Shown here piece after piece: positions 1 to 37,066 of a stretch of 37,066 bases of DNA (the first letter of the stretch is position 1; each line of letters opens with the position of its first letter). Source of the stretch: an uncultured Bacteroidaceae bacterium (GTDB lineage: Bacteria > Bacteroidota > Bacteroidia > Bacteroidales > GCA-2748055). Both the position numbers and the translations under genes were made by a program. Location of the stretch: assembly GCA_964406495.1 (NCBI GenBank), contig CAYOSB010000003.1, positions 23,325 to 60,390 on the forward strand, in the 5' to 3' direction. The notes under the pieces are model-generated. The model did no database searches and was not told the origin of the DNA. It saw only the letters and a list, made by a program, of their open reading frames with translations.

Positions 1-1154
1 ATCATCCCTGCAACCGGGATGCTGCTTGCTGTCTTCAGCAAACCAATACTTGCCGAGGCTAATCCGGCGATCCCGATCCTGATCATCCCTACCAGGGCAG
101 AAGCTGTGCCGAGGTTTTTACTTATCGGGGCCAGGGCAAGTGCAATGCCGTTGGGTGAGGTAAATCCAATGCAGAGCAATACAAGAAAAAGAAAGACAAT
201 GTTGAGATGCATACCAAACAACTGGTTGCTCACCCCTGTAAAATAGATGATCCCAAAAACAAATTGGCTGATCAGTGCAACGCGGAAGATTTGCTGACTG
301 GTGAAATATTTCAACAGCAGGATATTCAGCTGGCTTCCTCCAATGAATGCGACCGACAGGCCGGCAAATATATACCCAAATGTTTTCGGGGTAACGTTGA
401 AATGTTCCATAAAAATGATGGGAGATCCGGCCACATATATAAACAACGAAGAAAAAGACAGTGCTCCACCAATGGAATAAGTAAGAAACTGGGGATTGAA
501 TAATACATCCCGGTAGTTCCGGATTATGGTACCGATTTTTAAACTTGCATCTTTCCCGGGGACGTAGGCAGTTGGAAGTGCAAATCGCACGAGGGATAAT
601 ACGAGCAAACCCATGAAGATGAGAAAGACAAAAATCCAGTGCCAGCTAAACCATTCCATAATACGACTTCCCAGGTAGGGTGCCAGGAGGGGTGATGCCC
701 CAATGACCAGCACAAGCATGGAGAATATTTTTGAACTTTCTTTGGGAGGAAAAAAATCCCGCACCATGGCCAATGCAGATACTGATGCTACCGATGCGCC
801 AAGTGCCTGCAAAAACCGGAAGACAACAAAGGAACTTATACTCCAGGAAGAGATGCAGGCAAGACTCGCAAGGATACTTACCAATACACCGAAATAAAGT
901 GGAATCTTCCTGCCAAACCGGTCCAGCAACGGACCGTATAAAATTTGTCCGATGGCAAACCCCATAAAAAAGGCAGAAAGTGAATAGGTCATCCGGGCCG
1001 AAGAGGTACCAAAGTAATCTGCAATATTTGGCATGGCCGGCAGGTATGAATCGACCGAAAAGGGCACATACGCTGCCAGGATCCCCAGAATCAGGATAAT
1101 TTTAAATCTGCCTTCAACACGTGTCTCTGCTTTGGGCTGTTGACTGTTGCTCAT
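1..1154 (-). CDS. Bcr/CflA-family multidrug efflux MFS transporter (3' end beyond the window edge)
   Basis: Not in the ORF track because it runs off the edge. Manual translation from ATG at 1154: MSNSQQPK...LILGILAAYVPFSVDSYLPAMPNIA...GQILYGPLLDRFGRK (DxYLPA motif and MFS motif A). The last codons (...SSIPVAGM at 5-3) are in the same frame. Confidence 0.9.
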   Translation of the reverse strand, partial: MSNSQQPKAETRVEGRFKIILILGILAAYVPFSVDSYLPAMPNIADYFGTSSARMTYSLSAFFMGFAIGQILYGPLLDRFGRKIPLYFGVLVSILASLACISSWSISSFVVFRFLQALGASVASVSALAMVRDFFPPKESSKIFSMLVLVIGASPLLAPYLGSRIMEWFSWHWIFVFLIFMGLLVLSLVRFALPTAYVPGKDASLKIGTIIRNYRDVLFNPQFLTYSIGGALSFSSLFIYVAGSPIIFMEHFNVTPKTFGYIFAGLSVAFIGGSQLNILLLKYFTSQQIFRVALISQFVFGIIYFTGVSNQLFGMHLNIVFLFLVLLCIGFTSPNGIALALAPISKNLGTASALVGMIRIGIAGLASASIGLLKTASSIPVAGM

Positions 1155-1317
1155 AGATGAAACAACAACACGAAGCTTTAAAAGTTTTTCATATCCTGAA
1201 TTAATAATATCTTACATTATTCGGGGATTCCTAAAAGAAAATACAGTTTCCTTCTGTCCTGGAATGCTACTTGACATTGATTTGAAACACTGCTTGCTGA
1301 TTGCTGCATGATATCGC

Positions 1318-2442
1318 TTATCGATCCGGGGTGCCTCGCGCCTGACTGCCCGTTTTCCGGTCATTTTTAAAAATATCAGGCCCAAAATCAATCTCGATCT
1401 GTTGTGTGGGTTGTTTCTTTTTAACCTCGAAATTTGACATAGTGGCACCCAGCAGCCTTACACCCTCTTCCCGGATCCTGGTTTCAGGGAGTAAATCCAT
1501 TATCGCAGTCCTCATCTCCCTGTAATTAAAGGGTTGTTGTTGTGTTCTGCTTCGCGTGATGGTTGTAAAGTCTGAAAACCGCAGTTTCAATGTCAGGGTC
1601 TTCCCTGCCTTTTTGTTTGCCTGGCAACGATTCCACATGATGTCCATCACTTCCAAAAGCCTTGTTTCTACCTGATTCATTTCATACAGGTCCGTCTCGT
1701 AGGTGCGCTCAGCACCGATGGATTTACTCTCCCGGTAGGATACTACGGGCCGATTATCAATGCCCCGGACCACGTTATAAAAATAGTCCCCGACCTTACC
1801 GAAATTACTTACCAGCTGGTCCCGCGGCAAGGCTTTCAGATCACGACCTTTGAATATGTTCAGCTTGTGCAGCTTTTTTGCCGTCTTTTCTCCTACCCCG
1901 AAGAATTGTTCGACTGCCAGTTCTTCCAGGAATTGCTCAGCCTCGTCAGGTTTGATCAGATAGAATCCGTCCGGCTTATCCATATCCGAGGCGATCTTTG
2001 CAAGGAATTTATTGAAGGACACACCGGCAGATGCAACCAGGTTCTCACGCTCCCGTATCTCTTTTTTGATTTCCATGGCAATCAGGGACGCTGATGGTGG
2101 CCCCTTCTTAGGATGCGTCACATCCAGGTAGGCCTCGTCCAGAGAAAGGGGTTCCACCAGGTCGGTATATTCATAAAAAATCTCCCGGATACTTGCAGAA
2201 ACTTTTTTATAGATATCAAACCGATGGGGCGTAACTATGAGCTCCGGGCATTTTCTCAAAGCCACCGCCATCGGCATGGCCGAATGCACTCCATATTTTC
2301 TTGCTTCATAACTTGCTGCAGCAACCACCGATCTCGGACCGCGATGGCCCACAGCAAGCGGTTTCCCCTTATATTCGGGGAAATCTCTTTGCTCGACTGA
2401 AGCAAAGAAAGAGTCCATATCTATATGAATGATCTTTCGCAT
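1318..2442 (-). CDS. dinB: DNA polymerase IV (Y-family)
   Basis: MRKIIHIDMDSFFASVEQRD, AASYEARKYGVHSAM, SLDEAYLD, NKFLAKIASD motifs; C-terminal clamp-motif-like QIEIDF. ATG at 2442 preferred over the track start at 2460. Confidence 0.96.
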   Translation of the reverse strand: MRKIIHIDMDSFFASVEQRDFPEYKGKPLAVGHRGPRSVVAAASYEARKYGVHSAMPMAVALRKCPELIVTPHRFDIYKKVSASIREIFYEYTDLVEPLSLDEAYLDVTHPKKGPPSASLIAMEIKKEIRERENLVASAGVSFNKFLAKIASDMDKPDGFYLIKPDEAEQFLEELAVEQFFGVGEKTAKKLHKLNIFKGRDLKALPRDQLVSNFGKVGDYFYNVVRGIDNRPVVSYRESKSIGAERTYETDLYEMNQVETRLLEVMDIMWNRCQANKKAGKTLTLKLRFSDFTTITRSRTQQQPFNYREMRTAIMDLLPETRIREEGVRLLGATMSNFEVKKKQPTQQIEIDFGPDIFKNDRKTGSQARGTPDR

Positions 2443-2680
2443 GTCGAACGTGGAAATCACACGCTCCCGCTAAGAAAGCAGAAATTAACTTTGAAATCAA
2501 GGATATTTTAAAATGACGAAACGAACAGGAGCATCTATAAGAAAACCAAATGATATTTTACAGTGATATCCATCCAGTAAAATTACCTGACTCGTCGAAA
2601 TAATAGTAGAAAAAGGAATTTAAAAACTAGCTACCCAACAATTCGAAAACATCTTTGTTTATACCTGAAACACGAAAGCT

Positions 2681-3250
2681 TTGAAAATAATTATTGGGGG
2701 CATATTGCTGTTTTTTATTGTCATCGCTGATGCGCAGGAGAAAGTAGAAATCGAACAACACGTCGATATCAATGAAGTGCCCATATCAGCTTTAGAATGG
2801 TTTAACGACGCATATGAAAATGCGCGCAAAACCAGATGGTATTATGAAGAAACCTCTGGTATTCAAAGCTATGAGGCAAAATTGAAATGGAAAGGGCATC
2901 TGCATAGTGTGGAATTCGATACTGCAGGTGTTGTGCAGGATATAGAGATTTCCATCAAATGGGAGGAACTGCCTGTGAATGTGCAGGAAAATATTGCCGG
3001 CTACCTGGACTCAGCCTTTCATAAACACAGGATCCAAAAAATACAGAAACAATGGACCGGTGCACCGGGCGACCTGGAGGATTTGATTGATGAGCGTGAA
3101 CGCGAGGACTTGATCACACGGTATGAAATAGAATATTATGGCAAAAATACATCTGCAGGTAATTTACGGGAAGGGTTGTTTGATGCGGATGGGAAAATGC
3201 TCAGCGAGAGAATTGTAGAACTAAGACCCACCGATAATCTGAATTTCTGA
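2681..3250 (+). CDS. Exported hypothetical protein, possibly PepSY-like/beta-lactamase-inhibitor-like repeats
   Basis: Signal peptide (MKIIIGGILLFFIVIADA); acidic; two similar halves (YEAKL...VEFD..G and YEIEY...LFDADG); stop overlaps the next ATG (TGATG). Confidence 0.6.
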   Translation: MKIIIGGILLFFIVIADAQEKVEIEQHVDINEVPISALEWFNDAYENARKTRWYYEETSGIQSYEAKLKWKGHLHSVEFDTAGVVQDIEISIKWEELPVNVQENIAGYLDSAFHKHRIQKIQKQWTGAPGDLEDLIDEREREDLITRYEIEYYGKNTSAGNLREGLFDADGKMLSERIVELRPTDNLNF

Positions 3251-3924
3251 TGCGCCCTATATTGATCTCTCTTTCTATGCTAATTGTAAGTGCTCAGACG
3301 GTCAGCGCACAGCAATTTCACGCAGGACTGCTTCCCGGGCTGTCTTTGGGATATAAATGGACCGACAACATACAGCAGATCCTGAAAATCGAATCCGCAC
3401 ATGAAATGTTCCACCCGGAAACGGAAGGTGTTGCCTATGCATATGACCAAACGGACATACAGTTGTTTTTGGAAGGAAAGCTGAATCCATTTTTTAAATT
3501 CGCAGGCGGGTATCAATACCGTATTGAAAGTACGAGTGAAAATTCACACCGTTTCATCCAACAGGCGGCCCTGCTGCAGCGAAAAACAGGGTTTCGAATG
3601 GGACACCGGATGCGGACTGATCAAACTGTTTATGTATCAGATGCAGTAAAACTGCGCTTGAGATACCGTTTATCTGCTGAATTTCCACTGGAAGGGCAAT
3701 CACTTGATGCAGGAGAAATTTATTTGCTCACATCCGGTGAACCCATCTATTCCCTGCAGGATATGGAACATGATGTGGAAGTCAGGGTAAGCACGTCACT
3801 CGGTTACTTCATTAACAACAAAACCAAACTGGAAATAGGACTGGATTACCGGTTCGAAAAAATATTGAGTAATCCACTCCGGCAAAAACTGTGGATGAGT
3901 TTTGGCTGGTTCTATGTGATATGA
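3250..3924 (+). CDS. DUF2490-like outer-membrane beta-barrel protein
   Basis: Signal peptide; HRFIQQ...HRMRTDQ...RLRYRLS pattern; alternating beta-strand composition with an aromatic C-terminal strand. Confidence 0.7.
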   Translation: MRPILISLSMLIVSAQTVSAQQFHAGLLPGLSLGYKWTDNIQQILKIESAHEMFHPETEGVAYAYDQTDIQLFLEGKLNPFFKFAGGYQYRIESTSENSHRFIQQAALLQRKTGFRMGHRMRTDQTVYVSDAVKLRLRYRLSAEFPLEGQSLDAGEIYLLTSGEPIYSLQDMEHDVEVRVSTSLGYFINNKTKLEIGLDYRFEKILSNPLRQKLWMSFGWFYVI

Positions 3925-3928
3925 GTAA

Positions 3929-5503
3929 CTATTGCTGATAAAAAATCGGACCCTCAATACCCAGTGGCAGCCTTGCCCATATCCATATCAGCAACATGGG
4001 GATACGGACCACCATAAATGCAATCGCATAGGGAAGCATCATCGAGATCAGCGTCCCGATTCCCACATTCTTCACATATTTCTGAGCAAAGACAATCACA
4101 AGCGGGAAGTATGGCAACAGCGGCGTAAGGATATTTGAATATGAATCACCGATCCGGTAAGCCGCCTGGGTAGTTTCAGGAGAATATCCCATGAGCATAA
4201 GCATGGGAACAAAGATTGGAGCCAGCAATGCCCACTTGGCTGATGCACTCCCCATGATCAGGTTGACAAGGGATGAAACAATGATAAAAGCAACCAGCAA
4301 AGGCCCTCCTGTAAACCCGATCGCTTTCAACCCGTCTGAACCTTTCACCGCCAGCACGCTTCCCAGGTTGGACCAGTTGAAATAGGCCACAAACTGGGCA
4401 GCAACGAATGCAATAACGATGTACATGCCCATGGTTGACATGCTCTTGGCCGTCATTTCGGCTACATCTTTATCATTTTTAATCGTTTTGGCAACAATCC
4501 CGTACACAAGTCCGGCAACAAAAAAGACGATAAACATCACGGGTACCAGCGAATCGTAGAAAGGATCAAAACTGCGCACTCCTGTTTCCGGATCCGGCGC
4601 ACCGCGCAACAGCCCATTCGCAGGAATGATGGTCAACATGAAAAGCAAAAGCACACCAAATGAAGCAATAAATGACCACATCAAGGCCTTCTTCTGCTGA
4701 CGTGTGATGGGCTTGTCCTCTTCAATCTCCAGATCGGCGTCGAGCTTATAGGCACCCAACCTTGGTATCAATATTCTTTCCGTGATCCAGGTCCCCGCCA
4801 ATCCGACCAGCGGCACAGAAGCTGCCATTAAATAATAATTTGACAATGGATTGACTGTATAATCCGGGTCGATGATCTGGGCAGCCGGTTCGGTAAAGGC
4901 AGCGATCATGGGATCCAGTCCGGTAGGAAGTATGTTTGCACCAAAGCCCCCGGAAACCCCGGCAAAGGCCGCGGCGATACCTGCAAGCGGATGCCTCCCC
5001 ATGCTCATAAATATGGCCCCTCCAAGTGGTATCAATACCACATAACCTGCATCGGCGGCGACAGAGCTGAGCATACCTGCAACAACAATGGAAAAAGTAA
5101 TAATCGACTTGGGTACTTTTGAAACAAAAAGCCGCAAACCCACCGAGATCATTCCAGTATATTCAGCCACGCCAATACCCAGCATCACAACGAGTACCAA
5201 TCCCAGTGGAGGGAAATCCGCAAAAGTCTCCACCATCCGGGTGAATATCATCTGCACTCCTTCACGCGAAAGCAGGTTGATGACATTAATTTTATCCACC
5301 GGGTTCCCTTCGGAATCAAGTAATCCTGCTGCTTTACCAGGATGATCGACAGACACGCCACCGAATATCCAGGATAACAACAGGGTAATCACCATCAAGA
5401 TTGCGAACAGGGTTACGGGGTGGGGAAGTTTGTTTCCAACAACCTCTACTTTATCGAGAATACGTTGAAAAAACCCCGGCTTCGACTTTTTACTTTTGCT
5501 CAT
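3929..5503 (-). CDS. AbgT-family transporter (YdaH/MtrF-like), paralogue 1
   Basis: VEVVGNKLPHP, FPPLGLVLVVMLGIGVAE, AAFAGVSGGFGAN, GSASAKW, AYRIGDS motifs. Confidence 0.93.
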   Translation of the reverse strand: MSKSKKSKPGFFQRILDKVEVVGNKLPHPVTLFAILMVITLLLSWIFGGVSVDHPGKAAGLLDSEGNPVDKINVINLLSREGVQMIFTRMVETFADFPPLGLVLVVMLGIGVAEYTGMISVGLRLFVSKVPKSIITFSIVVAGMLSSVAADAGYVVLIPLGGAIFMSMGRHPLAGIAAAFAGVSGGFGANILPTGLDPMIAAFTEPAAQIIDPDYTVNPLSNYYLMAASVPLVGLAGTWITERILIPRLGAYKLDADLEIEEDKPITRQQKKALMWSFIASFGVLLLFMLTIIPANGLLRGAPDPETGVRSFDPFYDSLVPVMFIVFFVAGLVYGIVAKTIKNDKDVAEMTAKSMSTMGMYIVIAFVAAQFVAYFNWSNLGSVLAVKGSDGLKAIGFTGGPLLVAFIIVSSLVNLIMGSASAKWALLAPIFVPMLMLMGYSPETTQAAYRIGDSYSNILTPLLPYFPLVIVFAQKYVKNVGIGTLISMMLPYAIAFMVVRIPMLLIWIWARLPLGIEGPIFYQQ

Positions 5504-5533
5504 AAAAAAAGTTTAGAATGAAAAATTAAACTA

Positions 5534-5541
5534 CAAATGTA
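5534..5541 (-). promoter_or_regulatory. Putative Bacteroidota sigma-A -7 element for AbgT paralogue 1
   Basis: Minus-strand TACATTTG matches TAnnTTTG about 30 nt upstream of the ATG at 5503; no well-spaced -33 element identified. Confidence 0.45.
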
Positions 5542-5843
5542 ACAGATTTGTTCAATTTCCTGATTCAAAAAAAACATGATACCATTGACTATAATACCTA
5601 TTGGTATCATATCAAGAGATTCAAAAGCAAGGCTTCCGAGCTCACCTTTCTGCATTCTCTGCAGAAAAAAACAGATTTATCAAAGTACTGATCTGTGAAC
5701 ACCACTTATCAGCCAATGAATTTCAAATTTTACTGTTTACTTTACAAGATGTCGAACATAAGCCAGTTATTGGCGTTTTAGCTCTATCGAGACCAAATGA
5801 CCGGTACCTGGAAGTACTCATTAATTTCAAATAGCAAACAATA

Positions 5844-7463
5844 ATGAGCCAAGAATCATCGGATAAAACGGACAAGTTCAACGAAAAGGTAAAAAAAAGC
5901 AGTGCCCCTGGAGAGAACGCTGAAACAAATGAGATTCCTGCTGCGACAGGAGTGTTGAGGTGGATTGAGATAGTAGGAAATAAACTGCCGCATCCGTTCT
6001 GGATGTTTGTCTGGATCTCGATCATCATCGTTATTACCAGTGCCATTACCGCCTATTTTGGCGTGAGTGCTATGCAGCCCGGTACAGGTGCTGAAATCGC
6101 TGCCAGGAATATTGCTACGGGAGACGGACTGCGCTGGTTCATACAAAACCTGGTAACCAATTTTGCTCATTTTGCCCCGCTTGGACTTGTACTCGTGATG
6201 CTGATGGGCGTTTCCATTGCAGAGCAGAGCGGCCTGCTGACCATCATCATGCGTAATATCGCCTTTGCAACGCCGAAGCGTATCATTTTCCCGGTGATCT
6301 TTATTATCGGTGCCTGTGGGAATATCGGCTCTGATGCCGGTGTGGTCGTGGTGCCTCCCATCGCAGCACTGATCTTCATGCAATTGGGATACCATCCCAT
6401 TGCCGGGCTGATCGCCGGATATGCAGGCGCCACTGCCGGATTCACTGCAAATTTTTTCATAGCAGGAACTGATGTATTGCTTGCCGGTATCAGTACAGAG
6501 ATCACAGAGAAGATGACCCCACCCATGGAAGTCAGCGCCACAGCCAACTGGTATTTTATGATCGTTTCAACACTTTTGCTGGGTTTTGGGGGTGCTTTTA
6601 TTGTAAGAAGATTTACCATTCCCCGAACTGCGGGATTTGCCGGCATGAATAAAGTGGCAGAAATTGCAGAAGAAAAAAAGGAACTGAAACCCGAGGAAAA
6701 AAGGGGACTGAAACATGCAGGGATCTCTTTTCTTGTTTTAGCGATCCTCATTGCAGCGCTCGTTATTCCGGCAAACGGACCTTTGCGGGATCCCGAAACC
6801 GGATCGGTCGTACCCTCTCCCTTTTTACGTGGCCTGGTGCCGATCCTCTTCCTGGTGTTTGCCATTCCCGGCTATTTTTACGGCAAAGCAGTTGGAACAA
6901 TCCAACAGAAGGATGACGTACTGAAACACATGGAACATGGCATGCGGGGACTTGCCGGATATATTGTGCTGATGCTTGTAGTGGCACAGTTCATCAACCT
7001 GTTTAGCTGGTCCAACCTCGATTCCATTATGGCCATCAATGGTGCTGAATTTTTACAGGCAACAGGCCTGACCGGTCCATTGATGTTCATCCTGTTTATT
7101 GTACTGATTGCATTTCTGAATATCTTTCTTGGTTCCGGGTCTGCAAAATGGGCCATCTTTGCACCGATTTTTATTCCCATGTTGGCAGAACTGGGATACA
7201 GCCCCGGGTTCGTCCAGTTAATGTACAGGATTGGTGACTCCATAACCAACAGTATCTCACCGCTGTATGTTTACTTCCCGCTGCTGATCGGCTGGATACA
7301 TCAGTACGACAAGCGATTGAAGATCGGCACGATCCTTTCGCTCCTGGTGCCCTATGCAGTCATTCTCTTTATCCTGTGGACCGTACTGCTGTTCGTATGG
7401 TACTTTTTAAATATCCCCATCGGCGTAGGCGAGTTTATTCATCTCACAGCAACTGCAAAATAG
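5844..7463 (+). CDS. AbgT-family transporter, paralogue 2
   Basis: IEIVGNKLPHP, FAPLGLVLVMLMGVSIAE, GSGSAKW, MYRIGDS motifs. Confidence 0.93.
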   Translation: MSQESSDKTDKFNEKVKKSSAPGENAETNEIPAATGVLRWIEIVGNKLPHPFWMFVWISIIIVITSAITAYFGVSAMQPGTGAEIAARNIATGDGLRWFIQNLVTNFAHFAPLGLVLVMLMGVSIAEQSGLLTIIMRNIAFATPKRIIFPVIFIIGACGNIGSDAGVVVVPPIAALIFMQLGYHPIAGLIAGYAGATAGFTANFFIAGTDVLLAGISTEITEKMTPPMEVSATANWYFMIVSTLLLGFGGAFIVRRFTIPRTAGFAGMNKVAEIAEEKKELKPEEKRGLKHAGISFLVLAILIAALVIPANGPLRDPETGSVVPSPFLRGLVPILFLVFAIPGYFYGKAVGTIQQKDDVLKHMEHGMRGLAGYIVLMLVVAQFINLFSWSNLDSIMAINGAEFLQATGLTGPLMFILFIVLIAFLNIFLGSGSAKWAIFAPIFIPMLAELGYSPGFVQLMYRIGDSITNSISPLYVYFPLLIGWIHQYDKRLKIGTILSLLVPYAVILFILWTVLLFVWYFLNIPIGVGEFIHLTATAK

Positions 7464-7538
7464 AACTGGATATCTGAACGGTTGCAATGCCGCAGCCCAA
7501 GAAACGCAAGGATTTGTCGAAAGTGGTTGAATTTTCTT

Positions 7539-7928
7539 TCAGTTCACCGACGGTGTTATAACAAATTTACGAAATTCAACCGGCCCGTGATCTCCCTGGA
7601 TCATAATGGGTCCGGGCTCCCCCTCGTTAATGTTAAGTGATCCGCCCGTAATACCAGGAATAGGACGGTTGAAAATAACTGCAATGCCATTATGTACAAC
7701 CGTTACATGTCTGCCAACCAGGGTGAACTCGTAAGTTTGCCATTCTCCCGAATCCCTGGCAGCATTAACTGCAGGAGCAATAAAACCGTAAATGCCCCCG
7801 ATACTCACATCATCTGCTCTTCCCTTCGAATCTTCAATCTGGATTTCGTATCGACCCCGTAGATAAATTCCGCTGTTGCTTCCTTCGGGATACCTGAATT
7901 CCACACTGAGTTTAAAATCATCAAATTT
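7539..7928 (-). pseudogene. 5'-truncated DUF1080 (3-keto-disaccharide hydrolase-like) gene
   Basis: KFDDFKLSVEFRYPEGSNSGIYLRGRYEIQI...GPIMIQGDHGPVEFRKF is the C-terminal part of DUF1080. An in-frame TAG lies a few codons upstream, with no signal peptide or proper N-terminus. Confidence 0.75.
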
Positions 7929-8022
7929 TAAGTGCTGTTCTTTACAAATCTAATTAAAACAGGAATTCGGAAAAATTCATATCATTAAAGTAACTTACCT
8001 TTTAGGGAGGCAAGTAATAAAA

Positions 8023-8430
8023 GAAGCTGTATTTGAAAAATACATAAGAACACTGGTTGAAACAAATCATGGCCACCTGAATACAGGCATGATCGGCACC
8101 CAGATCATGACAGATTACCTTTTAATAATCGACAGAAATGACTTAATTGACCTTTATGTAAATAACAACCTATCCCGGTTGGGGCCATATGGTAGAAAAT
8201 GGTGCAACCACATGCTGGGAACAATGGAATGGGAATTATTCTCAGATCCATTCCTGTTTCCCATATATCGGCGGCTGGTTTTACAAAGGTCTTGCAGTCA
8301 TTCAATGGGATCCGGAAAATCCGGGATTCAAAAATGTAATACTTCGCCCTGGAATAGTAAAAAGCGTGAACAGCGTTACATGCAGCTTTGAATCTCCATA
8401 CGGTGTTATTGAAAGCAATTGGGAAATGGG
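8023..8430 (+). pseudogene. Frameshifted internal fragment of a GH78 alpha-L-rhamnosidase
   Basis: Frame 1 gives EAVFEKY...NHGHLNTGMIGTQIMTDYL...RNDL. After a shift near 8165: TTYPGWGHMVENGATTCWEQWNG...WFYKGLA...PGFKNVILRP...ESPYGVIESNW (GH78 signature). Both ends of the gene are missing. Confidence 0.82.
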
Positions 8431-8456
8431 TAAAAAGCGGTTACCACAAACATTTA

Positions 8457-10241
8457 TTAGCGATTGCGGTCGAGCGTGATTGATTTGAGATACAGGGGGC
8501 TTCCTTTGCCTCCCTCGACCCTTAGCATAAGAGAAACAGGACCGGCTTTGCTAAATTTTAATTCTCCAAGGTCAAGCTTACCGTCTTCCAGGTCGTTACC
8601 ATGGACCAGAGTGCTATGTTCATTTGCATCATTAACGCGCAGGTAAATGGTTCTCGGTTTCAGTATCCCCGGTTTGATATCCATACAATCTGCAGAAACC
8701 TGGAAAATACCCGGCTGATCAACCTCGAAGTCCCAAACAAGTCGCTCACTTGAATGTCCCTCGCTGATATCCGCTACTGCCATGCTATTCTGAATGGAAT
8801 GTCGCAGGGTCCGCATCCTGGAGCCCCGATTCTTTGCATAGCTTGTTTTCAGGAGGACTTTGCCATTTGATACACGTAGCTTTGGAGCATCTATATCAAG
8901 TTGATTGCCGGAGCAGCTTACCTTGATGACCGTTGCACTGGAATGCAGGGGTCCTCCACTCAGAGTGATATTTACATCCGTGGCATTCTTTTTCCATGTA
9001 AGATTTCTGCCTGCATCACCCAATACGCTAACGTTTTTGACAGCGTTATTTAGCCTGGGCACAGTGATTGTTTTCCCATCCTCCCACTCGGTCACGTGAA
9101 GATATATATCCGATCCTTTCACAGTACAATACCCCCAATTGAAAAATTCTCCAAATGGATTTGCTGATGTGCCGTGAATGGCTTCCTTATTGTCTTTCAT
9201 CCAAAATGCAATATCTTTCAATATCTGTACCTGGTCTTCCGGGATGGTTCCGTCTGGTTTTGGTCCGATATTTAACAAAAGATTGCCTCCGGAAGAAACT
9301 GATTTGAGCAGGACCATAATGAGATCATTGGAATTTTTGTGTTCCCTCTTGGTTTTTGTGAAGCCCCAGGATTCGTTCATCGTAGCACAACATTCCCAGT
9401 CGAAAGATTGAGGGGAAGTATAATACCCATTGTCACCCGGAACCAGATAGTCGGCATAAAGGCCCTGGGGATTGCATATGCGTCCGTTAATAACTACATT
9501 CGGTTGATGCTTCCGCACCAGGTCATGAAAAATCTTTCCACGCTTTCCGTCTACCATTCTTGGCACATCAAACCAAACCACTCCAATCTCACCATACCTG
9601 GTGAACAACTCCTCTACCTGCGGAAGGGATTTTTCAGCCATATATGTATCGAATAACTTATAGTCAGGCTGATCCCGCGGGAAGTCCCATAGATTGTAGC
9701 TATCAATCGCACCGCCCTGTGACTGACTCCAGTCAATGTCCTGAGAATAGTAAGCTCCTGCTTTCAATCCCTTTTTACGGAAAGCTTCGGCAAGTTCTCT
9801 AAATACGTCCCTTTTAAAAGGTGTTGCATCAACGATATTATACTCCGAAACATCGGAATCGAACATGGCAAAGCCGTCATGATGCTTGGTCGTTAATACG
9901 AAATAACCCATACCTGCATCTGCAGCAAGCTGTGCCCACTTGTCGGCATCGAATTTCACCGGGTTAAATTCTTTCGCCAACTGGCTGTATTCCTCCAAAG
10001 GTATTTTAAAGTTATGCATGGCCCATTCGGCATAATTTTTTTTCGAAGTTTCTCCCTTCCACACACCGGCCGGAATGGAATAGATTCCCCAATGAATAAA
10101 CAATCCAAAACGGGCTTCGCGCCACCATTGCATGCGCTCATCCCGGTGTTCATCTTCGATCATATGTGATGGATCCTGTGAGGATAATGGATAATTGATT
10201 GCTAATGAACTTAGGATAATGAAAACAATCGCTTTTCTCAT
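8457..10241 (-). CDS. Alpha-L-fucosidase (GH29) with C-terminal beta-sandwich extension
   Basis: WWREARFGLFIHWGIYS, AEW, TTKHHDGFAMF, VVWFD nucleophile, WECCATMNESWG, GGNLLLNIGP. Signal peptide starts at ATG 10241 (track start 10283). Confidence 0.93.
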   Translation of the reverse strand: MRKAIVFIILSSLAINYPLSSQDPSHMIEDEHRDERMQWWREARFGLFIHWGIYSIPAGVWKGETSKKNYAEWAMHNFKIPLEEYSQLAKEFNPVKFDADKWAQLAADAGMGYFVLTTKHHDGFAMFDSDVSEYNIVDATPFKRDVFRELAEAFRKKGLKAGAYYSQDIDWSQSQGGAIDSYNLWDFPRDQPDYKLFDTYMAEKSLPQVEELFTRYGEIGVVWFDVPRMVDGKRGKIFHDLVRKHQPNVVINGRICNPQGLYADYLVPGDNGYYTSPQSFDWECCATMNESWGFTKTKREHKNSNDLIMVLLKSVSSGGNLLLNIGPKPDGTIPEDQVQILKDIAFWMKDNKEAIHGTSANPFGEFFNWGYCTVKGSDIYLHVTEWEDGKTITVPRLNNAVKNVSVLGDAGRNLTWKKNATDVNITLSGGPLHSSATVIKVSCSGNQLDIDAPKLRVSNGKVLLKTSYAKNRGSRMRTLRHSIQNSMAVADISEGHSSERLVWDFEVDQPGIFQVSADCMDIKPGILKPRTIYLRVNDANEHSTLVHGNDLEDGKLDLGELKFSKAGPVSLMLRVEGGKGSPLYLKSITLDRNR

Positions 10242-10607
10242 GGTGATTCTTTTATTAGTATTACAATATAAACTTATCTGCATGTAATTAATAAAGGCAT
10301 AAAAAATTATTAATTCTGAGTACAGCTATTAACTATGTGAAGCCGTAACTTTTTAAAACCAGGAACACAGGTATTACTTCGTTTTGGCAACCTTTTCCTG
10401 CATGAAAGAACAACGCACGTGTAAAAATGTAACCTGGGAAAACCGCACAATGATAAGAGAGGATTTTATTCACATTATTTGATTATTAATTTTTCTTACC
10501 TGTTAAGGCTTTTCCGAAAGTTGTTTGAAAAAATTTACTAATTTCGACTACCCTCAAAAAAATTGAAGAGGTAATCAGTTCTATTCTATTATTTACCTGA
10601 AAGATTA

Positions 10608-12212
10608 ATGAAAATATTTACTTCCCTAAAGAATCTCGCAAGGGTATTCCTGATCGTATTGTCCGGATTCTTTATGTCCTGGAACTTTGATACCAATAAT
10701 ACATACCTCAATGTAGATAACAATTTCAGGTTCCTCGAAGCTGATATAACCCAGATCCAAAACGGGTATAAAAATGGTGTCTTCACAATCAAAGAAGTTA
10801 CGCAGGCTTATCTTGACAGGATACAGAAAATTGACAGAAGCGGGCCCATCCTGAATTCATTCATCCAGGTCAATCCGGATGCCATACAAATCGCTGAAGT
10901 ACTTGACAAAGAGATGGAAATGGGGATAATAAGAGGGCCGCTTCATGGAATACCGGTCGTATTAAAAGACAATATCAACACACATGACAAACTTGCAACG
11001 ACAGCCGGTTCCAGGGCACTGAGAAACTCCTTCCCACCATATGACAGTTACATTGCCCAACGTTTAAAGGACGGAGGAGCTTTGATTATCGGAAAAGCTA
11101 ATCTGAGTGAGTGGGCAAATTTCAGGGGAGAGCTGTCACCAAGTGGCTGGAGTGGACTTGGCGGACAAACCAAAAATCCATACATCCTGAATCGAAGTCC
11201 CGGTGGTTCCAGTTCCGGCTCTGCAGTAGCCGTGTCAGCAAATCTGGCTATGCTCGCAATAGGCACAGAAACCAATGGCTCCATTATTACTCCTTCCAAC
11301 CATAATGGAATCGTTGGAATCAAACCAACTGTAGGTCTGATCAGCCGTTCCGGGATCATTCCTATCTCTTATACGCTTGACACTCCAGGACCCATGGCCA
11401 GAACGGTAAGAGACGCTGCAATCTGCCTGGGGACATTAACCGGCATTGATTCTACAGATGCGAAAACAATGGAAAGCGAGGGAAGGTTTCTTAACGACTA
11501 CACGCAGTTTTTAAATGAAGATGGTCTGAAAGGTAAACGAATAGGAGTACCCAGGGGTCCGTTCGGAATACATTATAAGGTAGATGACCTGATGATCAAA
11601 GCAATAAAGCTGATGATAAATATGGGTGCAGAAGTAGTAATGATTGGCGAGATTGAGATACTTGATATCCAGGGATATTCAATGCAGATCATGCTATATG
11701 AATATAAATACGGACTGAATAAGTACTTTAATTCACTTGGTCCAACTGCTCCGGTTAAGAGTATCCAGGATCTCATTAAGTTCAATGAAATGGACTCTAT
11801 TGAATTGAAGTATTTCAACCAGAGATACCTGGAAATGGCCCAGGAAAAAGGGGATTTGTCTTCACCGGAATACCAGGAATCACTGTCATACCTGTTAAAA
11901 GGAAGCCGGGAAATGGGCATAGACAGAATTATGAATGAATATAACCTGGATGCGATCATTGCTCCGTCGGGAGGCCCGGCATGGAAAACTGATCTTATCA
12001 ATGGTGACAGCCATAAAGTGGGCAGTGCCGCTATTGCAGCCCGGGCCGGATACCCAAATATCACTGTGCCAATGGGATTCATTGGTGATTTGCCGGTTGG
12101 AATCTCTTTTTTCGGTAGCGCCTGGAGTGAACCTGTCCTGATTGAAATGGCATATGCCTACGAAACAGCAACATATCACCGGAAGCCACCAAAGTTTCTG
12201 ACTGAGGATTAA
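10608..12212 (+). CDS. Amidase-signature family amidase, probably exported
   Basis: GPLHGIPVVLKDN (Lys), SPGGSSSGSAVAV, GTETNGSI (Ser-cisSer-Lys triad motifs); N-terminal hydrophobic segment. Confidence 0.92.
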   Translation: MKIFTSLKNLARVFLIVLSGFFMSWNFDTNNTYLNVDNNFRFLEADITQIQNGYKNGVFTIKEVTQAYLDRIQKIDRSGPILNSFIQVNPDAIQIAEVLDKEMEMGIIRGPLHGIPVVLKDNINTHDKLATTAGSRALRNSFPPYDSYIAQRLKDGGALIIGKANLSEWANFRGELSPSGWSGLGGQTKNPYILNRSPGGSSSGSAVAVSANLAMLAIGTETNGSIITPSNHNGIVGIKPTVGLISRSGIIPISYTLDTPGPMARTVRDAAICLGTLTGIDSTDAKTMESEGRFLNDYTQFLNEDGLKGKRIGVPRGPFGIHYKVDDLMIKAIKLMINMGAEVVMIGEIEILDIQGYSMQIMLYEYKYGLNKYFNSLGPTAPVKSIQDLIKFNEMDSIELKYFNQRYLEMAQEKGDLSSPEYQESLSYLLKGSREMGIDRIMNEYNLDAIIAPSGGPAWKTDLINGDSHKVGSAAIAARAGYPNITVPMGFIGDLPVGISFFGSAWSEPVLIEMAYAYETATYHRKPPKFLTED

Positions 12213-12339
12213 CCAAGAACAGTCAATACAAGTACTGCTAATATAATTTTGATTTACACCTATTATATACCTAAATAACGCATATTACATTTAATATCAA
12301 TGCTTTAATAAAGCTCCCTTGTGGGCGATTGAGTTGAGC

Positions 12340-12530
12340 TATCAATCTGGAATTGGTCAAAGATATTGATAAAAATTCTTTACAGGACAAGGCAAGCTGC
12401 AAACAGTGGTGCCAGGATTGTTTCCTGGACAGAGGCGGCATTCTATCTTTATTCCGCAAATGAAAATAGCTGGATTGAGAAATTTCAAGAGACAGCAAAG
12501 AATTCCAATGTTACCATTGTTGCATCGTTT
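12340..12530 (+). pseudogene. Fragment of a carbon-nitrogen hydrolase / Lnt-like gene
   Basis: TRQAANSGARIVSWTEAAF...FQETAKNSNVTIVASF resembles the AAxxGAxIVxWxE catalytic-Glu segment of the nitrilase fold; the rest of the gene is absent. Confidence 0.5.
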
Positions 12531-12658
12531 ATTCTTTTGTTTTTCCTTTTTAGAAAAGCTTATTCGGAAAGGCATTAGTTTTCATGCAAACGGGGATTTT
12601 TTGCCTGGGTGAATCGTTCTTTCCTGGCATCGGTACGGTCTTTGTAAAGTTCATATTT

Positions 12659-14569
12659 CTATTGATTGATTGTTAATTTTGCAGCCCAGTCTGTCTTTGC
12701 CGTTTTCAGGCCTCCGGGAAAAGCAGGCAAATCAATGGTTCCTGCTTGATCTGCCGATAATTCTACATTTCCTATCCAGGTTCCGTTTCCTGGGTCAAAC
12801 CATTCAAGTTGATAAGAACCATAGGGCTGAAATCCGTGAAGTTTTGGTTGTATGCAACCATTCTCGAAATAGAGCATAGCCAGGTCTTTCTTATTGGTGC
12901 GCATCATGAAGGCCCAGCCATCCAATCCCCGAGGCTTGCTTCCTGGCGCTTTATTTGGTTGAATATCTTGACGTGCCAGGCGCAGATCCTGGTACATCTC
13001 ACCTTCGGAAAGCATAAAGGTCTGAAGATGCGCCATCTGCTCACCAGCCTTGAATTTAAGTGCTTCCCAAATGTATGGCCGCTCACCGGGGGATTCACCT
13101 GTTGTTGTACAGTCGTAGGCACCGTGGCCAAAGACATGCCCGGCCAGTCCTCCGGACAAGACACTTCCATACATCTGGGCACGTGAAAAATATGTGTCAC
13201 GCTCCGAATTACGCGGTGGTAATTCACCATCCACTTTTACTCTCCACCCAACATAATATGGTTCAAGGTTTCCTGCCGGGTAAGGTGGCTGCAGCCTGAA
13301 CAGCTCTTCGATATACTCTGTCATACCATGGTCCCGGGGATGATTGCCCACAGAATGCATCGATAACCAGGAACATTCCTCTTCATGGCCAAAGAACCTG
13401 TAGGTGGATTGATTCACAAGCGTGGTGACCAGCTGGCCGAACGGAGGAGGACCATATTTTTTATGCATATAATTAAGGGCCTCATTAAACTCTCCTGCTG
13501 TAAGGCTTCCGATCCGACCATTAAATACAGCATAATTATCAAAATGGATACCACTAAAGATCAGGTTATATACCCCATACCTTGCATAAATATAATTAAC
13601 AAAGCGCGCATAGGAGGTGTTATAGTCAAAATATGCCTTCCATGCCGGGCAACAATCGCGGCGAACTGGTTCAAGAAATGCAATGAAGCCATTGTCCCAG
13701 AGGTATCGCATCTTTTTATCCAGGCTCCTGAAATATTCCGGATTCAGAAGATCATAATTGGGTATACCTTCCCTGTCCGGTAACATGACAAACGACCTGT
13801 ATCCCTGCTCATCTTGCATATCCTTTGCGGCATAGCATTCCTGGTTCTGATTATTCGATGCCATCACTCCCCACTTTTCCCAGGCAGTCCTTACACAAAC
13901 ACCATTTTCGTCCCAATGCCGGTATGAAAGTTCATCTGTATCCCAGTTGGGATAGGCTGCAATCATAGAGATGCAATTATATTTTTGCTTCTTTCGGTAG
14001 GAGATCAGTTCCTCGAAACTGATTCCGGGACCAGGTTCATAATCTTCAGATGGTTGAATCCCCTTAAAGGGTAACCGCCAGGTAGATGCCGCCCACCAAG
14101 TATCACCTGTCAGGAAAAAAGGTGTACCATCTGCATATTGCAATGCATGACCATTGGCAGTTGCGCCGATGATGCCCCTCCTGTTTGGATTCTCTGTGAT
14201 TTGCTGATCAGACCATTTCTTTGCTGTAAAGCTGCCTTTTCGATGGTTGAGCCCTTCATCATCAGGCTGATTTGATCCGCTTTCCCATTCCCATTCTCCT
14301 GGTGAAGTAGCCAACACTCGTACTTTGAAAACCTTTCCGCCATCCCAGAATCCAAAAACACGTTTTGCAAAACCAGGGCCAGTAAGATCAACCCACATGG
14401 TAACCTCCATATAGGGATTCTCATAATTGCCCTCAGCTTTAAAATGAATTTCCAGGGGTTGCCATACAAAGGTTGATAAAGCAGATAACTTTGCGGTAGT
14501 GATAAAAACAGCGCAAATGGCGAAAACCAACCTGAGGCCTGAAACATTTATAATGCGTTCCGTTTCCAT
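12659..14569 (-). CDS. DUF5060/DUF4038 apiosidase-like (GH140-related) glycoside hydrolase
   Basis: N-terminal YENPY.EV...GFWDGG...VR domain; ADGTPFFLTGDTWW; NLEPYY; C-terminal WFDPGNG domain; signal peptide. Confidence 0.8.
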   Translation of the reverse strand: METERIINVSGLRLVFAICAVFITTAKLSALSTFVWQPLEIHFKAEGNYENPYMEVTMWVDLTGPGFAKRVFGFWDGGKVFKVRVLATSPGEWEWESGSNQPDDEGLNHRKGSFTAKKWSDQQITENPNRRGIIGATANGHALQYADGTPFFLTGDTWWAASTWRLPFKGIQPSEDYEPGPGISFEELISYRKKQKYNCISMIAAYPNWDTDELSYRHWDENGVCVRTAWEKWGVMASNNQNQECYAAKDMQDEQGYRSFVMLPDREGIPNYDLLNPEYFRSLDKKMRYLWDNGFIAFLEPVRRDCCPAWKAYFDYNTSYARFVNYIYARYGVYNLIFSGIHFDNYAVFNGRIGSLTAGEFNEALNYMHKKYGPPPFGQLVTTLVNQSTYRFFGHEEECSWLSMHSVGNHPRDHGMTEYIEELFRLQPPYPAGNLEPYYVGWRVKVDGELPPRNSERDTYFSRAQMYGSVLSGGLAGHVFGHGAYDCTTTGESPGERPYIWEALKFKAGEQMAHLQTFMLSEGEMYQDLRLARQDIQPNKAPGSKPRGLDGWAFMMRTNKKDLAMLYFENGCIQPKLHGFQPYGSYQLEWFDPGNGTWIGNVELSADQAGTIDLPAFPGGLKTAKTDWAAKLTINQ

Positions 14570-14906
14570 GATGATTTGTATTGAGTTGATAAGTTATTAC
14601 CCAATATACATCAAAAACATTATCAGGATAATAATATGTGCTTAATATAGCAATCAATATCAGACTCATAATCCCATTTTTTGAACTTCCGGACAGTTAT
14701 TCTATATGGTTGATGCCAATGATCAGACAGGGAAGATGAACCTTCAGCTTGGGGAAACTAAATATTTAACTTCGTTTTGTTGAAGGAATTGCCGGAGGTG
14801 ATTGGTCATTTATTCAAACAGATTCTAAAGTGTTCCGTAGGTTCAGATTGCCTGTGCATTTTTTCTATTTTTATCTCAAATTGCTGATTTTACTGGCTGT
14901 GAACAG

Positions 14907-17282
14907 ATGAAACGACGCGACTTCCTCAAACGCAATGCCCTGGTCTCCGGGGGCACCCTGGTGGGCGGCACTTTTATATCGGAATTAATGGCCGATGAAA
15001 ATGTAATGGCAGCAGCACAAACACTTTCCGCTTCTGAAAAAATGATCAGGGTGGGCTGCCCGGCACACAACTGCGGGGGCCGTTGCCTGTTAAAAGTATT
15101 CGTTAAGGAGGGAATCATTGTGAGAATCGAATCGGATGACAGACCGAATGATTCCATCGAAGATCCGCAACTGAGGGCCTGTCTGCGGGGACGTGCATAC
15201 CGGCACAGGCAATACCAATCCGACAGGCTCAGATATCCCCAGGTCAGGGTGGGAAAACGTGGAGAAGGAAAATTCGAGCGCATTTCGTGGGAGGAGGCTA
15301 CAGATATCATGGCCGAGCAGATTGTCCGGGTAAAAGAAAAATATGGCAATGAATCCATCTATATTCCTTATGGAACAGGAAGTTACAACCAGATCAACGG
15401 AAAATCCACCGCAAATCGCCTGATGAACCTGGTGGGAGGCTCGCTTGGTTACTATAATTCCTACAGCTGGGCATGCATCAGCAAGGCCACACCTTATGTG
15501 TACGGGACCAGTGTCACGGGGAATCAGCGCCAGGATTGGGTGAATGCCAAATATATACTTATGTGGGGCTGGAATCCTTCCGAAATGCGGGATGGCACCA
15601 ACAGTGAGTACTTCATTAAAAAGGCAAAAGAGCGGGGTGCAAAAATAGTATGCATCGACCCGCGAATGACCCTCAGTGCCGTGGCACTTGCAGATGAGTG
15701 GGTGGCCATCCGGCCCGGGACAGACGTGGCCCTGATGAGTGCCATGGCCTATGTGATGATCACTGAAAACCTTTACGATGAAGACTTTGTGAGGGAATGT
15801 TGCGTAGGTTTTGATGTCTCACAGATGCCTGCAGGACTGGAAAAGGAAGAGAGCTACAAGGATTATATCCTGGGAACCCATGATGGTCAGCCGAAACAAC
15901 CGGAGTGGGCTGAGGCAATCACCGCGGTACCGAGGGAAACCATTATCCGAATCGCCAGGGAATATGCCACCCTGAAACCCGGGGTGCTCTACCAGGGGTA
16001 CGGGATGCAACGCAGGGCGTATGGCGAACAGCCTGTGCGTGGCGGATGCGTACTCGCCGCGATTACCGGCAATGTAGGTGTTTCAGGCGGCTGGGCAAGC
16101 GGACTCGCACTGCAGGCGAGGGATGGCGGACCGCTGTGGTCCGTCTTCCCGACCCTTCCCAATCCGGTGAAGGCAAAAATCCCGAGTTTTCTATGGACTG
16201 AGGCAGTTACCAGGGGAACTGAAATGAGTGCGCAGGATGGACTGCTGGGCACGGACAGACTTAAAAACAACGTGAAGCTGATCTGGGCTGTTGCTTCCAA
16301 TGCCATCATCAATCAGCATGGGAATACCAACCGGACGGCAGAGATCATGAAAGATGAATCGCTTGTGGAGTTCTTTGCAGTCCAGGACAATTTCCTTACC
16401 CCCACTGCCAGGTTTGCCGATCTGTTGCTGCCTGTATGTACACAGTTTGAGACCTGGGGCGTGGAAGACGGGTGGAAATATGGCGAAGAGGTGATCCTGC
16501 AGCCGAAGATCTGTGATCCGCCCTGGGAGACAAAAAGTGATTACCGGATCTGTGCAGATATCGCAGAAAAGCTGGGTGTCGGAGATGCGTATACGGAAGG
16601 AAACAGTGAACGGGACTGGGTAGCGAAGTTCATTGAAATATTCAGGGAAGCGCGCTTTCCGCATATTCCTGATCTGGATGCATTTGAAAAATCCAACCAG
16701 GGGGTTTACTCCGTACCGGTAACTGAACCGGAAATTGCATTTGAAGATTTCCGGAAGGATCCAGCCGGGCACCCCTTGCCCACTCCCTCAGGCAAGATCG
16801 AGATATTCTCAAAACGACTATTCGACATGCATAATCCTGGAGAGATCCCGGCGGTCCCGAAATACATCACCGAATGGGAAAGTCCTTTCGGACAGGAAGC
16901 GCAAAAATTTCCCCTGCAGGTCATTGGTCCGCACTACATGCCCCGCGTGCATTCCACACACGATAATGTGGACTGGCTGAGTGAGGCGTTCCCCCAAAGA
17001 CTGTTTATCAACCCGATCGATGCCGCAGAGAGGAAGATAAAAAATGGACAGAAAGCAAAGATCTATAACGAAAGAGGAACGGTGATCCTGCCCTGCCGGA
17101 TCACTCCGCGCATACTGCCGGGTGTTGTCGCCATCCCGCAGGGCGCCTGGTGGAAACCAAATAGGAAAGGAGTTGATGAAGGCGGATCCGTGAATACGTT
17201 GACTTCCGAGAAGTGGACCCCGCTTGCATTCGGGAATGCCCAGCATACCATCATGGCAGAAGTTGAACTATATAAGGATTGA
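14907..17282 (+). CDS. dmsA: DMSO reductase-family molybdopterin catalytic subunit (DmsA/YnfE type), Tat-exported
   Basis: Tat motif MKRRDFLK; FS0 motif CPAHNCGGRC...RACLRGR; WGWNPSE, IRPGTDVAL, PTPSGKIEI, RVHSTHDN, QGAWW motifs; candidate Ser ligand in YNSYSWAC. Confidence 0.9.
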   Translation: MKRRDFLKRNALVSGGTLVGGTFISELMADENVMAAAQTLSASEKMIRVGCPAHNCGGRCLLKVFVKEGIIVRIESDDRPNDSIEDPQLRACLRGRAYRHRQYQSDRLRYPQVRVGKRGEGKFERISWEEATDIMAEQIVRVKEKYGNESIYIPYGTGSYNQINGKSTANRLMNLVGGSLGYYNSYSWACISKATPYVYGTSVTGNQRQDWVNAKYILMWGWNPSEMRDGTNSEYFIKKAKERGAKIVCIDPRMTLSAVALADEWVAIRPGTDVALMSAMAYVMITENLYDEDFVRECCVGFDVSQMPAGLEKEESYKDYILGTHDGQPKQPEWAEAITAVPRETIIRIAREYATLKPGVLYQGYGMQRRAYGEQPVRGGCVLAAITGNVGVSGGWASGLALQARDGGPLWSVFPTLPNPVKAKIPSFLWTEAVTRGTEMSAQDGLLGTDRLKNNVKLIWAVASNAIINQHGNTNRTAEIMKDESLVEFFAVQDNFLTPTARFADLLLPVCTQFETWGVEDGWKYGEEVILQPKICDPPWETKSDYRICADIAEKLGVGDAYTEGNSERDWVAKFIEIFREARFPHIPDLDAFEKSNQGVYSVPVTEPEIAFEDFRKDPAGHPLPTPSGKIEIFSKRLFDMHNPGEIPAVPKYITEWESPFGQEAQKFPLQVIGPHYMPRVHSTHDNVDWLSEAFPQRLFINPIDAAERKIKNGQKAKIYNERGTVILPCRITPRILPGVVAIPQGAWWKPNRKGVDEGGSVNTLTSEKWTPLAFGNAQHTIMAEVELYKD

Positions 17283-17283
17283 A

Positions 17284-17907
17284 ATGGAAAGACTTGCGTT
17301 CTACTTTGATTCCAATGCATGCTCGGGTTGTAAAACCTGCCAGGTGGCCTGTAAGGATAAAAATAATCTTCCGGTGGGCATCACCTGGAGACGGGTCTAT
17401 GAAATCACGGGAGGTGGCTGGAAGCGTTCCGGCGCTGCATGGGTCTCCAATGTGATCGCCTACAATCTTTCAATCGCATGTAACCACTGTGAGAATCCTG
17501 TATGCCTTGATGCCTGTCCGGCAAAGGCCATAGAAAAAGCGGAGAATGGAATTGTGACCATTGACCGGGAGAAATGCATGGGGTGCAAATATTGTTCCTG
17601 GACCTGTCCCTATAGCGCCCTTCAGTATGATGAGGAGCATGGCGTGATGACAAAATGTGATATGTGCATGGACTATGTTTCCTCGGGCAAAAATCCGGCA
17701 TGTGTGGATGCCTGTCCGGCCAGGGCACTGGATTTCGGAGAATACAATGCACTTGTTGCAAAGTATGGAGCATCCGCACATATCCATCCCCTGCCTGACC
17801 AGCGCATGACGGATCCTTCCAGTTTGATCGCTCCACACAAGGATGCCATGAAAGCACAAAATGATTCAGCAATCATTTCAAACATGGAGGAAATTAAGCA
17901 TGAATGA
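17284..17907 (+). CDS. dmsB: DMSO reductase four-cluster Fe-S subunit
   Basis: CSGCKTCQVAC, CNHCENPVCLDACP, CMGCKYCSWTCPY, KCDMC...PACVDACP; ATG at 17284, just after the dmsA TGA. Confidence 0.92.
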   Translation: MERLAFYFDSNACSGCKTCQVACKDKNNLPVGITWRRVYEITGGGWKRSGAAWVSNVIAYNLSIACNHCENPVCLDACPAKAIEKAENGIVTIDREKCMGCKYCSWTCPYSALQYDEEHGVMTKCDMCMDYVSSGKNPACVDACPARALDFGEYNALVAKYGASAHIHPLPDQRMTDPSSLIAPHKDAMKAQNDSAIISNMEEIKHE

Positions 17908-18748
17908 TGAAGGCGCACTGATTGCTTTTACCCTGCTCAGCCAGGTGGTCATCGGATCTACACTCGTGTATGTGCTCGTTTATTTCCTAAGCATAGAGGA
18001 TATTGCACAGCTTCCAACAGGATTCAGCCTCAAAACACCTGAATTCCTGTTTTTGCTGGGTTTGCTGGTGGCAATAATACTATCCTTCCTCCACCTGGGC
18101 CGGCCTTCCAATGCCGTCAATGCACTGAATAACCTGAAGTCTTCGTGGATCAGCCGGGAGATATTTACGGTTACGCTGTTTTCAGTAAGCCTGCTGATGC
18201 TGTGGATGGCCCGGTGGCTGGGTGCCGGGAGGTCTTTGCTGACAGTTTCATTTATATTCGCTGCGGTGGCAGGTTTGATCCTGCTGGTGACAATGGTGAA
18301 ATTGTACATGATTCCGGCCGTGCCGACCTGGAACAACTGGCTGACCCCGGCGCATTTTACCCTGACCGTCATGGTCTCTGGCCTTGCGCTGATGCTTGTC
18401 TTTGTCATGGTATACAACATTGAATTCACCACGATCAAACCCTTCCTGGTGGTGCTCATGATCCTGCTGTTGTTTGAGATGGCCCATGCGGTATTATTAT
18501 ATGTTCAGCTGAATTCTATGGATCCCGCTTATGGGAATTCGTTTATTTCAGAAGGAATCTTCAGGTTCCTGACGATCACCAGGGTCGCTGTAACCGGACT
18601 GGCCATGGCATTCCTTGTTCTTGTCTCAATCCGTGCCCAGGCACACACCCACGGCACAATGTTCATCCTTTCCGTGTCTTTCATTTTTACCGAGATGTTG
18701 GTGGGAAGGTACCTGTTCTTTGCCGCCTTTGCGAGGACCGGGATCTGA
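17900..18748 (+). CDS. dmsC: DmsC-family membrane anchor
   Basis: LIAFTLLSQ, SFLHLGRP.NA.NAL..L.SSWISREI, EMLVGRYLFF; ATG at 17900 overlaps the end of dmsB and is preceded by GGAGG. Confidence 0.88.
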   Translation: MNDEGALIAFTLLSQVVIGSTLVYVLVYFLSIEDIAQLPTGFSLKTPEFLFLLGLLVAIILSFLHLGRPSNAVNALNNLKSSWISREIFTVTLFSVSLLMLWMARWLGAGRSLLTVSFIFAAVAGLILLVTMVKLYMIPAVPTWNNWLTPAHFTLTVMVSGLALMLVFVMVYNIEFTTIKPFLVVLMILLLFEMAHAVLLYVQLNSMDPAYGNSFISEGIFRFLTITRVAVTGLAMAFLVLVSIRAQAHTHGTMFILSVSFIFTEMLVGRYLFFAAFARTGI

Positions 18749-18998
18749 CCCATCAGATGCTTTATTCATTTGCTACTGTCAGTGACTTAATTGTTGAACA
18801 TACCGCCAGCTATAATACCAAAAAGTACAAACCCGGGCTGAGCGGCATTCGAAGAGGATGGGTTTATTTACCGTACAGACTGACTACCAGGGTTCATGAA
18901 CATCATCTGTATTCCAGGGAAATAAATCATGGTATAAAGGAAGGAGCATATTGCTATTTGGACCTGTAGTAGTATTTTCGCATCAATAAAAAGAGGCA

Positions 18999-19430
18999 AT
19001 GGCAAAACGCGAAAAAAGAAATAAGAGCCGCGGATCGGCGGGTAATAACCGGAAAATGGGAGAAGACTTCCTGGAAAAGAACCGCAGAAAAGAGGGGGTA
19101 CAAGAAACGGATTCGGGCTTGCAGTACCTGGTAGTTGAAGAAGGCGAAGGCGATTGCCCGGATGCACACGCCACTATCACAGTTCACCAGCGGTGCCAGC
19201 TTGTCAACGGAACCGTCATTGAGGATACGTATCGCAAAAACGAGCCTTCAGAAGTAGAAATGCAAGAACTCATTGAAGGCTACCGGGAAGGTATTCAGCT
19301 GATGAATAAGGGCGCACGCTACAAATTATTTATTCCCTGGGAGCTGGCCTGGGGAAAAAACGGTACCGGCAGCAAGATCCCTCCATACTCAATGCTTGTA
19401 TTTGATGTCAGATTGATCGATTTTTGGTAG
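18999..19430 (+). CDS. FKBP-type peptidyl-prolyl cis-trans isomerase
   Basis: ETDSGLQYLVVEEGEG, LIEGYREGIQLM..G....LFIPWELAWG, IPPYSMLVFDVRL. Confidence 0.92.
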   Translation: MAKREKRNKSRGSAGNNRKMGEDFLEKNRRKEGVQETDSGLQYLVVEEGEGDCPDAHATITVHQRCQLVNGTVIEDTYRKNEPSEVEMQELIEGYREGIQLMNKGARYKLFIPWELAWGKNGTGSKIPPYSMLVFDVRLIDFW

Positions 19431-19769
19431 ATGGGTTAGTGTTACTTGCTACTTCGGAATAATTATCAACAATAGGCAGTAAATAAAGGAAGCAGTTCCC
19501 TGGAATTGTTGAAAGATTTGAATTAAGTCTTGACTAATTCATTTTATCGTAACCAACTATTATTATTTTTTATTGATTACGGTATGCTTCCCAAGGTTTG
19601 CTAAGCTATTTTAACGTATTTTCTCCTGATATTTCCATCCTTTTGAAATAGGTTCTTCTGGTCCTGTTTTCAAAATTTCATTAAGAACCGGCCTGGTGTT
19701 AACCCTTTGAGCGTGTCGTTTGGTCTTCGATGGTTGTAAAGGCTCAAAAAAAACAGGGTGTGGCCTGTA

Positions 19770-19857
19770 TTGCTCGTCGTACATCCTCGCGAGTCCTGAG
19801 GTGGAGGCCTTACCAAGAAAAAGCCTTCTCGCTCATCCCTCGCAGAATACGGTCTTT
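19770..19857. repeat. Structured ~90-bp repeat, copy A (REP-like)
   Basis: Colinear with 21320-21406; 43/60 identical, ungapped, over 19771-19830 vs 21321-21380 (hand count); two GCTC...CCTCGC submotifs. Confidence 0.75.
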
Positions 19858-19860
19858 TCC

Positions 19861-19890
19861 TTAGTAGCGGGGACAGGTGAAATATCGAAC
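19861..19890. mobile_element. att-like site 1 (antisense tRNA-fMet 3'-end-like core plus TGAAATATC arm)
   Basis: TTAGTAG-CGGGGACAGG-TGAAATATCGAAC. The minus strand reads GTTCGA...CCTGTCCCCGCTAC, resembling the T-arm/acceptor end of tRNA-fMet; translates as LVAGTGEISNFNLLNDL. Confidence 0.65.
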
Positions 19891-19928
19891 TTCAATTTGC
19901 TGAATGATCTGGGGAAGCGGTTGAACTT

Positions 19929-19973
19929 CTTACCATATTTTAACTTACCATTTGGTTACTTACCATTTGGTTA
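19929..19973. repeat. Three tandem 15-bp repeats
   Basis: CTTACCATATTTTAA, CTTACCATTTGGTTA, CTTACCATTTGGTTA; internal dyad ACCA-TT-TGGT. Confidence 0.85.
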
Positions 19974-19997
19974 GTTTACGTAGATTTATTACCTTTA
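19966..19997 (+). promoter_or_regulatory. Putative Bacteroidota -33/-7 promoter for the ATPase gene
   Basis: TTTG (19966-69), N20, TACCTTTA (19990-97; one mismatch to TAnnTTTG); inverted repeat TTTACGT (19975-81)/ACGTAAA (20003-09) around the -7. Confidence 0.5.
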
Positions 19998-20012
19998 AAG
20001 AAACGTAAATAA

Positions 20013-21149
20013 ATGAAACCACCTTTTACCTTTGGGAAACTAGTATTAGAAAACGATTTTACGGATAGGATTGCTGAAACCCGTCGATTGATTTCAAATT
20101 TCAATTCATCCGTAAATACCATCCTCATTTCACCAAGAAGATGGGGAAAATCCTCCCTGGTAGTAAAAGCAGCAAAAAGTATTCAAACCAAATCAAAGAA
20201 GATCATCTTCTGCATGATTGACCTGAACAACATAAGGTCTGAAGAACAATTCTATAAATTACTGGCAACAAAAGTCCTTCAACAATCTTCTTCAAAAATT
20301 GATTCAATTCTGGAAAACGCAAAATTATTTCTGGGCAGTTTCATACCGAATATCAGTTTCAGTCCAAACCCGGAAACAGATCTAAAACTCTCGCTTGACT
20401 GGAATGAAGTCAGAAAAGAACCAGATGATATTCTTGATCTTGCCGAGAAGATTGCAGCAAAAACAAAGATGCAAATTATAATCTGCATTGATGAGTTTCA
20501 AAATATTTCTGAATTTGAGCATCCTGTTGACTTTCAAAAAAAATTACGTGCACATTGGCAATTACATCAGCATGTTACCTATTGTCTTTATGGTAGTAAA
20601 CGACATATGTTAATGGAAGTATTCAGTTCTCCATCCATGCCGTTTTATAAATTTGGGGATATCATATTCCTCGAAAAGATTATGGAAAAAGACTGGATAG
20701 ATTTCATAATAAAGCGATTTCAGGAAACAGGCAAGCGCATAGATCCTGATGGTGCTGCAATGATTGCAAATTCTTGCGAAAATCATCCCTATTATGTACA
20801 ACAGCTGGCGCAGCAGGTATGGTTGAGAAGCAGTAAAAATTGCAAACCACAAATTATTAACGAAGCATTTGAAGATTTGATAATGCAGCTAAGCATGTTA
20901 TTTCAGATGCTGACAGATGATCTAAGCTTAAAACAAATCAATTTTCTTCATGCCCTCACCAACAAGGAAGAACAAGTCACCTCACAAAGTGTATTAAAAA
21001 AGTACAATCTCGGAACATCAGCAAATGTGATTAAAATTAAAAAAGTGCTCCATGATCGGGAAATTATTGATATCGTGGGAAAGAAAATCGAGTTTATGGA
21101 TCCTCTATATAAATACTGGCTGAAGAACTACTATTTTAATCCTGAATAG
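20013..21149 (+). CDS. AAA/'archaeal-type' P-loop ATPase with probable C-terminal winged helix
   Basis: Walker A SPRRWGKSS, Walker B ICIDEFQ, YGS motif, HPYYVQQL, C-terminal FMDPLYKYWL. Confidence 0.85.
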   Translation: MKPPFTFGKLVLENDFTDRIAETRRLISNFNSSVNTILISPRRWGKSSLVVKAAKSIQTKSKKIIFCMIDLNNIRSEEQFYKLLATKVLQQSSSKIDSILENAKLFLGSFIPNISFSPNPETDLKLSLDWNEVRKEPDDILDLAEKIAAKTKMQIIICIDEFQNISEFEHPVDFQKKLRAHWQLHQHVTYCLYGSKRHMLMEVFSSPSMPFYKFGDIIFLEKIMEKDWIDFIIKRFQETGKRIDPDGAAMIANSCENHPYYVQQLAQQVWLRSSKNCKPQIINEAFEDLIMQLSMLFQMLTDDLSLKQINFLHALTNKEEQVTSQSVLKKYNLGTSANVIKIKKVLHDREIIDIVGKKIEFMDPLYKYWLKNYYFNPE

Positions 21150-21154
21150 TCAAA

Positions 21155-21282
21155 TAAGAATCTACCTACCTTGAAATCCGATGTTGATTCTAGCGCAAAA
21201 CATTCATTTATAATAAATACAGAAGGAGATAAAAAGAAAAACCAACCGAAAAAGGCGGATTGTCCTGCGTAGTAGCGGGGGG
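21155..21282 (+). pseudogene. Heavily decayed large-serine-recombinase C-terminal tail ending in a tRNA-like core
   Basis: Across frames: RIYL..., AKHSFIINTEGDKKKNQPKKAD, then SCVVAGG. This parallels RIYLT...AKSQF*KVSGGKNKN...SSLV at 23.4-23.6 kb. TAGTAGCGGGG at 21270-21280 exactly repeats 19862-19872. Confidence 0.45.
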
Positions 21283-21319
21283 TAGTGCCTCCTGCGCTAT
21301 AAGCTTCAGTGGATAATAG

Positions 21320-21406
21320 TTGCTCTTCGTTGCTCCTCGCGAGTCCATGGGGAGAGACTTTATTAAGCAAAAGCCTTTCTGCTCGTAACCTCGCAGAACC
21401 GGTCTC
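21320..21406. repeat. Structured ~90-bp repeat, copy B (REP-like)
   Basis: See copy A; stems GAGAGAC/GTCTCTT and TTCTGC/GCAGAA. Confidence 0.75.
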
Positions 21407-21437
21407 TTTTCAATTAGACAAATTATCGACAAGAATG

Positions 21438-21491
21438 AAAAAGCAGAGTGTGCGTTTATCGCTACCGCTCTTCACCCTCACTCTGCTTTTT
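21438..21491. terminator. Probable bidirectional intrinsic terminator
   Basis: Perfect 13-bp inverted repeat AAAAAGCAGAGTG (21438-50)/CACTCTGCTTTTT (21479-91) between the convergent ATPase and hipT genes; the loop is long (28 nt). Confidence 0.6.
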
Positions 21492-21519
21492 AGTAGACGA
21501 TATGACTGAAATATCTATC
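21490..21519. mobile_element. att-like site 2
   Basis: TTAGTAG-ACGATATGAC-TGAAATATCTATC; translates as LVDDMTEISILDL; TTTAGTAGAC (21489-98) is repeated exactly at 23561-70. Confidence 0.6.
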
Positions 21520-21580
21520 CTTGATTTGCCTGGTGAGTTGAGGGAAGTGACTGATTTTCTGAATGCTAATATAAATAACC

Positions 21581-22588
21581 CTATGTTAGATTAATTATCT
21601 CCAATCGTTCCTGATAGTGTCGTCTATAAAGACTTTTTGTTTCCTGATCCAAAAATGATCTGTCAATTAAACTCATTACCTCCGTTTGTTCTTCCAAAAA
21701 GGGAGTAAGTAATTTTATTACTCTTCTCTCGCTTATCTGAATTGCTTTTCCGAATTCAATGAAATCTTCTTTACAAGGATAGTTATCTGTATTTTGAATC
21801 CTGCAATCGGACCAATACCATTCCTTAAACAGATCATTATCCAATGCAAAAGGACTCTCTTCACTTACATGGATTCTTGTATCTAACAGATCATAAGCAG
21901 GACTTAATACATAATCTCCATTGATGGTTTCCAGGAGTGAAAAATTCTTTAAATGAGCATCACCATTCGAGAATAGAAAATTAAATATCACTAATCGATA
22001 ATATTTCTCCATTTCGATCTTCCAGGCACCTACATATCTCTGAATAAGCTCAGCAATACCCTCATAGGAATAGTTGTATTTGAAGTTCTTTCCTGCATTC
22101 TCCTCCGTCTTACCCGCCAGTGATGCAAAATCTTCCTTTCCCAGCTTGCGTCCTCCCTCACCAATATCAAATCGTTTCGTAAGATATGCAGGTTCACCAT
22201 TTTTGAAAAATACCATTCCGTTTTCAGCAATTTGAATTTGGTAGACTTTAGCAGCTATTTGCATTGTTAAATGCTCATTTGCAGGAACCATACTTGTCCT
22301 TTTAAGTCCATGTGGCTTAGGTTTAAGAATATATGTACCCTGTTCCTTTTCTTCTGTTAAACGCAACATGTTTTTTTCTAACAATAAAGAGTATTTTTCC
22401 TGAACACCGGAAATTGAAATTCGTTTCTGGTTTTCCATGAATTTCTGCTGATCTTCCTCATCAACCTCCGGTGCATTATAAGGTAATATATGGCTCACTT
22501 TTTTCCCGTCAAACATTCTTCTAAGAAAAAGTGGACTATATTGCGAAAACCCCTCTGTAAGCAGACCCGGGCAATACTTTAACTCCAT
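21581..22588 (-). CDS. hipT: HipA-family kinase toxin lacking the N-subdomain (HipT-like)
   Basis: Gly-rich loop ISISGVQEK, YILKP, NEHLTMQIA, YLTKRFD, NGDAHLKNFS, LSPAYD. Confidence 0.88.
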   Translation of the reverse strand: MELKYCPGLLTEGFSQYSPLFLRRMFDGKKVSHILPYNAPEVDEEDQQKFMENQKRISISGVQEKYSLLLEKNMLRLTEEKEQGTYILKPKPHGLKRTSMVPANEHLTMQIAAKVYQIQIAENGMVFFKNGEPAYLTKRFDIGEGGRKLGKEDFASLAGKTEENAGKNFKYNYSYEGIAELIQRYVGAWKIEMEKYYRLVIFNFLFSNGDAHLKNFSLLETINGDYVLSPAYDLLDTRIHVSEESPFALDNDLFKEWYWSDCRIQNTDNYPCKEDFIEFGKAIQISERRVIKLLTPFLEEQTEVMSLIDRSFLDQETKSLYRRHYQERLEIINLT

Positions 22589-22594
22589 ATAATT

Positions 22595-22918
22595 CTAACT
22601 GTCTATTGGTTTCACTGTAATGGCACCTATGGTATCAAATTGCGCTGTTGCCAGCAGCAAGCCAAAAAAATCTTTTTCATCAATCTTTAGTTGTTTTGAC
22701 TGAAGTGTCCTGTTTGTCCCTTCCGAAAGCATGTTAAAGAAAAAAGGAAACAGGGTTTTTGAAGTATATGACAATTTTGTTTTAGGAATTGTCAGGCTTA
22801 TAGCTGGCTGTGTACTATCATTATAGTATTCCGGATCGTAGTTAAATGTAAAACCTCTATCTGATTCAAATAAGATTCCTGCCCTGATGTTATTTCTATA
22901 TATTTCTGCGCTTCTCAT
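22595..22918 (-). CDS. hipS: HipA N-terminal-domain protein (HipS-like antitoxin)
   Basis: AGIL...GFTFNYD..Y, AISLTIP, LFPFFFNMLSEG, DTIGAITV; lies between the HTH and kinase genes. Confidence 0.85.
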   Translation of the reverse strand: MRSAEIYRNNIRAGILFESDRGFTFNYDPEYYNDSTQPAISLTIPKTKLSYTSKTLFPFFFNMLSEGTNRTLQSKQLKIDEKDFFGLLLATAQFDTIGAITVKPIDS

Positions 22919-23127
22919 TTATGTGGCCTTTTTATTTCAAGATTTATATCCAGCCCTAATACATCTGCTATCTTACGCAGGTTGTCTAATGTTATATTTC
23001 CCCTGCCACTCTCAAAACGCTTTAAGGTTGCAAGTCCAACTTCAGAAAGTTCTGCCAAATGTTCCTGGTTAATTCCAAGAATAGCTTTTCTTTCTTTTAT
23101 TACCTTTATTAACTCCTCGTTTGTCAT
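22915..23127 (-). CDS. hipB: XRE-family HTH regulator (HipB-like)
   Basis: IKERKAILGINQEHLAELSEVGLATLKRFESGRGNITLDNLRKIADVLGL; ATG at 23127 (track start TTG 23133); 4-bp overlap with hipS. Confidence 0.85.
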   Translation of the reverse strand: MTNEELIKVIKERKAILGINQEHLAELSEVGLATLKRFESGRGNITLDNLRKIADVLGLDINLEIKRPHK

Positions 23128-23141
23128 TTTCAAACACCATC

Positions 23142-23287
23142 AATAGTGTCATATATGATATTATTTCATAAAATTAGGCTCTTTTTCTAATATATGCAAA
23201 CCAATAGTATCATATTTGATTCTATTTATCAGGTTGAATAGAAATCCGATAAACCCAATCAATATTAGTGTCATATATGATACCTTA
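23142..23287 (-). promoter_or_regulatory. Three palindromic operators at exact 61-bp period, with the hipBST promoter between copies 1 and 2
   Basis: AATAGTGTCATATATGATATTATT (23142), AATAGTATCATATTTGATTCTATT (23203), ATTAGTGTCATATATGATACCTTA (23264); minus-strand TTTG (23200-23197), N20, TAATTTTA (23176-23169). Confidence 0.75.
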
Positions 23288-23330
23288 TATGCTATTGCTG
23301 TTTAACTTCAGCAACTAATGAACAACTTGA

Positions 23331-23633
23331 TTCCTGAAGTCAGGAGATACATTTGATAATTACTGGCACTTAGGTGTTCTTGAGGAATAGAGAAAGATTC
23401 AGAAATTGGTATTTCCTGAAGGAATTAGGGTGGATACTAAATACCGGATATATCTAACCTCCAAAGTAAATTCCTTATTTCTTGCAAAGTCCCAATTTTA
23501 AAAGGTGTCAGGAGGTAAAAATAAAAACTTCCCATCCGCCGCGGCAGATGAGGAGTCCTCTTTAGTAGACAAGGTGATTGAAATATCTAACCTGGATCTC
23601 ATCAAAGATATTATTGAACTTGCTGGAATTTGA
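23331..23633 (+). pseudogene. C-terminal remnant of a large serine recombinase, two in-frame stops, containing att-like site 3
   Basis: YWHLGVLEE*RKIQKLVFPEGIRVDTKYRIYLTSKVNSLFLAKSQF*KVSGGKNKN...SSLVDKVIEISNLDLIKDI; stops at 23388 (TAG) and 23499 (TAA). The QKLxFPEGI...YLT.KVN..F pattern is one I recognise from Bacteroidota recombinase tails. Confidence 0.7.
23562..23591. mobile_element. att-like site 3
   Basis: TTAGTAG-ACAAGGTGAT-TGAAATATCTAAC, preceded by the near-perfect palindrome CATCCGCCGCGGCAGATG (23533-23550), which forms a minus-strand hairpin with a T-tract. Confidence 0.6.
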
Positions 23634-23842
23634 AGGGATTGGATTAATATATAGTCGCCTGCCCCCACAAATTTTATTGTTCTAAAGCCTGACCTTTTTG
23701 AAAAAGCTTTGACTTTATTAACTCCTCCATATAATATTAAAGCCAATATCTGATCTTAGTTTAACAATTCACTAATGAATTCCTTACTTTTATCTCTTGA
23801 ATAAGATTTGATCATGGTGAAGAATAGGCTATTTTATTAAAT

Positions 23843-24424
23843 ATGAATCTTATTAATGGCATAGATGAGCGTAAATTGATCATCAGGCTTTCAGAAGGTG
23901 ATGAAACAGCTTTTGAAATTCTTTTCAGGCATTATTATCCCGGCCTGGTCATCTATGCTTCAAAATTTGTTCAGGACAGAACTGAAGCAGAGGAAATTGT
24001 ACAGGAATTCTTTATCCGATTGTGGGAGAAACATCATAAAATCAAGTCATCCTCTACTTTAAAATCATATGTATTCCAGTCAGTCAAAAATAGTTCCCTG
24101 AACTATATCCGGGATAAAAAAGTTAGTCTGCCAATCATAGAAGAACTCGTCCAAAAGTCTAATTCTGAGTTGATCTTCAATCAAGACCTGTATGTCGCAT
24201 CTGAGCTGCAACGAAAAATTGAAAGTGCGGTAAACAATCTTCCTGAAAAATGCCGGGAGGTATTCCTGATGAGCCGTTTCAGGAATATGAAGAATGATGA
24301 GATTGCACAGGAATTAAATATTTCCAAACGAACGGTAGAAACCCATATCAGCAATGCAATAAAGGTCCTCAAAACAGAACTAAAGGACTTCCTCATACTG
24401 CTTATTATGTTCAAACTGGGCTAA
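23843..24424 (+). CDS. ECF sigma-70 factor (Bacteroidota PUL type)
   Basis: GDETAFEILFRHYY, AEEIVQEFFIRLW, LPEKCREVFLMSR, EIAQELNISKRTVETHIS. Confidence 0.93.
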   Translation: MNLINGIDERKLIIRLSEGDETAFEILFRHYYPGLVIYASKFVQDRTEAEEIVQEFFIRLWEKHHKIKSSSTLKSYVFQSVKNSSLNYIRDKKVSLPIIEELVQKSNSELIFNQDLYVASELQRKIESAVNNLPEKCREVFLMSRFRNMKNDEIAQELNISKRTVETHISNAIKVLKTELKDFLILLIMFKLG

Positions 24425-24449
24425 TTCCTGAAAATAATCACTTTTTACT

Positions 24450-24477
24450 TACGTGTCCCTCCTGCTTTTTGTGTATT
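24450..24477 (+). promoter_or_regulatory. Putative ECF-dependent promoter upstream of the anti-sigma gene
   Basis: TACGTGT-N13-TGTGTATT in the sigma/anti-sigma gap; position and form resemble motifs I recall from such loci (unverified). Confidence 0.35.
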
Positions 24478-24521
24478 GATGACAAATGAACTCGGTTTAT
24501 ACCTGTCAATACAACTAATTT

Positions 24522-25499
24522 ATGGAAGGAAAATCATTAGAATCCCGGCTAAAGGCATTTTTAAATTCCTTAAAAGAAGACAATCCGGAAAAACTTGTTG
24601 AAGACGCTTATGCCTCAATGAAAAGCATTAATGATATTGATGTCGATCATGCTTATTCCACTGTGACCCAAAAAATATATAGGCGCTCCGGAAGGACCAG
24701 AACCTTATATCAATTGCAGAGAATCGCAGCAATACTATTTATTCCAATGCTCGTTGCTTCAATTCTGTTCTACCAACATCATCGCTCAACCTATTCAGCA
24801 AGTGCAAAACAGACCATCATCAATCCTTCGGGCGTCCGCTCGCAGGTAGAACTCCCCGACGGTAGTATTGCATGGTTGAATGCCGAAAGCGAAATATCAT
24901 TTTATGAGTCTTTTTCAGGTAAAGAAAGAAATATTGAATTGTCCGGGGAAGCCTTCTTTGATGTTAAAAGTGATCCTGATAAACCATTTGTGGTTTCTGC
25001 CGGTAAAGTTGCTGTGGAGGTATTAGGCACAAGATTTAATGTAAAGAGTTACCATGACGAGGCAAATATCGAGGTATCCCTGGAAGAAGGCAAGATAAAT
25101 TTCATTTCAAAACATGGCGGAAAGAATCAGCAGACGAGTATGGTCCCGGGTATGCGAGCGGTGTATAATATTCATTCTGAAAATACCCTGATCAGCAAAG
25201 AGGAAAACATCAGCCAGTATTCAGCATGGATGAAAGGAAAACTGATGTTCGATGATACGCCCTTCCCGCAGGTCCTGAGATCACTCGAAAGATGGTACAG
25301 CGTTGATATTGATCTGGCGAATGATGAAATCAGTCAATACAGGTTAACAACAACTTTCGAAGAACAAAGCATCAGACAGGTCATTGAGATATTGGAGCTT
25401 TCTTCACCGATTACAATTGATTACACTCCTATTGAGCGTGATCAAAACGGACAGATGATGAATAAACCTCATCTAACAATTGATAAAAAAAGAAAATGA
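24522..25499 (+). CDS. FecR-family anti-sigma factor
   Basis: One TM segment (RIAAILFIPMLVASILFY), LPDGSIAWLNAES, LSGEAFFDV, VEVLGTRFNV, AWMKGKLMFDD. Confidence 0.93.
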   Translation: MEGKSLESRLKAFLNSLKEDNPEKLVEDAYASMKSINDIDVDHAYSTVTQKIYRRSGRTRTLYQLQRIAAILFIPMLVASILFYQHHRSTYSASAKQTIINPSGVRSQVELPDGSIAWLNAESEISFYESFSGKERNIELSGEAFFDVKSDPDKPFVVSAGKVAVEVLGTRFNVKSYHDEANIEVSLEEGKINFISKHGGKNQQTSMVPGMRAVYNIHSENTLISKEENISQYSAWMKGKLMFDDTPFPQVLRSLERWYSVDIDLANDEISQYRLTTTFEEQSIRQVIEILELSSPITIDYTPIERDQNGQMMNKPHLTIDKKRK

Positions 25500-28400
25500 T
25501 CATTCCCAGAACATATCTGAAACGATTAAAAAAGTTCTCCAGCCGGACTTTTTCGGGAAATTGGAATAAGACCATCCTGCTTCAATTCATAATTATTCTT
25601 CTTTCCGTTCAAGTATCCTACGGACAAGGAACGAATGTGAATCTCGAACTGAAAAATGCATCGATAAAACAAGTTTTAAAGCGTATTGAGCAGCAATCAG
25701 ATTACATCTTCACATATAACAGCAAATTAATTGATGTTTATGAGATCATTGATGTAAGATTCAGGAATACCGACTTGCTGGATGCCCTTGAGGAGATCTT
25801 TAAAAACCAGGAGGTCAGTTTTGTATTCAGTGATCAACTTATTATAATCAGTCAAAATGTTTCAGATGCTACATCTCAGATAAAAGAAAGGGTAATTTCC
25901 GGAACGGTAAGCGATAGTGATGGTAACCCCCTGCCAGGTGCAACAATTATTGCAAAAAACACGCAAGTGGGTGTAAGCAGTGATATAAACGGAGCGTATT
26001 CCATTACTGTTCCACCCGACACTGATGTGCTTGTGTATTCTTTTATCGGGATGGAGACCAGGGAAGTTGAAATTAATGACAGGGCTGAAATTAATATTGT
26101 TTTGCAGGAAGAGATTACTTCTCTTGAAGAGATTGTAGTGGTTGGATACGGTACCCAAAAGAAAGTAACTGTAACCGGTTCCGTTGCTGCAATATCCGGA
26201 ACAGAAATACTTGAAACAAAAGCAGCAAACCTGGCAAACAGCCTCACAGGAAGGGTGCCCGGCCTGGTAATCAACTCCAGGGGAGGAGAACCGGGAGCTG
26301 ACAATGCACAAGTTTTAATCAGGGGGATCGGAACAACGGGAGATAATTCTCCATTGTATGTGATAGATGGCATTGCCAACAGGGGCAGTTTTGAGCGATT
26401 GAACCCGGATGATATTGAAAGCATATCTGTTCTGAAAGACGCATCTGCTTCCATATACGGGGCACAGGCAGCAAACGGGGTTATATTAATTACAACGAAA
26501 CGGGGTACCACCGGTGAACCTCGCTTCAGTTACAGCAGCACCTACTCAATTTCACAACCTACACGCCGTCCGCACCTCAGCAATGCACTTCAGTACCTTA
26601 CCTGGATCGATGAACAGAATGAGCGAAATGGAAGACCCACAGAGTATAAGGATATTATCAGGGAGTACGGGGATGGAACCAATGACCCGGCGAAGTGGGC
26701 TGATACCGATTGGTGGGAGGAAGTAATGGATGTATGGACACCTCAACAGCAGCAGAATATTAGTCTGACCGGAGGATCTGAAAAGGTTAAATATTATTTA
26801 TCTGGTCAGTACCTCGACCAGGATGCCACATATATTGGAAAAGCATTTGGATATAAACAATACAATGTGCGTTCAAATATTGATGCCCAGGTTTCAAAAC
26901 ACCTGAAGATCGGATTTGATCTTTCCGGACGCCGAGGCGATAAAACGGGAGCAACACAAAATACAGATGCGCTGATTCGACAGGTTTTCGTGCAGGCACC
27001 TTTTGAATCACCCTATTACCCTAATGGATTGGTTGTAAAAACTTCAAATGGGAATCCCATTAATTTCGTAAACGGAAATAGTGGTTCCACAAACACACGC
27101 AACAACTTCATAGATACTAAGTTTTCCTTTCAACTGGATATGCCTTTCATTACGGAGGGTTTGTATGTTTCCGGGTACGGTGCACTGGACTATTATACAA
27201 CCTTTCAAAAGAAACTCACCAAGCCGTATGATCAGTTTTTATTGAATGAAGCAACAGGTGAATATGTGAATTATGTTGATCAAACCGGCTCAGCTACGCT
27301 CTGGCAGGAAAGCAGGGAAGAACTTAACCGCACATTTCACCTGCGTATTGGGTATGAAAGAACATTTGACAGTCATAGTGTAAACCTGTTTGCCGCCTAT
27401 GAACAGTATACCCACAATGGGGAGTTTTTTAATGCATACCGCAGGGATCTTGTTACCCCTGATCTGCCTTACCTGTTTTCCGGATCAGATGAAGGACAAA
27501 ATAATTCAGGGATGGGTTTTCAATCGGCAAGGAAAAACTTTTTTGGTCGGATCAATTACAATTACCAGGAGAAGTATCTTCTGGAGTTTACGCTGCGTTA
27601 CGACGGATCGGAAAATTTTCAAAAAGAGAAACGATATGGGCTTTTCCCGGGAGTATCATTGGGATGGAGGCTCACCGAGGAGCCGTTTTTCAGCAGTGAT
27701 CTGATATCCAATCTGAAGATCAGGGCCTCCTGGGGTCAGCTGGGGAATGATAAGGTGCCAAATTTCCAATACCTGCAGTTCTATAACCTCTCCTATTCCT
27801 ATATTTTCGGAGAAGATAAATTAAGAACATTGGGATTAACCCCGGGGACTACTCCGAATCCGAATATTACCTGGGAAACTGCGGAAAAATCAAATATTGG
27901 GATTGATTTTGCATTTCATAAGTACTTAAGGGGTACGATCGAGTTTTTCCATACAAAACGCTCCGATATACTAACCCCGCGGAATGCATCTATCCCGGTG
28001 TATACTGGTATGACACTTCCGGATGAGAATATCGGGCAGGTCAAGAACCAGGGGGTTGAGCTTGATCTGCGGCATCACAATAGTATCGGCGCCATAAAGT
28101 ATAGTATTGGAGGGCAGGTCACCTATGCCAAAAGTGAAATCCTGTTTATCGATGAAGCAGAGAACATCCCGGATTATCAGCGCCGCACTGGCAATCCTAT
28201 AGATTATATTCTTATCTATGAAGCTGATGGTCTCTACCAGGACCAGGATGAAATTGATGCATCTGCCCATTTTGCGGATGCCAAACCCGGAGATGTAAAA
28301 TTCATCGATAGAAGTGGTGATGGAAAAATCGATGCAGATGACAAGATCATTCTTGAGAATTCTCCTACTCCCAAACTAGTCTATGGGATTCCACTGGATG

Positions 28401-28831
28401 TCAGTTGGAAGAATTTAAGCCTGAACATCTTTATCCAGGGTCAGGCTTTTGCGCAAACCATATACAGACCCTGGGATATCAATCAACAGTCGGTCTATTT
28501 TGAAGAACGGTGGATTTCGAAACGCCTGACTCCGGATGCTATATATCCTGCTGCATACGACATGAGCAGCAGCAGTATACAGAACGAATCCACCATTTGG
28601 GTAAAAGACAATTCTTTCCTCCGGTTTAAAAATATTCAGCTGTCCTACAACTTCAGCGATAAATTACTGGAAAAGATCGGGCTTTCTTCCATGAGTGTTT
28701 ATGTAAGTGGACATAACCTCTTCTTTATTTACGATAAGGTGAAGTTTAATGATCCGGAAAGCACCTCTAAAACGGGGTGGTATTATCCGCAGCAAAGACT
28801 ATTGTCAGCCGGACTGAGTGTCACATTTTGA
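25496..28831 (+). CDS. SusC/RagA TonB-dependent transducer with N-terminal signalling extension
   Basis: STN-like N-domain, EEIVVVGYGTQKK, NPDDIESISVLKDASASIYG..AANGVILITTKRG, RYDGS, WET, C-terminal GLSVTF. Confidence 0.96.
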   Translation: MIIPRTYLKRLKKFSSRTFSGNWNKTILLQFIIILLSVQVSYGQGTNVNLELKNASIKQVLKRIEQQSDYIFTYNSKLIDVYEIIDVRFRNTDLLDALEEIFKNQEVSFVFSDQLIIISQNVSDATSQIKERVISGTVSDSDGNPLPGATIIAKNTQVGVSSDINGAYSITVPPDTDVLVYSFIGMETREVEINDRAEINIVLQEEITSLEEIVVVGYGTQKKVTVTGSVAAISGTEILETKAANLANSLTGRVPGLVINSRGGEPGADNAQVLIRGIGTTGDNSPLYVIDGIANRGSFERLNPDDIESISVLKDASASIYGAQAANGVILITTKRGTTGEPRFSYSSTYSISQPTRRPHLSNALQYLTWIDEQNERNGRPTEYKDIIREYGDGTNDPAKWADTDWWEEVMDVWTPQQQQNISLTGGSEKVKYYLSGQYLDQDATYIGKAFGYKQYNVRSNIDAQVSKHLKIGFDLSGRRGDKTGATQNTDALIRQVFVQAPFESPYYPNGLVVKTSNGNPINFVNGNSGSTNTRNNFIDTKFSFQLDMPFITEGLYVSGYGALDYYTTFQKKLTKPYDQFLLNEATGEYVNYVDQTGSATLWQESREELNRTFHLRIGYERTFDSHSVNLFAAYEQYTHNGEFFNAYRRDLVTPDLPYLFSGSDEGQNNSGMGFQSARKNFFGRINYNYQEKYLLEFTLRYDGSENFQKEKRYGLFPGVSLGWRLTEEPFFSSDLISNLKIRASWGQLGNDKVPNFQYLQFYNLSYSYIFGEDKLRTLGLTPGTTPNPNITWETAEKSNIGIDFAFHKYLRGTIEFFHTKRSDILTPRNASIPVYTGMTLPDENIGQVKNQGVELDLRHHNSIGAIKYSIGGQVTYAKSEILFIDEAENIPDYQRRTGNPIDYILIYEADGLYQDQDEIDASAHFADAKPGDVKFIDRSGDGKIDADDKIILENSPTPKLVYGIPLDVSWKNLSLNIFIQGQAFAQTIYRPWDINQQSVYFEERWISKRLTPDAIYPAAYDMSSSSIQNESTIWVKDNSFLRFKNIQLSYNFSDKLLEKIGLSSMSVYVSGHNLFFIYDKVKFNDPESTSKTGWYYPQQRLLSAGLSVTF

Positions 28832-28846
28832 AAGGAAAACGCAGAT

Positions 28847-30553
28847 ATGAAAAAAATAATATACTTTCCACTGATCTTCATGTTTTTCTGCTCGTGCAAT
28901 GAAGACATCCTGGACCTGGATCCTCTTGATTCGGTCTCTGAGTCAATCGTATGGGAGGATGAAAACCTCATAGAACTTTATGTGAATGACCGGTATAATG
29001 AGTTGCCCCATGGCTTCTGCAAATGGGCCGGAGGACTTCGCATGACCGGATTAACGGATGAATCCTATCACATGCATGAGCCAAAAGTGTTCAAGTATAC
29101 AAATGGAGAGGTGACCGCCGACAACATGTACTTTTATGCAGGATTCTGGAGTGACGCATATGAAGCGATAAGAAATACAAATATATTCCTGGATAAAATC
29201 AATCCGGATGTTGGTGACTCTGCAAGAATCATGCAACTGACAGCCGAGATCCGCTTTATAAGGGCCTATTTCTATTCAGAACTGATCACAAGATATAGTG
29301 GGGTGCCGATTATTGAAAAACCTTTCAGCCTGGAGGATGATTTCAATGTTCCGAGAGCCAGCTTTGAGGAAGTTGTTGATTTTATTGTCGAGGAACTTGA
29401 TCTTGCCATCCCGGATCTTCTGAACAGATCCGAAGCAACAGGCAAAGATTTCGGGAGAGTCACCAAAGGCGCGGCCATCGGCCTGAAAGCAAGAATCCTC
29501 CTTTACGCGGCGAGTCCGTTGTTTTCTGAATCAGTCGATCCCGTTAAATGGCAGGCAGTTGCCAATGCCTGTGAAGAACTGTTTGACCTGGATGAGTACC
29601 ACCTATCTGATGATTACCAGGGAATGTTTCTGGACCCGATGGACCAGGAGATCATCTTCTTCAAACAGTTTATTGACCAGTACGGAGAAGTCGTAGTTGA
29701 CAAACCCGGGGATTACTATTACCACTATAGTGGAGGACACCGTATTGATGAATGGAGATTCTCTAACGGTTCCGGCGGCTGGGTGAGTGAAAATCCACTT
29801 CAGAATTTTGTGGATCAATATGAAACGCTGTCGGGTGAGATCCCTGTGTTGGGATATACGGGTAGTTCAGACAACCTGACCCCCGTCCTTAATCCTGCAG
29901 CCCTGGACTATGATCCGGATCATCCCTATGAGAACAGGGATCCTCGTTTATCGTATTCTGTTTATTACGACGGGACGATCTTCAAAGGCAGGGAAATTGA
30001 GATGTGGTGGACCGGCAAGGACAGCAGGGATCCAAATGTTGACTGGTGGTGGAATGGAAGTAAACTGGGCTATGGTATTCGAAAATCCCTGGACGAGAGC
30101 TGGTCATATTCATCTATGGTGGGGAGTGACCAACCCTGGATCTATATGCGCCTGGCAGAGTTTTATCTTACCTATGCTGAAGCACAGTATCACCTGGGGT
30201 ACGAAGGAGCTGCCAATGAATATGTGAACCGCGTACGGAGCAGAACGGGAGTAGAAATGCCTGCCATTGCAGCTTCCGGCGAGGAATTGCTGGAAAAAAT
30301 CAAACACGAACGCAAGATCGAACTTGCCTTTGAAGGTAACAGGTGGTATGATGCACGAAGATGGAAGGATGCTGAAGTCGATTTTGCAAGAAGTGTTGTG
30401 GGGGTAGAGGTCATAAGGAACCCCGATACAAAGCAGAAGTCATACCGCTACTTTATTCAACAGGAACGCGAGTTTCCTGAGAACCACTATATCTGGCCCA
30501 TTCCATTTGAGGAGATCACCAAGAGCAACCTGACTCAAAATCCAGGATACTAA
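28847..30553 (+). CDS. SusD/RagB glycan-binding lipoprotein
   Basis: Lipobox CSC, AEIRFIRAYFY, NRDPRL, MRLAEFYLTYAEA, ERKIELAFEGNRWYD, LTQNPGY. Confidence 0.95.
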   Translation: MKKIIYFPLIFMFFCSCNEDILDLDPLDSVSESIVWEDENLIELYVNDRYNELPHGFCKWAGGLRMTGLTDESYHMHEPKVFKYTNGEVTADNMYFYAGFWSDAYEAIRNTNIFLDKINPDVGDSARIMQLTAEIRFIRAYFYSELITRYSGVPIIEKPFSLEDDFNVPRASFEEVVDFIVEELDLAIPDLLNRSEATGKDFGRVTKGAAIGLKARILLYAASPLFSESVDPVKWQAVANACEELFDLDEYHLSDDYQGMFLDPMDQEIIFFKQFIDQYGEVVVDKPGDYYYHYSGGHRIDEWRFSNGSGGWVSENPLQNFVDQYETLSGEIPVLGYTGSSDNLTPVLNPAALDYDPDHPYENRDPRLSYSVYYDGTIFKGREIEMWWTGKDSRDPNVDWWWNGSKLGYGIRKSLDESWSYSSMVGSDQPWIYMRLAEFYLTYAEAQYHLGYEGAANEYVNRVRSRTGVEMPAIAASGEELLEKIKHERKIELAFEGNRWYDARRWKDAEVDFARSVVGVEVIRNPDTKQKSYRYFIQQEREFPENHYIWPIPFEEITKSNLTQNPGY

Positions 30554-30559
30554 AAGAAA

Positions 30560-32434
30560 ATGATGCGAATTCTTGAAATGAAATATTTCGCCATACTCCT
30601 ATTGTTCTCGATGAACGCAACGATCCGGTCCTGCGAACATGACCCTGTGGGGCAAGATGGAACTCGCTATGAGCCTGGCTACCTTTCCAGACCAAAGGTT
30701 TACCCGGGTATACCACTGTTAACCAATGATATGGGAAAGTACCGCTCCACAGAAATGAATTCTGAATATGTGGTCCGGAGTTCAACTACGGTACCGACTT
30801 CCATGCAAATAGAGCGGAATGGCTACAATGCGGTATTGTGCATTGATTATGAAGGACTGGACAACATTGATGAATACCTGGAATTTGTGGTTTCCGTCTT
30901 TGAAAAGATCCCGGATGATCAAGCGGTTCCAGCTGAATTTCTTGACCAAATAACCGGTGTAAGCTTCCGGGCAGTGAGTCCTGAAGCCGGCATTGAGCTT
31001 ATGCTTGAAGTCCTTGATTCGGATAATAATCCAATTGAGTCTGCAATGTTCTCCATCAAGGCAGATTCAATGCAAACCTATACGCTTGAATTCGATGCCA
31101 GCCATTTAAAGCAACTCCTATTCCGGGTAAATGCAATGGATCAGTCAGAAGAACAACCTGCCATTAACCGCCTGATCATAGATGATATTTACCTTCTTTC
31201 GAACATACACGAGGAGTTTGTCCCTCCTGCAGATGACGCGAAATTTCTAACCTGGCTGAAGGAGTGCAGCATACGGTATTTCCGCTGGAATTACAGGGAA
31301 GTGGGAACAGACATGGGAGTCGTACTTGAGGCGGCAGGAGACAATTCTAAGGTATCGCTTTCGGGATTGGGATATGCACTGGCCAATTTCATACTTGCTG
31401 ATATGGATGGTATTATACCTGCTTCAGAAGCAGAGACAAAGGTGTTGGGTATTCTTAAATGGATGGAAGTACAAAACTGGTTTGATGGTTCGAACGGGTG
31501 GCACGGATTCCCCAAGCATTATTTCAATAAAGAGGGAACATACTATTCGTCCGATGTAAGTACCATCGACTGGGCAATGTGTGCAGCAGGAATACGCGTG
31601 GCAAGACAGTACTACAGCAGTAATCAAGAGATAGTCTCAATGGCCTCTTCATTACTGGAAAGGGCACAGTGGGACCTCGCTGTTGGATCAGATGGCCGCA
31701 TTGCTATGGGCTTTAATGAATCCGATGGTGCAATGAATTCATATCGCTGGGGCCTGGCGTTTTCAGAGGAGACAGAACTGGTGTACCTGGAGGCACTTGC
31801 TTCAGGAAAAATCGATCCCACCATTCTTGACAAGATCATTCGTGAAAAAAAGAATGGTTTTTATCCCAGCTGGTTCGGTTGTGGATTTACATACAACTGG
31901 TTGCAGCTCTGGACAGGTCCTGTTGAGCCTTATCGGTCAAATAGTATTGCTGCATACAACGCTGATGCAGAGACCTGTTATGAAAAATTTGATTTGGACC
32001 TTATCGGACTAACAGCCTGTGCTACCCTGAAGGATGTAACTGAGAATGGCTTTATTAACTGGGGCAGGTACATCAGCAACCAGGGGAGCAATATTTCAGG
32101 GGCATCAGCAACTGAAGTTATTCAGATCTCTCCGGCACCCTATGGGGCAACCCTTGCATTGCCATTCATCCCTGGTAAAGCTATTGAAGCGCTTCGGGCT
32201 TATGTAGATTTTGGATATTATCATCCGCTTTTGGGATTGCCTGATAACATCCGGTTAAGCAATTTGCCTTCCGGAATCTCTCCTGCTCCCAACTGGAATA
32301 CTTTCGATATAAATACCGGGCCTGTTTCCCTTGCCATTGAGCAAACCGGGGAAAACCGAATCGGTAATTTGTACCTGAACGATACGGCTATTCAGGCCAG
32401 GCTTCCCCTGCTAATTGATTCCTTTAATTTTTAA
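30560..32434 (+). CDS. Lipoprotein with divergent (alpha/alpha)6 glycoamylase/GH144-like (SGL-clan-like) domain plus N-terminal beta-sandwich
   Basis: KVSLSGLGYALA, WHGFPKHYFN, VSTIDWAMCAAGI, FSEETELVYLEAL, IGLTAC, ISPAPYG, DINTGP parallel glycoamylase/beta-1,2-glucanase motifs. Lipobox ..RSC; start may be at 30578. Confidence 0.6.
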   Translation: MMRILEMKYFAILLLFSMNATIRSCEHDPVGQDGTRYEPGYLSRPKVYPGIPLLTNDMGKYRSTEMNSEYVVRSSTTVPTSMQIERNGYNAVLCIDYEGLDNIDEYLEFVVSVFEKIPDDQAVPAEFLDQITGVSFRAVSPEAGIELMLEVLDSDNNPIESAMFSIKADSMQTYTLEFDASHLKQLLFRVNAMDQSEEQPAINRLIIDDIYLLSNIHEEFVPPADDAKFLTWLKECSIRYFRWNYREVGTDMGVVLEAAGDNSKVSLSGLGYALANFILADMDGIIPASEAETKVLGILKWMEVQNWFDGSNGWHGFPKHYFNKEGTYYSSDVSTIDWAMCAAGIRVARQYYSSNQEIVSMASSLLERAQWDLAVGSDGRIAMGFNESDGAMNSYRWGLAFSEETELVYLEALASGKIDPTILDKIIREKKNGFYPSWFGCGFTYNWLQLWTGPVEPYRSNSIAAYNADAETCYEKFDLDLIGLTACATLKDVTENGFINWGRYISNQGSNISGASATEVIQISPAPYGATLALPFIPGKAIEALRAYVDFGYYHPLLGLPDNIRLSNLPSGISPAPNWNTFDINTGPVSLAIEQTGENRIGNLYLNDTAIQARLPLLIDSFNF

Positions 32435-32443
32435 AAACTGACC

Positions 32444-34132
32444 ATGAAAAATCTTTTCGTCCTTCTTTTATTCAGCATACTTCTTTTTTCTTGTAACAAT
32501 CCGGAAAAGAGCACAGTGAATACCGGTTCTGATTCACATCTTCCTTATTTAAAACAGCAGGGAGATGCCATGCAACTGATTGTTGACGATGAACCTTTCA
32601 TAATGATCGCCGGAGAACTCCATAACTCCACAGCGTCCAGTGAAGCTTACCTGGAAACCATATGGCCGAAGCTGACCGGGATGAATCTGAATACGGTGCT
32701 GGCGACAGTTTCCTGGGAGCTTTTTGAGCCTGAAGAAGGGATATATGATTATACACTGGTTGATGCCCTTATAAACGGTGCCCGGGAAAATGACCTGAAA
32801 CTGGTTATTGTTTGGTTTGGCACCTGGAAGAACGGAGAGTCCAGCTATGTACCCATGTGGGTCAAGAAAGACACAAAGAGATTCTTCCGGGTCAAGCGGC
32901 AGGACGGGACCAACAACGAAACGATCTCAGCATTCTGCGAAGAAGCGAGAATTGCTGATGCAAGAGCGTTCAGGGCTTTGATGAAGCATGTTCGGGAAAC
33001 TGATTTCGACCACACGGTGATCATGGCGCAGCCTGAGAATGAAGTAGGCATATTCCAGGATATAGATTACAACCCGCAGGCAATCGAAAAATATGGGCAG
33101 GAAGTCCCCGTGAAGCTGATGGACTATTTGAAACAGAACAGGTCCGCACTTAAAGAAGAGGTCCGCGAGGTATGGGCGCAAAATGGGTATAAGGAAACGG
33201 GGACCTGGAGCGAAGTATTTGGCAGGAATCCGTCTTCAAAAGAGTTCTTCATGGCATGGCAGTATGCATCTTACATTAACGATGTTGCCAGGGAAGGAAA
33301 AGCGGAGCACCCGCTTCCAATGTTTGTTAATGCGTGGATTGTTCAAAAGCCGGATGACCTCCCCGGGGTATACCCGAATGGTGGACCAGTATCAAGGGTG
33401 ATGGACATTTACAAAGCCGCTGCACCGGATATCGATATTGTAAGCCCCGACATTTACCTGCCAAATTTCAAGGAGATCGTTGCCATGTATCATCGCTCAG
33501 ATAATCCTCTCCTTGTTCCGGAATCAACACTGGATGCCGGGCGGGCATTTTATGCTTTTGCAACGCACGACGCCATCTGTTATTCTCCCTTTGCAATTGA
33601 GGACGGTGTAAACGATTTCCTCTTTAAGAAATCATATGAAGTGCTGCATGAGATCACACACCTTATAACACAATACCAGGGTACTGGTAAAATGATTGGT
33701 ATTCTAAAAGAAGGTGATGAGAAGGAACAGTCGATCAGTTTTGGAGATTATCGCCTGAGAGTGGAATATGAGGATCTCAGGGAACCTGCTTACGGACTCA
33801 TTGTGCAGACTGCCGAAGATGAATTCATTGTGGCAGGTATGAATTTCAAGGTATTCTTCTCCCATGCTGGGGATAAGGTGGGATACATCGGCCAGGTTTG
33901 GGAAGGAAAATATGAAGATGAGGTATGGATACCAGGTCGCCTGCTGAATGGAGACGAGACCTGGCATAATGCGGTTCTCAGGGTTTTTGGAAGAGAACAC
34001 ATGTCTGCCGCCCGTGAAGAAGCAACTGAGGCCGGCGCGGATTCGGATATTCCTTTTACCTATTCGGCCAATCAAAATAAAATAATTGCAACACCAGGAA
34101 TTTACAAGGTGAAAACCTACCTGAGAGATTAA
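32444..34132 (+). CDS. GH35 / DUF5597 lipoprotein
   Basis: LIVDDEPFIMIAGELHNS, WELFEPEEG, WFGTWKNG.SSYVP.WVK, QPENE (acid/base), LPMFVNAW, YPNGGP, PDIY, LLVPE (nucleophile), GRLLNGDE. Confidence 0.88.
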   Translation: MKNLFVLLLFSILLFSCNNPEKSTVNTGSDSHLPYLKQQGDAMQLIVDDEPFIMIAGELHNSTASSEAYLETIWPKLTGMNLNTVLATVSWELFEPEEGIYDYTLVDALINGARENDLKLVIVWFGTWKNGESSYVPMWVKKDTKRFFRVKRQDGTNNETISAFCEEARIADARAFRALMKHVRETDFDHTVIMAQPENEVGIFQDIDYNPQAIEKYGQEVPVKLMDYLKQNRSALKEEVREVWAQNGYKETGTWSEVFGRNPSSKEFFMAWQYASYINDVAREGKAEHPLPMFVNAWIVQKPDDLPGVYPNGGPVSRVMDIYKAAAPDIDIVSPDIYLPNFKEIVAMYHRSDNPLLVPESTLDAGRAFYAFATHDAICYSPFAIEDGVNDFLFKKSYEVLHEITHLITQYQGTGKMIGILKEGDEKEQSISFGDYRLRVEYEDLREPAYGLIVQTAEDEFIVAGMNFKVFFSHAGDKVGYIGQVWEGKYEDEVWIPGRLLNGDETWHNAVLRVFGREHMSAAREEATEAGADSDIPFTYSANQNKIIATPGIYKVKTYLRD

Positions 34133-34166
34133 TCCGATATAAATGAGTTCATAACATATTAATTAA

Positions 34167-35054
34167 ATGATCATGAAAAACAGAAAGAACCTTTTGTACA
34201 CATGCAGCAGGATAACAATCCTTTTTATGGTAATTGCACTGGCATCCTGCAAAGAGGATCCACCTGAGCCATTGGTGTTCGATCCTGACTTAAGTTCAAG
34301 CACAACCCAGGCTGGAGCAGCGATCGTCTTTACCGATTATTCTACTGGCGTGGAGTCAAGAATCTGGACCTTCCCCGGCGGAACACCTGCCAGTTCAACC
34401 GAAGAAGAAGTCTCCGTCACATGGGCAGCTGAAGGACCCTATATTGCCGCTATTGAGGTTACATTTACAGATGGCTCATCTGATGCCAAGGATTTTCCAA
34501 TCCAGGTGGGTAGCGAAAAATACTCTCGGTTTGTCTTTGGATTTGAAGTGGATACGATGGTGGAGAAGTCCTGGAATACCTGGAGCACAAATTCTTCAAA
34601 CGGGAATACATGGGATGGTCTTGCAACACTGGAGATCGACGATACCCAGGGGGCTGACGGAACATCAAAAAGTGCAAAGATCACGGTATTATCCACTGGC
34701 GATGAATTGCAGATCTTCTCTGTAAATAATAATGCGGTGCTCGAAAGTAACATGACCTATGAATTCAGTTTGTGGGTAAAGGGAAGTTCGGGGATCACAA
34801 TTACAGGTGTTGAACTGACCAATCAGCTGATCCTTGAAGATGTCACCGTTCAGGACTGGCATAATTACGCATGGATCAGCCCTGTTGCGTTAACCGATAC
34901 GTGGACAAAACACTCATTTACGGTTGAAACAGGGGATATTTCGGAATACTATTCAGAAGGGAAAGCAAACAATGCCTACACACTCATCAAATTCACACCT
35001 GAATCAACCGGAGAGGTGTATATCGATGAAGTATCCCTGAAGGAAGTTGAATAA
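34167..35054 (+). CDS. Lipoprotein with PKD domain and CBM4/9-like domain (surface glycan-binding candidate)
   Basis: Lipobox LASC; FTDYSTG....WTFPGGTP (PKD); YEFSLWVKG...WTKHSFT...VYIDEVSLKE (CBM-like). Confidence 0.75.
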   Translation: MIMKNRKNLLYTCSRITILFMVIALASCKEDPPEPLVFDPDLSSSTTQAGAAIVFTDYSTGVESRIWTFPGGTPASSTEEEVSVTWAAEGPYIAAIEVTFTDGSSDAKDFPIQVGSEKYSRFVFGFEVDTMVEKSWNTWSTNSSNGNTWDGLATLEIDDTQGADGTSKSAKITVLSTGDELQIFSVNNNAVLESNMTYEFSLWVKGSSGITITGVELTNQLILEDVTVQDWHNYAWISPVALTDTWTKHSFTVETGDISEYYSEGKANNAYTLIKFTPESTGEVYIDEVSLKEVE

Positions 35055-35073
35055 AAATCTAAACTACATTATC

Positions 35074-36795
35074 ATGACAAAAAAATTACAATCTAAACAT
35101 GTTGGCTTTAAAAAGCGACTTGGTTTTGTTACCCTGGGTATCTTCATAGCTACGCAGTCATTTTCCCAGACCATTCTCTTTTCAGACGCAGTGGGCGAAA
35201 ATGTTACACTGGGATCAGAAAGTCATGTCAGCATCGTTAATAATCCGATTTTGGATGGTGTAAATGGCTCATCACAGTCCCTGTTATCCGATGGTGCTGC
35301 CTGGGCTGGTTATACCATTACCTGTTCAGTTCCAATTAGCGCATCCAACAATAAGTTGTACATATCATTTTACAACCCGAACGGATTCACAGAGAATCAG
35401 GTCCAGCTTAATTTTGAAAATCCAAATCAGCAATGGCTGACTGAAGCACACCCTGCCGGGTCATCAGATGGCTGGTATGAAAGAGTGATCGACCTGAGCA
35501 GTTTTGAGGGGGAAACACTGACATGGCTTTGGATAGCACCCTCTGCAGGAGAAGCTGGACAGGTTTATTTTGATAATATCTACCTGGGTGATGCCCCTTC
35601 AGATGATGTAAAGCAGCCTTTTGTCCTGTCACCAACTGCCGTGATATTTGATGATGCAGCCGGGGATTATGTTACGCTTGGTTCTGAGGATCATGTAAGT
35701 GTTGTGAGCAATCCTGTACTGGACAGTGTCAACGGCTCTCCCAGTGTTCTTCTATCCGACGGTGGAAGCTGGGCAGGCTATACTATTGACTTGGCGATTC
35801 CTGTTACTGATACTACTGACAAGCTCTACATCTCATTTTATAATCCGAATGGATTTACAGAGAACCAGGTTCAATTGAATTTCGTCACACCCAATCAGCA
35901 ATGGCTTACTGAGGCTTTTCCGTCAGAAGCTGCAAACGGCTGGTATGAGAGAGTGATTGACCTGAGCAGTTTCATTGGAGACACCCTGTCCTGGATGTGG
36001 ATTGCTCCCTCGGGGGGAGAGGCAGGAAAGGTCTATTTCGATAACATCTACCTGGATGATGCTTCAAATAAAGAGATAACCATGCCATTTCTCCTTTCCA
36101 CGACCGGTATCATTTTCATGGATGAAGCTGGAGAAGGCGTAGAGCTGGGCACAGAAGCGCATGTTACCATAGTTGACAATCCTATGAAAGATGATGTCAA
36201 TAATTCTGAGACCGTCTTAAAATCAGATGCCTCAGCTTCGTGGAGTGGCTATACCATTACTTGTAATATTCCAGTCAGGGATACAGCAGCATACCTCTAT
36301 ATTTCAATGTATAATCCCGATGATGCTTTAGAGAACCAGGTCCAGGTGAATTTCACTACACCCAACCAGCAATGGCTTACTGAAGCTTATCCTGATGAGG
36401 CAACAACCGGCTGGTATACACGGGTTATCGATCTTACAGCTTTTGTGGGTGATACCCTCAACTGGATGTGGCTTGCTCCTACGGCAGGTCAGACACGCCT
36501 GGGTTATATGGACAATATTTACCTGGCAGGTGAACCTGAAACTACTTCTGTCAGAAAATTATACCTCGATAATGGAGATGTATATTATTCCAATGGCGCG
36601 CTGCGGTTTAAGGAATTTCACCTGAATAATGCTGAAGTAACTATTTTCGATGTGGACGGAAGAACCCTGCAAAGAGAAAGAGCTGATGGCAATGAGCTAA
36701 ATATCGACCCTTCAATATCTGATGGGATATACATTATTCGTGTAGTTGAAAACAATCAACTTAAAATGTTAAAGAAGCTTTTCATATATAAATAG
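35074..36795 (+). CDS. T9SS-secreted protein with three tandem 156-aa beta-sandwich repeats
   Basis: Signal peptide from ATG 35074; equivalent Phe codons at 35179, 35647 and 36115 (468-nt period); each repeat ends Y(F/M)DNIYL; T9SS CTD VTIFDVDGR...GIYIIRV......KKLFI. Confidence 0.85.
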   Translation: MTKKLQSKHVGFKKRLGFVTLGIFIATQSFSQTILFSDAVGENVTLGSESHVSIVNNPILDGVNGSSQSLLSDGAAWAGYTITCSVPISASNNKLYISFYNPNGFTENQVQLNFENPNQQWLTEAHPAGSSDGWYERVIDLSSFEGETLTWLWIAPSAGEAGQVYFDNIYLGDAPSDDVKQPFVLSPTAVIFDDAAGDYVTLGSEDHVSVVSNPVLDSVNGSPSVLLSDGGSWAGYTIDLAIPVTDTTDKLYISFYNPNGFTENQVQLNFVTPNQQWLTEAFPSEAANGWYERVIDLSSFIGDTLSWMWIAPSGGEAGKVYFDNIYLDDASNKEITMPFLLSTTGIIFMDEAGEGVELGTEAHVTIVDNPMKDDVNNSETVLKSDASASWSGYTITCNIPVRDTAAYLYISMYNPDDALENQVQVNFTTPNQQWLTEAYPDEATTGWYTRVIDLTAFVGDTLNWMWLAPTAGQTRLGYMDNIYLAGEPETTSVRKLYLDNGDVYYSNGALRFKEFHLNNAEVTIFDVDGRTLQRERADGNELNIDPSISDGIYIIRVVENNQLKMLKKLFIYK

Positions 36796-36876
36796 CAGAT
36801 AGGCTTATCCAATGATTCAATTATCATGGCCATAAAGGTAATTGACATCATTTAGTAGTAGTTAGTTTTTGTAATT

Positions 36877-36921
36877 GTCCGCCTGCAATTGAGAAATTAC
36901 TTGATTGCAGGCGGACTTTTT
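36877..36921 (+). terminator. Intrinsic terminator closing the PUL
   Basis: GTCCGCCTGCAAT...ATTGCAGGCGGAC perfect 13-bp stem, extendable with G-U pairs, followed by TTTTT. Confidence 0.85.
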
Positions 36922-36960
36922 CATGGAAACCAACTTGTAAGCAGGCTAACCCATTCTCCA

Positions 36961-37066
36961 ATTGAGTAGGAAGATAGGGATAATTTCCCTATCTGTCCTC
37001 TCACACCACCTTGCATACCGTTCGGTACACGGCGGTTCCTTAAATAATAACTCTAACATTCCTGTA
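36961..37066 (-). mobile_element. 3' end of a group IIC intron (domains V and VI) with the probable last codons of its reverse transcriptase/maturase ORF
   Basis: Minus strand: ...YRNVRVII*(37040), then GAACCGCCGTGTACCGAACGGTATGCAAGGTGGTGTGAGAGGAC (short IIC domain V with CGC triad), hairpin AGATAGGGA-AATTA-TCCCTATCT, then CCTACTCAAT (bulged A, AY end at 36961). Confidence 0.9.

Follow-up and report, generated by a model that had tools for sequence, protein, structure and literature searches.

The systems closest to the locus described here are the SCC composite islands and the Dehalococcoides ssrA islands, and not integrons. In staphylococci, SCC and SCCmec elements are placed at rlmH by the large serine recombinases (LSRs) CcrAB or CcrC. 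Like the array described below, they form tandem units with repeated LSR att sites, many of these units have no recombinase of their own, and their cargo is rich in accessory, defence-type genes. Mobilization in trans is reported as demonstrated for SCC (PMC11470126). The ssrA islands, which involve the LSR DsiB and the tmRNA gene, are described as tandem islands downstream of a stable-RNA gene, with 3'-end repeats and an island edge that holds an LSR of ~540 aa; 15 of them have no integration module and are read in that account as cis-mobilizable elements (PMC3146451).

Here we analyze a window of 37,066 nt from an uncultured Bacteroidaceae bacterium (GCA_964406495.1, contig CAYOSB010000003.1, positions 23,325 to 60,390). 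We assign a probability of roughly 0.75 to the reading that its interval at 19.7-23.6 kb belongs to a tandem "accretion" island assembled by elements of one Bacteroidota LSR family. An earlier note on this DNA had read the interval as an integron-like array of single-cargo units that may be moved in trans, an interpretation that is, as a whole, partly supported.

Repeated sites and modules in the window

The motif TTAGTAG-N10-TGAAATATC occurs in exact copies at 19861, 21490 and 23562, all on the plus strand; 0.02 copies are expected, and none of 100 dinucleotide shuffles reached three. The spaced repeats reported by the earlier note are therefore real, and its observation is confirmed for both direct repeats, TAGTAGCGGGG at 19862 and 21270 (two copies against 0.02 expected) and TTTAGTAGAC at 21489 and 23561 (two against 0.05), as well as for the translations LVAGTGEISNFNL, LVDDMTEISILDL and LVDKVIEISNLDL. 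The description of the att sites as tRNA-like stands for copy 1, whose first 17 nt (TTAGTAGCGGGGACAGG) are the antisense of the tRNA-Met(CAT) 3' end plus four trailing nt. Read from its sequence, this genome's tRNA-Met(CAT) has a 1:72 mismatch and three G-C anticodon-stem pairs, which we take to be hallmarks of an initiator tRNA. A minus-strand hairpin with T-tract, proposed for each core, is significant at copy 2 (z -3.8) and copy 3 (z -2.8), while copy 1 falls below significance in the fold test (z -1.25). These repeats are attachment-site arms of one Bacteroidota LSR family.

Four TAGTAG-bounded modules make up the interval, in the order D1; tail 1 and the ATPase gene; a 221-bp D1; and a module of tail 2, hipBST and a 70-codon recombinase remnant, directly followed by tail 3. 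The first D1 copy (19755..19860, plus strand; nhmmer D1 profile, E 1.6e-6, with repeat D1 and alignment) has a decayed core and a degenerate hairpin. Tail 1 (19861..19974, plus strand; E 1e-12) begins with a TTAGTAG core, its N10 identical to antisense tRNA-fMet, and continues into an EISN tail (LVAGTGEISNFNLLNDL...). Cargo 1 (20013..21149, plus strand) encodes an AAA ATPase by Pfam (AAA_14, ATPase_2-like), with a 67%-identical homolog at the equivalent array position in the metagenome contig L058. A core-only copy (TAGTAGCGGGGGGTAG) followed by D1' (21270..21437, plus strand; E 7.8e-6) forms, with the next hairpin, the 221-bp module bounded by TAGTAG, which is missing from the corresponding position in L058. 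That hairpin (21438..21491; inverted repeat I5; -24.5 kcal/mol, z -3.8), strong and set between an A-run and a T-run, is terminator-like on both strands and constitutes the left arm of site 2.

Tail 2 (LVDDMTEISILDL...EVTDFLNANINNPMLD*; 21490..21594, plus strand) is a diverged copy of the hipBST-linked tail of relatives. Cargo 2, on the minus strand (21581..23133), is a toxin-antitoxin trio of hipB (22915-23133), a hipS-like gene (22595-22918) and a hipT-like kinase gene (21581-22588); the trio matches Pfam HTH_3, Couple_hipA and HipA_C and NCBIfam couple_hipB and couple_hipA. The earlier gene calls thus hold, both for the AAA ATPase and for the trio of hipB/hipS/hipT type. Upstream of hipB, three 17-nt repeats (TAGTGTCATATATGATA-like) with 61 bp spacing (23144..23282; repeat family D5, inverted repeats I1, I2 and I10) are probably operators.

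The LSR remnant (23358..23561, plus strand) retains the last ~70 codons with two stops, and its truncation point is identical in L058. A hairpin within it (23531-23552) scores as a minus-strand terminator (terminator scan; fold z -2.8). Tail 3 (LVDKVIEISNLDLIKDIIELAGI*; 23562..23633, plus strand) continues the remnant in frame, and the two together (23358-23624) match P0019, a homolog bearing an EISN tail, at 72% over 89 aa; in the related genome G012 the tail 3 ortholog adjoins the same ECF sigma gene. The region 23331-23633 is indeed a serine-recombinase C-terminus, as the earlier note supposed, with 70% identity over 70 aa to the intact enzyme described below (tblastn, E 6e-20). A recombinase remnant can be recognized before copy 3 only, where this match covers 23358-23567, and one unit alone thus carries such a remnant; the earlier note had each unit ending in a decayed recombinase tail. 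The two-unit layout likewise needs extension, both by the two D1 copies inside it and by older decayed tails. One of these (14751..14812, plus strand; nhmmer with a 31-tail profile, E 6e-5) has no TAGTAG, lies upstream of a molybdopterin-oxidoreductase operon and belongs to a variant with a ~19-nt insertion that also occurs in G009 and L064. The other is a tail remnant (..LELLKDLN*; 19499..19534, plus strand) directly past the FKBP gene, weak on its own at an nhmmer E of 0.059.

A recombinase family that reads into tRNA-fMet

An intact cognate recombinase, for which a search had been suggested, is present elsewhere in this genome: a 551-aa LSR with Resolvase, Recombinase and Zn-ribbon domains at C6:20207-21859. 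The last ~40 nt of its gene overlap tRNA-Met(CAT) (C6:21821-21894) on the opposite strand, and its 17-nt core is identical to those of tail 1 and of tail B on contig C328. Reading past TAGTAG into the antisense tRNA-fMet 3' end is how the gene ends in 112 of 116 homologs, with the C-terminus G[LF]EPxxFGL (101 of the 103 homologs of at least 520 aa), and the recombinase gene contains the tRNA terminator (fold z -6.4). The background statement of the earlier note that such recombinases run through their own att site into an antisense tRNA is thus borne out for tRNA-fMet, by the homologs and by the C6 enzyme alike.

The EISN tail is a conserved stretch of 25-30 codons, which in the relative G072 marks where an intact element of 12 kb has its far end. 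The locus (G072:C79) runs hairpin, core, D1, hairpin, TAGTAG and EISN tail, followed by ~10.5 kb of cargo, a 551-aa recombinase, TAGTAG and tRNA-fMet; TAGTAG is the sole sequence common to both junctions. The tails resemble coding sequence: 29 of the 31 keep the frame open over 20 codons or more, and column entropy is 1.09, 0.82 and 1.22 at the first, second and third codon position. A recombinase-type hairpin precedes nine of the 31, and other terminator-like hairpins precede the rest. On the basis of the G072 element and the linkage of tail to hipBST, the tail is the start of a unit, its element-side arm. The tails had been described as decayed and as closing units that lost their catalytic part; both descriptions are rejected, and the tails form a conserved module.

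Beyond what is shown (homologies, arrays, the architecture of the junctions and TAGTAG breakpoints), we infer the excised form and the order of events as follows. Elements would target the extreme 3' terminus of the initiator tRNA-Met gene for integration, with crossover in or beside TAGTAG, which comprises the last four nt of the tRNA and two nt beyond, and with attP inside the element's own recombinase gene. In the excised form this gene would end in the conserved ~25-30-codon EISN tail, a step that stays conjectural because a search of proteins of 561 aa or more yielded no full-length EISN-tailed recombinase, itself a weak negative. Integration would leave the EISN tail at the far junction, and the recombinase gene would then read into antisense tRNA, ending ..LVAGTGLEPVTFGL*. 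Immediately ahead of TAGTAG, the final coding stretch (KKLPxxxxEES) folds on the opposite strand into a terminator hairpin for the tRNA, so that the tRNA-side junction would resemble a fresh target and further elements could stack. Each unit would then consist of TAGTAG, tail, cargo and either a recombinase or just a terminator hairpin. Units lacking a recombinase would, on this reading, have been moved by an enzyme acting in trans and would not be deletion relics only. Counting against accretion, no recognizable far-end tail for the C6 enzyme was found on its 43-kb contig.

Arrays and breakpoints in relatives

The exact motif has 39 matches in 22 of 81 family genomes, and same-strand tail arrays recur in the family, which agrees with the earlier claim that it marks unit boundaries. 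Six same-strand tails precede tRNA-fMet in G078:C5, and five lie within 4.6 kb in G056:C13. Across 15 loci examined, tRNA-fMet lies downstream of the array on the opposite strand in five; in five others none was found despite at least 15 kb searched, and the remaining five are cut by contig ends. Because no tRNA was found in the window and its contig terminates in a multicopy repeat, tRNA-fMet anchoring of this particular array is unproven.

Comparison with relatives shows that homology does break at TAGTAG. Flanking homology with G012 stops at window ~19858 and resumes at 23564; in L053, which is 90% identical, divergence begins 4-5 nt to the left of the tail 2 TAGTAG; and in L058 a D1 module of 190 bp is inserted exactly at the tail 3 TAGTAG, with no D1 before tail 2. 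These breaks and the same-strand arrays support the stacking of units. Unlinked repeats, of a dispersed terminator or REP/MITE type without connection to a recombinase, or a contig chimera joined at repeats, are very improbable explanations. Breaks do occur in Logan unitigs from the probable source run, at 21249/21262 and at 23564-23593 (the second being a 30-nt stretch common to contig C328), and each site has a terminator-like hairpin. However, the tails extend recombinase frames in frame and mark the end of the intact G072 element, the FKBP/ECF locus of G012 and G006 likewise has tails or D1, and L058 keeps the order ATPase, hipBST, remnant and tail.

Several boundaries lie away from TAGTAG and count against accretion. 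L052, the nearest relative by hipBST (92.6% nt), is tailless, and the break there falls at gene ends; L054 has lost the remnant and tail 3 through ordinary deletion; and G012 has one tail with its 5' end missing. The ECF sigma gene of G002, with no adjoining tail, weighs in the same direction. Such deletion ends favor passive relics, as does a G012 recombinase remnant fused to a tail at an internal EISN motif, with 14-nt identity to the tails; on this reading homologous recombination, gene conversion or slippage would act between 60-80-nt tails and 6-15-nt cores, and site-specific recombination would play no part after the first integrations; so do the 25-30-nt identical blocks that tails share between loci and genera. 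We consider this explanation unlikely, since several breaks coincide with the left border of TAGTAG, and the hairpins flanking it there have no homology (L053 against the window; the D1 insertions), and insertion of a D1 module requires more than deletion.

In a rival reading, a live platform, SCC-like or "integron-like", would excise recombinase-less units (tail, cargo and hairpin) and ~190-220-bp D1 modules as circles and re-insert them at TAGTAG in trans, here through the C6 enzyme; we give this reading a low probability. It is favored by the intact cognate enzyme and its shared 17-nt core, by the smallest units (193-617 bp between consecutive tails, without a recombinase remnant), by tails that remain open and conserved, and by D1 modules that differ in presence between the window and L058 at two positions of the array, in each case exactly at TAGTAG. 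A tail adjoins hipT in G009 and in eight of the 16 metagenome loci whose hipT reaches 79% identity or more, and the neighbors of the hipBST cassette differ among the window, G009, L053, L058, L061 and L064, an observation that also favors accretion. CcrAB and CcrC are, moreover, reported to move recombinase-less SCC-like cassettes in trans (PMC11470126). Nevertheless, intact enzymes of the subfamily occur in only two of 81 family genomes, whereas 22 contain exact tails, and no cassette is near-identical in two contexts, its copies showing 77-93% identity. The ATPase-hipBST order and the recombinase truncation point, which L058, a distant relative, has in common with the window at 67-78% identity, point to long vertical inheritance. 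Public runs, searched as assembled contigs, yielded no excision joints. Two tail-type sites are both attL/attP-like, a pairing that LSRs normally refuse; attL x attL recombination is described as disallowed under ordinary LSR rules (PMC3783163), so internal units should not excise singly. The lack of joints and this rule weigh against accretion as well. Mobilization in trans, as the earlier note envisaged it, is no more than putative.

Comparison with described systems

Integrons share with this locus arrays of small cassettes between recombination sites, often with toxin-antitoxin genes. The earlier "integron-like" label nevertheless fails: the sites match an LSR and are not attC-type imperfect palindromes, the recombinase family differs, both strands carry cargo, and an operator-like region belongs to the hipBST unit itself. 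Nor did the interval show an IntI tyrosine integrase, an attI or a Pc platform. Cis-mobilizable elements (CIMEs) and streptococcal ICEs use tyrosine integrases, occupy the 3' end of a protein gene and are much larger than the units here. Their accretion and mobilization resemble this array in that integrase-less, att-flanked units arise, and are mobilized, through an autonomous element (cited within PMC3146451). Phage Mx8 Int and SSV-type integrases offer a parallel for attP inside the integrase gene, where integration alters or splits the coding sequence and the Mx8 integrase, as described, acquires a new 3' end (PMC6070905, PMC4383910); those are tyrosine recombinases, whereas here a serine recombinase takes antisense tRNA as its replacement end.

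The ssrA integration module is described as having a ParB-type gene, as does the G072 element. The ssrA islands differ in host phylum and target RNA, and in a 20-bp repeat with T-loop insertion (PMC3146451), whereas here TAGTAG alone is repeated, at the extreme 3' end, and the recombinase gene, which extends into the RNA gene, exchanges its C-terminus. Compared with SCC, the target is a tRNA-fMet 3' end rather than a protein gene, a single recombinase gene spans attP with its own 3' end, units are far smaller (0.2-2 kb), mobility is putative, and the host phylum is Bacteroidota. Accretion of the SCC or ssrA-island kind is the right analogy.

Modular layout of the window array

The sequence TTAGTAG-N10-TGAAATATC occurs in exact copies at 19861, 21490 and 23562, all on the plus strand and against a shuffle expectation of 0.02. 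Two short direct repeats accompany it, TAGTAGCGGGG at 19862 and 21270 and TTTAGTAGAC at 21489 and 23561; an earlier note on this stretch had described the triplet and both repeats, and all are present as claimed. Each copy opens a conserved stretch of 25-30 codons after TAGTAG, hereafter the tail or EISN tail. Between the repeats lie a plus-strand AAA ATPase gene (20013-21149) and three minus-strand genes, which encode a hipB-like HTH protein (22915-23133), a hipS-like protein with a HipA N-terminal domain (22595-22918) and a hipT-like HipA C-terminal kinase (21581-22588). Their predicted domains, HTH_3/couple_hipB (72 aa), Couple_hipA (107 aa) and HipA_C (335 aa), follow the gene order of a tripartite HipBST toxin-antitoxin system. 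Upstream of hipB, at 23144-23282, stand three partly palindromic 17-nt repeats, 61 bp apart, which are probably HipB operators.

The interval can be re-read as a series of modules counted from TAGTAG. It begins with a plus-strand copy of a further module, D1 (19755-19860), followed by tail 1 with the ATPase gene, also plus-strand (19862 to 21270, 1408 bp TAGTAG to TAGTAG), a 221-bp module of core, D1' and hairpin (21270 to 21491), and tail 2 with hipBST and a recombinase remnant (21491 to 23563, 2072 bp); tail 3 adjoins an ECF sigma/FecR/SusC cluster. The minus-strand hairpin and T-run, previously reported behind each core, is convincing for copy 2 (z -3.8) and copy 3 (z -2.8) but not significant for copy 1 (z -1.25). 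ARAGORN detected no tRNA in the window, and Rfam returned zero matches at E<=1 over 18500-24500.

Profile searches located an older tail at 14751-14812 with E 6e-5; a second, at 19499-19534, is weak (E 0.059). The array may therefore extend leftward past the FKBP gene and the oxidoreductase operon. Tail decay within the window grows leftward, an anecdotal observation that would fit growth of the array at its right-hand, tRNA-proximal end. The tail at 14751-14812 is a variant with an insertion of ~19 nt (..GATGAACCTTTAGCTCGGCGAAACC..) between N10 and AAATATC, which recurs in locus L028 of genome G009 (~3950-4010), in the reverse complement of locus L064 (5884) and in the public sequencing run X4. 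The two decayed tails flank a three-gene operon (14907-18748), possibly old cargo too, whose translations read as a 791-aa molybdopterin oxidoreductase that starts with a twin-arginine-like leader, a 4Fe-4S protein and a membrane anchor. Contig C328 of the source genome carries a second array, where translations read by eye give a tail, an ORF6N gene, a tail, a primase/helicase-like gene and another. At the right end, the last ~100 nt of the window are filled by a multicopy repeat (36960-37066, the contig end). At least three further contigs of the source genome carry it, genome G001 has five copies, and it probably represents the end of an insertion sequence.

A large serine recombinase family at tRNA-fMet

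The cognate recombinase that the earlier note suggested looking for elsewhere in the genome does exist. The source genome, a MAG of 515 contigs and 81.6% completeness, encodes a single intact copy, P0001 (551 aa, C6:20207-21859), which by its Resolvase catalytic (28-175), Recombinase (214-291) and Zn_ribbon_recom (305-337) domains is a large serine recombinase (LSR), and which also matches the A118 integrase C-terminal and TP901-1 N-terminal domains. It contains the motif YTRVSS, which we take to hold the catalytic serine. Its last codons, ..ESCLVAGTGLEPVTFGL*, are the antisense of a tRNA-Met(CAT) at C6:21821-21894 that has initiator features. The recombinase stop TGA faces the anticodon loop (..TTA TGA G.. 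versus CTCATAA, C6:21856-21862), so every family member at the tRNA ends ..TFGL*. Among 116 homologues, collected as matches to the C-terminal third of P0001, 112 end in G[LF]EPxxFGL (101 of the 103 of at least 520 aa); their named hosts are Flavobacterium, Tenacibaculum, Pontibacter, Aquimarina, Rufibacter and others. Together with P0001, these endings bear out the earlier note's statement that such recombinases read into an antisense tRNA. The sequence TTAGTAGCGGGGACAGG is common to the C6 junction, tail 1 of the window and one tail on C328.

Recombinase sequence in the window amounts to a C-terminal remnant of ~70 codons. Window 23358-23624, tail included, matches P0019, an N-terminally truncated homologue that ends ..EESSLVDYTIEISNLDLVKDI.. 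and hence in the EISN tail, with 72% identity over 89 aa (E 1e-30); the match to P0001 is 70% over 70 aa (E 6e-20), with two stops. Because of these matches, the proposal that the repeats lie in recombinase tails holds for copy 3; copies 1 and 2 carry only the part from LV onward. That the repeat has no relation to a recombinase, or that the array is an assembly chimera, is very improbable, although the probable source run does have a unitig break at 23564-23593, within 30 nt that also occur on C328.

An internal (E/K)(I/L)SN helix motif lies ~90 residues before the C-terminus in P0001-P0047. At this motif P0001 (L008, C6:21557) has a 14-nt identity, GAAATATCTAACCT, with the tails, and a recombinase remnant in genome G012 (L022, G012:C96) is joined to a tail exactly there. 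In the region C6:16900-21900 (L007, L008, L030), the intact recombinase neighbours a 218-aa small resolvase and a gene without assigned family that also belongs to the element of genome G072. The 43-kb contig yielded neither a far-end tail nor a D1 for the C6 element, and C6:19168, considered as its far end, was set aside as a doubtful look-alike; the region to the left of the element is unique in the genus.

Intact recombinases of the P0001 subfamily occur in two of 81 family genomes (G000 and G072). Read in the recombinase direction, the G072:C79 locus with its intact element comprises a host hairpin, TAGTAGCGGGGGTAG with D1, a hairpin, and TAGTAG with a tail (LVDKVIEISNLEL..), then cargo of ~10.5 kb in which a ParB_N-methylase and a small tyrosine-recombinase-like gene are encoded, and on the right a 551-aa recombinase (77% identical to P0001) and TAGTAG with tRNA-fMet on the opposite strand. 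TAGTAG is the sole sequence common to attL and attR, and we therefore place the crossover there; the element thus has short att sites with a small common core at both junctions. In our reading the tail is the right arm on the element side, and in the excised circle it would supply the end of the recombinase ORF. This layout overturns the earlier view of the tail as the end of a unit that had lost the catalytic part of its recombinase. No full-length recombinase with the EISN tail was seen among proteins of at least 561 aa, a weak negative on account of which the excised circle counts as inferred.

The tails behave as coding sequence. In 31 tails, taken from stored loci with a pattern allowing 2 mismatches and after removal of one false match, the LV frame is open for at least 20 codons in 29, and codon entropy is lowest at second positions (0.82) and highest at third (1.22). 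The KKLPxxxxEES coding stretch before TAGTAG folds on the opposite strand as the tRNA terminator (z -6.4). A recombinase-type hairpin precedes 9/31 tails, and most others have unrelated hairpins in front with the same layout of A-run, stem and TTTCTT. For the DNA motif of the zinc-ribbon domain, an outward shift of 5 bp in attP half-sites relative to attB half-sites has been described (PMC3783163). Compared with the tRNA arm, the tails have a TYKAACYT-like word displaced outward by 5 nt. Ungapped alignment of the 31 tails to the antisense tRNA arm (C6:21819-21878) is best at register -2/-3 (47%), with 37% at +5; other registers tried, comparing tail DNA beyond N10 with the arm, gave 12-37% identity. 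The tail may, on this comparison, derive from a copy of the tRNA 3' half.

D1 is a conserved module of ~115 nt that always starts at the tRNA-like core TAGTAGCGGGGGTAG and occupies the place of a tail or of the tRNA body, with a hairpin supported by compensatory changes (3 pairs) and a terminator hairpin at its end. It was seen at window 19755-19860 and 21270-21437 and at L035, L040, L033, L058, L061 and L041, in single copy, in tandem (G020), beside tRNA-fMet (G078, G087) or before tails (G072, G095). Rfam holds no described family for it: in L035 the true tRNA alone exceeds its gathering cut-off, and two weak matches fall far below theirs (E 0.17 and 0.36). We rejected the idea that D1 is a tRNA-like RNA gene, as the one hairpin with compensatory changes given by RNAalifold is insufficient; its 5' side pairs with the tRNA-like 3' end over 4 bp only.

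Proposed accretion and turnover across the family

We put at roughly three in four the probability that the interval is an accretion island built by tRNA-fMet LSR elements. Each integration would leave a tail at the far junction, and the tRNA-proximal junction would consist of terminator and core, reusable as a target. Tails that share a contig lie on one strand (window, G078, G056, G095, L058, L064), so that repeated att sites in the same orientation delimit successive units, as in an accretion island. The exact motif occurs 39 times in 22 of the 81 family genomes (hand count from the scan table); a one-mismatch scan was disregarded because its reversed-pattern control matched about as many genomes. 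The densest arrays have six tails with two recombinase remnants between them, followed by tRNA-fMet on the opposite strand (G078:C5), five tails in 4.6 kb (G056:C13), and five in 5.6 kb with one empty unit of 193 bp (L064). Downstream, tRNA-fMet is reached in 5/15 tail-bearing loci (G078:C5, G072:C79, G095:C6, G087:C2, G067:C27) and not within 15-20 kb in another five; the remaining five end at contig ends within 10 kb. Small units carry HicAB, HipBST, Fic, ORF6N, DUF4143 ATPases, an M48 peptidase, GH88, a zinc dehydrogenase and an AraC regulator.

The earlier note proposed a comparison with related genomes for gain or loss of units precisely at GTAG, and several relatives do differ from the window at TAGTAG. 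In G012 (~90% nt), the left-hand match to the window breaks off at ~19858 and the right-hand match resumes at 23564; the stretch between encodes a secreted repeat protein, a recombinase remnant, Fic, a different hipBST and, as read from translation, an IS66-like fragment. In G006, tails directly follow the same FKBP gene with different cargo. The match of L053 (90% nt) starts 4-5 nt left of the TAGTAG of tail 2, and left of this break are a DUF4143-like ATPase, read from translation, and a recombinase-type hairpin. L058 (67-78% nt) keeps the window order of tail, ATPase, tail, hipBST, remnant and tail, with an identical truncation point of the remnant; its right-hand cargo differs, and it lacks D1 before tail 2 and has a 190-bp D1 inserted exactly at the TAGTAG preceding the next tail. 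These differences fit site-specific turnover at TAGTAG. Other cases do not fit: L052 (92.6% nt) lacks the tail and breaks at gene ends, L054 has lost the remnant and tail 3 in a deletion that ends away from TAGTAG, one tail in G012 lacks its 5' end, and in G002 the ECF sigma gene stands without a neighbouring tail. Homologous exchange between tails may add to the shuffling, with a probability that we put as low.

Across 32 metagenome loci with near full-length hipT (of 55 rows, 23 being set aside as partial or ~50% identical matches), a tail adjoins the hipT 3' end in 8 of 16 loci at >=79% identity and in 0 of 16 at <=77%. Homologues of the ATPase gene in five further genomes (66-71% identity; L016-L019 and others) have no tail within ~1.5 kb, and this gene is therefore not always cassette-borne. 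The block common to the window and L058 implies that the window array is old and mostly inherited vertically; it is largely a fossil, and its significance for the window alone is modest.

Possible mobilisation, a possible direction switch and known systems

The units without recombinase may have been moved in trans, as in SCC, or may be deletion relics. Presence or absence of D1 at TAGTAG and varied hipBST neighbours favour at least past mobility. A platform still live, with such units moved in trans, we consider unlikely, since intact enzymes are scarce, the old block shared with L058 speaks against present activity, and LSRs are described as following a rule against attL x attL pairing (PMC3783163). 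No joints, circles or deletion forms appeared in Logan contigs of four public runs, over the stretches covered in X2-X4. At window 23549-23625, X1 and X2 contain a 466-nt unitig at about half genome depth, with a recombinase-type hairpin joined to a tail that differs from tail 3 at 6/77 positions; the first 22 nt of the unitig equal C6, and it runs on into sequence absent from the MAG and appears to be either another tail locus or an attP-like junction from the same community.

A bolder proposal joins these strands into a live Bacteroidota tRNA-fMet LSR cassette system with a built-in C-terminal direction switch, which we regard as quite improbable. Units without recombinase, down to D1 of ~190 bp, would be excised and re-inserted at TAGTAG in trans. 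The switch would be the enzyme's own directionality control: integration would swap the EISN helix for 14 tRNA-encoded residues, and excision would restore this helix of ~28 residues to the C-terminus. Within the coiled-coil region, the internal (E/K)(I/L)SN helix is similar to the tail, which may dock at that place much as a recombination directionality factor does. When the P0019 tail was modelled in complex with the remainder of P0019, the median was 0.42 (runs 0.03, 0.42, 0.56; best of three controls 0.00), with at least 55% of contacts in agreement between runs and partner pLDDT of at least 39. The mark applied is reached by 58/80 solved complexes and 2/110 mismatched pairs; at scores <=0.60 it is reached by 7/80 solved complexes and by both passing mismatched pairs. 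The predicted docking is weakly supported.

On the accretion reading, a widespread LSR family docks at the initiator tRNA gene, a new serine-recombinase target, and accounts for a type of variable island whose genes include toxin-antitoxin, ATPase, Fic and metabolic ones. The family is also a source of compact integrases whose attB lies in a universal, single-copy, essential gene, and raises the idea that a C-terminus swap may set recombination direction. A 2014 reference work states that serine recombinases were not known to use the target class that includes the initiator tRNA gene. In the literature, supplements apart, we found no published description of a tRNA-fMet LSR family, its in-gene attP or its cassette arrays. 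New here are the phylum Bacteroidota, tRNA-fMet as a serine-recombinase target, the very small units and D1 modules, and the in-gene attP of a serine recombinase with an ORF-encoded terminator.

Stacked att-bounded units stand as the supported part of the earlier interpretation, and its likeness to integrons does not. An integron has an IntI tyrosine integrase, attI and Pc beside its array, attC sites, and promoterless cassettes that mostly share one orientation. Here the ORFs of 18999-24424 carry only FKBP, AAA, HipA, HTH and sigma-70 domains, cargo genes occupy either strand, hipB is preceded by an operator-like region, and the sites extend the LSR reading frame. Closer parallels are SCC, where tandem att-bounded units without recombinase are established and mobilisation in trans is reported as shown (PMC11470126), and the ssrA islands of Dehalococcoides, where such units were inferred (PMC3146451); both have this tandem organization in common with the window array. 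An attP within the integrase gene, with a C-terminus changed after integration, is described for Mx8 and SSV (PMC6070905, PMC4383910), but these are tyrosine integrases, whereas the enzyme here is a serine recombinase.
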